DNA of 64,000 nt from a virus: IMG/VR virus record IMGVR_UViG_3300042991_000159, positions 1 to 64,000 of that record; one strand, given 5' to 3'. The notes beneath the pieces were generated by a model. It searched no databases and was not told the DNA's origin. It saw only the letters and a list, made by a program, of their open reading frames with translations. The translations under genes were made by a program, and so were the position numbers. Numbering within the stretch: position 1 is the stretch's first letter; the number at the start of each line of letters is the position of its first letter. Below are positions 1 through 64,000 of the stretch, piece by piece.

Positions 1-300
1 AATGAGATAGAGTTCAAAGACTTTATCAAGAATCCTGAAATATGGTCTGAAGAAGAACAAGATGCTGCTATGATTATCTTATTGTCTAAAAATGAGTTAC
101 ATCTTAAAGATATAATTCATGCTTATAATGGTAAAGTAATTAAAGAAACAACTATTACAAAGAGTGGAATTTTAGCAGCAGCACATCTTGCAGGTGCGAC
201 TGGTGTTAAACGATACTTTGAACATGGTGGTAACCCAAAAGATGCTTTTGGCACAAGTATAGAAGATTACCTTATCAAATTTTCTGGATTTAATTTCTAA
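1..300 (+). CDS. 5'-truncated lysozyme-like/transglycosylase-type protein
   Basis: Frame 1 is open from base 1. The motif GILAAAHLAGATGVKRY..G.NPKDAFGTS resembles lysozyme-fold muramidases. Confidence 0.5.
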   Translation, partial: NEIEFKDFIKNPEIWSEEEQDAAMIILLSKNELHLKDIIHAYNGKVIKETTITKSGILAAAHLAGATGVKRYFEHGGNPKDAFGTSIEDYLIKFSGFNF

Positions 301-305
301 AATGT

Positions 306-980
306 ATGAGTGAAATTATTGCAGTTGTAGGACAAACTGGTACAGGTAAATCTACATCGGTAGAAACTCTCAACCCAAAGGAAACGGTTATTATTGGTGT
401 AACTAATAAACCGCTTCCTTTTCGTGGTTGGAAGAAAAATTATGTATCAGGAGAAGGAGGAAATTATCTTATAACATCTGATCCCGCTAAAATTGTTAAA
501 GCACTTGATTATGTTGACAAGAATAGACCGGAGATAAAACAGATAGTTATAGACGATTTCCAGTACTTAATGAGTACAGAATTTATGAATCGTTCAGATG
601 AACAAGGTTGGCAGAAGTTTACCGATATCGCTAAACACGCTTGGAATGTAATTACCAAGAGTCGTGATTTAAGAGATAGTTTAAAGGTTTTTTTTCTTTG
701 TCATGATGAGATCATTACAGAAAATTTCCAACCTAAACGAAAAATTAAGACAATAGGGAAAATGCTCGATGAAAAGATTACTCTTGAAGGATTATTCACC
801 GTGGTATTATTTACAGATATACAAAAGACTAAAGAGAATGAACGTATATATACTTTCATAACCCAAAATGACGGAACTACTACAGGTAAATCACCTAAAG
901 GTATGTTTGAAGACCTAAATATTCCAAATGATTTAAGTTTAGTAATTAAGAAGATTAACGCTTATTACGAAGGAGAATAA
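306..980 (+). CDS. Phage AAA/Sak4-like P-loop ATPase
   Basis: Walker A GQTGTGKS and Walker B IVIDD; lies next to SSB and primase as in crAss-like replication blocks. Confidence 0.85.
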   Translation: MSEIIAVVGQTGTGKSTSVETLNPKETVIIGVTNKPLPFRGWKKNYVSGEGGNYLITSDPAKIVKALDYVDKNRPEIKQIVIDDFQYLMSTEFMNRSDEQGWQKFTDIAKHAWNVITKSRDLRDSLKVFFLCHDEIITENFQPKRKIKTIGKMLDEKITLEGLFTVVLFTDIQKTKENERIYTFITQNDGTTTGKSPKGMFEDLNIPNDLSLVIKKINAYYEGE

Positions 981-1005
981 TATTAATAACAAAAACTTTT
1001 AAAAA

Positions 1006-1797
1006 ATGGCAATTAATTCAAATTCGTCACAAACAGCAGTTGTGAGAGAGAGTAAACTCTATACCGGTCTGAAAAATATGAAAGTAGTAGGAATCAATCC
1101 TACAAAAGAAGAAATGGAAGCTATGGGTTACAGACCTAAAAACGCTCCTGTTTATCTTTCAACAGAAGGTAGTTTAGAGAAACTTAGACTTGATTTCTTT
1201 TTACAGGGAGAAGGTCTAAATGCAGGTGAAATTGTTCGTACTAAAATTGCTTTCTTCCTTGAGAATATTCCAAGGGTAGATAAGAATGGTACAAAAGGAG
1301 AATGGATTAACAATGTTGGTAGAACTGCATGGGGGGATATTAGTGTAGCACCTACACAATTTGCATGGTTTGATGCAGCAACAGCAAGAAAATGTAAGGT
1401 TGGTGAAGCAGATGTTCATTTATTCCTGATCAACTGGTTGAATGTTAAACCCGGAGACGAAGCCAAACTTGATAATTTTGATGCACTATTTAGTGGTAAC
1501 TATTCAGAACTTCGTGCTTTGTTAGCAGCTAATTTGAACAATGAGATCAAAGTTCTTTTAACTGTAAAAGACGGTAAATATCAATCCGTTTACACAAAGT
1601 ATTTTGATAGAGCAACTAATAAGCGTACAAGTTATTGGGAAGGTCACATCAAGAAACAGTCAGAAACAGGTTATCCTATCAAAGAAGATTTTTCAAACAG
1701 TTTCGAGTTTCAGGAATGGAGCGAACCTGTTGGTTTAATTAGTGGAGGTGGTGATGTTGATGATGATAATTCAAGTGGAGAATCTGATCCCTTTTAA
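1006..1797 (+). CDS. Single-stranded DNA-binding protein (crAss-type)
   Basis: Acidic C-terminal tail ending DDDNSSGESDPF (compare bacterial SSB DDIPF); position between ATPase and primase. Confidence 0.7.
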   Translation: MAINSNSSQTAVVRESKLYTGLKNMKVVGINPTKEEMEAMGYRPKNAPVYLSTEGSLEKLRLDFFLQGEGLNAGEIVRTKIAFFLENIPRVDKNGTKGEWINNVGRTAWGDISVAPTQFAWFDAATARKCKVGEADVHLFLINWLNVKPGDEAKLDNFDALFSGNYSELRALLAANLNNEIKVLLTVKDGKYQSVYTKYFDRATNKRTSYWEGHIKKQSETGYPIKEDFSNSFEFQEWSEPVGLISGGGDVDDDNSSGESDPF

Positions 1798-1807
1798 TTA
1801 ACAGATT

Positions 1808-2830
1808 ATGGCATTTGCACATGGTAATCAAGCCTTAACGAAAGAGAACATATTAGTTAAAATCGACTCTTATCAGTTGTTTAAAGTATATTGTCCTCAA
1901 TTTAAGGAGTTAGGAAAGATGTTCAGTAGTGAATTTCGACCTGATCCAAAACCATCGTGCCATATTATTGTATGGAAAGGAGATTTATTGTACAAAGATT
2001 TCGGAGAAGAAGGTTATAGAATCTTTGATTATATAGCAAGAAAATTCGATACAGACTATTATGGAGCATTACGAAGAGTAAATGAAGATTTTAATTTAGG
2101 ACTTGGAGGGAATGTTACAAGTAGCACTAGTTCTTCTTTGGTTATCCCAGAGAAAGCTAGTGAAGACTTGTATACAAGAGAATACAGACCTACTATAATC
2201 CAGATTAAAAAGAGAGATTGGACAAAGTTAGATGTAAAATATTGGTCTGAGTACGAAATTCCATTAAAGCTTCTTGAATATCATAATACCAAAAGTATTA
2301 GTCACTATAGAATAGATAGTGCAAGAAAGGAAAATGCATTCTATGCTGTCAATCCTTATATGCTCGGATATTCTTTTGATTATTATTGGAGTAATGGGGT
2401 GTTCAGAAGAAAACTTTACTTTCCACAATTAGATAAAGGAAGATTCATTAGCAATGTGGATGATACAATTGTTCAAGGATGGACTTTACTTCCTAAATAT
2501 GGAAAAGTTCTTTTCATAACAAAAAGTTACAAAGACATATTGATTTTTAATTTATTAGGTTATTGGGCTATAGCTCCTAACAGTGAACTTACTTATATTC
2601 CAGATGCAGTAATGGATAAACTTAAACAACGATTTGAGAATATTTATTGCTGGTTCGATAATGATGAAGGTGGAATAAAAGGAGCTAAACAGTTTACTGA
2701 AAGATTTGATTTAGAAATGATTCACAATCCATTAGGAGAACCTAAAGACCCATCAGATTATGTTAAGAAATATCGTCTTAAAACCTTTGACACACTGGTA
2801 TCTAAATTTTTGAAACATGGCAACAGATAA
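1808..2830 (+). CDS. DNA primase (Toprim)
   Basis: N-terminal FR.D.KPSC...YKDFG region, Toprim-like ITKSYKD and FDNDEGG, C-terminal KDPSDY. Confidence 0.85.
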   Translation: MAFAHGNQALTKENILVKIDSYQLFKVYCPQFKELGKMFSSEFRPDPKPSCHIIVWKGDLLYKDFGEEGYRIFDYIARKFDTDYYGALRRVNEDFNLGLGGNVTSSTSSSLVIPEKASEDLYTREYRPTIIQIKKRDWTKLDVKYWSEYEIPLKLLEYHNTKSISHYRIDSARKENAFYAVNPYMLGYSFDYYWSNGVFRRKLYFPQLDKGRFISNVDDTIVQGWTLLPKYGKVLFITKSYKDILIFNLLGYWAIAPNSELTYIPDAVMDKLKQRFENIYCWFDNDEGGIKGAKQFTERFDLEMIHNPLGEPKDPSDYVKKYRLKTFDTLVSKFLKHGNR

Positions 2831-3089
2831 TAAACGGTATATATGTTCATTTGTCAAAAAGGTGGATGGTGTATTAAAACCAAATGTCGTTGTAATTGCA
2901 GCATCAAATAATATAATTGCTGCTGCTAAGTTATGTGAAACTTACGATGTGGTTAATCATCAGATTCCTAGAGAATTCCATCATTCAAATAATCAAGAAG
3001 GTATTAAAACAATTCGGCTTGCCGAAACTAATACATACGAGGGAATAGAAGATGGAATGGAAGATACAAGTAGTGATTCCGAATCATGA
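2817..3089 (+). CDS. Hypothetical protein
   Basis: ORF overlaps both neighbours within the operon. Confidence 0.6.
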   Translation: MATDNKRYICSFVKKVDGVLKPNVVVIAASNNIIAAAKLCETYDVVNHQIPREFHHSNNQEGIKTIRLAETNTYEGIEDGMEDTSSDSES

Positions 3090-3522
3090 GGATAGATATT
3101 GTACAGCAAAAAAATCTAAAAAGTCAGGTAAACCGAAATATTGGACAATAAACGGGCAAGGACTTTATAATGCAACTTTGCATTACAGATTAAGAGGTAC
3201 AATAACTAAATACTTCCACGATTATTTATCCAAATACATAAAAAAACAGATTACTAAAGAAGATATTAAAACTCTTTCCCAAGGATTCGCTGATAATAAA
3301 GTTATCGGAGTTTCTGTAGATATATATGAAGTGAAAAGAGGCAAAATGCCTGATATTCGCAATATGTGGCTATGGGGGAAATGGTTTGAAGATGCTCTTC
3401 AGGAATGTGGAATTATTCCAGATGATAATCCAAATTATGTAATTGAAAGTGGAATAACACGTTATTTTTGGATAAATAACGTGAATGAAAGAAAGCTTAT
3501 ATTTCATATTTATTTTTGTTAA
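3052..3522 (+). CDS. RusA-like Holliday junction resolvase
   Basis: PDIRN...KWFEDALQECGIIPDDN matches the RusA D-x-D-N...K...D...G-x-I-x-D-D pattern with one variant residue. Confidence 0.7.
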   Translation: MEWKIQVVIPNHEDRYCTAKKSKKSGKPKYWTINGQGLYNATLHYRLRGTITKYFHDYLSKYIKKQITKEDIKTLSQGFADNKVIGVSVDIYEVKRGKMPDIRNMWLWGKWFEDALQECGIIPDDNPNYVIESGITRYFWINNVNERKLIFHIYFC

Positions 3523-3541
3523 ATTTTAAGTACGTACTATC

Positions 3542-4153
3542 ATGAGTAAAAGAAAAGTAACACTCAAGCTTACGACACAGAAGGATTTGATCGAAACCGA
3601 ATCCTCAGCTCGTACATTTGGAGAACTTCAAAAAGAAATGACCAATGTTGAATGGTCAGGTATGAGAGTGGTCGTAAGATCAACCAAAAATACCTTGCAA
3701 GACGATAATGCTCTGCTTCCAGCAGAAGATTTTGTGTTGTTTCTGGTTCCTGAAAAGGTTAAGTCTGGTGTAGTTGAGAAATTGAAAAATATTTCGACTG
3801 CAACATACAACGATCTAAGAAGCCATATATCTTATCTGAATAAGATGAAAAAAGCTGGTCTTCCTTCGGATGGTGGAACTGAACAACTTCGTAAAGTTGT
3901 ACAAAGTTACTATGACACAAAGAATCCTGCAAAAGGTCCTGTAATTGCTTCCAAATCTACTTCGGTAGAAAAAAACAGTCGTATCGTAGCGATTGAAGAA
4001 GCTCGTATCAAGATTAATGAAGCAATAGACGTAATTATTGCCAATGCGGGAGAAGCAAAAACAGTTGAAGATACAACTGAATATCTTATCAAAGTGTCTC
4101 TTGAAGACCTTGATAAAGAGATTCTGGAACTCAAGAAGAGTTTAAGTCTTTAG
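3542..4153 (+). CDS. Ubiquitin-like protein precursor (beta-grasp-like residues 1-76 ending KVKSG, plus 127-aa extension)
   Basis: Strand-strand-helix(TFGELQKEM)-strand-LQDDNALLP-strand(FVLFLVP) pattern ending at Gly76; immediately upstream of E2-, JAB- and E1-like genes. Confidence 0.7.
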   Translation: MSKRKVTLKLTTQKDLIETESSARTFGELQKEMTNVEWSGMRVVVRSTKNTLQDDNALLPAEDFVLFLVPEKVKSGVVEKLKNISTATYNDLRSHISYLNKMKKAGLPSDGGTEQLRKVVQSYYDTKNPAKGPVIASKSTSVEKNSRIVAIEEARIKINEAIDVIIANAGEAKTVEDTTEYLIKVSLEDLDKEILELKKSLSL

Positions 4154-4164
4154 ATTGATTATAC

Positions 4165-4206
4165 AGGTAACTGTAGTCATATATTAAAGACTACAGTTAC
4201 CTTTTT
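4165..4206 (+). terminator. Intrinsic terminator/hairpin after the Ubl gene
   Basis: Perfect 14-bp stem AGGTAACTGTAGTC/GACTACAGTTACCT followed by a T tract. Confidence 0.85.
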
Positions 4207-4228
4207 ATTAATTTAAAGTAGAAAAAAG

Positions 4229-5944
4229 ATGACAACAAATACAAATGAATTTATACAAGTCACTTCTGGTACGTTCATTCAAAGTGTTTTTGATGATATA
4301 GAAGATACACGAACACTTGCAAATGTTACATATACAATTACTAGCGACACAAACGATATTTCTTTACTTATCAGTCCTGAATCATTATTAAAATCTGCTA
4401 CAAAAAAAGTTGAATCCAAAGTTCAACCAAAATCTAATCTTAAAAAAGAAATTTCTAAAGAAGAGAGGATTCAAAATTGGAAAAGAGAAGGATATATAAT
4501 AAAGAAAAAAAGAACACATGTTAGTGAAGTAATTATTGGTCCAAATGATATTCTTATTGCTATTGATTCTTATAATAGACCAAAAATTTTTCATACTCAA
4601 GGTGGAAAAAAAGGTACTGTTGGTGAATTAATGACCAATAACATACCATCAAGTAAGTATAGTGATGATTACAAAGAGTTAACTACTACTTGCTTTTTCG
4701 ATAAAAATATGAATCCTTTAGAATTAAAAGTTCCTTTTCCGCTCAATCAAACGAAAATGTTTCCATTGTTAAATGTAAATCAAATTGATAGAGCTAATTT
4801 TTTAAACGGTATGGATGGTATTGGAAGTAATATCTGGATTATTGTTGACAAAAAGAAATTTCTTCGTTCTAAAGGAAAAGATTTTGTTATACGTCAAAAA
4901 CATAATATTAGTTACGATATAATAAAATCTGTAAAAAAGAAACTTATAAAGAATTTTGTTTTTCAAGAAGAACTTCTTAATAAACTTAAAGAAATAATTG
5001 GTGGAATTTATGATGAAGATAAATTTGAAATTATTTATTTTCAAACTTTTCACAATTCTAACAAATTTTATATTTTCAATGTTTTTAATGATTTAATTAT
5101 TAAAAATTCCATTGAAATAGAACATAAAATTCATACTTTAATTACGAAACTTAATGGTACTCATGATATACTTGATAATGATAAATCAGTTTTCAATTTT
5201 CGACCAAGATTAGAAGGAATAAGACTTGTTTATAATCCAGTAGATTCTTTTTATTCTTATACTCACTCACATATATCAAGAGGAAATATGGGACACATGG
5301 CTAATTTCTGTATGGGAGGTAACAATTTTCTTTCTCATATGATAGGTGATTCAGTTACAGATGTTGAGTTTGAGGGAATTATGATTTCTCTTTTTGATCA
5401 TATATCTTGGGAGTCTCTTGAAGGTGGTCCTTATTTTAAAATGGAGGATATTGGAAAAAGTTCTAGTCAAATATTTATTATTATGAATGAATTACGACTA
5501 AGACTATATGATAAGGAATCACTTAAAAATATTTTTGATTTTCTAAGTTCAATAGACTTATCTCCTTTAAAAAAAGCTTTTACTTTAACTAATCCTACAA
5601 AAGATGGATTAACATATCTTTTAGATAAGGATGTATTTTATGAAGAATTTTGCAAATTTTGGAAGAAAGTTGTTAGTGTTGCAAAAGCAAAAATCGAGAA
5701 TATTGATTCTATGTATATCAATGGTGAGTATATACAACCCGCTATAGTTGAAATTGAGAATTTTAAAAATGATTTTCGTTCTTCTTCCTCTTATCCTTTT
5801 ATTAATCCTGATACGATTGATATAATTATGAAATACTTTCATTTTCAAATAAATAAAGAATTAAAAAATGATAAACAAAAAAGAAAAGATTACATATCCG
5901 ATATTCGAAATGCCGAGCAAAGGAAAACTGATTCTTCCGAGTGA
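4229..5944 (+). CDS. Putative E2-like (UBC-fold) conjugating enzyme with long N-terminal extension
   Basis: Motif YTHSH(346-348)...NFC(361)MGG resembles the prokaryotic E2 H-x-[NH]...C-x-G active site, followed by WESLEGGPY; sits between the Ubl and JAB genes. Confidence 0.6.
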   Translation: MTTNTNEFIQVTSGTFIQSVFDDIEDTRTLANVTYTITSDTNDISLLISPESLLKSATKKVESKVQPKSNLKKEISKEERIQNWKREGYIIKKKRTHVSEVIIGPNDILIAIDSYNRPKIFHTQGGKKGTVGELMTNNIPSSKYSDDYKELTTTCFFDKNMNPLELKVPFPLNQTKMFPLLNVNQIDRANFLNGMDGIGSNIWIIVDKKKFLRSKGKDFVIRQKHNISYDIIKSVKKKLIKNFVFQEELLNKLKEIIGGIYDEDKFEIIYFQTFHNSNKFYIFNVFNDLIIKNSIEIEHKIHTLITKLNGTHDILDNDKSVFNFRPRLEGIRLVYNPVDSFYSYTHSHISRGNMGHMANFCMGGNNFLSHMIGDSVTDVEFEGIMISLFDHISWESLEGGPYFKMEDIGKSSSQIFIIMNELRLRLYDKESLKNIFDFLSSIDLSPLKKAFTLTNPTKDGLTYLLDKDVFYEEFCKFWKKVVSVAKAKIENIDSMYINGEYIQPAIVEIENFKNDFRSSSSYPFINPDTIDIIMKYFHFQINKELKNDKQKRKDYISDIRNAEQRKTDSSE

Positions 5945-7040
5945 TATTATAACTCAAATTAATTTTCTTCATGGAAAAATAGGTAGTATTGAATGGTCAG
6001 GAATGTTATTTTATGATGTAGTTAAAGGTAATCCTTCTAAACCGGAAGATTTTGTGTTAAAAGTAAAACACATTTATTTAATGGATATTGGAACAGGTGC
6101 TTATACTGAATATGAAACCGATGGTGACTTCGTTGAAATCTATGATGAAATAGAAGAAGCTATGAACTGGAAAGTTGGTCATATTCATAGTCATCATACA
6201 ATGCAAACTTTCTTTAGTGGTACAGATATGGATGAACTACATGATAATGTTGATAAACACAATTATTATTTATCTTTAATTGTAAATCATGCTGGTAAAT
6301 ATCAAGCAAAGATTGCTTTTCTTTCTGATATTCATAGTTCTGCAAAAATGAATTTTATAAGCGATGAGGGATCAGTAAAACATTTTAAAACTCAGAACAT
6401 TGAGAAAAAAATGGCTGTAATAGATATGGATATCTATTACGAATATGCAGACCCTATTTTCTATAATCGTTATAATGCTATATTAAAGAAAAAAGAAGTC
6501 GCTAAGAAAGAAAAAGAGGTTAAGGAAGTTCAAGGTAATAAGTGGAATAGATGGGATAGAAAATATAGTCAAATGGGTGAACTTGATTTTCGAGCACTTC
6601 CTAAAGGAAAAAAAATAATTGAAGATGTTGATCCAAAAGATATGACAAACCTTCAAATTGAAAAACTTGCTCGTTGTATTTTTGCTGTTGATCCTGAATT
6701 AAAAGAAACAAGAACTAATTATCAAATCCTTCATCTTCTCGCAAATGTAAAAGAGGAAGAACTTGAATTCTATTATGATCATTTAGCTAACAACATAGAA
6801 TCAATTATTGAAAATTTCTTTGATGTAGAACTTGAATCAAATGAAATGGCAATTGTTCTTGATGAAGTAAAAGGTTCAATGATTCGTTTCCAAAATTCTC
6901 CTTATATTAAAAATGTAGTCAATGGTATTTCTGAGACCATTGATCAATTTTTTATGGATTTTACTAAGAGAGTCGAGGAAACCGATATGGAAGAACAGTT
7001 AGAAAAAGAATTAGAAAAAGAATTATTAGAAATGGAATGA
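5868..7040 (+). CDS. JAB/MPN+ (JAMM) metalloprotease
   Basis: Exact JAMM motif E42...H107-x-H109-x7-S117-x2-D120 (IEWSG...HIHSHHTMQTFFSGTD). Confidence 0.9.
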   Translation: MINKKEKITYPIFEMPSKGKLILPSDIITQINFLHGKIGSIEWSGMLFYDVVKGNPSKPEDFVLKVKHIYLMDIGTGAYTEYETDGDFVEIYDEIEEAMNWKVGHIHSHHTMQTFFSGTDMDELHDNVDKHNYYLSLIVNHAGKYQAKIAFLSDIHSSAKMNFISDEGSVKHFKTQNIEKKMAVIDMDIYYEYADPIFYNRYNAILKKKEVAKKEKEVKEVQGNKWNRWDRKYSQMGELDFRALPKGKKIIEDVDPKDMTNLQIEKLARCIFAVDPELKETRTNYQILHLLANVKEEELEFYYDHLANNIESIIENFFDVELESNEMAIVLDEVKGSMIRFQNSPYIKNVVNGISETIDQFFMDFTKRVEETDMEEQLEKELEKELLEME

Positions 7041-7735
7041 TGGATAAAATCGAAGTTAAAAAATCAAGATTTCGAGATGCATCATGGTTTGAAAAGATAG
7101 ACAAATTTAACGTTCCCGTTATCATTGGGGGAGCTGGTGGAATTGGTAGCTGGTTGACGTTATTTCTCGCAAGAATGTTGCCGTCAACCGGCTATATCTT
7201 TCTTTATGACTTTGATGAAGTCGAAGAAGTTAACATGGCTGGACAACTTTTTGGTAAAGAGCATCTTCGTATGCCTAAAGTACAAGCTGTATATGATGTT
7301 GTAAGCAGATTCAGTGATTATGAGAGAATGTCTCTTCAGAATATGAAATATACTTCTGAGAGTCTTCGTAGTCCTGTTATGTTTTCAGCATTCGACAATA
7401 TGCAAGCACGAAAAGATATGTTCCAGAATTGGAAAAAAGAAGAAAAGTTACATGATCTAGGTAAAATTTTTATTGACGGTCGTTTACTTGCAGAACAACT
7501 TCAAGTATTCTTTGTAACTCCCGAAACGGAAGAGAGATATGAAAAAGAATATCTCTTTGATGATTCCGAAGTTCAGGCAGAAAACTGTAGTTATAAACAA
7601 ACTAGTCATTTTGCAGCAATCATTGCTGCTAAAATGATTCAAGGTTTTACTAACTGGTTAGTTAAAGACCAAGCTGAACTTCCTTTTTATTACGAAGAAA
7701 TAGGTGGTTTATTTTTAACTAAAGCAGAAAATTAA
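7037..7735 (+). CDS. E1-like ThiF/MoeB-family adenylating enzyme
   Basis: GAGGIGS nucleotide-binding loop, DFDEVEEVNMAGQ, K81, AFDNMQAR, IDGR; the only Cys (C184) is in the crossover-loop position. Confidence 0.9.
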   Translation: MMDKIEVKKSRFRDASWFEKIDKFNVPVIIGGAGGIGSWLTLFLARMLPSTGYIFLYDFDEVEEVNMAGQLFGKEHLRMPKVQAVYDVVSRFSDYERMSLQNMKYTSESLRSPVMFSAFDNMQARKDMFQNWKKEEKLHDLGKIFIDGRLLAEQLQVFFVTPETEERYEKEYLFDDSEVQAENCSYKQTSHFAAIIAAKMIQGFTNWLVKDQAELPFYYEEIGGLFLTKAEN

Positions 7736-8472
7736 TGGAAATTAATATATTTTATAACGGTATAAAATTTGATTATGGTGATACTGCAATAAGATTTAGA
7801 ACCAATAGTAAATCTGAATATGTTCCGCTGATTATGATACTTCATAATAAAAGAAAAATTCCTCTTTTTACTGAAAACTATTGTGGCTTTTTTAAAAATT
7901 TAGAAAATCCGTTTACTTTTAAATATACTCAACGTGTTTATAAATTTAGCAGATCAATGATAAGAGCCAGATACAATAACGAAGATTATAATAGCAGATA
8001 TATTAGTATCTCAATGTTAAGTATATTTGGTATAAAAGATAAACTTGAAAGTGGGATTTCAAATCTTAAACAAGGGGATAGTCCAAATGTTAATATATAT
8101 AACAATATTGATGTTTTTGCCTTAGCAGTAATTAAGAAATCAAATATAAGGAAAATTAAAAATGAAAAGGAAAAATTTATTATTGATTCTCAATATATAA
8201 AGATTTTAGTTTCAAAAGAGAAATTTAAATCTCCTAAATATATGAATATCAATTATAATGCAACTTCAGGAAGACATCTTTTACGTGAATTTAATTTATA
8301 TACAAATTCTAACGATATAGAACAAATTGTCGTATCAGATGAGGAATTGAAGAAGTTTTATTATAATCCATTTGCTTTAAAAACTAATTCTATAATGGAA
8401 GCGATGGAAGAAGATCAAAACATTAAAGAAGTAGTATTTCATAAGTTACAACACAATTTAGTATATGATTGA
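7735..8472 (+). CDS. Hypothetical protein translationally coupled to E1
   Basis: TAATG overlap with the E1 stop codon; AT-rich. Confidence 0.7.
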   Translation: MEINIFYNGIKFDYGDTAIRFRTNSKSEYVPLIMILHNKRKIPLFTENYCGFFKNLENPFTFKYTQRVYKFSRSMIRARYNNEDYNSRYISISMLSIFGIKDKLESGISNLKQGDSPNVNIYNNIDVFALAVIKKSNIRKIKNEKEKFIIDSQYIKILVSKEKFKSPKYMNINYNATSGRHLLREFNLYTNSNDIEQIVVSDEELKKFYYNPFALKTNSIMEAMEEDQNIKEVVFHKLQHNLVYD

Positions 8473-9502
8473 TCAAGTAACCGAAGAGGTGTTTAAAAAC
8501 ACTAAAGGGGTAAGCTATTCACGATTATCTAAGTTGGCAGAAAGTCCACAGGCGTATCAAGCAGCACTAGCGGAGGAAGACGATTCCTCTGCTATGGCTC
8601 TTGGTTCGGCAGTGGATATAATGCTAACTCAACCAGAAAGATTTGAAGAATTAGTTTATGTAATGTCTGCGGAGAAACCGGGAAGCGAAATGATGCAAAT
8701 ATTTTGTGAGGTTTACGCTGAGACAGAAGATAAAGTGCGTGCTCATGCAGCATCAGGATTTAAAATTAATCTTGATCGTGTGATGATTAAATTTAACGAA
8801 GAGGGGAAAGAATATTATGAGGCGATTATTAAAGGAAAAGGAAAAAAGATTCTCGATATAGAGGGGATGTTCAAGGCAAACAAAATAGTTGATACATTAA
8901 AAACTAATCCTTGGACTAAAAAATATTTTGTACCGGAAGAAGGAGTTGAACTTTTGTTTCAACCAAAAATTATATGGGACCTACCTTATCATTCATATGT
9001 TGATGATAAGTTAAGAACAGTTACAGCGAAATCAATGTTGGATGTAATACGAATTGATCATGCGAATAAAGTGATTCAGCCTATTGATCTGAAAACAGGA
9101 GCAGAAAGCTTTATGAAAGCTTATTGGAAATATAGACGGTATCTTCAGGGAGCTATGTATACAACAGCTACCCATTATGCGTTATCTTCTGATCAGGCTC
9201 TTATACAGGAATATGAAATTGAGAACATGAAGTTCATATTTGCAGATAGTAACTTAGTATTTCCACCTGTAATTTATAAAATGTCAAATGTTGATTATGA
9301 CATTGGAATAGCAGGATTACATTATACTACGTTTGCAAATGATAAGATGCAGATTATTACAGATCGTTGGAAAGTAAAAGGATACTCTCAACTTGCAGCA
9401 GAACTTGAATGGCACGAAAAGAATAATATGTGGGACTATAGTTATGATGTCTATCAGAAAAAGGGTGAGTTAGACATTGATGCGTTTATCGTTAAATTTT
9501 AA
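8465..9502 (+). CDS. PD-(D/E)XK exonuclease (RecE/ExoVIII/Cas4-like)
   Basis: SYSRLS N-terminal motif, ALGSAVD, KSMLD...PIDLKT, YLQGAMY. Confidence 0.8.
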   Translation: MIDQVTEEVFKNTKGVSYSRLSKLAESPQAYQAALAEEDDSSAMALGSAVDIMLTQPERFEELVYVMSAEKPGSEMMQIFCEVYAETEDKVRAHAASGFKINLDRVMIKFNEEGKEYYEAIIKGKGKKILDIEGMFKANKIVDTLKTNPWTKKYFVPEEGVELLFQPKIIWDLPYHSYVDDKLRTVTAKSMLDVIRIDHANKVIQPIDLKTGAESFMKAYWKYRRYLQGAMYTTATHYALSSDQALIQEYEIENMKFIFADSNLVFPPVIYKMSNVDYDIGIAGLHYTTFANDKMQIITDRWKVKGYSQLAAELEWHEKNNMWDYSYDVYQKKGELDIDAFIVKF

Positions 9503-9512
9503 ACTATAAGAT

Positions 9513-10280
9513 ATGACAGAAATAAGAAGTAATCTAATAAAACTTACCAATACAAAAAGCGTTACAGTAGAACCGCTTAATGGTAAGTGTTTAGAGATTA
9601 ATACCTCTTCTGTTTCATTTCTTAATGTCCAAAAGAATGATGATGATTATATTACTCGTGTTTCACTTGAAGATAAAGAATTTATCGAAATTGGAGACCG
9701 ATTCAAAGTCAGAATTGGAGAAGTCTATTCTGTCTATGAAATAGTATTTATTGTCATAGAAACGAATAACAAATCAATATTACTTTTTAGTTCAATTCCT
9801 ACAAAAACAACAACTTTTTTATTACCCTTGATGGATAAAACAAAGTTACAATTGAGGTATGATACGTATTTTATTAATGCGTTTATTACTGAAGATTCAA
9901 AACATATAGCTCTATTATATAGATTCACCGGAACAATGATTTATAAGGAATTTGAATTTAGTTTAATGAGTGATCCCTTATTTGTTACCCATGTAGATTA
10001 CAATCCTTATCTTGTTATGTATATTTTCAGAATTGAAGAAAGATTTGAAGATGACATAAACTTTTTTAAAGAAGGAAAGTATTCTAAATTCTCTAAGACG
10101 TTGAGACAACGTATTCAGAAATTTTATGGAGGTACTGATTTAGCAGCTACATTAAGAATTATTAATAAAGACGAAAGTCTCAGAAAAAAAATGGAAGAAC
10201 ATCTTGGTGTTGAAATTTCTATTGATTCTGAACTAGCGTCAGTACCTGATTTAAAAAAAGAAATTTATAAAATAGAATAA
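9513..10280 (+). CDS. Hypothetical phage protein
   Basis: Long ORF in operon; no recognised motif. Confidence 0.7.
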   Translation: MTEIRSNLIKLTNTKSVTVEPLNGKCLEINTSSVSFLNVQKNDDDYITRVSLEDKEFIEIGDRFKVRIGEVYSVYEIVFIVIETNNKSILLFSSIPTKTTTFLLPLMDKTKLQLRYDTYFINAFITEDSKHIALLYRFTGTMIYKEFEFSLMSDPLFVTHVDYNPYLVMYIFRIEERFEDDINFFKEGKYSKFSKTLRQRIQKFYGGTDLAATLRIINKDESLRKKMEEHLGVEISIDSELASVPDLKKEIYKIE

Positions 10281-10281
10281 A

Positions 10282-10653
10282 ATGGATGATAGGTATTTAG
10301 ATTTAGAAGATGATAAAAAGCAGCCTCAATCTGAGGCTTCTTTTTCCTCTTTGTTAGACGAATCAGAAAACATAGTAACTAAAGAGTTTCTTCGTTCTCT
10401 TATTATTGAGGCAGAGGAAATAATTAATGCCCAAAGAGTGCAAATTGAAGAACTTCAAAAAGCACAAATCGAACTAAGAGACGAGGTTGCATTACAGTGT
10501 TATGTTCCTTTGCTCAATGTAGTTAGTAATCATGATATAGCAGCATCTGATGCTTATCGTGCTGCTGATGCTTTCCTGAGAGCAAGAGAAGGTGGAGCAA
10601 TAATTCGTACTAATGAAGAACTTGAAAACGAAGAAGAAAAACACAATAATTAA
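10282..10653 (+). CDS. Hypothetical coiled-coil protein
   Basis: ORF in operon; RDEVA...AY..ADA.L.AR motif is common in small phage proteins. Confidence 0.6.
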   Translation: MDDRYLDLEDDKKQPQSEASFSSLLDESENIVTKEFLRSLIIEAEEIINAQRVQIEELQKAQIELRDEVALQCYVPLLNVVSNHDIAASDAYRAADAFLRAREGGAIIRTNEELENEEEKHNN

Positions 10654-10658
10654 TAAAT

Positions 10659-11459
10659 ATGGCAAGAAGAATCAATAATGATGGAGGATATAGTAGAGCT
10701 ATGAACGCTCTTGTTCCTGCACGTACAGAATCGTATTCACCTGTTCCTCATTCTTATTTTTTGGAAACTGTTCAAAATGTAATTGGAGCAAGAGGTGATT
10801 TAGAAGTAACAGGAAACAGAATTTACACAAACCTGAATGGTGAAAAACTCGTAGGTTTTACAACAGTAAAATTCAGAGGAATGGAAGTTGATCCTGAGTT
10901 TGGTCTTGAGATGATGTTAGGATACAAAAACAGTTATGATAAATCAATGGCTGCTGCTCTCGTAGCAGGAGCAAGTGTAATGATTTGCAGTAACGGTTGT
11001 ATTGGTGGAGATATGCTTACTTTTAAGCGTAAACACACCGGAACCATCGAAGAAGAACTCGTTGAAAAAACAGCATTAGCTGTTAATTGTATGAGAGACG
11101 GATTTGCTAATCTGGTACTGGAAGTTGACATAATGAGAGATTATGCACTTACCCCAAGACAGAAAGCAGAACTTCTCGGTATTATGTACTTTGAAGAAGA
11201 TATGGTATCTCCTAATCAACTTTCGATTATTAAAAAAGAGATAATAAATTCTAATCATTTTAGAGGTAACACCCTCTGGGATTTGTATAATAATGTAACC
11301 GAGTCTCTCAAGTCTTCTCATCCTCTTTCACATATAGAGGACCACATTAAGCTTCATCGGTTTATGTGTGGTGTCGCAGGTATATTACCAGAAGAAATAG
11401 GAGAAGTACACGAGATGGTAGAAGAAAGTGAACAAAATGAAGCAACAATTGAAGGATAA
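10659..11459 (+). CDS. DUF932-like phage protein
   Basis: YSPVPH, NSYDKS, G..VMICSNG, KHTG and TLWDLYNNVTE motifs. Confidence 0.75.
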   Translation: MARRINNDGGYSRAMNALVPARTESYSPVPHSYFLETVQNVIGARGDLEVTGNRIYTNLNGEKLVGFTTVKFRGMEVDPEFGLEMMLGYKNSYDKSMAAALVAGASVMICSNGCIGGDMLTFKRKHTGTIEEELVEKTALAVNCMRDGFANLVLEVDIMRDYALTPRQKAELLGIMYFEEDMVSPNQLSIIKKEIINSNHFRGNTLWDLYNNVTESLKSSHPLSHIEDHIKLHRFMCGVAGILPEEIGEVHEMVEESEQNEATIEG

Positions 11460-12135
11460 ATTTTCTAGTTTGTTTGGCTTGGAGTGGTACGATGCTTTGA
11501 AAGAGGTATTGGAATCTAAGTATTGGAGAGAGATTGGTGCAAAGATAGCTAAGGAGAGAGAGATTTACACCATATACCCGGAGAAGGGTTCTGATACTTT
11601 ATTTAAGGCTTTCCGTACCACTCCTTTATCTCAAGTGAAAGTAGTTATTCTTGGTCAAGACCCTTATCATGATGGTAGTTATGATGGGTTTGCGTTCTCT
11701 AACAGAGACGATGGTCAACATATATCACCTTCACTTAAGAACATTCTGAAAGAAGTTGAAACTGATGTATATAGTGGATTCTATCTTGATTTGAATCCCG
11801 ATCTTGAAAGATGGGCAGAACAGGGAGTTCTTCTTATTAATACAGCACATACTGTACGAAAGGGAGACCCCGGTTCCCATTTGGAGTATTGGAAACCTTT
11901 CACAAATAAGGTATTATTATTGCTACAGCAGCAAGATAGACCGATTGTGTGGATATTGTGGGGTAAGAAGGCAGAAAATGCTGTTGCGGCAGTAAAAAAG
12001 AACGATAAGCATTTATATTTGTCTTCTCCGCACCCTTCTCCTTTCTCAGCTAATTCAGGGTTCTTTGGTAGTAAACCTTTTAGTCAAACAAATAAATTTC
12101 TAACAGATGGTAAACTACAATCAATTAACTGGTAA
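11428..12135 (+). CDS. ung: Uracil-DNA glycosylase (family 1)
   Basis: GQDPYH, SPSLKNI, WAEQGVLLIN, LWG, HPSP and GFFGSKPFS motifs. Confidence 0.95.
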   Translation: MNKMKQQLKDKFSSLFGLEWYDALKEVLESKYWREIGAKIAKEREIYTIYPEKGSDTLFKAFRTTPLSQVKVVILGQDPYHDGSYDGFAFSNRDDGQHISPSLKNILKEVETDVYSGFYLDLNPDLERWAEQGVLLINTAHTVRKGDPGSHLEYWKPFTNKVLLLLQQQDRPIVWILWGKKAENAVAAVKKNDKHLYLSSPHPSPFSANSGFFGSKPFSQTNKFLTDGKLQSINW

Positions 12136-12274
12136 TAGTTCTTATTTTCCAAATTCTTTTAATCTAGAACAACAGCGATTAAATGAGAAAATTTTATCAA
12201 AAATTCGAAAAGAGTTGATAACAGAACAAATAACAGATGAAGAAATATATTATTCACTAATAAAATAATAAAAA

Positions 12275-12580
12275 ATGGCAAACGCACTGGTAAAATTCTG
12301 GGAAAGTATCGAAAAAACAGGAGATGCTATTAAAGCTGCAAGATCAGCACGTTCAGTTCAACGTAAAGCTGAAATGGATGTATCAAAAGCATTCGATGAA
12401 CTTGAAGAAGTTAAAGGAAAGCTTGAAAAAGCTAAAATTGATGCTAAAAATAACGTGGAAACAGGTTTTAAAAATATATACGAAGCCTTTATGAGCGTTA
12501 AAGTTAAGCAACAACGCTTTAATGATGCAGTCACCGTTTATAAGGAACTTTTCGAAGAAGAACCAAAATTACTTTACTAA
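12275..12580 (+). CDS. Hypothetical helical protein
   Basis: Clean ORF with an A-rich initiation region. Confidence 0.7.
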   Translation: MANALVKFWESIEKTGDAIKAARSARSVQRKAEMDVSKAFDELEEVKGKLEKAKIDAKNNVETGFKNIYEAFMSVKVKQQRFNDAVTVYKELFEEEPKLLY

Positions 12581-12583
12581 TGT

Positions 12584-12614
12584 ATTGTATATTATACAAA
12601 AAGTATTATTTTTG
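12584..12614 (+). promoter_or_regulatory. Bacteroidota-type promoter P1 for tRNA block 1
   Basis: -7 element TATTTTTG (12607-12614) and -33-like TTG (12585-12587) with a 19-nt spacer. Confidence 0.65.
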
Positions 12615-12632
12615 TATAAGTAATTACACGTT

Positions 12633-12695
12633 ATGAAAGTTACAACATTACATTTGCTTCCAGAGGAACCGTCTAAACAGAGGGTACTGGAATAA
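12633..12695 (+). CDS. Attenuator leader peptide 1, MKVTTLHLLPEEPSKQRVLE
   Basis: Translated by hand; the run LHLLPEEP matches the downstream Pro/Glu/His/Leu/Leu tRNAs. Confidence 0.8.
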   Translation: MKVTTLHLLPEEPSKQRVLE

Positions 12696-12729
12696 TTGTG
12701 GCTTTGATAAAAAGCTGAATATAACGCAG

Positions 12730-12771
12730 GAACCCTCTTAGTAACACCGGACTAAGGGGGTTCTTTTTTTT
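12730..12771 (+). terminator. Attenuator terminator 1
   Basis: 13-bp stem GAACCCTCTTAGT/ACTAAGGGGGTTC plus T8, ending 2 nt before tRNA-Pro. Confidence 0.9.
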
Positions 12772-12773
12772 AT

Positions 12774-12846
12774 CGGAATGTAGCGCAGTTGGTAGCGTAC
12801 CTGCTTTGGGAGCAGGGGGTCGCAGGTTCGAATCCTGCTATTCCGA
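12774..12846 (+). tRNA. tRNA-Pro(TGG)
   Basis: Cloverleaf folded by hand; CCTGC-TT TGG GA-GCAGG. Confidence 0.95.
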
Positions 12847-12872
12847 CAAATGGCACTAAATAATTCCGTATT

Positions 12873-13010
12873 ATGGCAACAATTAAGACAAAATCAGAAA
12901 GAGTAAAACAAGGTAAGAGAAACCGAAAAGGAATCCATGCCAAAACTCGTAACAGTAAAATAAAAGGATCGAAACATTACGAGAAAGCGTACAAAGGTCA
13001 AGGACGTTAG
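12873..13010 (+). CDS. 45-aa basic protein ending YKGQGR
   Basis: Unannotated ORF MATIKTKSERVKQGKRNRKGIHAKTRNSKIKGSKHYEKAYKGQGR. Confidence 0.7.
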   Translation: MATIKTKSERVKQGKRNRKGIHAKTRNSKIKGSKHYEKAYKGQGR

Positions 13011-13030
13011 GTTAAACCTGATGTTATCAT

Positions 13031-13102
13031 GCCCCGTTCATCTAGTGGTTAGGATAGCAGATTTTCAGTCTGTTCACAAGAGTTCGATTCTCTTACGGGG
13101 TA
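13031..13102 (+). tRNA. tRNA-Glu(TTC)
   Basis: Cloverleaf; GCAGA-TT TTC AG-TCTGT. Confidence 0.9.
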
Positions 13103-13249
13103 CTATTTAACTTGATATGTACTTTCAGGAAAACCTTCTTGAATAGCAGCATTAAGTTCATTCTTAAATAAGTCATAATCAACTATTTTATTAGTTGTCG
13201 AACAACTTGTTAGAACGATTAATAAAAATATTATAGGTATCTTTCTCAT
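13103..13249 (-). CDS. 48-aa small lipoprotein
   Basis: MRKIPIIFLLIVLTS-C16-STTNKIVDYDLFKNELNAAIQEGFPESTYQVK: basic N-terminus, hydrophobic core, lipobox LTSC. Confidence 0.65.
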   Translation of the reverse strand: MRKIPIIFLLIVLTSCSTTNKIVDYDLFKNELNAAIQEGFPESTYQVK

Positions 13250-13314
13250 AAGGTAAAATTAATACACATATATTACAATATGATTAAGAAGAAATTAAGA
13301 TTGCAATAATATAT

Positions 13315-13386
13315 GGTGTTTGTAGCTCAACGGTAGAGTGCCTGATTGTGGATCAGGTGGTGACAGTTCGATCCTGTCCTTACACC
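13315..13386 (+). tRNA. tRNA-His(GTG)
   Basis: G-1:C73, CCTGA-TT GTG GA-TCAGG; two T-T mismatches in the acceptor stem. Confidence 0.9.
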
Positions 13387-13390
13387 CTAT

Positions 13391-13476
13391 GCTCCGGTGG
13401 TGAAATTGGCAGACGCACTGGACTTAAAATCCAGCGATCAGTAATGATCGTACCGGTTCGATTCCGGTTCGGAGTA
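13391..13476 (+). tRNA. tRNA-Leu(TAA)
   Basis: Long variable arm; CTGGA-CT TAA AA-TCCAG. Confidence 0.95.
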
Positions 13477-13495
13477 CTAACTAAAAATTTTTATT

Positions 13496-13951
13496 ATGAA
13501 AATAAACAAAAAGAAGGTAGTTGAACTATCAAGGGATTGGTTTAAAGCGTACCATTGTCCAGATCAGTTTTGGAATGATTTTGCAGAAAAGATTGACGAA
13601 ATTTACTCAGCAGGGGAAGAGGTGAGTGATGAAGAGGAGAGCGAAGAAGAGGGTAGAATTGCAACTGCCATTTTAGATGCCATTAATTCTGGACTGTGGA
13701 AATGGGAGTACAAGAAAAAATTATCACCCGATGATGCGTTTGACTTGCTTACCTGTTTGCAAGATCAAATCCTTAAGGTTAAACTCACCCGCCCTGCCAT
13801 ATCGGAGGAGGAGATAGATCAGTTGACAGAAGAGGTTATATGCGGATTAAAAGCAGGTGATAGAGTATTACCTGAGTTTTATTTCAGGCTCGGAATAGAA
13901 GCCATTAAGGAACTAACTAAAATTAAGCAAGATGAAAACAATAAAATTTGA
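13496..13951 (+). CDS. Hypothetical protein
   Basis: ORF track; no motif. Confidence 0.6.
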   Translation: MKINKKKVVELSRDWFKAYHCPDQFWNDFAEKIDEIYSAGEEVSDEEESEEEGRIATAILDAINSGLWKWEYKKKLSPDDAFDLLTCLQDQILKVKLTRPAISEEEIDQLTEEVICGLKAGDRVLPEFYFRLGIEAIKELTKIKQDENNKI

Positions 13952-14153
13952 AATCGTAAAGGAAATTGAACCAAGTGGTAAAGTATGGTTTCATGTAAGA
14001 ATGAATGGAAGTCATCAAACGGCTAATAGAAGCTATGAGGAAGCTAAAAGAAGTTTGGAAACCTGTAAAACGAATGTGGTTAAATGGGGATATGAAAAGT
14101 ATGAAGAGGTTATTTTTTCAGAATTAGTTGACACATAAAGCCATTAAGGAACT
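13899..14153 (+). repeat. 16-bp direct repeat AAGCCATTAAGGAACT flanking a small ORF
   Basis: Copies at 13899-13914 and 14138-14153. Confidence 0.8.
13932..14138 (+). CDS. Hypothetical protein
   Basis: ORF lying between the direct repeats. Confidence 0.6.
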   Translation: MKTIKFEIVKEIEPSGKVWFHVRMNGSHQTANRSYEEAKRSLETCKTNVVKWGYEKYEEVIFSELVDT

Positions 14154-14276
14154 TAACAGATAAGAGAAGGAAATATTGCATAGATAGTTGAATAAAATAA
14201 GAATAAGTGTGCAATTATTTACTATTTTAATAAGAGCCAAAACACGGAATAAAACAACGCCAAAATACGGAACTAT

Positions 14277-14375
14277 ATGGAAAACACAGACGCAATAATA
14301 TTAATAGGTGGATTTTTATATCTATTATTTTTTGTATGGATGCCTTCAAGTTATGACGATAGAAGAGAAAAATGA
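14277..14375 (+). CDS. 32-aa single-pass membrane peptide
   Basis: MENTDAIILIGGFLYLLFFVWMPSSYDDRREK; ATGA overlap with the next ORF. Confidence 0.5.
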   Translation: MENTDAIILIGGFLYLLFFVWMPSSYDDRREK

Positions 14376-14893
14376 TTAATTGGATAAAATGGAAACAGTT
14401 GATAGCTGGACATACAGCTAAATTAAAAATAAGAATAGTTGTTTCTTACATATCTGTTGGTGATGGTAATGGTGATTTAGCATATAATACATGTAGAGAA
14501 ATCATTGATCGAAATGAAAAAGGTGCATTTGCACACATGGCTCTTGAAGAAGTATTCAGATATCTTGAAAAAGGTTGGAGATGGCCTGATTATATGAATG
14601 ATATAATCCATTCAGGAATGCATAAACAAACAGATATGACTCAAGACCCTTGGATACTTGCATATTGTTGCGCTGTACACCTAGATCGCTATGACCTAAT
14701 AGAGAGATATAGACCTAACTTCTGGTTGTTTCTGCCCGACAAGTGGGCTTGGAGAAGATCACTACTTGGAAAGGTAAACTTCTATTGGCTATGGCGAAGA
14801 ATAACACCTTACAAATGGATGCAACATTTTGTTTATGTATTTTATGGATACATGGAGCTTGCATATAAGAATAAAGTTGTACCTTTACATTGA
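14372..14893 (+). CDS. Hypothetical Trp-rich protein
   Basis: ORF track. Confidence 0.6.
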   Translation: MINWIKWKQLIAGHTAKLKIRIVVSYISVGDGNGDLAYNTCREIIDRNEKGAFAHMALEEVFRYLEKGWRWPDYMNDIIHSGMHKQTDMTQDPWILAYCCAVHLDRYDLIERYRPNFWLFLPDKWAWRRSLLGKVNFYWLWRRITPYKWMQHFVYVFYGYMELAYKNKVVPLH

Positions 14894-14919
14894 ATTTTAA
14901 CCGTTAAAATTATATAAGC

Positions 14920-15369
14920 ATGAAGAAAGTAACAAACGTTTTTAAAGTATTTTTATCGTTAGTTTTACTAATGGTGGTAGGAATTGTAGCATTTGGTCAA
15001 ACAACTGTTCCAACTATTCCAGATTGGACCGACCTCTATGAAAACTACGGTGTATATTTTGCTACTGCTGGTGGAATTGCTGGTATTGCAATGTTCTTAG
15101 GTGAACTCGTAATTCGAGTATTGAAGCTAGCTGTAAAATGGCAAAAAGTAGCTATAATTTGGGTACTATCAGTTGTGGCATCATTTGTAGGTGCATTTGT
15201 GCTCAACGTAGGTTATTTAGCAGAAGCAACATGGTGGGAAACTGTTATATGGGGAGTTTTCTCAGGATTGTTAGCTAATGGTATATGGTCTAGTAACGTA
15301 GCGTTCATTAAATCAATTCTTGAATTTCTCGTTGAGCTTATCAAAGCTAAAATTCCTGCAACAGTATAA
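14920..15369 (+). CDS. Multi-pass membrane protein, holin-like
   Basis: Signal-like N-terminus (AFG/Q), three further hydrophobic helices, GLLANG motif. Confidence 0.55.
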   Translation: MKKVTNVFKVFLSLVLLMVVGIVAFGQTTVPTIPDWTDLYENYGVYFATAGGIAGIAMFLGELVIRVLKLAVKWQKVAIIWVLSVVASFVGAFVLNVGYLAEATWWETVIWGVFSGLLANGIWSSNVAFIKSILEFLVELIKAKIPATV

Positions 15370-15399
15370 AAACTTTAGGGGTGAAATGCCCCCTTTTAC

Positions 15400-15481
15400 G
15401 CTCTTGTGGGGGAATTGGCAGACCCGCTAGTCTTAGGAACTAGTGTCGAAAGGCGTGTCAGTTCGAGTCTGACCGAGAGTA
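15400..15481 (+). tRNA. tRNA-Leu(TAG)
   Basis: Long variable arm; CTAGT-CT TAG GA-ACTAG. Confidence 0.95.
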
Positions 15482-15517
15482 TGATTTTAAATGTTAACAT
15501 TAAAAAAACAATCAGTT

Positions 15518-15697
15518 ATGAACGCAAGAAAATCAGCAGTGTTATTTGCACTTGGAATTGTATGGTTAGGTGCTGTTATATGGGGTTTTGCTCATGGAGT
15601 ACAACAAACTGAAGTTGGTGCTAAAATCGCTTGGATTGGTGGATCATTAGTATTTACAGCTTTAGGTGTATTTCTTTCTTACAAATTGAAAAAATAA
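15518..15697 (+). CDS. Small two-helix membrane protein
   Basis: MNARKSAVLFALG...; two hydrophobic segments; ATG at 15518 preferred over 15491. Confidence 0.65.
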   Translation: MNARKSAVLFALGIVWLGAVIWGFAHGVQQTEVGAKIAWIGGSLVFTALGVFLSYKLKK

Positions 15698-15715
15698 AGT
15701 ATATACAAAGAAAAA

Positions 15716-15746
15716 TTTGTTTTTCTCGAAAAAGGAGTTAAATTTG
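15716..15746 (+). promoter_or_regulatory. Bacteroidota-type promoter P2 for tRNA block 2
   Basis: Consensus match: TTTG (15716-15719), 19-nt spacer, TAAATTTG (15739-15746). Confidence 0.8.
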
Positions 15747-15770
15747 TATTGTACTTAAATTTTTAACACA

Positions 15771-15848
15771 ATGTTAGTTCGATTTAGATATACGAAATAT
15801 TCAAGTTGCAAGGGCACATCCTCTGCAAGATGGGACTTCTATATCTAA
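15771..15848 (+). CDS. Attenuator leader peptide 2, MLVRFRYTKYSSCKGTSSARWDFYI
   Basis: Translated by hand; the 15-codon run RFRYTKYSSCKGTSS matches all ten downstream tRNAs. Confidence 0.85.
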   Translation: MLVRFRYTKYSSCKGTSSARWDFYI

Positions 15849-15893
15849 CTAAAAGAAAATTTTTTATTTTTCATTGTTCAGATTTTGTGATCT

Positions 15894-15925
15894 AAGTCCC
15901 ATTCTTAAACGAGTGGGACTTTTTT
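15894..15925 (+). terminator. Attenuator terminator 2
   Basis: 11-bp stem AAGTCCCATTC/GAGTGGGACTT plus T tract, ending 3 nt before tRNA-Thr. Confidence 0.9.
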
Positions 15926-15928
15926 ATT

Positions 15929-16001
15929 GCCACTGTAGCTCAGTTGGTAGAGCTGTTCACTTGTAATGAACGGGTCGGGGGTTCGATTCCTCTCGGTGGC
16001 T
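15929..16001 (+). tRNA. tRNA-Thr(TGT)
   Basis: Cloverleaf; GTTCA-CT TGT AA-TGAAC. Confidence 0.95.
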
Positions 16002-16029
16002 CAAGTTTAACTTAAAATTCTTTGACGTT

Positions 16030-16524
16030 ATGGCAGTATATTTTATAAATAGTAATGGTATGCATATTAGTAGATCAACGATAGGTCTTATTGATAGTAA
16101 TCAATATAATGTGCAAGTTGGTATTTTACATGGTCCTAACGAAGGATATAAACTTTCGTTTGATGGAGAGATAATTAGAGAACAATTACCATTAAACGAA
16201 TTTATAGTAAGATTAATCGAGGGAGAAACGATTGATAAAAATGGTCCAGAAATACATCGTGATATTCAAACTGTAATTAATGCTTTAAATCGTGGAAAAA
16301 AAGAAGAGATAGAAGCAGTAGCTAGATGGTTAGATCATAGATATTCTAATTTAATAAGAAACGGGAAAATAATATTAATGCAGCATACTTATCGACATTC
16401 TTATTATAGTGAAAGTATTGGTAGCAGAGAGAGGTCTATTCAACAGTCTCAACCTATGACAACAGATGAAGCATATCAAAAATCAGTAACAGATGATGAA
16501 GTCTATTACACAATGATTAAATAA
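16030..16524 (+). CDS. Hypothetical protein
   Basis: ORF track. Confidence 0.65.
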   Translation: MAVYFINSNGMHISRSTIGLIDSNQYNVQVGILHGPNEGYKLSFDGEIIREQLPLNEFIVRLIEGETIDKNGPEIHRDIQTVINALNRGKKEEIEAVARWLDHRYSNLIRNGKIILMQHTYRHSYYSESIGSRERSIQQSQPMTTDEAYQKSVTDDEVYYTMIK

Positions 16525-16525
16525 C

Positions 16526-16599
16526 GCCTCTATAACTCAGTTGGCTAGAGTACCACCCTTTTAAGGTGGGAGTCCTGCGTTCAAGTCGCAGTGGGGGTA
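16526..16599 (+). tRNA. tRNA-Lys(TTT)
   Basis: CCACC-CT TTT AA-GGTGG. Confidence 0.95.
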
Positions 16600-16602
16600 C
16601 AA

Positions 16603-16668
16603 TTAATGACTAATATATTAGTCATTAAGTACCAAAATAAGGCTTAATGACTAATATATTAATCATTA
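16603..16668. repeat. Tandem palindromes
   Basis: Perfect 26-bp palindrome TTAATGACTAATATATTAGTCATTAA (16603-16628) and a near copy at 16644-16668. Confidence 0.85.
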
Positions 16669-16669
16669 T

Positions 16670-16743
16670 ACACACGTAGTTCAACTGGATAGAATAGGTG
16701 GCTACGGACCATCTGGTTGTGGGTTCGAGTCCTACCGTGTGTA
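16670..16743 (+). tRNA. tRNA-Arg(ACG)
   Basis: GGTGG-CT ACG GA-CCATC. Confidence 0.95.
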
Positions 16744-16759
16744 CTAAAAATTAAAAATT

Positions 16760-16891
16760 ATGATACGTAAAATTAGAAAATATATCTACGATAAAAATGA
16801 AGTTAGAAAAATAGCTGGTACTTTTAATCCTTATATTCCATATGAGAAGAGAAAAATAATGGCTATGAGATATTTAGAAATGCATAAATAA
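16760..16891 (+). CDS. 43-aa basic hypothetical protein
   Basis: MIRKIRKYIYDKNEVRKIAGTFNPYIPYEKRKIMAMRYLEMHK fills the gap between two tRNAs. Confidence 0.5.
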   Translation: MIRKIRKYIYDKNEVRKIAGTFNPYIPYEKRKIMAMRYLEMHK

Positions 16892-16892
16892 T

Positions 16893-16965
16893 GGAGCAGT
16901 AGCTCAGTCGGTAGAGCACCAGACTGAAAATCTGGGTGTCGGCAGTTCAATTCTGTCCTGTTCCA
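16893..16965 (+). tRNA. tRNA-Phe(GAA)
   Basis: CCAGA-CT GAA AA-TCTGG. Confidence 0.95.
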
Positions 16966-17037
16966 CATTTAAGAAGTAGTGCAGTTTCGTAGTGGCGGGT
17001 TCTGCGCTCGAAAGAGAACCAAAAAACCCATACCCAT

Positions 17038-17111
17038 GCGGGTTTAGCTCAATTTGGCAGAGCGTCTGCCTTCCAAGCAGAGGGTTGAGAGTTCGAGTCT
17101 CTTGATCCGCA
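17038..17111 (+). tRNA. tRNA-Gly(TCC)
   Basis: TCTGC-CT TCC AA-GCAGA. Confidence 0.95.
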
Positions 17112-17113
17112 CT

Positions 17114-17273
17114 AAAGTATCACTATCAGCATAGGGATTGCCCTAATGTTCTGAGAGAGTGAACGGTTTGGGATTTTGTAAAAAGAATCACTTATTAAGG
17201 CTCTTCTGAGACATTCAAGGAACTCGTAATGTAGTCTTCGGGGAAAGCGGTAGGACTCCGTAAGTGATACTTT
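17114..17273 (+). ncRNA. Unidentified structured RNA (about 160 nt)
   Basis: 11-bp closing stem AAAGTATCACT/AGTGATACTTT with internal hairpins; GC-richer than its surroundings; lies between two tRNAs. Confidence 0.55.
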
Positions 17274-17285
17274 TTAAAATATAAT

Positions 17286-17369
17286 GGGTCGGTGGCTGAG
17301 TGGTTAAAGGCGTTGGACTGTAAATCCAATCGTGTCATGCGTTCGGGGGTTCGAATCCCTCCCTGCCCA
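17286..17369 (+). tRNA. tRNA-Tyr(GTA)
   Basis: Long variable arm; TTGGA-CT GTA AA-TCCAA. Confidence 0.95.
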
Positions 17370-17373
17370 CAAT

Positions 17374-17444
17374 GGTTCTATGTCCGAGTGGCTAGGTCAC
17401 TGTCTGCAAAACAGTTTACACTGGTTCGAGTCCAGTTAGAACCT
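17374..17444 (+). tRNA. tRNA-Cys(GCA)
   Basis: ACTGT-CT GCA AA-ACAGT; U73 discriminator. Confidence 0.95.
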
Positions 17445-17463
17445 CTAACTAAAAATAAGAAAT

Positions 17464-17682
17464 ATGAATTTATACATGGTAGAATTTGACACTACAACTT
17501 ATATAGTCGTGGCAAAAGATGAAGAAGATTTACTTGATCTCTTACACAAAAGAGATTCTGGTTTCCAAAAAGAAGTAGATAGAGGTATTGTTTATATGTG
17601 GGATTTAAGAACTATAGACCCTGTTGAAGTAACTGTTATAAACCAAGATAAACCAAAAATAGTATTTGTCGTATCCCATTAA
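17464..17682 (+). CDS. Hypothetical protein
   Basis: ORF between tRNAs. Confidence 0.65.
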   Translation: MNLYMVEFDTTTYIVVAKDEEDLLDLLHKRDSGFQKEVDRGIVYMWDLRTIDPVEVTVINQDKPKIVFVVSH

Positions 17683-17688
17683 AGTATT

Positions 17689-17772
17689 GGAAGTAATCTG
17701 GCTGGATGAAGGACTGCTCTTGAAAAGCAGTAATACAGTGATGTATTGTGGGTTCGAGTCCTACTGCTTCCG
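17689..17772 (+). tRNA. tRNA-Ser(TGA)
   Basis: Long variable arm, G73; CTGCT-CT TGA AA-AGCAG. Confidence 0.9.
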
Positions 17773-17777
17773 CATAT

Positions 17778-17854
17778 GCATCTGTAGCTCAGTTGGACAG
17801 AGCAACGCCCTTCTAAGGCGTGGGTCAACCGTTCGAATCGGTTCAGGTGTACCA
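17778..17854 (+). tRNA. tRNA-Arg(TCT), encoded CCA
   Basis: ACGCC-CT TCT AA-GGCGT. Confidence 0.95.
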
Positions 17855-17856
17855 CT

Positions 17857-17940
17857 GGAAGTATTCTCCTAAATGGTAAAGGTCCACCCTGCTAAGGTGG
17901 TGTCATTCGTGGCATATAGGTTCGATTCCTGTTACTTCCG
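17857..17940 (+). tRNA. tRNA-Ser(GCT)
   Basis: Long variable arm; CCACC-CT GCT AA-GGTGG; atypical D arm. Confidence 0.9.
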
Positions 17941-17972
17941 CTAACTAAATTATTAATTTAAGAGAGAAAAAA

Positions 17973-18662
17973 ATGAAAACATCAGTAAACATGATTCGTA
18001 AGATAGGTATGTTCGAAATCGAACAACGAACTTTCGATGGATATTTTGAAGCAAATATGTTACTTCAACAATGGAATAGAGTTAAACAGAATACACCAAA
18101 AAAAATAGTTGAATTTCTAAGAAATGAAAAAACAATTGAGTTTATTAAACAAATTAAGAAAGAAGAAGGTATTTATAACTCATTGATACACAGTAGGGGA
18201 GAAAAATCACCAACTGATAATCAAGTAGTTATAATAATCAAAGGAAGAAGAACAAAAAAAGGTCCAACACCAGATCGTGTATTTATGCATCCTTATTTAT
18301 TTGTTGATTTTGCAATGTGGTTAAATCCTAAATTCAAATATCATGTAATTAAATTTGTTTACGATTCGTTAATGGATTATAGAAATAATGCAGGAGATTT
18401 ATATAAAGGACTTTCTCAATCTGTCAGTACACTTACAAATATAAGTTACGCTAGAGTAGGCAAAGGTTTGAATTTCATTGTATTTGGTGAGCATAAAAAA
18501 GGAATTCGTAATACTGGAACAGTTGAACAATTACAGGAACTTAACGATATTCAAAAACAATTAGCGTTTAGTATTGAAATGGGACTTATCACTTCTTTTA
18601 AAGAATTAATGGATACCATGATAAAAATATATAGAAAAAAGCAAAAATTTAATTTATTTTGA
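17973..18662 (+). CDS. KilA-N domain DNA-binding protein
   Basis: QRTFDGYFEAN.LL and MHPYLFVDFAMWLNPKF motifs. Confidence 0.85.
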   Translation: MKTSVNMIRKIGMFEIEQRTFDGYFEANMLLQQWNRVKQNTPKKIVEFLRNEKTIEFIKQIKKEEGIYNSLIHSRGEKSPTDNQVVIIIKGRRTKKGPTPDRVFMHPYLFVDFAMWLNPKFKYHVIKFVYDSLMDYRNNAGDLYKGLSQSVSTLTNISYARVGKGLNFIVFGEHKKGIRNTGTVEQLQELNDIQKQLAFSIEMGLITSFKELMDTMIKIYRKKQKFNLF

Positions 18663-18670
18663 TAACTTTG
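18663..18670 (+). promoter_or_regulatory. Bacteroidota-type -7 promoter element P3 for tRNA block 3
   Basis: TAACTTTG matches TAnnTTTG; no clear -33 element. Confidence 0.55.
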
Positions 18671-18692
18671 TCTTATAATATTTCAAACTTTA

Positions 18693-18797
18693 ATGATCAT
18701 GGCAAAGAAATCAGGTAATAAATCGGCTCCCAAAGATAAAGGAATGGGACAAGGTAAAAAAGGTTCTGGTAAAAAAGGATCATGCAAAAGAAAATAA
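18693..18797 (+). CDS. 34-aa Lys/Gly-rich basic peptide
   Basis: MIMAKKSGNKSAPKDKGMGQGKKGSGKKGSCKRK; stop is 1 nt before leader 3. Confidence 0.6.
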   Translation: MIMAKKSGNKSAPKDKGMGQGKKGSGKKGSCKRK

Positions 18798-18798
18798 A

Positions 18799-18879
18799 AT
18801 GATGAAAACATTAGTTATTAATATATGGAACCAAATTGATGTGGATCAGGCGATCTACAATCAGGGAACTATGTATTAA
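18799..18879 (+). CDS. Attenuator leader peptide 3, MMKTLVINIWNQIDVDQAIYNQGTMY
   Basis: Translated by hand; the 14-codon run VINIWNQIDVDQAI matches all eight downstream tRNAs. Confidence 0.85.
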   Translation: MMKTLVINIWNQIDVDQAIYNQGTMY

Positions 18880-18906
18880 AAAAACCTTTTGAACTATTCA
18901 ACATAG

Positions 18907-18938
18907 AACCCTGATTCCCCTAAGAGTCAGGGTTTTTT
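18907..18938 (+). terminator. Attenuator terminator 3
   Basis: 11-bp stem AACCCTGATTC/GAGTCAGGGTT plus T tract, ending 3 nt before tRNA-Val. Confidence 0.9.
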
Positions 18939-18941
18939 ATT

Positions 18942-19016
18942 GCTTCTTTAACTCAGTTGGTTCAGAGTGCAATTTTTACAAGATTGAAGTCGGTGGTTCG
19001 AATCCATCAAGAAGCA
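18942..19016 (+). tRNA. tRNA-Val(TAC)
   Basis: CAATT-TT TAC AA-GATTG. Confidence 0.9.
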
Positions 19017-19094
19017 CTATCGCATAGAGGTTTGCATGATGTGGAGTCTTCCTCTCGTTAAACAAAAAAATGGTTACAGGGATGTGGCCGCCAC

Positions 19095-19167
19095 GGGGAT
19101 TTAGCTCAGTTGGAAGAGCACTTGATTTGCACTCAAGAGGTCATCGGTTCGACTCCGTTAATCTCCA
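19095..19167 (+). tRNA. tRNA-Ala(TGC)
   Basis: G3:U70 identity pair; CTTGA-TT TGC AC-TCAAG. Confidence 0.95.
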
Positions 19168-19212
19168 CTAAGTAATGTTCATTGACGTATTGTTTAATTA
19201 AAATTATTTTAT

Positions 19213-19626
19213 ATGGTAGAAAAATTAAAAGTCTACACTGCTGGTGGATTTCATGGTGATTGGAGAGAACGAATAAACAAAATTCTTGCAGAGAAATTTA
19301 TTGTTCTTGATCCTTTCAGTAAGGAATTTGATTCTTCTAAAGGTGAACGTAAACATTTATCATATGAGGAATATACAGTTTGGGATTTATGGGCAATTAG
19401 AACAGCAGATATAGTATTTGTATACTCTCAACGTACTAATCCCGGTCAAGGTTATATAGTTGAAGCTGGATATGCTAAAGGACTTGGTAAAACTGTTATT
19501 CTTGTAAGAGAAGAAAACAATGAACATATGCCTGACAAATATCTGAATTTTATTGATTGTGTAGCAGATTTTGTTTGCCACGATTTCAATGAAGGTGTTG
19601 AGTTTCTTACCAGACTTTCACTTTAA
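19213..19626 (+). CDS. Nucleoside 2-deoxyribosyltransferase-like protein
   Basis: VYTAGG, DLWAIRTADIV and G...EAGYAKGLGK motifs. Confidence 0.8.
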   Translation: MVEKLKVYTAGGFHGDWRERINKILAEKFIVLDPFSKEFDSSKGERKHLSYEEYTVWDLWAIRTADIVFVYSQRTNPGQGYIVEAGYAKGLGKTVILVREENNEHMPDKYLNFIDCVADFVCHDFNEGVEFLTRLSL

Positions 19627-19634
19627 AAGAATAA

Positions 19635-19708
19635 TGCCTTGTAGCTCAGTCGGTTAGAGCAGTGGACTGTTAATCCAAAGGTCGTAAGTTCAAGTCTTAC
19701 CGAGGCAG
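19635..19708 (+). tRNA. tRNA-Asn(GTT)
   Basis: GTGGA-CT GTT AA-TCCAA; G73. Confidence 0.95.
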
Positions 19709-19710
19709 CT

Positions 19711-19827
19711 ACTCTCTATATCTCGGATCACGCCCTGAAATGGGAACCGTGGCTGGTATCCACTATAAACTACTACCGGAACAAGTGATTGGATAACTTT
19801 ACGTTTGCGGGATTTGATATAGAGAGT
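19711..19827 (+). ncRNA. Unidentified structured RNA (about 117 nt)
   Basis: 12-bp closing stem ACTCTCTATATC/GATATAGAGAGT; exactly fills the spacer between two tRNAs. Confidence 0.55.
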
Positions 19828-19832
19828 TTTAT

Positions 19833-19906
19833 TGACCCTTAGCACAGATGGTTAGTGCAATTCGCTCATAACGAAAAGGTCGTGTGTTCGATTCACACAG
19901 GGTCAA
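19833..19906 (+). tRNA. tRNA with CAT anticodon (Ile2/lysidine-type or elongator Met)
   Basis: ATTCG-CT CAT AA-CGAAA; paired 1:72. Confidence 0.9.
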
Positions 19907-19951
19907 CAATTTTTCGTATCTTGTAAGCTTAACCAAGTAAAATTTTAAATC

Positions 19952-20755
19952 ATGTGTTTTAAAAACTTATTTAATAGACCTGAGAAACCAGAATTACATC
20001 CTGCAAGACGAGCATTATTATTTGGAATAAACGATTATCCCGGTAGTAGCAGTGATCTAAATGGTTGCGTTAACGATGTTTATGACGTTAAAGAAAAATT
20101 AGATTCTCTTTATCCAGATTTTGTAACAAAAATGTTTACGGATGTAAATGCTACAATATCTACTTTTGAATACGAACTTGCAAAAGAAATTGAAAAACTT
20201 CAAGCAGGAGATGTTTTATTAGTTCATTATTCTGGTCACGGTACTTATGTAACTGATAAGAGTGGTGATGAAGAGGATGGATACGATGAAGCTCTTTATC
20301 TTTATGACGGACCATTAATTGACGATGATATTCGTGGTATGCTAGAAGGTATTCCAGATGGTGCAACGGTAGTACTCATATTTGATTGCTGTTATTCTGG
20401 TACAATTAGCAGATCGGTGTTACCCAAGATAGAAAAAAACCGATTTTACCCAAATCCTGTTAGTAAAAAAAGTACTGGTTCTTTAAAAATAAGAAACAGA
20501 TTTGCGAAAGGTGATAATATGAGATGGATAACATTCTCAGGGTCAGATGAACATCAGACAAGTGCAGATGCTTATATTGATGGAAAATATAATGGAGCAT
20601 TTACATATTTCTTATTAAAATATCTTAAACCGGGAATTACTTATAAACAATGGGCAAACTATGTAAGCGAAGCCTTTGAAAATTCTCGTTTTGAACAAAG
20701 ACCTCAAATAGAAGGACCGGAAGGATTATTAAATAACTTAATATTTTACATTTAA
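19952..20755 (+). CDS. Caspase-like cysteine protease (peptidase C14, metacaspase-type)
   Basis: ALLFGINDY, LNGCVND, HYSGHG and FDCCYSG dyad motifs, QTSADA, GAFT, QRPQ. Confidence 0.92.
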   Translation: MCFKNLFNRPEKPELHPARRALLFGINDYPGSSSDLNGCVNDVYDVKEKLDSLYPDFVTKMFTDVNATISTFEYELAKEIEKLQAGDVLLVHYSGHGTYVTDKSGDEEDGYDEALYLYDGPLIDDDIRGMLEGIPDGATVVLIFDCCYSGTISRSVLPKIEKNRFYPNPVSKKSTGSLKIRNRFAKGDNMRWITFSGSDEHQTSADAYIDGKYNGAFTYFLLKYLKPGITYKQWANYVSEAFENSRFEQRPQIEGPEGLLNNLIFYI

Positions 20756-20764
20756 TATAATATT

Positions 20765-21217
20765 ATGAGAATAATAAAAAGAATTGATCCTTTTTTAAAG
20801 AATGTAGATATAGATAAACTACTTTCAAAATGGTTTCCAGAAATGGAAGAGGATAAAAAAAGAAACATTAAGAGTGAAATATTTAAAAATATTCATTCGA
20901 TTAGAACATTTTGGTATGATAATCCTGATCTTAGATTTTCTCAAGTGCTAATTAATAGTAATTTGATTCCTAATTATCCTGGGATGTGGTACTACTATGA
21001 AGAAGATGAAATCCTTATAGATCAAGGACATGAACTAAGAGATATACTCTTTTGGGGAAGAAATTACAATAAGGAAATGGAACGTCTTCCAAGGACAGAA
21101 TGGATTTTAATCAAGGACATGAGTACTGATCATATTCAGGCTGTCTTAGACGGTGAATTTACCACACACTCAGATTATTTAAAAGCATTTAATGACGAAT
21201 TAGAAAGAAGAAAATAA
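20765..21217 (+). CDS. Hypothetical phage protein
   Basis: W..NPDLRFSQ and IKDMSTDHI motifs recur in phage hypotheticals. Confidence 0.7.
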   Translation: MRIIKRIDPFLKNVDIDKLLSKWFPEMEEDKKRNIKSEIFKNIHSIRTFWYDNPDLRFSQVLINSNLIPNYPGMWYYYEEDEILIDQGHELRDILFWGRNYNKEMERLPRTEWILIKDMSTDHIQAVLDGEFTTHSDYLKAFNDELERRK

Positions 21218-21224
21218 TAATTAC

Positions 21225-21297
21225 TGGTGTGTAGTTCAGTTGGTAGAATAGTGCTCTCCAAAAGCAAAGGTCGGGAGTTCGAGTCTCTCCATGCCAG
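21225..21297 (+). tRNA. tRNA-Trp(CCA)
   Basis: GTGCT-CT CCA AA-AGCAA. Confidence 0.95.
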
Positions 21298-21304
21298 CAA
21301 ATAT

Positions 21305-21377
21305 AGCCTCTAGGTCAAACGGTTAAGATGTCAGCCTGTCACGCTGTACGGAGCGGGTTCAACTCCCGTAGGGGCTG
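21305..21377 (+). tRNA. tRNA-Asp(GTC)
   Basis: TCAGC-CT GTC AC-GCTGT; G73. Confidence 0.9.
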
Positions 21378-21429
21378 CTATATTTAAAAACATATAATTA
21401 GCATCAAATATGTTATTTTATATGCAAAT

Positions 21430-21503
21430 GCTCATGTAACTCAGTTGGTTAGAGAGCCTCTCTGATAAGGAGGAAGTCGGTAGTTCAAATCTATCCATGA
21501 GCA
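21430..21503 (+). tRNA. tRNA-Ile(GAT)
   Basis: CCTCT-CT GAT AA-GGAGG. Confidence 0.95.
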
Positions 21504-21517
21504 CTATTTAAAAAGTA

Positions 21518-21583
21518 AAGGGAAGATCGGTCCGATTCCGAAGCAGAGTAATCTGTACTAGTGTAATGGCTATGCACACCCTT
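21518..21583 (+). ncRNA. Circularly permuted tRNA-like element (T arm, capped acceptor stem, D arm)
   Basis: AAGGG, TCGG-TCCGATT-CCGA, GCAGA-GTAA-TCTGT, TA-GTGT-AATGGCTAT-GCAC-A, CCCTT. Confidence 0.55.
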
Positions 21584-21588
21584 GTCAT

Positions 21589-21662
21589 TGACTCATGGTG
21601 TAACAGGTTAACACGTGGCACTTTGGATGCTAAGAGTCTCCGTTCGAGTCGGAGTGAGTCAA
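21589..21662 (+). tRNA. tRNA-Gln(TTG)
   Basis: U1:A72; TGGCA-CT TTG GA-TGCTA. Confidence 0.95.
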
Positions 21663-21686
21663 CTATATTAACTAAAAACAAAATGT

Positions 21687-22214
21687 ATGAAAGTATTACG
21701 TCTTATTTTGACGAGAAAATGTAATCGTAGTTGTGAGAGATGTTGCAACAAACAAGACGCTTTTGTTGAAAACCGTGTTCCTAATATTCTTGAACTTGGT
21801 TATAATTTTAGTGATTTTGATACAATTATTCTTACAGGTGGTGAACCATTGCTTGAATTTGACTCTCTTAAATTAACGATAGCTTTAATTAGAAAAGTTA
21901 GTCCAGATTCAAAGATTATTGTGTACACAGCGAATGTTCAAATGAAAGATGAAATCATTGAACTACTATATCTTGTAGATGGAATTACTGTAACAGTACA
22001 CGAACAAGAAGATGTTGATGATTTTAATCGCCTAAACTTTTGGATGCTTCGATTGAAGCGTTACAAAATAGATAATAATAAAACTTTGCGACTTAATATA
22101 TTTAAAGGTGTTAAAATATATATGCAAAACTCAAGTCTCTGGAAGATAAAAGATAACATAGAATGGATCGAAGATTGTCCATTGCCAGAGAACGAAATAA
22201 TTGCACAATATTAA
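21687..22214 (+). CDS. Minimal radical SAM protein
   Basis: CNRSCERC (CxxxCxxC) and LTGGEP. Confidence 0.85.
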   Translation: MKVLRLILTRKCNRSCERCCNKQDAFVENRVPNILELGYNFSDFDTIILTGGEPLLEFDSLKLTIALIRKVSPDSKIIVYTANVQMKDEIIELLYLVDGITVTVHEQEDVDDFNRLNFWMLRLKRYKIDNNKTLRLNIFKGVKIYMQNSSLWKIKDNIEWIEDCPLPENEIIAQY

Positions 22215-22222
22215 CATTTTTA

Positions 22223-22253
22223 TTGTGTATATTAATTTAAAGTGTTAGATTTG
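22223..22253 (+). promoter_or_regulatory. Bacteroidota-type promoter for the last tRNA
   Basis: TTG (22223-22225), 20-nt spacer, TAGATTTG (22246-22253). Confidence 0.6.
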
Positions 22254-22264
22254 TTAATGTATAT

Positions 22265-22338
22265 TGCGAGTTGGCGCAGATGGTCAGCGCACAAGATTCA
22301 TGATCTTGGGGTCACGGGTTCGAGTCCCGTACTCGCTA
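22265..22338 (+). tRNA. tRNA-Met(CAT), initiator-like
   Basis: T1.T72 mismatch, TGCGAG acceptor; CAAGA-TT CAT GA-TCTTG. Confidence 0.9.
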
Positions 22339-22417
22339 CAAAACTTATTATTTGGTTCATAGCAATAATGTTTTAGGTTAGTGATTATTTGGTTAAGTGA
22401 GAGTAGTGAGAATGAAG

Positions 22418-22445
22418 AAGGAGAGCTGGTTGGCTCTCCTTTTTT
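22418..22445. terminator. Terminator between convergent transcription units
   Basis: AAGGAGAGCT/GGCTCTCCTT stem plus T tract. Confidence 0.85.
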
Positions 22446-22473
22446 ATTTCCCTTACGAAAAAATTTACCGTTA

Positions 22474-25400
22474 TTATTTCTTGTAAACTTGATCAGCAGC
22501 ACTTTGTAATTTTTGATACTGAACCGGTCCCGGTATAAGTTTCTGGATGTCTCTCCAAGTACGACTCTTACCTTTGCTCGGACCACTCTGAAGTATATCT
22601 CCTTCTGCTCCTTCTGTAATCAGAGTCATAGCAGAATCTATAGCTTTAGCAGCATCTACTACAACTGAGAAAGCAGGAATAGCATTACGTGCAAGACGTT
22701 CAAATTCAATTGGATTGATATAGAATTGTACATCAGTAGCGAGTCTTCCTATTTGATTAATCATGAATATGTAAGCCATCTTCTTTTTTGAATTTTTATC
22801 ATCATCATCGTCTACTGCTGCTTTCAGAGCAAGTGTTAGACCTGTAAGTAATAGGAATATAAAAATTTCAGTCATGTTTTTACGCATATTAGCAGCATCG
22901 GTTTCAGTAAAACCTTCACCTATTAAATCATCAAATTTTGTATTAAATCCTACAAGTTTACGTAAAAGTTGATACGTAAGATTAAATGTACTACTTATTG
23001 CATTCATATTATTTTCAGCAGTATAATAAGCAACATAACTACGATAACGACCTTTTCTATTAAGAAAATTTTCACCTGTTTTTTGATTAATCAGTTGATA
23101 ATCATCAAATTCAGCACGAAATCTTTCTGCAAATCCCTGATAAGCCCATGTACGAAATTGACTCAAAGCACGACCAATAAATTTACGTTTTACAAGTAGA
23201 GGAGAATCAGGATCATAGTTACCATGATTCATTTTAACAAGTTTATCAATACGTCGTTTAAGTTCAAAAATTTTCTTTTCATCAATAGTAACTCCGTCTT
23301 TAAGGTTGCCGTCGGTTTCATAGGCATCCCATAAACTAATTTCTTTACCGTCTGCTGTTGTAACTTTTTCTTCCATCATCATAGCAATCATCACAGGAGC
23401 CTGATTAAAGTATTCCGAACGTGATTGCGGAGAAAAAGGATTAGCCCATTCAAGCCCTTTACCTACTCTCTTGAACATACTTGGTGTAGTGTCTTTATAT
23501 ATTTCATTACGTGCCTCTTTAAGAGTATCAAACTTGTTCATAAGTTCTCTAATCTTTTTTGCATTACCGTTAAGACCGTTCCATGTATTAAATGAGTAGT
23601 TACGTCCAACAGAATTTAATACAAGAGCTTGAGCCTTCCAAAAATTCTTACTTGAGTAATTACGTCCGTCTGAAGCTTCTATTACGTTAGACATAATACC
23701 AAATCCCATATTAGCAAAAGCAGCAAAAACGTTCCAACCCATACCTTTAAGTTGGATATATTTAAGAAGAATATCACCATATTTAGATGCAATTTTTACA
23801 CCACCCAGTACGTCGAGTTGTTCTCGAACAACTTCAGACCTAGCATCGTAAGTATCTTGATCTATTTTTTCTTTCTCTAAAAGACTGTCAAGTTCTTTTA
23901 AACTATTTTCTAAGAGCGTTTTGAGTTCCTTCTCTTTCTCAGTAAGAATCTTTTTCTTGCTTGCACCTTCTGGTCTATTAGAGGGATAATGCCAATAAGC
24001 TACTTCCATAAAGTTGTCAAGCATTTTTCTTAAATTTTCTAATCCTTTTTCAGTAATTAGATTTTTGTGTTTATCTCTAACATCTTGACCAGAAGCGTTT
24101 GTTCTTTTTTCAAGACCACGACGAATAATATCATCTGCAATACGCATTTGATCTTCGATAGCTGCACGATGATTATATCCAATAGCCATAGCAGAAAAAG
24201 CCTTCATAATACGTCCAAGATCAAAAGATTTTTCTTGAGCGAGTTCATTCAAGTAATCTTTTCTCCATTTATCTACAAGCTCTGTATCAGGACTTTTACC
24301 GTTATTCTCAGCTCTATAACTTGTATCTTTTAATTCAAGATAGTTTTTTAATTTTTGACGATTATTTGTGAGATGCTGGAATTGAAAATCTTTTCTATCT
24401 TCGGGAGTAGCAGTTGTTCCAAGATCATCTGCTCTAACTGCTTTTCTGAGATCATCTTTACTTTTACTAAATCCTGCTAATAGACCGTTTTCTGTTATTA
24501 CTTCAGATAGTTTTTGATCTAAAATAGGAATAGAGTTCATCTGCATAAAAGATATTTTTTCGTGAGGAAGATATAGTTTCATGATTTTCATCAGATCAAA
24601 CATAAAATTATATAATTCCAAATAACTCTTATTGTTTTGAATTTGTTGGAATTTCTGATCATGAAATCCTGTATCTTCTCCATCAGCAATTTTTTTAGGA
24701 ACAGAACGTACATACTTATTAGTAGGATTAATATGAAGTCCATTAGGTCTTACATTATCAAATCCTTTTTCCATAGCTTCTGCATACAAGAAAGGAGAAT
24801 TTCTTATTTCCCATCCTTCAATATAACTTTCTATAATAGCTACATTTTCTCCATATTCACCTTCCGCTATTTTTCTACGTGATTCTCTATCAATCTTATA
24901 ATCTCTAATTTTCTTTTCATTAATATCATAATATTCTTTATAACCGTCTTCTCCAAGTAATTCTTTTAGTTCGGCTATATGAACCTCTTTTTGTGCTTGA
25001 GTAGGTTCAGGAGCATTAGTAAGTTCTGCATCCCAGAATAGAATACGTGGGTCGAATACAGTAGTAAATTTTTGCTGTTCCCCCATAAATTTTCTATTAG
25101 CCCTTTTAATTATTTCAAAAGCAGCTCTATCATCTGTTTGTTTATAAGCAGAAGCAAAAGCACGATCTCTTTCATTTCTTATTTTGGATTGCCAATCAAA
25201 AAATGATTGAGTCCAACGAAACACCATTTCTCCTGTTAAGCGTGAATCATCATTACTTTGAGTCTGCCTAAAAATATCAAAGTTTTTTAAACCGGTAGCT
25301 TTTATAAGACTATCTAATTTAGCAAACACTTGGTCTGTTTCTAATTTAGCAGCATAATTTGCATCTTTCACCCAAGCGTGCATTGCTTGGAGAAGAATAT

Positions 25401-26490
25401 TATTGGTTTCAGATATATCCAATACTTGCGAAGTTAAGAAACCTACATTTTCCATTGGTCCATCATAGTCATACTTTGCTTTACTCCCAAATGTAGATTT
25501 GAGTTTCCTATCCATAAGTTTATGTCTTTCTTCTAACAGTCTAAGATTGAATTCATCAGCACGTTTTTTCCAGTTTATAAATTGATCAGTAACTTCAGAT
25601 AAACCTTGAAACGCATCTTGAAATTCTTCAGAATCGTAAAAAATGTGTGGCTCATCTCCACTAAAATCACCGGCTCTTTGCCACACTTTAATTATTCTAG
25701 CAGCAATATCAAGGTCTTTGCCGGAAGGTTCTTCCTGAGAAAAAATAGAAGATAGAGTTTCCATATCTTCCTCAGCATATTCGTTTATATCATCAAGAAC
25801 ATTTAAATTTTCAAGTTTCAAAAGTGTTTTTTCAACATTCTCGATTTTATCATCAAGACGTTCCAATTGATCCGATATTTTAAGCTTTTCCTCGGCATCT
25901 ATGGCATTTTTCTTCTTGATCTTAAGCTCGGACCTCTTATTGAATAAAAGCTTTAAATCGGCTTGTTTTAACGTTATATAGTGTTGAAATTTTGGTCCCA
26001 TTCTTCTTTGAAAACCAGCAGGAAAATAAGAGGGTGGTATAAAATCACCCTCATCGTTAAATTGACCCGCTTCTCTTTCACTCTCAGAAGGAGTAAACTT
26101 CTTTTGAGACTTCTCTTCAACTAGGAATCCGTAACCTTCCATTTTTCTGCGTTGATCACGATCTTGTTGTGCCGCCTTATTTACAGGCATATAATTAAAT
26201 ACCAGTTCGGCAGTATAAGATTCAGCACCATAAGGTCTAAATTTTACATTATGGGAAGTGCCGTTTTTTTCATTATACCTGCGTATCTTCTCTTGAGTTC
26301 TAATTTTTTGATTATTAGAATAAGGACCACCGGTTAGACCAATCTTTCTTTTAAGTTCAGTCATACCGATAACAGGGGGAATATTATCATTATGAGCCAT
26401 GTAAGCTCTATATGCTTCTGTTTCATCTCCCAAATGAGCAACTAATGTTTTCCACTCTTTAGTGTTAGTGTTTGGACACTTATCAGTCAT
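22474..26490 (-). CDS. Large virion cargo/ejection protein
   Basis: 1338 aa, follows the virion RNAP; C-terminal QFR...EGRYRS-like region and a hydrophobic segment as in crAss-like cargo proteins. Confidence 0.7.
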   Translation of the reverse strand: MTDKCPNTNTKEWKTLVAHLGDETEAYRAYMAHNDNIPPVIGMTELKRKIGLTGGPYSNNQKIRTQEKIRRYNEKNGTSHNVKFRPYGAESYTAELVFNYMPVNKAAQQDRDQRRKMEGYGFLVEEKSQKKFTPSESEREAGQFNDEGDFIPPSYFPAGFQRRMGPKFQHYITLKQADLKLLFNKRSELKIKKKNAIDAEEKLKISDQLERLDDKIENVEKTLLKLENLNVLDDINEYAEEDMETLSSIFSQEEPSGKDLDIAARIIKVWQRAGDFSGDEPHIFYDSEEFQDAFQGLSEVTDQFINWKKRADEFNLRLLEERHKLMDRKLKSTFGSKAKYDYDGPMENVGFLTSQVLDISETNNILLQAMHAWVKDANYAAKLETDQVFAKLDSLIKATGLKNFDIFRQTQSNDDSRLTGEMVFRWTQSFFDWQSKIRNERDRAFASAYKQTDDRAAFEIIKRANRKFMGEQQKFTTVFDPRILFWDAELTNAPEPTQAQKEVHIAELKELLGEDGYKEYYDINEKKIRDYKIDRESRRKIAEGEYGENVAIIESYIEGWEIRNSPFLYAEAMEKGFDNVRPNGLHINPTNKYVRSVPKKIADGEDTGFHDQKFQQIQNNKSYLELYNFMFDLMKIMKLYLPHEKISFMQMNSIPILDQKLSEVITENGLLAGFSKSKDDLRKAVRADDLGTTATPEDRKDFQFQHLTNNRQKLKNYLELKDTSYRAENNGKSPDTELVDKWRKDYLNELAQEKSFDLGRIMKAFSAMAIGYNHRAAIEDQMRIADDIIRRGLEKRTNASGQDVRDKHKNLITEKGLENLRKMLDNFMEVAYWHYPSNRPEGASKKKILTEKEKELKTLLENSLKELDSLLEKEKIDQDTYDARSEVVREQLDVLGGVKIASKYGDILLKYIQLKGMGWNVFAAFANMGFGIMSNVIEASDGRNYSSKNFWKAQALVLNSVGRNYSFNTWNGLNGNAKKIRELMNKFDTLKEARNEIYKDTTPSMFKRVGKGLEWANPFSPQSRSEYFNQAPVMIAMMMEEKVTTADGKEISLWDAYETDGNLKDGVTIDEKKIFELKRRIDKLVKMNHGNYDPDSPLLVKRKFIGRALSQFRTWAYQGFAERFRAEFDDYQLINQKTGENFLNRKGRYRSYVAYYTAENNMNAISSTFNLTYQLLRKLVGFNTKFDDLIGEGFTETDAANMRKNMTEIFIFLLLTGLTLALKAAVDDDDDKNSKKKMAYIFMINQIGRLATDVQFYINPIEFERLARNAIPAFSVVVDAAKAIDSAMTLITEGAEGDILQSGPSKGKSRTWRDIQKLIPGPVQYQKLQSAADQVYKK

Positions 26491-26493
26491 ATC

Positions 26494-29400
26494 TTAACCT
26501 TTACATCGTTTAATTCTTTCTTCTACTTCTCTATCAGAAATTATAGCTCTTAAATTACTCGGAGCAATTCCTGCATCCCTATTACTTAAATAAATATTCT
26601 TTAACGCACCTTGATTAATTCTATCTTCATATACACCCATTCCTTCAATCTCCTGTCTTTTTGGTTGTACTGAATGTTGATACTCATGTTCCATAACAAA
26701 ATTCTTCCATTCTTCAAAGGTAGTAAAAGTATCCTCTTTTAGTGCCATTGCATATGTTCCATCTTTTTGTTTTCTAGGAGTAGTCCATGCTTTTTGATTA
26801 TATTTTTCAGAAAGCAAGTTAGTATTTATTTTAATGATATTTTTTTCTCTATCGTATTGAGCACCTCCCGGTTCTCCTGTAGCAGTCTGAAATTCACCTT
26901 CTTCAACTATCATTCCTCTATAAGTTTGTTTATTATCAGTAATGAGATCAAGAGTTTCGTATAAAGTATGTTCAAGAACACTACCTTCTACCACATCAAA
27001 ACCTATTACTTTTAATAAGTTAACTAATTTTTCTTTAATTGCATCCCAAAACGTTCTTTCTTTAGAGAAAGGAATATTATTAAGAAGTTTTTGAAACTCA
27101 GGATCGGTAAGAGCTTGAGATATAAATTCTTCAGTATTAGTAAATCCATAATAGGAACTAATTTCTGCTTCTGATACTTCACCACCTTTAGTTTTACTTT
27201 CAAAATTTTTAATAAATGTATCATATGCTTCTTTATGTTCAGGCGATTGAGTAATAACGTTTTTAGCTTTCTCTCTTAAATTATCAATAGACTCAATAAT
27301 TTTTCTTTCACGATCTGTTAAAGTTACCCCGGTAATTCTCTTAAATGCTTCAAATCTATCTTTTTCACCACTCTTTTCTAATGTATAATATCTTACTTTA
27401 TAACCAGTTAAAGCATGGAGTAATTCGTGTATAAATACTTTATTTACTTTATAAGCAGTATTAAATAGTTCTGAACTAAGAGTATCTTTATATAGAGTAA
27501 TATCATTTTCTCCATAATCTATTTGCCCAGCAGATAATCCAGTAGGAGAATTTAAAACACTAAGAGTAAACGATTGAGGTAAAACATCAACACTGTCAAA
27601 TATCTCTTGAGCAAGAGTGCTTTGATATTTATCATCTCCATAAGTAATAATTTCGTTTAATACACTTTTTATTTTCTCCTTACCATCTAAGAAAGTTAAT
27701 GATTTTTGCTTACCGTTCTTAAGATCATTCAGCAGATTATCTCTACCCTTGCGTGAAGCTATTCTACCACCTTCGGGTATAGGTTCACCCGGAGCTGGAT
27801 TCGTAGGATTCTTAGTTTTAGAAGACTTTTTATTTCTTTCAATAAGAGATACTTGATCGTAAGTATTTCTATTATACTCACTTGCACCAAATATTCCAAG
27901 TCTATCAATTTCTTTATAGCTCTGCGATCTTGTATCAAATTTAAATAATTTAATTCCTGTCTTACCTCTAAAAGTAACATATGCGGGAGAACGCATTTGA
28001 AAAGAAACAAGTTTACCAATAACATCTATAACTTCTTGTTTAAGAGTAAATCCATCTTTTACTTTAATAATGTCTTCTTCGGTAACACTCGAAAGTCTCT
28101 CAGGATGATGCTGAAAATATTGTTGCACAAATGTTGGTATATTATAATACTCATCTACGTCATCATTCATTACAGAAATTTCTAAATCTCTTGCAAGAAA
28201 TCTCTGATCAGCCAAATTTTTCATAAACGGTATATTAGCAAGATAGGTTGCAGGAATATATTTCACAAATTGAATAGCTTCCTGAATACCACCTGTAATA
28301 TAAGAATACAAAATCAGGTCTTGTGCAAGTTCTTTTAATGAATAACTATTTCCATTAAATGTAGTAATAATAGGACTATTACCATCACTATCTTCAGCCT
28401 GAAGCATTTCAATAAATGATCCATACATAGCAGTCTCGTCAGGGTCTTCGGCTTTAGAAGCGTTAAATGTTACGAGAGAAGGATCACCGTTTTTTTGAGG
28501 TTCCCCCTCTAACTGGGAAAGGAAAGGATGTGCTTTGCCAAACTCAGTTTTTTTGATTTTTCTAAGTACGGTTGCAAGGGATTCTTTAGTATTATTTCCA
28601 TTTTCATCCCATTTATCATATAGAAGTCTCTCACGTTCCTGAGTGATCGTAGAATCATGAAGACCAAGACTTTCATCAGCATAGAAGAACGATTTCATTT
28701 CTTTCCAAACTGCTAGTCTTCTATTAGCTTTATCGGCTACTTGAACCTCGTTCGATCCCGCACCAATTTCTTCTATCTTATTAAACATTGCTTCTATTCC
28801 TGACTGTTTATAAGGAAATAATACTGACCAAAGATCATTATTAGTGAATAGTCCATGTACAATAGCCTGACCGTTGATATTAGAAGGTTTCACATAATAT
28901 ACTTTCCCACCATGTCTTCTAAATATATATCCTTCAGCTTCAAGTTTTTTTACTTGATCGGCTTTAGGATTTTTTACAATATCTCCTATTAATAATTCAG
29001 CATTAAGTACGGGAGAAGCAAGAAGATCGAAAACTTGATCTTCTTTAAGTTGAGATTCCATAACAGATTTACCAAGTCCCGCACTGTCAGGATTAATAGT
29101 TGACTGAAGAGTTTGAATAACTTTTCCTAAGTCATTAATATAGACAAACTTATGCAAGAATAATCTCTGAGCCATAGCATAGTTAGGTTCAGCAGCACCA
29201 TTCTTAATATAAGCTCTCATTTGAGCAGGGGTAGCTTTCTCGTGTGCAAGTTCAGAATTAAATTCTTCATCGTCTCTAACCTGATACTTATCCATAGCAA
29301 AAACATTCGTTTTTGCCACTTCCTCTTTATTAGGAATATAACCTGTAAGAGAACTACCGAGTCTATCAAGTTCCTTTACATAATCTACAATTATATCTTG

Positions 29401-32400
29401 AGAAATAAACAAAGGTACTTCTTCTCCAAATCCTAATTGGTTCAGAATTTTGATAACTTTGAATGTATGGTTATTTATGTTTAGTTTATCCAGAATCTGT
29501 TCTTTTTCATTATCTACAGCCGCAGATTGATAACCAGCAATAATATCTGACTTATATGTTTTACCATCTAATGCAAGTTCTTCTGAAAGATTACCTTTAG
29601 ATGTTAACTTTCCAAAAGTAATTTCAAGAGGAATTAGATTCCCGTCTTCATCACGATCACGTATAACCAAATCTTTACCTTGAGCAATAGTATTGAACAT
29701 ACTGTCAAGAGAGAATACACCTACACCGGCTTTACCAGCAGTAGCGTTCTTGAACTTGTCCCTTTGATACTTGTCAGAGAGACCAGTAAACATTTTACGA
29801 GAACCAGCTTGTTGTAATGAAGCAAGTTTAAATTGCAAGTATTCAAATGTTTTAGGAGCCTTTTCTTTTAATTTAGCTAAACCTGTACCGAATCCGTCTT
29901 CTGGTATGACTATAGTTCTACCTTCAGGAATAGAATCAAATGCTTCATTTATATATAACGTGTTTTCTTCATACTCGTCGTCCGTAAAGAACGAATCCTT
30001 ATCCATAGAAGGTTTCTTCTTTGTCGGTATGCCTAACGCATTAGGTTCTCCACGCATTTCTTTTGCTTGACCGTCTAATCCTGTTTTTTCTAAGTTGTCT
30101 CCAAAAAGATATAGTTTGTCTGGATTATTCTTTAAATCTTGTCTCGAAATAAACTTTTGAGTTATGACACGAATTTGTCCTGTGTCAGCACGAGCTTCGT
30201 GTAAATCAACCACTTCCTCTGCAAGTTCTTTTAACTTCCAGAAACCTAGAGGATTAGCTATTTGAGCTTGTACTTCTACAGCAGGATTGGAATGAATAGC
30301 AATATGAGTATCAATTATCTTATTTTGTAGAGCAGCAGAACGATCTTCACCCTCTTCTCTTCTTTGTACTTTGATATTACCTTTCGAATCAGTATAAGTA
30401 TTGTACATATACGTGTACAATTTGTCAACATCAAAATCGGAACCCATTTGTACAACATAATCTTTTGTAGCAATCAGTAAATCACCAGATGATTCAGGAA
30501 GAAAACCGACAATTTCAATCCAAGACTGAGAATTCGGACCCTGATTAGGTATTCTCATACCAAATAGTTGTAACACTTCCGGTAACACCTTAGAGGAATC
30601 GAGAACTAAAGTTCCATTAACTTTAGTTACATAGTCTTCCATTTTTAGAAGATTGCCTCTCTTGTCCTTGAATTTCCAAGGTACAAGTGCTTGAGCAGGT
30701 AGTCTTATACCATTTTCTTCACGTGCAGGAAGTAATTTCCCTGTCCATTTACTTGTATAAATGATACCCGCCTGAGTTGTTTTCCTTTTCTCTTCTTTCT
30801 CAGAAAGAGTTTGAAAACCTTCCTCTGATCCCAGAACATAAGATTTTCCCGGCATTTTAAGTCTAATAACTCTATTTGTAACGATAGAATTAAGCAGAGC
30901 TTCATATTTATTAGAAGATGGTGAGAATGCAAGAAAATCAAGCTCATCATCAAGCTGAATCATTTCCTGATCAGAGATAGGATAGTTTCTGCTTTTAGCT
31001 TCTTCTAAAAGTATTCTTCTCAGTTCATTTCTGTTATATGATTCAGTTTTTGGATTCCATTGAAGTTCATCAAGTAGTTTTTGTTTTTCAATCTCATGTA
31101 ATTGATTGAATACTTTATGATATTCTTCCTGAAAAGTTGCACCATCAATCTCTTTACCGTCGTTTATCCAAGGTACTTTGAATCCGCCTACATTTAACAT
31201 ATTCACAAACAGGTTCTTAGAAGCCTGAGTTACTTTAGTGATTTCATTAACCGATTTTTCAGGTATTTTTTGTTGAATCCTGAATCCTTTTCTTTCAAGT
31301 TGAGTCTTTTTACCCGTAAAAGAAATTTCATCAGCCTTTATAATTTTGCCATCTTCACCAAAAATATTCAATGGATCAATTATATTACCTACTTTAACAG
31401 CAGTACTATATGCAACTCTATCAATTCCTTGATTTTCCATAGCAATACGAAGATTCTCAAGATCAGTTCCTCTTGTAAGTTGAGGTAATAAAGGAAAAGA
31501 AGAAGATTTAATATAGATTCTTTTCTCTACATCGTCTGCTTCATCTATTTTATTATCAACATACACAGGCTTCATAGGTTGCATTACTTTACCTAAAAGT
31601 TTCTTACTAACAATATCCTTGTTATTAGATAGAGCAAAGTATGCTTCATTATACTCTTCATCAGAAAGTTCACCTGATTGTTTCATAACATAGAGATGTT
31701 CCTTCCATGTAGTATATTCTTGAGCGTCAGCACTATCAAATGAATAGTAACGTTCACTGTTTAATCCTTTAATAGTTTTCTTTAATTCGCTTGGATTTTT
31801 AGTTGCTTTTACTTTATCATATGCTTCTTGTCCATCTAACAGTTTAGTTATCTGGAACGCTGCTTCAGATTTAGACTTTGGATCAGCTATGAATCCCTGT
31901 ACGTATCTGTTTTCATTAGCACCTGCAAGTTCATAACCGGGAGCAATATCACCAGCTAAACGTTTCCCAATATTAATATAGGTAGCTTTTGCATCAGCTA
32001 CGAAATCATAATCTTTATCGGTTCTACTTTTATTCTCATTAACTTTAGCTTGTTTGTAATATAAAGCAGGATCACCAGTAAATGTCATAGCTATTTCAGC
32101 ATTAGCTATAAGATATTGAAATACCATATCTGTAGCAGCTCCACGTATTCTATTCTTCTGATCTACACCATTCAGAGGATTATGTTTTTTAGCAAGAGAA
32201 CCACTCATATATTCACTATTCATATAATCATTGTTTCCCTCTCCAATACCTTCCATTTTCCATTCCGCTTGTTTCTCATCTACAAGACTTAGAACATATT
32301 CCTTAATCTTATTTTTAATAGCATCTTTAACTTTACCATCTAATCTTATATCCGGATTAAGTTCCCCACCAATAAATACATCAGGAATAGTATTTATTTC

Positions 32401-35400
32401 AGGAAGAAATAGAAATTGTCCTGCTCCTTTAGAGTATCCTTCTACATTAGGTGTATTTCCGTTTTTTCTTTTTAATTCAAATGATTTAATTCTTCTGATT
32501 TCTGGTTCCACAAGAACATCATATAACGTTTCAATAGATTCATCAGTAAGATTCCCCTCTCTATCCATAGTAAGATCACGTGCTAATACACGTAATCCCA
32601 TAATAGTAGTCTTATCAGATGTAGTAGGATAGAGAATTTGAATAACTCTGTTACCTTCGTTTTTATTGTCTGTATAAGAAGCTTGTAACATACCGATTTT
32701 GGCTAATTCTATCTCACCCTGAGATAGTTTACCCATTTCAGCATTATCACGACTCTTAGCTTTCATTTTCTTTAGAGGTTCTAACGAGAATATCCATCTG
32801 TCAAAATTAGCTGTAAACGCATTATCCCCTCCATTTTCTTTGAGTAAATCAATCCATTGAGATGCACCATTAAAAGAAAGTTCAGATAATTGATCAATAA
32901 GAGGATTAGTTCCGTTCTTAAAGTCTTTCATCTCTCTCACACGATTAATCATGTATTTATTTTGCCCATAAGAATATACAGTCTTGTTACCAGTACGATG
33001 TGAATTACTATAACTATAAGCAGCGTACATAGCTTCATGTTTAGCAAGATTTTTTACTACTCCTTCAGTAATAAGTCTATTACCGCTTATTAAAGAAGCA
33101 TCTTGTCTTGTATGAATGTTGCTTGCTAGTACATGAAATAATCCACCTTTCATCATTTGATTCTTCAGGCTTACTTTCTTTCCATAACGTTTAACTTCAC
33201 CTGCAATCAAATCTCTAAATGTTTCATTAGTTAACGTGATACCAAGTTCTTGTAACCACTGTCTCATTTCGTTTGCATGAACAATAGGATTAGGTGATTC
33301 AGTCCATTTTTGGAAGGTTTCCCAGAGACGATCACGATCAGTTTCTGCTAGAACATAGTCAGTAGCATCATTAGGATTCCTTACAGCAGTATTAACAATA
33401 AGGTTTACATACCAATCACGTAATACCACATCTGCAATAGCACTAGCGTTAGATTGTTGTTCAACAAGCTCCCATTCTCCTTTATAATTTTGACCCCACA
33501 TCACGAATCTCATATTCACATCATGATTAGTCATACCTACAACGAACTGGTTTTTAATTTGCTGTGGTGCTCCTTCCAGTTTACTTACAAATTCTTTCAT
33601 AAACGGAAATGTTTTCATCGTTTCGGAATCATTAGCTATCCTACGTAATTCAAACATTATCTCATCAAAATCTGGTTTTTTGTTAGCAGTAAGTCTTTGT
33701 ACAATATTATATAGTTCTTGGAAAGTCATGGTTTCTGACAATCCTAAATAATTCTTAGATGGAACAACTTTTCCTGTATGATCTACTTTGAACTTTCTAA
33801 TACCTGACATGAACCACTTAATTTCAGAAGCAAGACCTCTTACCGGATTTAGTGTAATAACATCCCCCCAACCGTCATTTTCATTAGTAGCTTCTTTTTC
33901 TTCTGTAGTCTTATCTTCTTCCTCATCTCCCGGTTTAATTGTAATATCATCTATTCTAGTAAGTTGATCGTCAGTAAGAGCAACAAGTTTAGACCAGTTA
34001 TTAAGTATTAGATTGAACTCATTAAGAGCAGTCTGGTGTCTTGCAATTAATTCTTCATCACCAATAACTTTAGCTTTAGCTAAATTTCTTTCAGCTTTAT
34101 CCCTATTGGATTCAAACATCTTCTTAATAGTACCATATATTTTACCCGTCTGAACTTTCTTTTGTTTATATAAAGTTTCAACAAGTTTGGCTCTCATATA
34201 ATCCGTAACTTGTCTTTGTTTTGCCGCACCCATATCAGCAATAATAACACCCTTAAGTTCACCATCTTCAACAGTAACGTCAGCATCTTTTTTCATTCTT
34301 GCAAGAGCATCTTTATCTAAAGGAGCAGCTATATTGGCGGTAAAGTCAGTATCTTGTGGGTTCATGTCCTCATCATAGTCTTCAAATCCTGTAGGATTCT
34401 CAGGCTTAATATCTTGAGGCTTCTCTCTTGCCTTTTTTTTCTCAGCAGTTTGTTTCTTTTTTTCTTCATAAGTAATCATCTCCCCCTCTGCATAATACAT
34501 ACCTGCAATAATTGGTTCAAGTTCATCTTTTCGCTCCGGAGTAGTATTTGGGTCATTCCATTCTTTTAGTAATCTCTTAAACTTTTCAATCTCCGTTTCC
34601 TCGGTCTCTTCTTCTATCGCACTAAAATCCATTTCAATAACGGGTTGACTTGTATATACATAATTAGGATTCTTTTCTGTTCCTATATTGAAAGAAATAA
34701 AAGGAATCTTACTAGTATTCTTAGTATGCTCATTATAAGACATTGAAGTCACATTACCTTCAGTATCAATGTAAATAGCTTTATCCTGAGTATTTTCCAA
34801 ATTGGTTTGGAGATACATATTACTTAATTTTTCACGTATCTTTTCGAGACGAACAGTTTGTTCATTTGGTGAATGTTTGGAAATCCAATCTTTATTAATA
34901 AACGTTCTGCCTATTCCTTGTCCACGAGAAATTTGGAAGTTCACATCATTTTCTCTACGTTTCATAGAGGTAAAAACCGTTCTACTTTGTTTATTACCTG
35001 TATTTTCTGCTAAAAAAATTTTTAAGTCTGAACTTTCACCAATATCGTAGTTATTAATAAACATTTGTAAATAATCTGTAATACCTTGAGGAGTAGTAAT
35101 GTTAATAGTATTATTACTTTCTTTTAAAATACCATCAACGATCTTATTAGATTTCTCATCATTTTTTTCATAATAGAAAATTTCTAATGCGGTCATCATA
35201 CCTTCCAGAATCTGTTCGTGTTCTGAAACTTTGTCCATAAGCAAAGGAATAGCTATCTCCTGATCTATTCCAATAGGAATCATAATATAAGTAACACCTT
35301 CTTGTGGTTCTGTTTTATTTAAAAGTTTACCTCCTTTATAATCTGTATTTCTATCAGTTACATAGTTTCCTTTACGCCCAACTACGATAGGTAAGGATTT

Positions 35401-38400
35401 CTCCGGCATTGCTTGGCTGGTTTTAATATTCCCGTCTACTGATCTTTGTAGATATCCTGTAGTCTTCTTGCTAATCTTAGTATCAAATGTTTTATTCTTA
35501 AGCATATATCTACGGATAGTTCTATTACGATCTTTATCTTGAGCAACATTACCCGATATGTTTTTTTCGTTAATCCATATTGTTTCGTGTAGATAACCAA
35601 TTTTTTTACCATTAGAATAAACAGCAATAGGAGTTTGTTCAAGTATCTTTTCTTTTATCTGCTCAGTAGTAAGTTTAGGATCAGCATTCCATTTAGCTAT
35701 TTTAGCACCCCAAGTAGTTATTTCACCCGTATCTTCATCATAAACTCTATTATTTTCATTATCATCTATTTCAAGTCTAACTTTATCTCCTACTTTAAAT
35801 TGATGTTGATCAAGAAGTTCTGGTACAAGCATATCAGCATTAATAGCATCTTCTATGTCTTCTTTAGAAGCAAGACCTTTTTTAAACTTGTTGATATATT
35901 TTCTTGCAAGATATGCAAGTTTAGTAGCCCCCGATCTAACTCTAAGATAATCTGTCTTAATGTTATTTTCACTTGGGTCTTCATCTATATTCTTTCCGTT
36001 AATTACTACATCAATCTGATCTTGAGCATTTTTAATTTGCTCATTAGTATTGTCTGTATATTGAGTTTTAGTACTCACGTTACCATGAGAATTTTGTCCG
36101 TCTATTTCTCTTCGTTCATCAACAGTGGGTTTAATAAACTTATTAAAATCTCCTATAATCTGGTAGTTGGGATATATTATTTTATATGCTTCTTCGAGTG
36201 CGGGAAAAGCATTTTCGGTAGCAACAACTCCTACTCTATCAATCATTTCGTCAACTACATCCTCGATACTTACACCTAGACTATTTTTAGCTGTCTTTGT
36301 AAGATTTATTAAGGTGTTGGTTAAAGATACCTTATCTGAACCTTCTAGTGTAAGATTAGTAGTGGCATCATTAAATTCTGAATCAAGTTGTAATTTTCTT
36401 TTCTCTTGTTCTATTTGATCTGCTGGAATATCAGTTACATCCTTATCTTCAGGAATTTGAGCATCGGCTGCTGCTTCAACATCAAACATATCTGGTGTTT
36501 CATCCTCTACTATACCTGCTTCTTCAGCTTGTTGTTCAGCTTGTTGTTCAATTTTATCTTTTTTTTCAGCCTGACGTTCTTTATCAACTTTATCTTTCTT
36601 TTCCGCTTTTTTTCTTTTGGTTTCAACTTCTTCTTCTTTTCTTTCTCTCTTAACTTTATCTTTAAGGTCTTTTATAATTTTCTCTTGTTGCTCTTTTTTA
36701 TCTTTAACTTTCTTTCTTTCCTTTATCTGAGTTTCAGGAGAAATCATAAATTTATAAGCTACATCAAGTTCGTTTAGATTTTCAGTCAAAGTTTCTAATG
36801 TCTTATTATATTCAGTTAATCTATCTTCCATTTGAGGATCACGATTCTCTTGAAATTCAAGGTCTGCTTCAATTTCATCTCTAACTCGTCTTACTTCATT
36901 AATATCCTGTTGTAGAGACTGTCTATTCTCACGATTAAAGAATATATCTGCTTGATTTTCATAACGACCATACCTATTATAATCGCTTTCCATTCTCTGA
37001 AGTTCTCTAAGTTGAATTTCAGCTTGTTCTTTATAATTATTATCCCAACCATTAGCTTTAGCTTCTTCAGGTGTAGTGTTAGCTACATCTTGAAGATCAC
37101 GTTCAAGTTTTTCAGTAGTTCCTTTTTGGAAGTTTTCTTTAGCTATCATACGAAATACGGACTTCTTAACTATTTCAGCAAAGTTATCTTTTCCTGTTGC
37201 ATATGATTCTGCTTTAAGAGCTTCAGCTTGAGCTAACCAAGAAAGTTTCTGATTTACAAATTGTTTATTAGCTTCAATTTGTTCTTGTTGTTCTTGATAT
37301 CTTGCCGCATATTGTTTTTTAGAACTAGGTGCTAAATTACCACTAACAGCTTCAGTAAAAACACGTTGTGGACCACCACCAAATACACCCATCAGACCTT
37401 CAAGAAGAGCTTGGTCTGATGTAGCGAATTGAATTACTCTCTGAGTTAAATCTTCAGGAATATCAGATACGTCTAATCCTGCTTCTTTTCTGGATTGATA
37501 CTGACCTTCCATCTGAATTATATTTTGACCAATTTCTTCAGCACCTTCCTTAGCACCTTGAATTAATAGATTATCAGTAGAAAGTGTGCCAAATCTTTTT
37601 GCCCAAGTAGTTAAATTCTTTTCTTTTAATAGATTACGAGTAACCCCTTTGGCTTTAAATATACCATGAAGTCCTATTGCATCTGTAAGAGCAAATACTT
37701 TATTACGATTGATAAACTGGTTTGCTTTTTCACCAGCAATCGTTTCAAATTCTTTTAACTTATCTGTTTCTAACTGAAGATTAGTAATCTGTTCAGCTTT
37801 TTGTATAAGCTCTTCCTTGCTCATCTCAGGATTAAGAGCTTGTTGTTCATTATAATTTTGTTCAAAAAGACCTTGTTGCATTTGTCCCATAGAGTTTTCA
37901 AATTGCTCTATAGCCATCATTTTACCTTCAGCAAAATTTGTAATATAACCAGAAACTCCTGAATTGATTGCTTGTGCTATTTTAGGATTTTGACCTATCA
38001 TACTAAGATATTTGTCAAGTCTAGCCGATCTTTGAACAAATTTATTAACTCTTGTTAGTTCTGCACCAAGTTTTATACCTTTCTGAACAGCACCTATACC
38101 TTTAGATACGGCCATACCGGGAATAGCAAAACCTACAGCACTGTCAAGTATTCCTTTGAGAGAAGAGAAATAGAAGCCGGGATCAGACCAATCAAATACT
38201 TGATCCGTCTCTCTGTGAATAGGCATAGCTTGTTCCAGACCCTTCTTAGCGTCTTCCATTACTTGAGAAAAAGCATTAGTATCTACTTCTTCAAGTCCTT
38301 GTAAACGTTTGATATTATTGTCAAAGTCAAGAAGATAACCAACATCCTCTAAAGCAGTAAGCGCACCTGAAGCGATACCACCAACAATAGCATTGAAAGC

Positions 38401-38652
38401 TTTGTGTGAAGTAGGTTGATGTAATGCTCTCTCACGTTCAAGATTATTAAGGTCTTTAAGAGTAAGATTTTCGTCATAACGTGAACGTTTTCCTACAATG
38501 CCACCTACCTGTACTACAGGCTCATGTTTCGATACAGAAGTTCCCGGTAATAATGTATAATCAAGATAATCTGAACCGTTCGATGAATTAGGTTTTTGAG
38601 TTAATCCTGAAGCAGGATCAATCATTTCATAGTTTAAATATTCTTCATTCAT
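26494..38652 (-). CDS. Giant virion-associated DNA-dependent RNA polymerase polyprotein (crAss-type)
   Basis: RIPNQG and catalytic GSDFDVDK (DFDVD at 30424-30438); probable start MNEEYL at 38652; C-terminal HExxH motifs. Confidence 0.9.
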   Translation of the reverse strand: MNEEYLNYEMIDPASGLTQKPNSSNGSDYLDYTLLPGTSVSKHEPVVQVGGIVGKRSRYDENLTLKDLNNLERERALHQPTSHKAFNAIVGGIASGALTALEDVGYLLDFDNNIKRLQGLEEVDTNAFSQVMEDAKKGLEQAMPIHRETDQVFDWSDPGFYFSSLKGILDSAVGFAIPGMAVSKGIGAVQKGIKLGAELTRVNKFVQRSARLDKYLSMIGQNPKIAQAINSGVSGYITNFAEGKMMAIEQFENSMGQMQQGLFEQNYNEQQALNPEMSKEELIQKAEQITNLQLETDKLKEFETIAGEKANQFINRNKVFALTDAIGLHGIFKAKGVTRNLLKEKNLTTWAKRFGTLSTDNLLIQGAKEGAEEIGQNIIQMEGQYQSRKEAGLDVSDIPEDLTQRVIQFATSDQALLEGLMGVFGGGPQRVFTEAVSGNLAPSSKKQYAARYQEQQEQIEANKQFVNQKLSWLAQAEALKAESYATGKDNFAEIVKKSVFRMIAKENFQKGTTEKLERDLQDVANTTPEEAKANGWDNNYKEQAEIQLRELQRMESDYNRYGRYENQADIFFNRENRQSLQQDINEVRRVRDEIEADLEFQENRDPQMEDRLTEYNKTLETLTENLNELDVAYKFMISPETQIKERKKVKDKKEQQEKIIKDLKDKVKRERKEEEVETKRKKAEKKDKVDKERQAEKKDKIEQQAEQQAEEAGIVEDETPDMFDVEAAADAQIPEDKDVTDIPADQIEQEKRKLQLDSEFNDATTNLTLEGSDKVSLTNTLINLTKTAKNSLGVSIEDVVDEMIDRVGVVATENAFPALEEAYKIIYPNYQIIGDFNKFIKPTVDERREIDGQNSHGNVSTKTQYTDNTNEQIKNAQDQIDVVINGKNIDEDPSENNIKTDYLRVRSGATKLAYLARKYINKFKKGLASKEDIEDAINADMLVPELLDQHQFKVGDKVRLEIDDNENNRVYDEDTGEITTWGAKIAKWNADPKLTTEQIKEKILEQTPIAVYSNGKKIGYLHETIWINEKNISGNVAQDKDRNRTIRRYMLKNKTFDTKISKKTTGYLQRSVDGNIKTSQAMPEKSLPIVVGRKGNYVTDRNTDYKGGKLLNKTEPQEGVTYIMIPIGIDQEIAIPLLMDKVSEHEQILEGMMTALEIFYYEKNDEKSNKIVDGILKESNNTINITTPQGITDYLQMFINNYDIGESSDLKIFLAENTGNKQSRTVFTSMKRRENDVNFQISRGQGIGRTFINKDWISKHSPNEQTVRLEKIREKLSNMYLQTNLENTQDKAIYIDTEGNVTSMSYNEHTKNTSKIPFISFNIGTEKNPNYVYTSQPVIEMDFSAIEEETEETEIEKFKRLLKEWNDPNTTPERKDELEPIIAGMYYAEGEMITYEEKKKQTAEKKKAREKPQDIKPENPTGFEDYDEDMNPQDTDFTANIAAPLDKDALARMKKDADVTVEDGELKGVIIADMGAAKQRQVTDYMRAKLVETLYKQKKVQTGKIYGTIKKMFESNRDKAERNLAKAKVIGDEELIARHQTALNEFNLILNNWSKLVALTDDQLTRIDDITIKPGDEEEDKTTEEKEATNENDGWGDVITLNPVRGLASEIKWFMSGIRKFKVDHTGKVVPSKNYLGLSETMTFQELYNIVQRLTANKKPDFDEIMFELRRIANDSETMKTFPFMKEFVSKLEGAPQQIKNQFVVGMTNHDVNMRFVMWGQNYKGEWELVEQQSNASAIADVVLRDWYVNLIVNTAVRNPNDATDYVLAETDRDRLWETFQKWTESPNPIVHANEMRQWLQELGITLTNETFRDLIAGEVKRYGKKVSLKNQMMKGGLFHVLASNIHTRQDASLISGNRLITEGVVKNLAKHEAMYAAYSYSNSHRTGNKTVYSYGQNKYMINRVREMKDFKNGTNPLIDQLSELSFNGASQWIDLLKENGGDNAFTANFDRWIFSLEPLKKMKAKSRDNAEMGKLSQGEIELAKIGMLQASYTDNKNEGNRVIQILYPTTSDKTTIMGLRVLARDLTMDREGNLTDESIETLYDVLVEPEIRRIKSFELKRKNGNTPNVEGYSKGAGQFLFLPEINTIPDVFIGGELNPDIRLDGKVKDAIKNKIKEYVLSLVDEKQAEWKMEGIGEGNNDYMNSEYMSGSLAKKHNPLNGVDQKNRIRGAATDMVFQYLIANAEIAMTFTGDPALYYKQAKVNENKSRTDKDYDFVADAKATYINIGKRLAGDIAPGYELAGANENRYVQGFIADPKSKSEAAFQITKLLDGQEAYDKVKATKNPSELKKTIKGLNSERYYSFDSADAQEYTTWKEHLYVMKQSGELSDEEYNEAYFALSNNKDIVSKKLLGKVMQPMKPVYVDNKIDEADDVEKRIYIKSSSFPLLPQLTRGTDLENLRIAMENQGIDRVAYSTAVKVGNIIDPLNIFGEDGKIIKADEISFTGKKTQLERKGFRIQQKIPEKSVNEITKVTQASKNLFVNMLNVGGFKVPWINDGKEIDGATFQEEYHKVFNQLHEIEKQKLLDELQWNPKTESYNRNELRRILLEEAKSRNYPISDQEMIQLDDELDFLAFSPSSNKYEALLNSIVTNRVIRLKMPGKSYVLGSEEGFQTLSEKEEKRKTTQAGIIYTSKWTGKLLPAREENGIRLPAQALVPWKFKDKRGNLLKMEDYVTKVNGTLVLDSSKVLPEVLQLFGMRIPNQGPNSQSWIEIVGFLPESSGDLLIATKDYVVQMGSDFDVDKLYTYMYNTYTDSKGNIKVQRREEGEDRSAALQNKIIDTHIAIHSNPAVEVQAQIANPLGFWKLKELAEEVVDLHEARADTGQIRVITQKFISRQDLKNNPDKLYLFGDNLEKTGLDGQAKEMRGEPNALGIPTKKKPSMDKDSFFTDDEYEENTLYINEAFDSIPEGRTIVIPEDGFGTGLAKLKEKAPKTFEYLQFKLASLQQAGSRKMFTGLSDKYQRDKFKNATAGKAGVGVFSLDSMFNTIAQGKDLVIRDRDEDGNLIPLEITFGKLTSKGNLSEELALDGKTYKSDIIAGYQSAAVDNEKEQILDKLNINNHTFKVIKILNQLGFGEEVPLFISQDIIVDYVKELDRLGSSLTGYIPNKEEVAKTNVFAMDKYQVRDDEEFNSELAHEKATPAQMRAYIKNGAAEPNYAMAQRLFLHKFVYINDLGKVIQTLQSTINPDSAGLGKSVMESQLKEDQVFDLLASPVLNAELLIGDIVKNPKADQVKKLEAEGYIFRRHGGKVYYVKPSNINGQAIVHGLFTNNDLWSVLFPYKQSGIEAMFNKIEEIGAGSNEVQVADKANRRLAVWKEMKSFFYADESLGLHDSTITQERERLLYDKWDENGNNTKESLATVLRKIKKTEFGKAHPFLSQLEGEPQKNGDPSLVTFNASKAEDPDETAMYGSFIEMLQAEDSDGNSPIITTFNGNSYSLKELAQDLILYSYITGGIQEAIQFVKYIPATYLANIPFMKNLADQRFLARDLEISVMNDDVDEYYNIPTFVQQYFQHHPERLSSVTEEDIIKVKDGFTLKQEVIDVIGKLVSFQMRSPAYVTFRGKTGIKLFKFDTRSQSYKEIDRLGIFGASEYNRNTYDQVSLIERNKKSSKTKNPTNPAPGEPIPEGGRIASRKGRDNLLNDLKNGKQKSLTFLDGKEKIKSVLNEIITYGDDKYQSTLAQEIFDSVDVLPQSFTLSVLNSPTGLSAGQIDYGENDITLYKDTLSSELFNTAYKVNKVFIHELLHALTGYKVRYYTLEKSGEKDRFEAFKRITGVTLTDRERKIIESIDNLREKAKNVITQSPEHKEAYDTFIKNFESKTKGGEVSEAEISSYYGFTNTEEFISQALTDPEFQKLLNNIPFSKERTFWDAIKEKLVNLLKVIGFDVVEGSVLEHTLYETLDLITDNKQTYRGMIVEEGEFQTATGEPGGAQYDREKNIIKINTNLLSEKYNQKAWTTPRKQKDGTYAMALKEDTFTTFEEWKNFVMEHEYQHSVQPKRQEIEGMGVYEDRINQGALKNIYLSNRDAGIAPSNLRAIISDREVEERIKRCKG

Positions 38653-38653
38653 A

Positions 38654-40519
38654 CTATTGAATTTTACCCGGATTGCCCGACAAACCTTCGTAATTATTAA
38701 ATCTTGTATCAACTGCTCCTGCTACCATTTCTTGATACTGTTCAAGACTAATAGGTTGTCTTGTTCTAGTATTGTGGTCAATAAGAATTATCTGTTTCTT
38801 ATTTCCGTTAATTATACTTCCTTCTCCCTCCACATAAACTTGTTGACCAGTTGGTTCCCCTTTATAATCAAGAATATCAACAGGTCTCATTTCACCCGGA
38901 GCAATACTTGTTGGGTTATAGTAAGATTCAGTTACGAATTGTGCTGACTCTAACATATCTTGTGTTTGAACGTCAGGTGAAAAATTAATAGTTACTGGTT
39001 TGGCTCCTTTTTTTCCTTCTTTAGCGGGTATAGTCATAGATATTGTTCCTTCTGTAACATTAATGCGAGTATCAAGTTTCTTATCTGCCATAGCTTCTTC
39101 CAAATCCTGATAAGTATTGTAACCTAATTGATCGGCAACACCTTTTTTACCAAATACATCTCCCGTAGTTTCTATTCCTTGAACAGTAAAATCACCAGAA
39201 TTAATATTGCTAAACGCTTGAATCTTCAGATTAGAAGAAGAATCTTCTAATCTTGTATTCCAAGTAAGTCTTGCAGATTCGGATGCGTTCTGAAGATAAT
39301 TTTCATATGCTTTAAATGCTTCATCACGTGTAAGATTCTTTAATTCAGGATATTCTGAACCAAGAACATTATAATAATCGTTCAAATACTTCTCTCTTAC
39401 ACCAAGAGCACGTTGTCTTTCATTTTCTCTCTGCTGCGCTGTCATATTGTCATAGAAAACAGGGGTACTTCCAAGAGGTCCACCTGCTGTAGGAGCACCT
39501 GTACCTCCTGCTCCCGGTTCTCTTAGCATAGCTTTATGTTTTTCTAATCTACCATTAGCTTCAGTTGAAAGTACCGGTTGATAGTTAGCTGAACCAAAAT
39601 AAGGATTGACAACTTCCCCCTCCAGACTCTTTTTAAAGTCTGCAATCTGATAAGGATTAACCTCAAGACTCATATCTTGTTGACGGAATACAGAAGGAGC
39701 AATATTACCAAGAAGGGTTTGTCTCGTAGCTTCAGCTAACGTATCTCCTTTAAGTCCAAATTTCTCTTTCTGAGTTGGATCAAGACTACTAAAACCTTCA
39801 ACAAATTCAGGATGTGATTGTTGGAAAGCTAATTGAATAGCGGGGTCTTTCGCCATCTCTTCAATTTTCGTACGAGTAACCTGAGTTACCTTAGTACCTG
39901 TAATGAATCCTTCAAATTCTTCAGGACTAATATTATATCTTTTATATTGATCCGGAGTAAGAGAAGAGAAAATATCTCTTGCTGTCTTTCCCCAATCTCC
40001 TTGTTCAACCACTCTACCTGTAAACTGATCAACTCCACGTACCTGTCCTTGTTCATCCATTGTAGTAAGTTGCCTTGGGTCTTGACCAAATATCATAGCT
40101 TTTGGACCAAACTTAGTAACTTGTTCTTCAAATGCTTGTCTTTTTTTCTCAACCTCTTTTTGAGCATTCCAAAACGGATTAGCTCTAAGTTCACTCACTT
40201 GTCTCGCTACAGTTTTAGCTGCTCTTCCCCAATCACCACCGAATTGTTCTTCAACAGTCTTATCAATATTACTCATAGAATCATTAATAATTTGATTCTT
40301 TGAAGCAATATCTGCCATACCTACTTGTTGTTGAGCCATAGCATCTTTATCCGCAAGTGCTCCTGCAAACGCTGTATCATAACCAGCTTGTCTTCCTCTT
40401 AGTTGTTCCTGAAGAAAGTCAATAGGTATAGGATTAAAAAACGATTGATAGTCTCCTATCATTGGTTGATTCGAGTATTGACTCGAATATCTTTGTTGCG
40501 GTGGATATTTAGTCGCCAT
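38654..40519 (-). CDS. Virion cargo protein
   Basis: Position upstream of the RNAP; N-terminal Y..FF.PIP motif. Confidence 0.6.
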   Translation of the reverse strand: MATKYPPQQRYSSQYSNQPMIGDYQSFFNPIPIDFLQEQLRGRQAGYDTAFAGALADKDAMAQQQVGMADIASKNQIINDSMSNIDKTVEEQFGGDWGRAAKTVARQVSELRANPFWNAQKEVEKKRQAFEEQVTKFGPKAMIFGQDPRQLTTMDEQGQVRGVDQFTGRVVEQGDWGKTARDIFSSLTPDQYKRYNISPEEFEGFITGTKVTQVTRTKIEEMAKDPAIQLAFQQSHPEFVEGFSSLDPTQKEKFGLKGDTLAEATRQTLLGNIAPSVFRQQDMSLEVNPYQIADFKKSLEGEVVNPYFGSANYQPVLSTEANGRLEKHKAMLREPGAGGTGAPTAGGPLGSTPVFYDNMTAQQRENERQRALGVREKYLNDYYNVLGSEYPELKNLTRDEAFKAYENYLQNASESARLTWNTRLEDSSSNLKIQAFSNINSGDFTVQGIETTGDVFGKKGVADQLGYNTYQDLEEAMADKKLDTRINVTEGTISMTIPAKEGKKGAKPVTINFSPDVQTQDMLESAQFVTESYYNPTSIAPGEMRPVDILDYKGEPTGQQVYVEGEGSIINGNKKQIILIDHNTRTRQPISLEQYQEMVAGAVDTRFNNYEGLSGNPGKIQ

Positions 40520-40521
40520 GA

Positions 40522-41598
40522 TTATGAAACTTTATCATTTGTGTTTCTGAATGTTACTTTCTTTATTGGATCAGTTATTCCAAGAATCCTTCTTAATAAA
40601 GTAGGATCGGATTGTAACAGACCATAGTTCGGATTTCGTGATAGTTCCATATTAACCATCTGATCATAATTACCTGCACTTGTCTTATCACGTAAATATC
40701 CAGATAACGCATCAGTAATACCAGAAATCGAATTTGCTTTACGTTCATTATTAATAAATGCGTTTTCTCTTTTTAACTGAGTAGAAAGTAGTTGATTCCT
40801 GTCATTAATCTGTCTTGCTTGTAATGCCTGTTGAGCATTCATTTGTGAAGTCTGATTCTTAATTTGGGCATTAACATTTCCTTCTTGTTGTAGACTTTGT
40901 CCAAATTGTTCACCTGCAACTCTTTGTGTTCCTGTTCTACCTGCTATGATATTTTCCATAGCACCAGCCTGAGAACCTGCGGATGCTGCACCACGAGTTA
41001 TCATCGCATTAGATAAATCTCTCTCACGCATAACCTGTTCACGCTCCCTGCTATAATCTACAAGGTTCGGAGCAATTTTTTCAGGTGTGTATGTATCTGG
41101 TTCATAAGTTGGTAAATCTAATGGTCTATTTGCAAACAGATTTCCAATAGCTCCTGCTGCATATCCCATCCAAGGAACTCTTGATTGAAAAGGTTGTTCA
41201 CCAGCACCGGCTGTCGGAGAAGTACCTCCCATACTTGTTGGGTTAAGAGTTGGATTCAAATATCCTTCTCCTGTATTAAAGTTTATTCCTGTACTGAAGT
41301 TTGTAGCCATAGCAGGAGTATTAAGTTTTGGTGCAATTCCTTCTTGATAACCCATACCGGGAAGAAATGTACCACCAGTATCATACATGGGAAGTGAACC
41401 ACCCATAGCGAATTGTTGTCCACCTTGAGGTCCAATACTCATTCTAACTTCTTCTTGCTTTTGCTGTAAAGCAGTAAGTTCCGCTTCCATAGCCTTACGA
41501 GCTAACGGATCGTTTTTATCAAACTTATCTCCGAGTCTAAGTTTGTATCTGTTCATTATTTTCTTTGCTTCCTGAGCAAAAGTCTTTTCACGTTTCAT
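40522..41598 (-). CDS. Virion cargo protein (Gln/Ala-rich coiled coil)
   Basis: TFAQEAKKI...NDPL and xxGG motifs; position in the cargo block. Confidence 0.6.
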   Translation of the reverse strand: MKREKTFAQEAKKIMNRYKLRLGDKFDKNDPLARKAMEAELTALQQKQEEVRMSIGPQGGQQFAMGGSLPMYDTGGTFLPGMGYQEGIAPKLNTPAMATNFSTGINFNTGEGYLNPTLNPTSMGGTSPTAGAGEQPFQSRVPWMGYAAGAIGNLFANRPLDLPTYEPDTYTPEKIAPNLVDYSREREQVMRERDLSNAMITRGAASAGSQAGAMENIIAGRTGTQRVAGEQFGQSLQQEGNVNAQIKNQTSQMNAQQALQARQINDRNQLLSTQLKRENAFINNERKANSISGITDALSGYLRDKTSAGNYDQMVNMELSRNPNYGLLQSDPTLLRRILGITDPIKKVTFRNTNDKVS

Positions 41599-41599
41599 C

Positions 41600-43090
41600 T
41601 TAATCGAATTTAAGTCGGTTACTAAATACGTATCCGTTCCATGTAACTTCCCCTTTCTCAGTCATTCCTACTGCTGAAGTCCTTGACATTTTTGCAGGAT
41701 TACCTTTTGCGTCAACAGGGATACCACCTACACCTTCTTGGTGAGTATTACCATTTGAATATTCTGTTATCTGAGGTTGCTGATTCATGAATCCCATTCC
41801 TATTTGTCCACCATCTTCATGTTGTATTAAACCATTTTGAGAATAATACTTTGCTAATTCGAGATCAGTAGTTATTCCTGTTTTATTTTTAATAGCATAT
41901 TCTCTAGCTTCATCATTATTCATATGTATTAAACTATCTCCTTGTTGTACAATTTCAGGAAAAATCATTGCTGTACTATCTGACAACGGATGATAACTAA
42001 GACCGTGTGAACTTGTTTTTCCACTACCGGGATTGTAAGGGTCTGGAATATTTAACTTATTACCTTCAAGATATCTTTTAATCCAAGGGTTATTTTTGTT
42101 AGCAATAGTAAGACTATCAGCTCTACTTTTTAAATCTCCACCATTCTCAAACGTAGCACCGTAGTTAACTTGTTTAGTATCAAGTACATTACCAAGTCTT
42201 GTCTTTCTGTTTGCAAGTCTTTCTTGTTCTGCTTGTGATGCAGCTAATTCATCTGCTTGTTGTTGCATCATATCTTCTTGAGAGTTCTTCTGTTGAATCC
42301 CGGAAATTGCACTACCAGCAGTACTTAGAATTGGTCCAGCTATTTGTCCAATTGCCGGTATCATACTTACCAGAGAACCTGCTCCTTTAAGTAATCCAGC
42401 ACCGTTTTCTTTTAACCAACTACCAAACCCATACTGCATAAGACCCCCACCATATCCATGCTTTGCAAAACTTTTTTCCATTTCAATTAACCTGTTATAA
42501 TAATCAGGACCCTGATTCTTGAAATGATCTGTTGCAATTTTTCTTGCTATCTTAGTTGATTCAGCTTTATTTTTAACATTTCCGGTATGTTCATGTTCTA
42601 TTTTAATACCTTTTTTCATGAAGTCCTTAGAAGGAGAACCTTTATAAGTCTGACCTTTAGGTTTTTTCAGGTCTTCTCCTATCTTAGCAAGCTTCTTATA
42701 ATATGTAGGACCAGCTTCTTCGAAATGATCCTTGGCAACTTGTTTTGCTATTTTAAGATTACCAGAATGTTCTTTTTCAACTCGTACACCTGCACTCATA
42801 GCACCAGCAGGAATCTTTCCCCCATAAGCTCTAAGCTGTAATGCTGGTTTACCGTCAACAACAGGTCCAGCTACAAGTGTACCTCCATTAGCATACAGCA
42901 TTCCACCAAGCTCGTGATTCCACTTTCTAGCATTAATAGCAAACTGTTTTTTCTTACGTATAGCAGGAGAGTCTCCTGATTTGATACTCAGCTTACTAGC
43001 TGGTATTTTTTGCCCTTCTGAAACTCCAAGATGTTTGCGAAGCGATCCTCGTTTTGAAGGCTTGATATAAATTTTTGGTTTAGTGGACAT
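41600..43090 (-). CDS. Modular virion cargo protein with two DUF5661-like repeats
   Basis: Two G..[VI]E.EH....A..[VI]A.DH.....YY..L repeats; C-terminal THQEG...EKGEV...YVFSNRL; ATG at 43090 preferred. Confidence 0.65.
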   Translation of the reverse strand: MSTKPKIYIKPSKRGSLRKHLGVSEGQKIPASKLSIKSGDSPAIRKKKQFAINARKWNHELGGMLYANGGTLVAGPVVDGKPALQLRAYGGKIPAGAMSAGVRVEKEHSGNLKIAKQVAKDHFEEAGPTYYKKLAKIGEDLKKPKGQTYKGSPSKDFMKKGIKIEHEHTGNVKNKAESTKIARKIATDHFKNQGPDYYNRLIEMEKSFAKHGYGGGLMQYGFGSWLKENGAGLLKGAGSLVSMIPAIGQIAGPILSTAGSAISGIQQKNSQEDMMQQQADELAASQAEQERLANRKTRLGNVLDTKQVNYGATFENGGDLKSRADSLTIANKNNPWIKRYLEGNKLNIPDPYNPGSGKTSSHGLSYHPLSDSTAMIFPEIVQQGDSLIHMNNDEAREYAIKNKTGITTDLELAKYYSQNGLIQHEDGGQIGMGFMNQQPQITEYSNGNTHQEGVGGIPVDAKGNPAKMSRTSAVGMTEKGEVTWNGYVFSNRLKFD

Positions 43091-43172
43091 AATATTTTTT
43101 ATTATAGTGATTTTCACCCTATTCTGTAAAAATAGTCATTAATATATTACCCACCAAATAAACGATATAGTA

Positions 43173-46100
43173 TTATTTATTAGATGGAGTATAAGAAGTT
43201 ATTATATCATGAGCAACAAATCGTCTATCATTTACATCATTTGTATATGTAAGCTTTATAAATAAGTGAGTATCACGGAATCGTGAGTCTCTTCTTAATT
43301 TAGCTGTAGCTCCATCCGGTTCGTATCTTGCTCTTGGTATAGCATATCTCCATTTTCTCATTCTACGTTTTACATTTACATTTGGAGTTAATGCAATACC
43401 TGCTGCAAGTGTACCTTGATATGTATTCCATGCTTTAAATCTTGTAAAGGTAGAATCAACTTCAGTTCCATTAGGAGCATAAAGTTCTGATAACCAAGCA
43501 AGATTGTTGAAGATAGCAACATCTGTCTGAGGATTGATAAGTAATGTTATACTTGAATCTACATAACTTCCATACAGATATCCTCTATTTGCATAAACAT
43601 CATTATGTTTAAAGAAATTAATATGATCTCTTGATCCAAGAACTTTATCTCTGTAGTTAATAACATAGCTAGGATAATAATCAAAGAACCCTGTAAATGC
43701 ATCTGTAAGTTCGTTATATACAAGTGACCAGTTGTTTACATTGTTATTTACCCATATCTCGTTAAACTCCGGATCGTTGAATAACTGAAGATGGGTTGGT
43801 GTAGTTATAGCTGATCTGAAATATGAATCCATTCCTTTCATTATAGACACTTCTTCCGGACCACCAGTATATTTATACAACGCTTTATTGATAGCATCAA
43901 TCCAATATAATCCGTTAGCTGTCAATAGGACATGACGTTTATCTGAAGCTCCAACATTAGTTTTGGCGTAATCAAATCTATCAAGAACTCCTGAAGTACC
44001 AAGAGACAGTTGAGAAATCTGAGTTGTCTGTAACAAAGCACGTTCATTAACTGAGAGAATACCGAAAGCTCTCGGTTGGAAGAAAAGTAACTTCTCGTTG
44101 ACAGTAATCAATTTGGTAATCTCTCCCCACTGAGGATCAACGTCTTTATAAGAATTTACTCTGAAATTTAACCAACTATCAGATAACTCATTAGTAGTCT
44201 TTATATCAGAAGCATATGTTCTAACAGGATATTCAAGTTGAGAAACAAAATCAAACGGAGCTTGAATGAATATCTTAGTATCATTTTCTTTGCTATAAAC
44301 CGTATTATATCTGTAAAGATCATTTGGTTGAACAAGATCGTCTGCTATACCATTACTCCAAATTCCTGCTGATTCATGAATAAGATCAGATGTTGTGAAT
44401 ATACGATGATAACAATTATCTAATCTCAAAGGGAGGTTAATACTTGTCTCTACAGGAAAATATATAACTTCCGGTTGAGTTGAAGTAGCTGAATCCTGTT
44501 CCCAAGAACTGTAGAGATAATCAAACATTCCAATATACGTATCTCCACCGAATACAAGAATACTTGTATTCGCAATATCTTGTATATCAGATGCAACCAT
44601 ATAGGTGTTCTGTTTTCTATTATTGAAAGTAAGACCTCCATATATAGTTGAGAAAGAGTTCCTTCTATAGTTAATCAATTTTCTCGCACTATCATATGCT
44701 GTATTCTTACTTCTCCAAGATGTATTATCTGCTCCAAAAACAAAAGATATACCTTTATCCGTATGATCTGTAGGATTATTTACATAAAATATGTTTGTTC
44801 CAATAATAGCTTCTACCTGCTCCTGAGTAACAATTTTTCCATCATAAATAGTTGTTTTGGATGTAATATCGTTCTCGTCACCCGCAGCCGATCCAGCACC
44901 ACCGGGAGTCTCCGGTAACTGAGGATTATTCATTGCATTTACAGCATAATATCTATATAATATCAAGTCTGTAAGATAAGTATCTACTGCTACGTTTGTA
45001 CTAAACTCTCCCACCTCTTGTAAACGATCACTTGATCTTTGAGTAAGATTTTTATTAAAAGCTACTTCAGGAGAAGCAAAGGTATGAATGTCAAGTGTTG
45101 ATGAACCAATAGTCCAATTTACTGAACGTGGATATCCAGAAACTGTTTGTGTAGGACCAACTATTCCCTGTGCCATTACTGTTCTATCAGCAGACTCTCT
45201 TTTAACTCTAACAATTTGATAACTCTCTGCCTCAGAAGGAAGATTGCTAAGTTCAAATTGAAGATGAAGAATATTACCTTTTGTAACATTACTATCATAC
45301 CATGCTATAGTATGATCAGCAGATGCTGCTGTTCCCGGTGTATAAGCGAATGTTTCAGTATAATTTATATATGTTCCACCATAATCATTTACGTAATAAC
45401 TGCCGGGATTCTTATCCCATTTGATTGTCCACAATCCTCCCACGTTTGCACTTTGAGTAACATCGTTTCCAACAATAGGATGACCTGCTATCATATTACG
45501 TATAATGTTTCCGACCATCGTTCTGTCAAAGTCGGTAATACTATTGTCATAACTAAAAGTATATATATTACCATCACTTCCTCTAATCTGTATCCTATAA
45601 TCATTATAGGGACCTTCATAGTTAATATATATTGTACCTTCTTGATTTACACCACCTGAACCACCGGTAAGATTGTACATATCTACATCTGAAATTGTAC
45701 TAATAGAAGGCATACGAATATCTGCAATCCATTTAACGAAAGAGGCTCTTCCTTTTTCATCAAAGAAAACGACACCAAATCTATAAATTTCATCTCTATG
45801 GTATCCAAGATAATTAACTACGTTATAAGGACTTGCGTATCCTTCATAAGAAGGATTATCAACAGTTCCTTCAGGAACAGTATAAAGTTCTTGTGGTATT
45901 CCAGTAAACTCATCTATTGTTGTTTCTTTTATCTTAAATTTGTAAGATACATTTGGTCCTTCTCCACCGGGAACTATACCATCTGCTTGATACATATATC
46001 TATATTCGTGATTCCCATCATTATCAAGATCGTTGAATTTGTTGATAGCATCAGCGTCTTCAGGAATGCTCCACGCTGTTCCATATCCACTTTGATCATA

Positions 46101-47399
46101 ATCAGGATGTGTAGATTGATAAACATCAGCAGCATCATAGTATTCCCAATCTCCTTTAGCAGCAGTACCACCTGCTCCTAATCTTGTGATTGCGGCTCCA
46201 TATATCAAAAAATAAGAATCATCTTCCTGATATACACGTGAGATGTTTCTACGGGTTGATAGTTCATTATAGTTAGGCTCAGTGCTTGTAGCATTTGCTC
46301 CACCAAAACGGTAAGCTCTTGCATCAAAATCTACGTTGAAATATTCTTCAACTATGTTTGATGGGAAAAGTATATTATCTTTTGTTTCAAGGAGTCCTGC
46401 TGAAAACAAAATAGTTCCTACCGTTCTAATATCTTCCAGAATTAAACTACCAAGACTTAATCCTGTATCTATAAAGATAATAGTTTCTATATTACCACTG
46501 ATTTCACGTTCATCGAAAATCCTTATCTCTGGATCATTATTGCTTGTTGTATAATGAATTGCAACAATACGTAGTCGAGTATATCCTGTAGAGTTAATAT
46601 CAATAGTTCCCTTTACTGCTTTTCCGGTATCTTCGTCAAGTTCTGAACCACGATAGTTCTCCGAGGTAGTATCAACTTCAGAATAATTTACAAGATTTAT
46701 TAATCCGCTTGTAGGAGAGAATACAGTTTCTGCTCCATGCAACGAATAGAGTTGATAAACGTATTGAATTTTTCCAGCTTTAAGATTACCATTAACAAGT
46801 TCTGTTATAACAGGTGCGGTCATTTCGATATTACCAACTACTTCAAGTTTGTCAACAGACATACTGGTAAGATCATTAGTATCAGCATTATATACTGTAT
46901 TGAGATGTCTAAGTCTATTATACCCGTCAACCCAATACACCTTTTGAACAATAGAACTTTCGTATCTAGCAATACTACTAATAAGATTTCCGGTACATAA
47001 CTCAAGATTACCTTCGTATAACAGATTTCCTCCAAGATGATAATAAGTTTCAGTAAGATTGAGAATACTCGCTAAAGTAAGGGATTCAATATCATCAATA
47101 TCAACTTTCCAAATACGATCTACAGAAGTTAGATTTGGTATAGCAGTATTGTTATCAGTAGTCCAAAGCACTAAATGATCATTCATCACTACATGACCAC
47201 AAATGTAATTGTTAGTTGATCCACTATCAGTATCTAAACGTTGTTGTGTTCCTCTTAAATTCTCTTGAGCACCACCACTTAAACCTTCCTGAGTCACAAT
47301 TCTCATATTACGTGCATCAAAATAATGTACGTTATCGTATTTTTTGATAGAAGAATCTCTATCCATTCCTTGTGAAAAGGTATTCGTTATTGTAGCCAT
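43173..47399 (-). CDS. Tail stabilisation/muzzle protein (crAss-type)
   Basis: NTFSQGMDRD...DARNMRI, GYHRDEIYRFGVVF and FGGDTYI motifs; 1408 aa. Confidence 0.8.
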   Translation of the reverse strand: MATITNTFSQGMDRDSSIKKYDNVHYFDARNMRIVTQEGLSGGAQENLRGTQQRLDTDSGSTNNYICGHVVMNDHLVLWTTDNNTAIPNLTSVDRIWKVDIDDIESLTLASILNLTETYYHLGGNLLYEGNLELCTGNLISSIARYESSIVQKVYWVDGYNRLRHLNTVYNADTNDLTSMSVDKLEVVGNIEMTAPVITELVNGNLKAGKIQYVYQLYSLHGAETVFSPTSGLINLVNYSEVDTTSENYRGSELDEDTGKAVKGTIDINSTGYTRLRIVAIHYTTSNNDPEIRIFDEREISGNIETIIFIDTGLSLGSLILEDIRTVGTILFSAGLLETKDNILFPSNIVEEYFNVDFDARAYRFGGANATSTEPNYNELSTRRNISRVYQEDDSYFLIYGAAITRLGAGGTAAKGDWEYYDAADVYQSTHPDYDQSGYGTAWSIPEDADAINKFNDLDNDGNHEYRYMYQADGIVPGGEGPNVSYKFKIKETTIDEFTGIPQELYTVPEGTVDNPSYEGYASPYNVVNYLGYHRDEIYRFGVVFFDEKGRASFVKWIADIRMPSISTISDVDMYNLTGGSGGVNQEGTIYINYEGPYNDYRIQIRGSDGNIYTFSYDNSITDFDRTMVGNIIRNMIAGHPIVGNDVTQSANVGGLWTIKWDKNPGSYYVNDYGGTYINYTETFAYTPGTAASADHTIAWYDSNVTKGNILHLQFELSNLPSEAESYQIVRVKRESADRTVMAQGIVGPTQTVSGYPRSVNWTIGSSTLDIHTFASPEVAFNKNLTQRSSDRLQEVGEFSTNVAVDTYLTDLILYRYYAVNAMNNPQLPETPGGAGSAAGDENDITSKTTIYDGKIVTQEQVEAIIGTNIFYVNNPTDHTDKGISFVFGADNTSWRSKNTAYDSARKLINYRRNSFSTIYGGLTFNNRKQNTYMVASDIQDIANTSILVFGGDTYIGMFDYLYSSWEQDSATSTQPEVIYFPVETSINLPLRLDNCYHRIFTTSDLIHESAGIWSNGIADDLVQPNDLYRYNTVYSKENDTKIFIQAPFDFVSQLEYPVRTYASDIKTTNELSDSWLNFRVNSYKDVDPQWGEITKLITVNEKLLFFQPRAFGILSVNERALLQTTQISQLSLGTSGVLDRFDYAKTNVGASDKRHVLLTANGLYWIDAINKALYKYTGGPEEVSIMKGMDSYFRSAITTPTHLQLFNDPEFNEIWVNNNVNNWSLVYNELTDAFTGFFDYYPSYVINYRDKVLGSRDHINFFKHNDVYANRGYLYGSYVDSSITLLINPQTDVAIFNNLAWLSELYAPNGTEVDSTFTRFKAWNTYQGTLAAGIALTPNVNVKRRMRKWRYAIPRARYEPDGATAKLRRDSRFRDTHLFIKLTYTNDVNDRRFVAHDIITSYTPSNK

Positions 47400-48136
47400 T
47401 ATAGACCTGCGTTATTATGTAGGATTAATCTTTCTTTCTCCATAGAGTAAATAAATGAAGCATCATGGAAATCAGTGTGGATTTTAAGTCTAAGGTATCT
47501 ATTCTTAATTGATTCCATTTGATCTAGAGATGGGATTTGTGCTTTACTTTGAGCTGCACCTACATACCACATCCTTTCCTGTTCAAGTTTACTATACTTC
47601 TGTTGCGGTAATTTTTCCTGCATCCAGAGTCTGAATCCAATTCGTTCGGCAATATATGCCTGAGTTGCCATTACGAATTTTATATCATCCGGAATCAAAG
47701 GCATACCTAAAGCGTTTGTGGGGAATGCTTGATAATGGAGTTCTACTTCACCTTCCTCGAAAGAGGTGAATATATAGCTGTCGTTGAGAGTGTAAGTGTA
47801 TTGCGATTCTCGAACATATAATTGTTCGGTGTCCTTTACGTAAGTACTTGACTTACAAAGCATCGGCATCTTGGTTTCATAATCTCTCGCAAAACTGACA
47901 GCATGAAGATCAGAAGGTAGCGTTCCTCGGTAGTTACTGATGGTTATTGGTTCAGGCATACCTTCACTTCCATCTGTAACTTTGTCCACAAAAGATTGTG
48001 GAGCACCAATCAAGGACATAACATCCCAAATCCATTCAATTACTTCATCATATTTGATCTCAAGATCGAACCCGTAATCCCTATAGACACGTTCGATTAT
48101 AAAACTTACATCAACATATTTTCCTGTTAGACTCAT
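47399..48136 (-). CDS. Tail ring/tubular protein
   Basis: I.TSFEEG.V.L.Y.A.P....G.PLIPD motif; adjacent to the muzzle gene. Confidence 0.75.
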   Translation of the reverse strand: MSLTGKYVDVSFIIERVYRDYGFDLEIKYDEVIEWIWDVMSLIGAPQSFVDKVTDGSEGMPEPITISNYRGTLPSDLHAVSFARDYETKMPMLCKSSTYVKDTEQLYVRESQYTYTLNDSYIFTSFEEGEVELHYQAFPTNALGMPLIPDDIKFVMATQAYIAERIGFRLWMQEKLPQQKYSKLEQERMWYVGAAQSKAQIPSLDQMESIKNRYLRLKIHTDFHDASFIYSMEKERLILHNNAGL

Positions 48137-48146
48137 GTTTTAATAA

Positions 48147-48473
48147 TTAGAATGATGGTTTGTCTATCCAACTAAACATCTTTGCGTCTTTAGTTGTAAG
48201 TTCTCCTTCTTCTTTTTCATCTCCTCCTTCTTTGAAAGGATTGGTAAGACTGACTTTTTCTTCTCTTTCACTAATGTATTCTCCGGATTCTTTCCCCTCT
48301 TCATCTCTGGGAGTACCGTATTTCTCTTCGACAATTATATATCCACCCTCAACTTTTTTTACTTCAACACTATGATGAATACCTTTCTTATCCCAAGATT
48401 TACGAAAAGTTACAGTTTCTTTACCTTCTTTGTCAATCTCCTTACTGACATTGGTTCTAGTTTTTTCGCTCAT
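48147..48473 (-). CDS. Hypothetical protein
   Basis: ORF in operon. Confidence 0.6.
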   Translation of the reverse strand: MSEKTRTNVSKEIDKEGKETVTFRKSWDKKGIHHSVEVKKVEGGYIIVEEKYGTPRDEEGKESGEYISEREEKVSLTNPFKEGGDEKEEGELTTKDAKMFSWIDKPSF

Positions 48474-48990
48474 AATTCTGATACTTTAGTTTTTGTTCAT
48501 AATAATCTACATCTAAATTTTCATTAAAAATCGCCTCTGACAATTTTCTTTTATTTGCTCTGCTCATGGTGAGAGAATATGCAGTTTGATTAGGAATCCC
48601 ACAAGTACTCTTATCCCAAAACCATTTACAGTTGTAACCACCAAAATGTTTATTTAAGTGGAAAACCAACCTTTTTTCTTTCTTAGCACTCTCGTCCCTT
48701 TCCCAGAGTTCTTTAGTCGATTTCCAATCTGGTCGCAAATATCTTTTATCAATACTTCCATCCGGATTCATCTTCACCTTTATCTTTTGTTTCCTAATGC
48801 CTACAGAACCCAATCTGAAGGGCATGGTGAAGTCTTTTCCCTCTTCGACGATACCTTGTGTCACTTTACCTATAAAGTCTGTCCAAACGTCTCTAAAGAG
48901 CTTAAACGGGACAGGATTATCAGAGTATGATTTATAAAATTTATATGCATCTCTAATACCAAACTTATTTGAGTGTATCGTCTCCATCAT
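48457..48990 (-). CDS. IHF/HU-like protein (crAss structural block)
   Basis: FTMPFRLGSVGIRK, DW..TK.LW and FHLN.H motifs. Confidence 0.75.
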   Translation of the reverse strand: MMETIHSNKFGIRDAYKFYKSYSDNPVPFKLFRDVWTDFIGKVTQGIVEEGKDFTMPFRLGSVGIRKQKIKVKMNPDGSIDKRYLRPDWKSTKELWERDESAKKEKRLVFHLNKHFGGYNCKWFWDKSTCGIPNQTAYSLTMSRANKRKLSEAIFNENLDVDYYEQKLKYQNYERKN

Positions 48991-49669
48991 TTATTTTATC
49001 ACTTGGAGCTTGTGCTTCCATTCCAAGTTTTTCCTTTAAGATTATATTTTCAATATCTTCTTTCATTGATCTGCTTATCGGATAAGCTCTATCATCAGAA
49101 TAAAGAGAATCACCGTTATTATCTAAAAAAGTAGCAACCTGAGAAGGATTCTGAAATACTCCTAGTATATCAATAAATTGAACAGCCTTATGATATGATC
49201 CACTATTGCTAATCAAATATATTTTGTTATCTCTAAGAAAGGCAAAAATGCGATCCTTATTAAATCTCCCGTTTCCTGAATATAGTGCCCTATCGTAACT
49301 AACTAAGTTATAAGGTGTTGCAAGTTTATCAGCAGGTCCAATACGTATGAAAGTTCCTTCATAATTTGTTCTGTCAATCGTAGGAGGAATTTCACGTACT
49401 GTTCTGTACATATAACGACCAGCTTTTATAGTCGAATGAGCAGATGCATCTACCGCTTCAATTTCAAGAGCACCTAAAGATTGAGTATATACATCATCAA
49501 TTACTCTTAAGTTCTTATCAAATTTCTGTTTTAATAATCTTGCACGAGTGCTATGAATCAAATCTTTGATATGGTCTAACGAAATATCGTCGTCGTCAGT
49601 GAGTTTCCCCCTGACGACTTCGAATATTCCGTATGCAATTTGGTTAAGTGTTACGTTGTGTAATTCCAT
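48965..49669 (-). CDS. Tail ring protein
   Basis: Motifs R..L..Q, IPPTI, GVFQNP, YPI; position in the ring block. Confidence 0.7.
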   Translation of the reverse strand: MELHNVTLNQIAYGIFEVVRGKLTDDDDISLDHIKDLIHSTRARLLKQKFDKNLRVIDDVYTQSLGALEIEAVDASAHSTIKAGRYMYRTVREIPPTIDRTNYEGTFIRIGPADKLATPYNLVSYDRALYSGNGRFNKDRIFAFLRDNKIYLISNSGSYHKAVQFIDILGVFQNPSQVATFLDNNGDSLYSDDRAYPISRSMKEDIENIILKEKLGMEAQAPSDKINDGDDTLK

Positions 49670-49978
49670 TTATTTTTCTTTAAACTTTTTATAAAGAGTA
49701 TATTGAGCAAAAGTTAATTCCTCTTTTTCATTTAGTTTATCTAAAGCGGCAACTAATAAATCTTTTTGGACTTTTGTAAACTTAAAAGGAATTGGTTTTG
49801 CACCTTCAGCATTCCAACGAATGTTGTTACTTTCTTGTTTAATTTCAAACTTTATGATCTCTTCTTCACTAGGATAAAGTACACTCCTAAGAGCCTCGAT
49901 AGTTTTCATCGTTTCAAAATTTCCTTTTTCAGGAAGTAAATTTACAGCAGTTAGCCTTTCTTGAACATTTAGTTCCAT
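49670..49978 (-). CDS. Hypothetical protein
   Basis: ORF in operon. Confidence 0.65.
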   Translation of the reverse strand: MELNVQERLTAVNLLPEKGNFETMKTIEALRSVLYPSEEEIIKFEIKQESNNIRWNAEGAKPIPFKFTKVQKDLLVAALDKLNEKEELTFAQYTLYKKFKEK

Positions 49979-49994
49979 AATTCTCCTTTTTTAA

Positions 49995-50276
49995 TTAAAA
50001 CTTAATCATATAATTAGTACCACAAATATTATTAATATGTTGTGCTACATCTCTTGCTTCTTCGGTAGTGAAGAAGTTTACGTTTTCGTAATCATCTGTA
50101 TCGAAATAATCAACCAGTATTCTTACGAGATATTTTAAAATACGAAATTTCATTTCATAACAAAGCAAATCAGTTCTTCCAAGTCGCTGTGCATTAGCGA
50201 GATTGCTTCCATAATCAACGAACACACTTCTAATGTTATACAGGAAAGCGTTGATTTCTTCAGTTGTTGCAGCCAT
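49995..50276 (-). CDS. Hypothetical structural-block protein
   Basis: ORF in operon. Confidence 0.65.
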   Translation of the reverse strand: MAATTEEINAFLYNIRSVFVDYGSNLANAQRLGRTDLLCYEMKFRILKYLVRILVDYFDTDDYENVNFFTTEEARDVAQHINNICGTNYMIKF

Positions 50277-50342
50277 AGATATTCAAATTATTAGTAAAAT
50301 TAGTAAAATTATTCGATATAATTATAATTAGATTCATAAAGA

Positions 50343-50618
50343 CTAACTATTAGATTCAAATAATGTATCAGGTAATACTGAAGTATCAACAGCTAAAGCT
50401 AAAGCTATAACCTTTTTGAAAAACGCTTTAATTATAGTAAGGTTAGTAGTGGAAGCGTTTGCGATCTCTTCAGTTAAATCGACTGATACTGTTATCACTT
50501 TATCAGTACTTCCCATAATATTAATGGTCACAAGAGCTGTTTTTTCTTCTATTAAAAAAGTCACTTCTTTTATGAGATGAGATTCTTCTACTTGTGGGAT
50601 TATCTTATTTATTATCAT
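50343..50618 (-). CDS. Hypothetical protein (possible fibre chaperone)
   Basis: ATGA-coupled to the tail fibre gene. Confidence 0.55.
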   Translation of the reverse strand: MIINKIIPQVEESHLIKEVTFLIEEKTALVTINIMGSTDKVITVSVDLTEEIANASTTNLTIIKAFFKKVIALALAVDTSVLPDTLFESNS

Positions 50619-53600
50619 TTTGTTAAATTTTTAATTATGCTTTTAAGTTCTCTTATTTCTTTTTTCAATTTATTGATCTCAAAATTATGATCTTTTACTC
50701 CTTCTACAAGTAAAGCGCAAACAGCACGATCGTCAATGTTATAATAACCTGTATCTGCTATTTCCATAACTGCTTCAGGAAGAACTTCCATTAAATCTTG
50801 TGCTATAACAGATGCTCTCCTTCCGATCATTGATTGACCTGTAATACGACTTCCAAGTTCATTATATTGATATGTAATACCCTTTAATCCGAGTAATCTA
50901 CCCATTGGATTAAGAATGGGTTGAATATCATTTTTAAACCTGATATCAGATGATTCTGCTACTACTCCTATTTCTTCCCATGAATTATTATTAGTAACCA
51001 ATCTATACGATTTTGAATTCGGAGATTTTGCCGCCATAGCTAATACAGAAGCATAAAGACCTGAATAATAATAAGAACTTGATCCAAGCGATAATCCGCT
51101 TGCTGTATTTGGTCTTAGATATGTTCCATCAAGATATAATTCAGCTGTCCCTGCAACATAAAATATATGTCTTGTACTTGCAAGACTCCATCCAGACCTG
51201 TATGTTGCAGTAGAATCATATATTCCAAATAACATTTCCCCGGCATTGTTGCTACCAAATCTATTAATGTTTATTTGGGCAATACGTTTATCGGTATAAG
51301 AAGAAGCTTCGTTATGAAACGAAAATCCAGTAACCCATGTATCTGTTGTCTGATTCCCTCCCATCTCTATAGAGGTATTGGTAGCTGTTCCTGTTTTTGC
51401 AAGTGTTATAGTTCCTTCAAATGATGAAATATATTGAGTTGTTTTGTCTCCTATTATTAAATAGCTTCCAGTAACTAATACATTTTGTGCAGCTGTTACC
51501 TGTATAGCTTCAGTAAGTGTACCTGAAGTATTAGCTGTATAAAATCTAAGTTTACCAGCATCATTATCTCCATCTCTTTCTGCTCTTATTAGTGCTATTC
51601 TTTCATTAGTTACAGCTGATGCTGTATTACAAAAACTTACATCAGCAACAGCAAGTGCATCACTTGTGTTATTCCCGACTATTATAATTCCTGCCGATTC
51701 AGAAGTTCCCGTAGCTGCTACCTGTATATAATTAGTAACTGTATTGGCTATTAAACTCCCCGTATCACCTACTCGCAGATTATCGGAAACATACATTACA
51801 GTCCCATCAAAAGAACAATTTGCTTCTGCATTAAGAGCGTCTGTTGTTGCTGTTGCTGTAACAATCCTGTTGTTTGCTTGGTTCGCTACAGAAACACCAC
51901 CTCCTCCGCTTGCTTCGATAACATTCCCAGAAGCATCAACCGCCAGATAATATGCTACTGTTCCTGTATATGTACCAACTCCATATTGAACTAAATCCAG
52001 ATCACCATATAATGCGTTCCCTGTTGCAGTAGTGGCAAGCATTCCTGTATTATTATAATACAATGTTGTAGCCCCATTTGCAACTGCTGAAATAAAAGCA
52101 TCTGACACATTTACATACATTGTAAATGTACCAGTTGTGTATGCTTGTAACGATGAACTACCAAGATATACAGCTGTTCCTCCTGTGTTTATTCCTAAAT
52201 CTGTTCCGTTATAAGTGAGTCCATTATTTCCTTCAATGGTAGAACCGTCTGTCCATACGGCAACATAATTATTAGCAGGAGTACCTGATATCTGAACACC
52301 ACCAGATGTACCATATGTAAGTAATCCAGTAGTAGTATTGTAATAAACTACGTTAGTTTCTGATCCTTTAGCTAATAATGCTCCGGCTCCTCCTGTACCA
52401 AAATAAAGTTGACCAACAGTAGAACCAACAGATGTTCCACCATAAAAATAAATATTACCTCCTCTTCCACCACCTACTCCTACTGATGCTCCTGAACCAA
52501 ATGTTAAATCTCCTCCTGTATGCGCTGGATTTGTACTTGATGTAGCTCCACTTGTAAATGTAACGTGTAATCCAGATGCTGATGTAACAGAATTTACATT
52601 AGTATAAAAATAACTACCATCATTAACGAATGAAAATCCAGCAGTAAAACCAGTAGCATATATACCCAATGAAGATATAAAGTTAGTTGAAGTGTTATTA
52701 AACCTTAATCTTTCAACTGAATTTTGATAATATGAAAGATAATCACCTGCATTATATGCAAAATAATTTGTAGCATCTGAAAATTGTAATTGTTCACCTA
52801 CTGCAAGTCTTACATCATCTCCAGAAACTGATGGGGAAATAACATTAGAAGTTACTGTCCAAGGAGATGCTCCTGAAGTACTGGTACTTAAAGAAGTCCA
52901 ACCACCATTTATATAAGCTCTAAACTGATGATCAGTAGAATCATAAGCAATGGTTCCATTTACTACAGTAGTAAGATTTGTATCCGGATCAGTATCACTC
53001 ATTATTCTTACTCCCATAAGAAGTCCTGCATGAAGTACCGTAGTACCTCCAAACATTACCTTAAATGAGTTAGCGTTTGCATTTGTGGGAGTGCTTCCAT
53101 ACCCCATTATAATTGAACCTCCACCAGTAGCTACACAATCATATCCATAAGCTGCTGCTCCTGCTGCTGAAGATAGAGCTTGTGCTCCTATTGCTACTGT
53201 ATTGGCTGCTGTTGGTCTTGCCCAATATCCCACACCAGTAGAATAATCTCCAGTAGCTGTTGTGCTTGTACCTATTCCTACGCTACTATTCCCGGCAGCA
53301 GTACCACTTCTTCCTATACTCATAGCGTGATGTCCCATACTTGCTGTTGAAAAGTTTCCTTGCATTTTAATTATAGGAGCCAATACACCGGCAGAAACAG
53401 ATTGTATTTGAAATAAAGAATCTTCACTTCCCGGTGCAGAAACATCTACTAATACGTGCTCTATTCTTACTACTTCATAAGAACCTGAATCATCCTCCAC
53501 AGAAAGAGTTATGTATCCTCCTATTCCATCACCAGCTGTACCTGAAGTGGTTCTTCTAAATTCTGCTATCTCAATCGAGGTATTAGTTGAGGCATCATCT

Positions 53601-54391
53601 ATAATATAAGGGAAAAGTGAAAGAGAAGCAGAAAGGCTGGCCACCGATCTCTTAGTTACTAATCCAGTTGAATCATCAATAGCCAATATATGATCTTCTG
53701 CATCATCTGAACCCAAAGCAGGAATATAAACAACCCCGGTTTCTCTAATATCAAATGTAAGTGTATTAGTTGCATTTGCTACTCTTACTGTACTTGTAAG
53801 ATTACTGTTAGTATCTCTAATAGATAAAAAAGTAGTACCGGAAGAATAGTCTCCTATTACTACAATTGGGGATGTTGCAGAAGAAGATAAAAATAAAATA
53901 TTAGGAGATGTAATATGACCATTATTAGAAGAGGTTGTAGTTAAATTAAGACCTAATATAGAATTATACTGTAGTCTAAGTTCTCCTGTATCAGTAGCAC
54001 CACCATTAATTGTTAAACAATGATCCGTACTATCCCATACTAAATTGGCGTCTGATTGAATATCTCCTGAAGCAGAACCAAAAACAAGATATTGATTAGT
54101 TGCTGTTCCCCAAGATACATCTCCATAACCTAATCCAGCAAGATAATCAACTACTGCACCCGAAGTTGGAATATGAGTATCGTCATCTGTAATAGTAGTT
54201 TCAATAGTATCTACGAATGCACCCGAAGTAAGTGCCATTCCACTCGAAGTAAGTGTCATGACATTTACCGAGTTTGCGTATATATCAAGAGTTCCTGCGG
54301 AAGTTTCTGTTATATACGATGTTGTACTTGCAAAAATTAAATTGCACGCAGCATTCGTAAGTTGAATACTTGATTCTATAGGAATTGCCAT
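50615..54391 (-). CDS. Tail fibre/spike with YadA-like repeats and a C-terminal peptidase S74 chaperone domain
   Basis: A.G..S.[AG][IV]G repeats; SSDIRFKNDIQPI autocleavage motif followed by a coiled coil. Confidence 0.85.
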   Translation of the reverse strand: MAIPIESSIQLTNAACNLIFASTTSYITETSAGTLDIYANSVNVMTLTSSGMALTSGAFVDTIETTITDDDTHIPTSGAVVDYLAGLGYGDVSWGTATNQYLVFGSASGDIQSDANLVWDSTDHCLTINGGATDTGELRLQYNSILGLNLTTTSSNNGHITSPNILFLSSSATSPIVVIGDYSSGTTFLSIRDTNSNLTSTVRVANATNTLTFDIRETGVVYIPALGSDDAEDHILAIDDSTGLVTKRSVASLSASLSLFPYIIDDASTNTSIEIAEFRRTTSGTAGDGIGGYITLSVEDDSGSYEVVRIEHVLVDVSAPGSEDSLFQIQSVSAGVLAPIIKMQGNFSTASMGHHAMSIGRSGTAAGNSSVGIGTSTTATGDYSTGVGYWARPTAANTVAIGAQALSSAAGAAAYGYDCVATGGGSIIMGYGSTPTNANANSFKVMFGGTTVLHAGLLMGVRIMSDTDPDTNLTTVVNGTIAYDSTDHQFRAYINGGWTSLSTSTSGASPWTVTSNVISPSVSGDDVRLAVGEQLQFSDATNYFAYNAGDYLSYYQNSVERLRFNNTSTNFISSLGIYATGFTAGFSFVNDGSYFYTNVNSVTSASGLHVTFTSGATSSTNPAHTGGDLTFGSGASVGVGGGRGGNIYFYGGTSVGSTVGQLYFGTGGAGALLAKGSETNVVYYNTTTGLLTYGTSGGVQISGTPANNYVAVWTDGSTIEGNNGLTYNGTDLGINTGGTAVYLGSSSLQAYTTGTFTMYVNVSDAFISAVANGATTLYYNNTGMLATTATGNALYGDLDLVQYGVGTYTGTVAYYLAVDASGNVIEASGGGGVSVANQANNRIVTATATTDALNAEANCSFDGTVMYVSDNLRVGDTGSLIANTVTNYIQVAATGTSESAGIIIVGNNTSDALAVADVSFCNTASAVTNERIALIRAERDGDNDAGKLRFYTANTSGTLTEAIQVTAAQNVLVTGSYLIIGDKTTQYISSFEGTITLAKTGTATNTSIEMGGNQTTDTWVTGFSFHNEASSYTDKRIAQININRFGSNNAGEMLFGIYDSTATYRSGWSLASTRHIFYVAGTAELYLDGTYLRPNTASGLSLGSSSYYYSGLYASVLAMAAKSPNSKSYRLVTNNNSWEEIGVVAESSDIRFKNDIQPILNPMGRLLGLKGITYQYNELGSRITGQSMIGRRASVIAQDLMEVLPEAVMEIADTGYYNIDDRAVCALLVEGVKDHNFEINKLKKEIRELKSIIKNLTK

Positions 54392-54397
54392 ATGTTC

Positions 54398-56401
54398 TTA
54401 TTCTTGTATAGCTGCTACTATATATCTGAAAGTTCCGATACTTGGATTCAGTGCTGCTGCACCAAACGAAACTGTTACAGTATCAAGAGTAGCTGCTGTT
54501 ATTTCAACTGCAACTTGTTTATTATCTGATTGTCTCCATATTTGAACAATCACATCGGTTATTTCAGTTAGATTAAAGTTGTGAGTAATTGTTGGAGATG
54601 CACCTAAGCCAAGATCACCTGCTGCAATTTTAGCATATCCTGCTGTATTTAAGGTTGCTTCTAACGCTGTAGAGAGTTGTGCAAAGGTAATCTTTCTATT
54701 TGCAGCAGCAGTAACATCATAAAAAGGAATTGTATCAGTAGATGCGATTGCAGATTCCCCTGTAAGTTCATTAATGTCAAGATCAATAGTAGCAGAAGAA
54801 GCAATGTTAGTTCCACCAGTACTATATGACAAACCAGAACCTGCTGTAATAGTTACGCTTGTGTGATTAATGTGTTCATTAGCAACGAAATCTGAGAAAC
54901 CATTATGGAATGCTCCACCAGCATATGCAACAACACCAACACCGCCAACAGTAGTCGCTGCATTAAGATTAAACGTAGGAGTTGTACCAGCAGTCAGTGT
55001 AGCAAAAGTTGTATAAGAAACACCGTCTGTATCATACGCTTGAAACAATAATGTATTTGTAGCAACCAAAGATGTTCGAATAGCTCCACCTGCTGCAAGA
55101 ACTACGTTACTTGACCAAGACACATCAGTACCATTAGAAGTTAAAACAGTTCCAGCACCACCAATCACAAGTTCATCCCACAATGGAGTCGAATTACCAT
55201 AGATAAGAGAACCACGAGATACAGCTTGTGTAACGGTATCAGGGTGTTCACTTCCGTTAAGCAAATTATGATTACCAATACCTGAAGAGGGAGTAAACGC
55301 TTCCCAAGCGGTTCCACCCGCATTAAGTCTAATACTCTGACCATTACCAACTTGTAAAGCTACAAGTGTATCAGCAGCATTAGCTACAAGAATACTATCT
55401 TCTGTAATTGTATTCGGTATTGTCAATGTACTCCATGCAGGAGCAGTTGCACTACCTGCTGATCTCAAGAATGAACCTGCTGGAACAGCAGCCAATCTTG
55501 ATAGAGCACTTGTTGTACTTGCATAAAGTAAATCACCAATAGCGTATGTTCCTTGTCCTGTACCACCTCTACTAGCAGCTAATGTACCTGACCATCCAAG
55601 AGTTAGAGAAGTAGCCTGTAAAAGAGCACTTGCAGGAGTTCCACCCAACGTAAGAGTTACGTTTGTATCATCTGTCTTAGTTAAAGCTGATGCAGTATAT
55701 AAGTTGTTGTTGAAGTTTGAAAGACTGTACGTAGCTGGATTAATAAATTCAAGAGCATTAGGCGAAGAATTTACCATAACCATATATCCACCTGCTCCTG
55801 TATAAACAGAAGGTGTATCACCAAGCTCAAGGAAAGTCTCGTTCCATTCTCTCGCTACAATAGTCCATTCAGCAAGTGTTGTAGGAGCATCGTTCTCAGC
55901 AATCAAAACATCTCCAATAGCAAGAACATCTGTAAAAAAAGTACCTGCTACTGTAACAGTGTACATATATCCTTTAAGAACACCTGTACCTGCTTCAAGA
56001 TCGGGAGTATTAGTTGAAGCGTTATACCCACCTTGATAATTTACACCACCAGAGATAGCAGATGCAATCGCTTCACGAATACCTTGTTCTGTAACAACAG
56101 ATGTATCATCTCCTGTTACTCCAACAGTTGTCTTAAGTTGAAGACCTGTTGATAGTTTATTACCAATAGTACCACTCCATTGAGGGATATAAGTATTGGT
56201 TGTAGTAGCTGGACCTTGCACCAAAGAGTTCCAAAGACTATCATTGTTATTATAGACCTTTAGATCATAGGTTGAGCTATCCCACCACATCATACCACCT
56301 AAACCTGATGCGTTAGTAGGAGCTGATCCCGAACTATGAGTAACGAAATTCAGAATCTGAAAATCGTTCATGTCTATTGATTGTACGTAGGGAATTGCCA
56401 T
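54398..56401 (-). CDS. Tail fibre/structural protein
   Basis: Thr/Gly/Ala-rich; YQGGYNASTNTP, GGTGQ..Y..GDLLYA and ITHNFN motifs. Confidence 0.75.
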   Translation of the reverse strand: MAIPYVQSIDMNDFQILNFVTHSSGSAPTNASGLGGMMWWDSSTYDLKVYNNNDSLWNSLVQGPATTTNTYIPQWSGTIGNKLSTGLQLKTTVGVTGDDTSVVTEQGIREAIASAISGGVNYQGGYNASTNTPDLEAGTGVLKGYMYTVTVAGTFFTDVLAIGDVLIAENDAPTTLAEWTIVAREWNETFLELGDTPSVYTGAGGYMVMVNSSPNALEFINPATYSLSNFNNNLYTASALTKTDDTNVTLTLGGTPASALLQATSLTLGWSGTLAASRGGTGQGTYAIGDLLYASTTSALSRLAAVPAGSFLRSAGSATAPAWSTLTIPNTITEDSILVANAADTLVALQVGNGQSIRLNAGGTAWEAFTPSSGIGNHNLLNGSEHPDTVTQAVSRGSLIYGNSTPLWDELVIGGAGTVLTSNGTDVSWSSNVVLAAGGAIRTSLVATNTLLFQAYDTDGVSYTTFATLTAGTTPTFNLNAATTVGGVGVVAYAGGAFHNGFSDFVANEHINHTSVTITAGSGLSYSTGGTNIASSATIDLDINELTGESAIASTDTIPFYDVTAAANRKITFAQLSTALEATLNTAGYAKIAAGDLGLGASPTITHNFNLTEITDVIVQIWRQSDNKQVAVEITAATLDTVTVSFGAAALNPSIGTFRYIVAAIQE

Positions 56402-56413
56402 TTTCTTGTTTGT

Positions 56414-57055
56414 TTAGTTGCAATAGGCTGTTCCAGAAAATGTTGCATTTCCAAATACAGCTTGTGCATTATTGTTATCTATATGTATAATCTGTGGGAT
56501 CATTTCATTCCCACTCATATCTTCAATGTGAATAGCCGGTCTCTTTCCAAGGTTATGTGCTATGTTCCAAACTTGTGCTGCCATCCCCTGATTATGAATA
56601 TAGTGTAAATCAAAACCAGTACCGGTTGGTGCAACGTGTTGATAAGAGTTAGTAGCTTGAACGTAAACAATAATATTTCCGTCTGTTCTACCAGCTATAT
56701 CAACGTCTTCTAAATCTTCAAGTCTCTTAACTCCTACTTCTATATTACCATCTCTTAAAAAGTCAGGTATTCGTATTGATTCAAGCAATACTACACCGTC
56801 CGGTGGAACAAAGTTAGGAATTGTTATTACATCCCCTCTGGGAGTAATAGTATCCATACCAATAAGTTCGACAGTCGGAAGCGTTTTAGGAAGCTGAATA
56901 GTTGCTCCTACAGGAACTACCGACTCTGAAACGAGAGGTTGTGGCGGTGGAACTACGTCCGGAAGCGTAATGGGCGTAAGATCATTACCGACAGGAACAC
57001 TCTGCGGTTGAACAAGTTCAACAACTGAACTATTATTTGTTACGTCATATCCCAT
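56414..57055 (-). CDS. Structural (fibre-associated) protein
   Basis: LEDLEDVDI repeat and H.Q......W.I.HNLGK.P domain. Confidence 0.65.
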   Translation of the reverse strand: MGYDVTNNSSVVELVQPQSVPVGNDLTPITLPDVVPPPQPLVSESVVPVGATIQLPKTLPTVELIGMDTITPRGDVITIPNFVPPDGVVLLESIRIPDFLRDGNIEVGVKRLEDLEDVDIAGRTDGNIIVYVQATNSYQHVAPTGTGFDLHYIHNQGMAAQVWNIAHNLGKRPAIHIEDMSGNEMIPQIIHIDNNNAQAVFGNATFSGTAYCN

Positions 57056-58392
57056 TATATTGCAAGTATTAACGCTTGTGCATCACCGACATCTCGTTTA
57101 GTATCTTGTAATATCTTACCTGCACTATTAGCAGTAGTATGAGTTGTTAAATCTTCATCCCATACAGCATCAGCAACTTCTCCTGCTGTTGGTGCTCCAC
57201 CTATTGCAGCATCTCCCAATGCTTCCCCGGTACTTCCAACATCTTGATGTAATATTAATGGTTCATCCCAAACAGCAGTACTGATTGTTTCCTTACTGAT
57301 TAAATTATTAGTAATTGTAACACCACCGTTCCAAATACCGGTTTCTATATAGTTATTAGATTCATCTACTAATCTTCCAATACCACTAACTGTAATATTA
57401 CCAGAAGTTACAGTTGCAGAATCAAGTATAACTGTACCTGAAATAAGTCCAATTCCCGCTTTAGATGCTCCGGTCAGGTTCTCTATCCAGATAGCTCCTG
57501 CATAATTAGGCATTACAAGGTCTTGACCGCTACCTCCCATATTAATTACAGGGATAAAAGAAATATCTAACCTCGAACAATTTACAATATAAGCATCTTC
57601 CCCACCTCCTAGAGTAATAGTTCCATATAAAGATGAATTATGAATATGCCCATTAAAAAAAGTAATATCTCCAACAACACAATCATCAATAGAGTTTCCA
57701 CCATCAAGCGTTCCAAATATAGAAGCATTCATAAAAGTCACTCCTATCACATCAGCATCCTCAGCAATTTCCAATTCGGTAAGAACGTGACTCTGCCCAA
57801 CTATCGTAAACTCAGATAAATCAGAACCTCCATCGAGTTCCATGCTTTCATTAATATACAATTTTTTGAATCCACGATATTCAGCAATAAGTAAAGCATC
57901 TACTAAGTTATTTACAGGAAGTTGTTCAGTACCTCTAGGAAATATTGTTCCTGTTACTCCCCTAATCGTATCAACAAGTACCCCTCCGTTAAACGAAGCA
58001 AACTCAATAGCGGGAGAAGAAATCAAACCAGCAGAGTTTTGAGAACGAACAGATACTTGGTTTACGTTTACTCTGTCTGATACGTTACTATTAGCACCAA
58101 TAAGATTTACAGCATATTGCCCGTCTTCAAATGTAATAGTATATGGTGCAAGTATCTCTATTACTCTAGCAAACGTTAAACCCCCAAGAGAAACTTCAGT
58201 ATTATGAGTATGTGTTTTAAGAAAAGTTATACCTCCTTCAAGTCCATTCCCTTCATCTTCCCACGATTTTAATTCTAATCTAAACCAATTAAGGTCCATA
58301 TTATAAATCTCAGTAGGAAGTAATTGAACTAGAGTCAAATCCGCTTTTGGGACATTGATTACAAACGTTAAAGGATTTACTGAAATTGCCAT
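57055..58392 (-). CDS. Putative structural protein (beta-helix-like)
   Basis: GTEQLPVNNL motif and AVWDE repeats. Confidence 0.6.
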   Translation of the reverse strand: MAISVNPLTFVINVPKADLTLVQLLPTEIYNMDLNWFRLELKSWEDEGNGLEGGITFLKTHTHNTEVSLGGLTFARVIEILAPYTITFEDGQYAVNLIGANSNVSDRVNVNQVSVRSQNSAGLISSPAIEFASFNGGVLVDTIRGVTGTIFPRGTEQLPVNNLVDALLIAEYRGFKKLYINESMELDGGSDLSEFTIVGQSHVLTELEIAEDADVIGVTFMNASIFGTLDGGNSIDDCVVGDITFFNGHIHNSSLYGTITLGGGEDAYIVNCSRLDISFIPVINMGGSGQDLVMPNYAGAIWIENLTGASKAGIGLISGTVILDSATVTSGNITVSGIGRLVDESNNYIETGIWNGGVTITNNLISKETISTAVWDEPLILHQDVGSTGEALGDAAIGGAPTAGEVADAVWDEDLTTHTTANSAGKILQDTKRDVGDAQALILAI

Positions 58393-58634
58393 TATGTGCC
58401 TTCATTATACAATTTTTGTTGTAAGCTTGCTATTTGTTTCTTCATTCGGTCAATGTCTATATCTCGTTGAAGAATACCCTGTTCCAAATTTACCACTTTT
58501 TCTTCCAAAGTTCTAAACAATTTACGTGTTTCTTTTGTATAATTTAAAATAGAAAGAACATTTCGTGTAGTAACTTCTTCAAATGCCTTTTTAAGTTCTC
58601 TCTCTCCTGATTGAAATATTTCTTTTTCACACAT
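58392..58634 (-). CDS. Small coiled-coil protein
   Basis: Heptad pattern; translationally coupled. Confidence 0.6.
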   Translation of the reverse strand: MCEKEIFQSGERELKKAFEEVTTRNVLSILNYTKETRKLFRTLEEKVVNLEQGILQRDIDIDRMKKQIASLQQKLYNEGT

Positions 58635-60411
58635 CTGGTATCATTAAAATATTTGAAGTTAATCCTACTGTATTACTAACAGTATCAGAAATTGGTTGTT
58701 GTTTATATAAAGTTCCAGTAGTTGCTCTTCTTACTCGACCTAAAACCGGTTGACTTCCTGACGGATAGGTTCTACTGTCAGATACTTGTCCGTTACTATC
58801 TGTAATTGTATTGATAATAGCAAATGTAGAAGTTATAGTTCCTGTTGCAGGAGTTGTAGTTGACGCCACCATCGTATAGGTATAAGTATCTACACCAGTT
58901 ACTGTTATTTGATATGCTCCATTATATGCTTCTTCTACTGCACCTAAAATAATAACATTATCGTTAGTAGAAAGTCCGTGACCAGTATGAGTTACTGTCG
59001 CAGTTGTTCCAGAACTTGTTATTGAAACAGAATCTTGATATGGAAAATTAGTTCCGTTAGCAACCCAAAGAAGAATCCTAGCTCCTACAATAACGCTATT
59101 AGTTTCAATATCTTTAACTGTAAGTAATACTGTTACAGGGTCTTGTACAAGTACAACTGTTGCTCCTGCTGATTTATAAGTCATATTTCCGCTACATCCT
59201 ACAAGATTGATAGTTACAGTTCCAGATGTTCTAGACACAAGAAACGTAGAATCTGTTTGTCCGTTAGAAGCATTATAACCAGAGAAATCTATTCCTCTTA
59301 ATGTCATCGTAGTAGGAGAAGATGTTCCAAATTCGATAGCATGAGTTGCGGCTGTCCCTTTAGTAAAACTCATGTTATCCATCTCTCCATCAGGATCAAC
59401 TGCTGCATTATAAAAAAGAGCAGCAGTATCTGCTGTTCCTTCATATCCTGCAATGGTACAACCCCTCATGTCTGAACCACCGTGAATTATTTGTTGACAA
59501 TTATTGAAAGTATTCCCTGTAATAGTTTGTCCAGATGTAAAAGAAGATAGTCCTGCTCGTATGAAAACGGTATCTGTAATAGAAACTGAACCGGGACTAT
59601 TCGTAACCATATCAATATCTGGTCTATTAGCATTTCCTGTTCCGGATGCTTTTATTGTTGAATTATTGATTACAAGATTACAACCAGAACCATTACCATT
59701 AATAGCATAAAGACCATCTGCAACAGACTTATCGGTAAAAACAAGTACGTCTCCATCCATTTCAAAATAAGTAGTTGTTGTTCCATTACCTACTTGAAAT
59801 TTCCCAGAAGAGAAATAAACACCTTCGATTTCTTCAATGATACCGTAGCCGAACAAGGTTGTTGTTCCTTTATCAGCAACAGAAACATCCATTAGTGTAA
59901 CCTTGTCTCCACTTGTTCCACCGGTTATATAATATCCATCTGTATAACGGATAAAATCAACCCATGTATTAATGGCGTTCTTAGCGTTAGTTGTATGATT
60001 TGATCTTATTCCCCATCTTCTCGCATTAGCAAGAGTTATACCAGTAAATAAAGAACAATCAATTACTACATTAAACCAACCACCCGGATATGTATCAGAA
60101 CCAAATATTGTATAATAATCACTATTTGTACCATCATACATATATGCCTCATATCCCCCATTGACTTCAGTTTTCATATAAGGAGTGTTAATTGTATTAA
60201 CCCACATCCTTATATGTTTTCCTACTGCTGAACGTGTAGTAGTATCATCATAATATGCAAGTGTTAAGTCAGTACGAACTATACCAGACATAGAGTTAGT
60301 TCCTTCTTTCTTTATGTCAGGATCAGCTGTAGTTACACCAACCCAACTTGTATTAGCATCTGCATCATCTATTTCAACATGATTCAATAAACCTATTGTG
60401 GGTGCTGCCAT
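58627..60411 (-). CDS. Putative structural protein
   Basis: Thr/Gly-rich beta protein. Confidence 0.65.
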   Translation of the reverse strand: MAAPTIGLLNHVEIDDADANTSWVGVTTADPDIKKEGTNSMSGIVRTDLTLAYYDDTTTRSAVGKHIRMWVNTINTPYMKTEVNGGYEAYMYDGTNSDYYTIFGSDTYPGGWFNVVIDCSLFTGITLANARRWGIRSNHTTNAKNAINTWVDFIRYTDGYYITGGTSGDKVTLMDVSVADKGTTTLFGYGIIEEIEGVYFSSGKFQVGNGTTTTYFEMDGDVLVFTDKSVADGLYAINGNGSGCNLVINNSTIKASGTGNANRPDIDMVTNSPGSVSITDTVFIRAGLSSFTSGQTITGNTFNNCQQIIHGGSDMRGCTIAGYEGTADTAALFYNAAVDPDGEMDNMSFTKGTAATHAIEFGTSSPTTMTLRGIDFSGYNASNGQTDSTFLVSRTSGTVTINLVGCSGNMTYKSAGATVVLVQDPVTVLLTVKDIETNSVIVGARILLWVANGTNFPYQDSVSITSSGTTATVTHTGHGLSTNDNVIILGAVEEAYNGAYQITVTGVDTYTYTMVASTTTPATGTITSTFAIINTITDSNGQVSDSRTYPSGSQPVLGRVRRATTGTLYKQQPISDTVSNTVGLTSNILMIPDV

Positions 60412-60719
60412 AATTCGTCAACTATTTTTTGTAACTGTCTTCCTTTTTGTTGTGTTAAACAATAAAACAACTTACACATATTTGGTCTTTTATCATAAAC
60501 ACCACATCTGGTAAAACCGTTATTTAATTTTATTAAATATATGCAAACATCATCTTCATTTACAGGTATTGTAAAACCATATTCTGTTTTTTCCGTTTTA
60601 ATACCATCAGGAATAATTTCATCTTCTGCATAGGAAACACCACCAAAATCTTTCTCCATCCTATATCCACAACAATGACCACACATTATACAATCTACTT
60701 TCCCGACAAGTTCTCTCAT
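60393..60719 (-). CDS. YkgJ-family CxxCxxCC Zn/Fe-S cluster protein
   Basis: CIMCGHCC...C.YL......C.VY..RP..C..F.C. Confidence 0.8.
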   Translation of the reverse strand: MRELVGKVDCIMCGHCCGYRMEKDFGGVSYAEDEIIPDGIKTEKTEYGFTIPVNEDDVCIYLIKLNNGFTRCGVYDKRPNMCKLFYCLTQQKGRQLQKIVDELWQHPQ

Positions 60720-62494
60720 TATTCATCTGTTGTACGAATTACTGCGATACTCTGGTTAGCCGATCCAAATGTCCATCCAGAGATAAACTGCTTAATAGGA
60801 GTAGCTTTACCATCACGAACAAGAACTACCAAGTTTCTATCAGAAACATAAGTTCCTTGATACGAATGAGAGGTTGCAGTAGCTTCGAGATCAAGATAAG
60901 TTATATAAACATTGTTACCTATACTTGCATTTACTGATAGGAAATCTTCATTTCCATCTGTTGTGTCAATAGTAAACACACTACCTGTCCAAGAGGAATA
61001 ATGTAATTTTCTTTCAAATCCGTTATTATCAGTAACTCTGATATATCCGGTACTTGGGGTATCTGTTGGAATACTAGCCCCTTCAATTCTACCTGCCTGA
61101 ATAGTAACAGATGTTACATTATCTGTAGTTAAAGCAACACCAACTTCAAATTGATTTTTGTCGATTGCTGGATCACCATTAGTATCTGTACCAAATGCAG
61201 GAGCTACAAGTATGTAGTCTTCACCTATAACAACACCGGTTACAGAGTTTGTAACAAGGTTTGGTGGACTCCATTGAGCATTAGAAAGGTCAAATACCTT
61301 ATCACCTGAGTTAATATCACTAGGTTGAATACCCACACCATAAGCACCAATAATTTGTGTACCAGTTGATACTCCAATAAAAGGTTTAGATATAAGAGCA
61401 GAACGATCTGTTATAGTACCTGCTGTTGCAGATGCTGCATCAGGAGTTGTTTGAGATAAAGAAGCAGTCGAAACAGGAGCTACTCCTGTAAGTAATTGAA
61501 TCCAAAGTTTATTTGAACCATTATCAGCAAGAATCTGTCCTGTACCAACCGAAGCACCTGACCATGATATTCCATATCCTTCGTCAAATGTTCCTGTAAG
61601 AGATGTATAAGCAACCTCATGAGTTATACCTCTAAACAACTCTCCATTAAGTCCATAAAACGTTGAAGCAGAACCATCCCTCGTTAACCATTTCATTCTC
61701 TCATAGAAGTTATTAATAGTATTAGTAGGATAGTTAGTATTCCATTCAGAATAGAAATACTCAACTGTTGCATCATCGTTAATATCAAGACCCACGTAAC
61801 CCTCAGTTACGAGTGTAATACCTGTCCAACCTGCTACAGTTCCTATAGCAGTCTGGTTATTAAGGTCAGTACCATCAGCAAGTGCAAGTACATTATTACC
61901 ACGAGCAGAACCGTTAATTTTAAATTCCTGATATGTGTACCCGAATCTACGTGCAGTACCAATAACCCTACGACCATCAATATCTCCACCATCAGCCACG
62001 AAGTCATGTACCTTCAGCATAAACCTGTGTGATATACCGGCATCATCATCATAGTTTAGACCACCGTCACCATAAACCTTATCTCTGGTATTCCACCAAT
62101 CATCAGTAAGAACTGCTCCATCCTGAATAAGTTGTATCTGAACATCAGAGTTCCCAAAGTTTACAACACCGTCCCATATAATCTGATCGACACCAACAGT
62201 TCCTTGTATAATAGAACCATCATATAAGTGTTCAGGTGCAGCAGCGTTAAGTGTATAACCATTAATAAGCGTGATAATGTTATCGGTTGATCTTCTTGAT
62301 GGGTCAACATTGGTGATATCAAGTTCATCACCGCTTGCAGGTATAGCTACAGCATCATCTGCGAGTTGCTGTAACCATCTGTGAAATTGAATTACTGTTG
62401 CATATGACGGAGCAGTACCTGTATGGTCATCTCCTATATAGGCGATTACTTTCGTATCTCTGTCAATCGTCCAGTCTGTTGCTACTATTGCCAT
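60719..62494 (-). CDS. Putative structural protein
   Basis: Acidic, Thr/Gly-rich protein in the tail block. Confidence 0.65.
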   Translation of the reverse strand: MAIVATDWTIDRDTKVIAYIGDDHTGTAPSYATVIQFHRWLQQLADDAVAIPASGDELDITNVDPSRRSTDNIITLINGYTLNAAAPEHLYDGSIIQGTVGVDQIIWDGVVNFGNSDVQIQLIQDGAVLTDDWWNTRDKVYGDGGLNYDDDAGISHRFMLKVHDFVADGGDIDGRRVIGTARRFGYTYQEFKINGSARGNNVLALADGTDLNNQTAIGTVAGWTGITLVTEGYVGLDINDDATVEYFYSEWNTNYPTNTINNFYERMKWLTRDGSASTFYGLNGELFRGITHEVAYTSLTGTFDEGYGISWSGASVGTGQILADNGSNKLWIQLLTGVAPVSTASLSQTTPDAASATAGTITDRSALISKPFIGVSTGTQIIGAYGVGIQPSDINSGDKVFDLSNAQWSPPNLVTNSVTGVVIGEDYILVAPAFGTDTNGDPAIDKNQFEVGVALTTDNVTSVTIQAGRIEGASIPTDTPSTGYIRVTDNNGFERKLHYSSWTGSVFTIDTTDGNEDFLSVNASIGNNVYITYLDLEATATSHSYQGTYVSDRNLVVLVRDGKATPIKQFISGWTFGSANQSIAVIRTTDE

Positions 62495-62517
62495 GATTGT
62501 TTATGTTTGTTTGGTTT

Positions 62518-62886
62518 TTATAATACGGTTACATCAATGGATGTGATAACACCGTCTGTTCTTATGATTTCTTTTAAATATATTCCGTCATTTATTTCTA
62601 TTATCAGTCCATCCACATCCCTTATTATATCAATTACTTTAGTTTCCTTGATTACCTGACTAATAAGACCGTCAGTTCTAATAATAGTTGTATCTTCAGG
62701 AACTAAACCCCCTTCAATTGTATAATAATTATTGTTATTAATAATAGGAGTCTTCTGTTCAAAACGATCCACACCTTCCATAAGAACTATTGGATCAATA
62801 GGAAGGTTCTCAGGTATTGGAACTAAACGAGTAAAACCACTCTCAACGGGTGATTGACCTGCACTACCAAGTAATATTGCTCCCAT
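62518..62886 (-). CDS. Hypothetical protein with IIR.DG.I repeats
   Basis: Three IIRTDG/IIRDVDG repeats. Confidence 0.6.
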   Translation of the reverse strand: MGAILLGSAGQSPVESGFTRLVPIPENLPIDPIVLMEGVDRFEQKTPIINNNNYYTIEGGLVPEDTTIIRTDGLISQVIKETKVIDIIRDVDGLIIEINDGIYLKEIIRTDGVITSIDVTVL

Positions 62887-63628
62887 TTAAAATAATATTG
62901 TTGAGTACAACAAGCATATTTAACAATTCCTCTGTCTTAGCTACGTATGCTGAGTTTTCTATCGAAGATAAATATGCTCCGCAAAGGTCTGCCTCCTGAA
63001 TACCCTTCGTAGGACACCCATCTGTACACATATAAAGGACATTGATGCTTCTCAGTTTCTCGTAGGTCGCCACTTTAACCACACCATATACAAGAATTGT
63101 AACAGTGAGGGTATCGGTTTTAGTATTTACAACACCGTCTCCCATATAAGAAAACTTATATACGAGTTCATAAAGACCGTCTTCAAGCACACTACCTATA
63201 GCATCTCCTAACATAGCTGCTGTAATTGTGTACACTAAATCGTCCTGACTTGCAAAAGGTCCAAATTCAGACAAAAGATCAACTTGATCTTTCGCAACTG
63301 CAATCGAATCAACCCCTGTTATTGTAGTGTCAAGAGTTGCAGCAGTAATTTCAGCAAATGTAGGAGTAACAGGAAGTAAAGAATCACCTGTTCCAAGAGT
63401 AGATGTTCCACTTCCTACAAACCTAGTACCTACTACATTATCGGGAGCACCATAAAGAGTGAAATTCAGAACAGCTTGTGATACAATTTCGTAAAAATCT
63501 CCTGCAACCATACTATCACCGTCTATTAAAGCAGTGTCACTATCGTTCCAATCGACTGTAGTATCTGTCAAAACGATAGCTTTATTATCGTTTTGTTCTT
63601 GATATGATAGACTTAAAGTTAAATCCAT
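62864..63628 (-). CDS. Putative tail hub/structural protein
   Basis: LEDGLYELVY motif and C-terminal Cys cluster. Confidence 0.55.
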   Translation of the reverse strand: MDLTLSLSYQEQNDNKAIVLTDTTVDWNDSDTALIDGDSMVAGDFYEIVSQAVLNFTLYGAPDNVVGTRFVGSGTSTLGTGDSLLPVTPTFAEITAATLDTTITGVDSIAVAKDQVDLLSEFGPFASQDDLVYTITAAMLGDAIGSVLEDGLYELVYKFSYMGDGVVNTKTDTLTVTILVYGVVKVATYEKLRSINVLYMCTDGCPTKGIQEADLCGAYLSSIENSAYVAKTEELLNMLVVLNNIILNGSNITW

Positions 63629-63632
63629 TGTA

Positions 63633-64000
63633 TTATCTTTTAAAAAGTGTAGATAAGTTTATTCCTATTTTCACACCATATACGTTTTGTTCTCCATACT
63701 TACGATATTGAAATCCATAAATATGATTTTCTTTAACAAAATCATAATCTACTCCAAAGTTAAACATTTTATCATTACCACCCACAACTAATGACAAATA
63801 ATGTCCGTTGTAATATTTGGGAACCTCAACTTCAATTGTAGTTAGTATTGGATATGGTATCTTCTTTTCAATTATCGTTTCAATTTCATGAATTATTGGA
63901 GTATATTCCCAATATATAGGAGTTGTTAATTTTCCTGTAGATGTAAAAGCAATTTCAACATCAATCTCATTTTCAACCTTTAGACTATCTTCATAGTAAG
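63633..64000 (-). CDS. 5'-truncated hypothetical protein with beta-rich C-terminus
   Basis: Open frame ending ...YGVKIGINLSTLFKR* read by hand. Confidence 0.55.
   Translation of the reverse strand, partial: YYEDSLKVENEIDVEIAFTSTGKLTTPIYWEYTPIIHEIETIIEKKIPYPILTTIEVEVPKYYNGHYLSLVVGGNDKMFNFGVDYDFVKENHIYGFQYRKYGEQNVYGVKIGINLSTLFKR

Follow-up and report, generated by a model that had tools for sequence, protein, structure and literature searches.

How might a phage control the tRNA genes that it carries? To our knowledge, the regulation of phage tRNA genes is essentially unknown. Their purpose has been debated for fifty years, with codon compensation on one side and the replacement of tRNAs destroyed by host defences on the other (PMC10264068, PMC11464382). 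In the locus considered here, a short open reading frame and a terminator hairpin stand directly before a block of nine tRNA genes, and an earlier note had interpreted them as a leader-peptide attenuator. Our analysis supports this interpretation: the reading frame, the codons, a protector hairpin, an antiterminator, a terminator and the target genes are all present and in register (Table 1).

The window, that is, the whole stretch of DNA analysed, comprises the first 64 kb of a 99,795-bp record with a G+C content of 34.6%. Shine-Dalgarno sequences are absent from its genes, whose start regions are A-rich, and a large protein adjoining the tRNA cluster shows distant similarity to an RNA-polymerase subunit of crAss-like phages; these features suggest that the source is probably an uncultured, distantly crAss-like phage with a host among the Bacteroidota. 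The phage carries 24 tRNA genes representing all 20 amino acids, all of them on the plus strand between 12774 and 22339 (ARAGORN), and one tmRNA gene, which lies outside the window at 93166-93487 of the genome. The tRNA genes constitute a near-minimal full decoding set, with one U34 tRNA for each four-codon box and one tRNA for each two-codon set, together with Arg(acg) and two tRNAs with a CAT anticodon. In block 3, the target of the unit studied here, the order is Val(tac), Ala(tgc), Asn(gtt), CAT, Trp(cca), Asp(gtc), Ile(gat), Gln(ttg) and another CAT; each of the two CAT tRNAs may be tRNA-Ile2, elongator Met or initiator Met. The cluster also contains four protein genes between its tRNA genes. 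Those for the deoxyribosyltransferase-like, Peptidase_C14 and radical-SAM proteins follow the unit-3 terminator and would share the regulation of block 3. Both CAT tRNAs have private TAnnTTTG boxes upstream, and hence they may also be expressed without attenuator control. Several further elements were noticed in the cluster: a structured element between two block-3 tRNAs, a 45-codon frame without a Pfam match that is the second small basic one in the cluster, and a hairpin before tRNA-Leu(tag), because of which this tRNA perhaps belongs only loosely to block 1.

Table 1. Positions of the attenuator parts, the sister units and neighbouring features, in the numbering of the window
Feature	Position	Strand	Description
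Unit 1	12633-12765	+	20-codon leader (12633-12695), antiterminator, terminator; before tRNA-Pro, Glu, His, Leu and Leu
Very basic ORF	12873-13010		45 codons; between tRNA-Pro and tRNA-Glu
Short G+C hairpin with T run	15378-15394	both	after a 149-codon ORF, directly 5' of tRNA-Leu(tag)
Unit 2	15771-15921	+	25-codon leader (15771-15848), antiterminator of 9-10 bp, terminator; before ten tRNAs
KilA-N domain protein	17973-18662		embedded among the tRNA genes
Candidate sigma-A -7 box TAACTTTG	18663-18670	+	Bacteroidota TAnnTTTG pattern; transcript start near 18675
Lys/Gly/Ser-rich ORF	18699-18797	+	32 codons, from translation; stop one base 5' of the leader ATG
Unit-3 leader ORF	18799-18879	+	ATG at 18799; 26 codons, then TAA (18877-18879)
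Sensing run, codons 6-19	18814-18855	+	Val Ile Asn Ile Trp Asn Gln Ile Asp Val Asp Gln Ala Ile
Protector (anti-antiterminator) hairpin	18836-18864	+	-11.5 kcal/mol; extended form 18818-18879, -22.1 kcal/mol; minimum-free-energy folds
Antiterminator 5' strand	18859-18874	+	in the 3'-terminal codons of the leader
Antiterminator 3' strand	18901-18916	+	18905-18916 doubles as the terminator 5' arm; helix -15.1 kcal/mol
Intrinsic terminator	18905-18938	+	stem of 12-13 bp, 6-nt loop, six T; -17.8 kcal/mol
Block 3	18942-22339	+	nine tRNAs and four protein genes; ARAGORN, Rfam, Pfam
Nucleoside 2-deoxyribosyltransferase-like protein	19213-19626		embedded among the tRNA genes
Structured element of ~117 nt	19711-19827		12-bp closing stem; z = -2.4; 3' of tRNA-Asn and 5' of the first CAT tRNA
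TAnnTTTG boxes	19800-19807, 22246-22253	+	12-26 nt 5' of the CAT tRNAs at 19833 and 22265
Caspase-family (Peptidase_C14) protein	19952-20755		embedded among the tRNA genes
Small radical-SAM/4Fe-4S protein	21687-22214		embedded among the tRNA genes

The codons of the unit-3 leader provide the first line of evidence. The run from GTT to ATC lies exactly where it had been placed before, and within it codons 6-19 specify only Val, Ile, Asn, Trp, Gln, Asp and Ala. Together with Met, which occupies codons 1-2, these are exactly the eight amino acids of the nine tRNAs downstream of the terminator, and the run contains one or more codons cognate to each of the block-3 tRNAs other than Met. Codons 3-5 specify Lys, Thr and Leu, which are amino acids of the other blocks. 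The 14 positions are filled by 12 different codons, and the sampling of all three Ile codons (ATT, ATA, ATC) and of both Asn (AAT, AAC) and both Gln codons (CAA, CAG) is as had been claimed. The set of seven sensed amino acids named in the earlier note is likewise exact, and such a match is repeated twice in sister units; what had been missed is the eighth amino acid of the block, Met. Across six frames of the genome, runs of at least 14 block-3 amino acids occur in 8 of the 58,282 stop-free 26-codon windows, the real one counted. The sequence context of the leader ATG falls at the 98.5th percentile among all ATGs of the genome and at the median among the starts of long ORFs, suggesting that the start site is gene-like and usable. 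Directly 5' of the leader is the Lys/Gly/Ser-rich ORF, the last 14 residues of which are all block-2 amino acids; a Pfam search with it returned no family above threshold, and its translation may be coupled to that of the leader, or it may encode a small basic protein.

The RNA elements predicted for unit 3 are arranged around this run. The protector hairpin, which holds the regulatory codons, was recovered at the coordinates that had been proposed for it and is seen in the whole-leader minimum-free-energy fold; in the folds it largely sequesters the antiterminator strand when a ribosome is at codons 2-5. The antiterminator helix was also confirmed, as 8 bp and 6 bp separated by a 2x2 internal loop, and its invasion of the terminator 5' arm is borne out by the strand that the two structures share. 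In a consensus scan the terminator comprises 13 pairs at 18905-18936, with six T after them. Only 3 nt separate the end of the terminator from tRNA-Val, which begins at 18942. The duplex between leader and terminator arm has a free energy of -19.0 kcal/mol, and the fold of the whole unit-3 region has a z-score of -5.3, with none of 200 shuffles as stable. The predicted helix energies are of the classical order of magnitude for such elements.

Two sister units in the same cluster share this organization. Codons 6-13 of the unit-1 leader specify only Leu, His, Pro and Glu, and codons 4-18 of the unit-2 leader only Arg, Phe, Tyr, Thr, Lys, Ser, Cys and Gly, the same eight amino acids as those of its tRNAs, which follow in the order Thr, Lys, Arg, Phe, Gly, Tyr, Cys, Ser, Arg and Ser. 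Each of the two Arg boxes and of the two Ser boxes is sampled by the unit-2 run. Across the three units, the complementarity to the terminator 5' arm is located at the 3' end of the leader ORF. Dinucleotide-shuffled leaders paired as well with this arm in none of 1000 cases for unit 3, in 1/1000 for unit 2 and in 39/1000 for unit 1.

Folding of the full leader at equilibrium with a parked ribosome was tried as a model of the switch and set aside, as no switch was visible: the probability of the terminator is 0.84-0.99 in nearly all ribosome states and drops, to 0.45, with the ribosome at codon 10 alone. This dominance implies that the switch can only be kinetic, as in trp. The full-leader model was replaced by truncated transcripts that end (a) before the terminator 3' arm is made or (b) before the terminator 5' arm is made. 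In the former, the unit-3 antiterminator is predicted to form with the ribosome at codons 2-18 and to be lost past codon 18-19; the last permissive position is codon 13 in unit 1 and codon 17 in unit 2. In the latter, the antiterminator strand is 0.21 free with the ribosome at codons 2-5 and 0.43-0.73 free at codons 6-17, and is covered from about codon 19. The predicted stall window thus spans codons 6-17 in unit 3, as against a codon run of 6-19, and codons 3-16 in unit 2, as against 4-18; in unit 1 the two agree at the 3' edge only (codon 13). Within these models, the coincidence of stall window and run is the best structural argument that the ribosome reads the run to set the switch. The antiterminator also forms in the ribosome-free truncated transcript, which leaves the state of an untranslated leader undefined.

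We therefore consider it probable, at roughly 0.72, that unit 3 is a working ribosome-mediated (leader-peptide) transcription attenuator gating the tRNA genes of block 3. The sequence parts, their register, the statistics and the fold predictions come directly from this analysis; translation of the leader, its coupling to transcription and the regulatory outcome we infer. Transcription would begin upstream, perhaps from the box at 18663, and a ribosome would then translate the 26-codon leader. With fast decoding, the ribosome at the leader end would cover 18859-18874, the terminator would fold and the polymerase would stop before tRNA-Val. A stall within codons 6 to ~18, caused by scarcity of charged tRNA for Val, Ile (ATA included), Asn, Trp, Gln, Asp or Ala, would melt the protector hairpin and leave that strand free; it would then pair with 18901-18916 before the terminator 3' arm is made, permitting readthrough into the nine tRNA genes, with RNase P releasing the first tRNA from the leader. 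The expected outcome is block-by-block negative feedback on tRNA supply, which, with units 1 and 2, would extend to all 20 amino acids through three independent gates. On this model the phage probably makes block-3 tRNAs only when ribosomes run short of them, and block-specific induction by inhibitors of IleRS or TrpRS is a reasonable prediction, qualified by the three codons of other blocks at positions 3-5.

How transcription enters the unit is seen less clearly. In units 1 and 2 a TAnnTTTG box precedes the leader ATG by 19 and 25 nt, respectively, and the box nearest to unit 3 is separated from its leader by the 32-codon ORF. The pattern occurs 91 times in the window as against 82 expected and is not enriched overall, and these promoter assignments are therefore tentative. 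A transcriptome study of Flavobacterium reports a TAnnTTTG -7 box at -12 to -5, initiation without Shine-Dalgarno sequences and strong signs of leader-peptide attenuation in front of amino-acid operons (PMC9723704). Should the region be transcribed by a phage RNA polymerase and not by that of the host, hairpin-dependent termination may fail.

The alternative that survives best is that the leader is a true translated codon sensor with an output other than the hairpin switch, such as Rho access, RNase cleavage or stability, or processing of the first tRNA, the terminator being a constant partial stop. The codon match shows that decoding matters and not by what route, the terminator is favoured in nearly all equilibrium folds, and its hairpin abuts the 5' end of a tRNA, all of which would suit such a sensor. 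However, a sensor of this kind has no need of antiterminator complementarity far beyond chance in units 2 and 3, of an antiterminator placed exactly under the terminating ribosome, or of a free-strand window that matches the codon run, and we regard this alternative as unlikely.

Much less probable is the possibility that the hairpin is an ordinary terminator of the upstream transcript carrying the KilA-N gene and the small ORF, with the tRNA block expressed separately and the codons of the short frame coincidental. It is true that short ORFs are common in AT-rich DNA, and the absence of TAnnTTTG enrichment agrees with this possibility, but it would require a triple coincidence with an exact partition of the genetic code. 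The 20 amino acids are divided 4/8/8 among the three leaders in the same way as among the tRNA blocks; the summed length of the runs is 37, which was attained by none of 300,000 random 4/8/8 partitions (maximum 34, median 7-8). Furthermore, the three strongest plus-strand terminators between 12 and 24 kb each stand right after such a leader and right before a tRNA. Coincidence would also have to yield the matching antiterminators and the unusually diverse codons, and the design recurs in phiCbK-like phages.

Similarly improbable is the proposal that the short ORFs are functional micro-peptides or gene remnants, the composition of which reflects peptide function. Small ORFs are indeed frequent within phage tRNA regions, as in T5, but the three leader peptides share neither motif nor composition, their composition instead following that of the downstream tRNAs. 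Synonymous codon choice points in the same direction. The three runs use 34 distinct codons at 37 positions, a diversity that 20 of 20,000 random synonymous draws from phage codon usage attain, and they over-sample rare codons, including GGC, TCC, CGA, ACG, GCG and GTG, which have a usage of 2-8% in phage genes. Such diversity would be meaningless for a peptide, and it suggests that the runs sense decoding by particular tRNAs, wobble included.

A further argument against a peptide function comes from phiCbK-like Caulobacter phages, an unrelated family in which the same codon-matched design was confirmed at the level of sequence. There, a short ORF annotated as a hypothetical protein (e.g. gp335) is followed by an annotated rho-independent terminator and then by Pro, Lys, Leu and Ser tRNAs, with Thr, His and Ala tRNAs also present in the block of some members. 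Residues within the set Pro/Thr/Lys/Leu/His/Ala/Ser account for 41 of 44 in the leader of phiCbK, 42 of 44 in that of CcrBL10 and 35 of 38 in that of CcrColossus. The CcrColossus and CcrBL10 leaders do not align and read differently, yet their composition is the same, contrary to expectation for a conserved micro-peptide. A second short ORF in these genomes carries an Arg/Gln/Phe/Val/Ile run before a block of Phe, Val, Ile and Gln (and Arg) tRNAs, giving two units per genome. These units differ from unit 3 in belonging to an unrelated family with a GC-rich genome, in their longer leaders (31-47 codons) and in a looser match where tRNAs have been lost; the phiCbK leader, for instance, keeps Thr, His and Ala codons with no such tRNAs annotated in its block. 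The leaders are not mentioned in the phiCbK genome paper. One tRNA of CcrBL10 (13820-13909 of locus L164), 90 nt long with a long variable arm and the anticodon TTT, was called Lys, for which a class-II body is unusual.

Small coding sequences beside the T5 tRNAs include no obvious codon-matched leaders, and such leaders are therefore not universal. An automatic scan for terminators and best ORFs called no codon-matched gate at the Kolpuevirus and PaP1 loci; the same scan divided block 2 in two at a weak hairpin and failed to call units in phiCbK-like phages, and it represents a first look only. Neither megablast nor blastn against 50,697 phage records returned a close relative, the matches being confined to scattered tRNAs, and scans of IMG/VR with four proteins and one tRNA-Val pattern returned one tRNA-free contig and nothing else. 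The near-complete phage sequence was found in only one sequencing run, a cave metagenome, and the runs listed for this DNA include no RNA run. When contigs of four runs were compared with the window, two runs were found to have pieces identical to 18650-18932, and two sediment runs contain relatives that match other parts of the tRNA cluster at about 85-96%; among the differences listed, none concerned the leader regions. The KilA-N neighbour was tried as a guide to related arrays and rejected: it has hundreds of homologues, and the 160 loci retrieved with it contain at most two tRNAs each, so that the gene is a mobile one and cannot serve as a guide. Matches to a uracil-DNA glycosylase, considered as possible relatives, proved to be bacterial DNA filed as phage. 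In the record CAKLQH020000011.1, filed as 'Acinetobacter phage MD-2021a', the 40 kb examined are bacterial chromosome (lpxK, rpsA, type II secretion).

Comparison with known systems places unit 3 closest to the attenuators of amino-acid operons. Multivalent examples are the E. coli and Salmonella ilvGMEDA (Leu/Val/Ile) and thr (Thr/Ile) attenuators, and related ones precede trp, his, leu and pheA. As in these, a short leader carries a run of regulatory codons, the ribosome position selects among protector, antiterminator and terminator, the stop codon lets a finishing ribosome cover the antiterminator, and one leader may serve several amino acids. In contrast, the targets of unit 3 are tRNA genes rather than biosynthetic enzymes, 7-8 amino acids are sensed via mostly single, varied codons instead of repeats of one or two, and the element is that of a phage, likely in a Bacteroidota setting, with no sequence relation to the Rfam leader families. 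The pheM leader of E. coli pheST resembles it in being a leader-peptide attenuator that acts on the translation apparatus of the sensed amino acid; unlike unit 3, it is a cellular element that governs a synthetase and responds to a single amino acid. T-box riboswitches likewise let tRNA status feed back on genes of the decoding apparatus through a choice between terminator and antiterminator, but a T-box binds one uncharged tRNA directly, without a ribosome. The least probable of the alternatives, a T-box-like RNA-only sensor in which uncharged tRNAs pair with codon-like specifiers and no translation takes place, shares with T-box leaders this toggling and their government of translation-related genes, but an Rfam cmscan of 12000-23000 with an E cutoff of 1 returned nothing but tRNAs and matches at chance level, with no T-box and no His, Leu, Thr or Trp leader, and 14 in-frame codons with a good start and a stop that covers the antiterminator are the signature of reading by a ribosome rather than of a single specifier loop. 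Another parallel is the long tRNA gene array of Anabaena, which is silent unless translation is impaired (PMC8421152). It resembles block 3 in that extra tRNA genes are expressed under translational stress, and differs in being cellular and a single operon, the main text of that report describing no leader peptide, terminator or attenuation (PMC8421152).

A full-text literature search found no account of leader-peptide (trp-operon-style) attenuation of tRNA genes. While the class of mechanism proposed for unit 3 is textbook, the novelty lies in the stable-RNA-gene target, the sensing of many codons and the division of the entire code between three gates. If the attenuator reading is true, classical attenuation is extended to stable RNA genes and to sensing by many different single codons, and the compact, modular element could report the availability of individual tRNAs. 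The presence of the same design in the unrelated phiCbK-like family suggests that codon-matched tRNA attenuators are widespread, and they are likely to have been overlooked because their leader ORFs are too short for annotation.

A broader interpretation, which we offer only tentatively and consider doubtful, is that the three attenuators together represent an isoacceptor-resolved surveillance of the host tRNA pool. The full set would then be mostly silent, with only the needed block induced, as an inducible counter-defence against, for example, the cutting of tRNAs by host anticodon nucleases or other tRNA-targeting defences, and it would not be simple compensation for codon usage. Under such surveillance, the Lys/Gly/Ser-rich ORF and the private promoter-like boxes of the CAT tRNAs would add a hierarchy among the blocks. 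For the attenuator reading itself the implication is more direct: if it is true, phages gauge the supply of tRNAs and replenish it as needed, which favours the replacement view of phage tRNAs and makes it testable.
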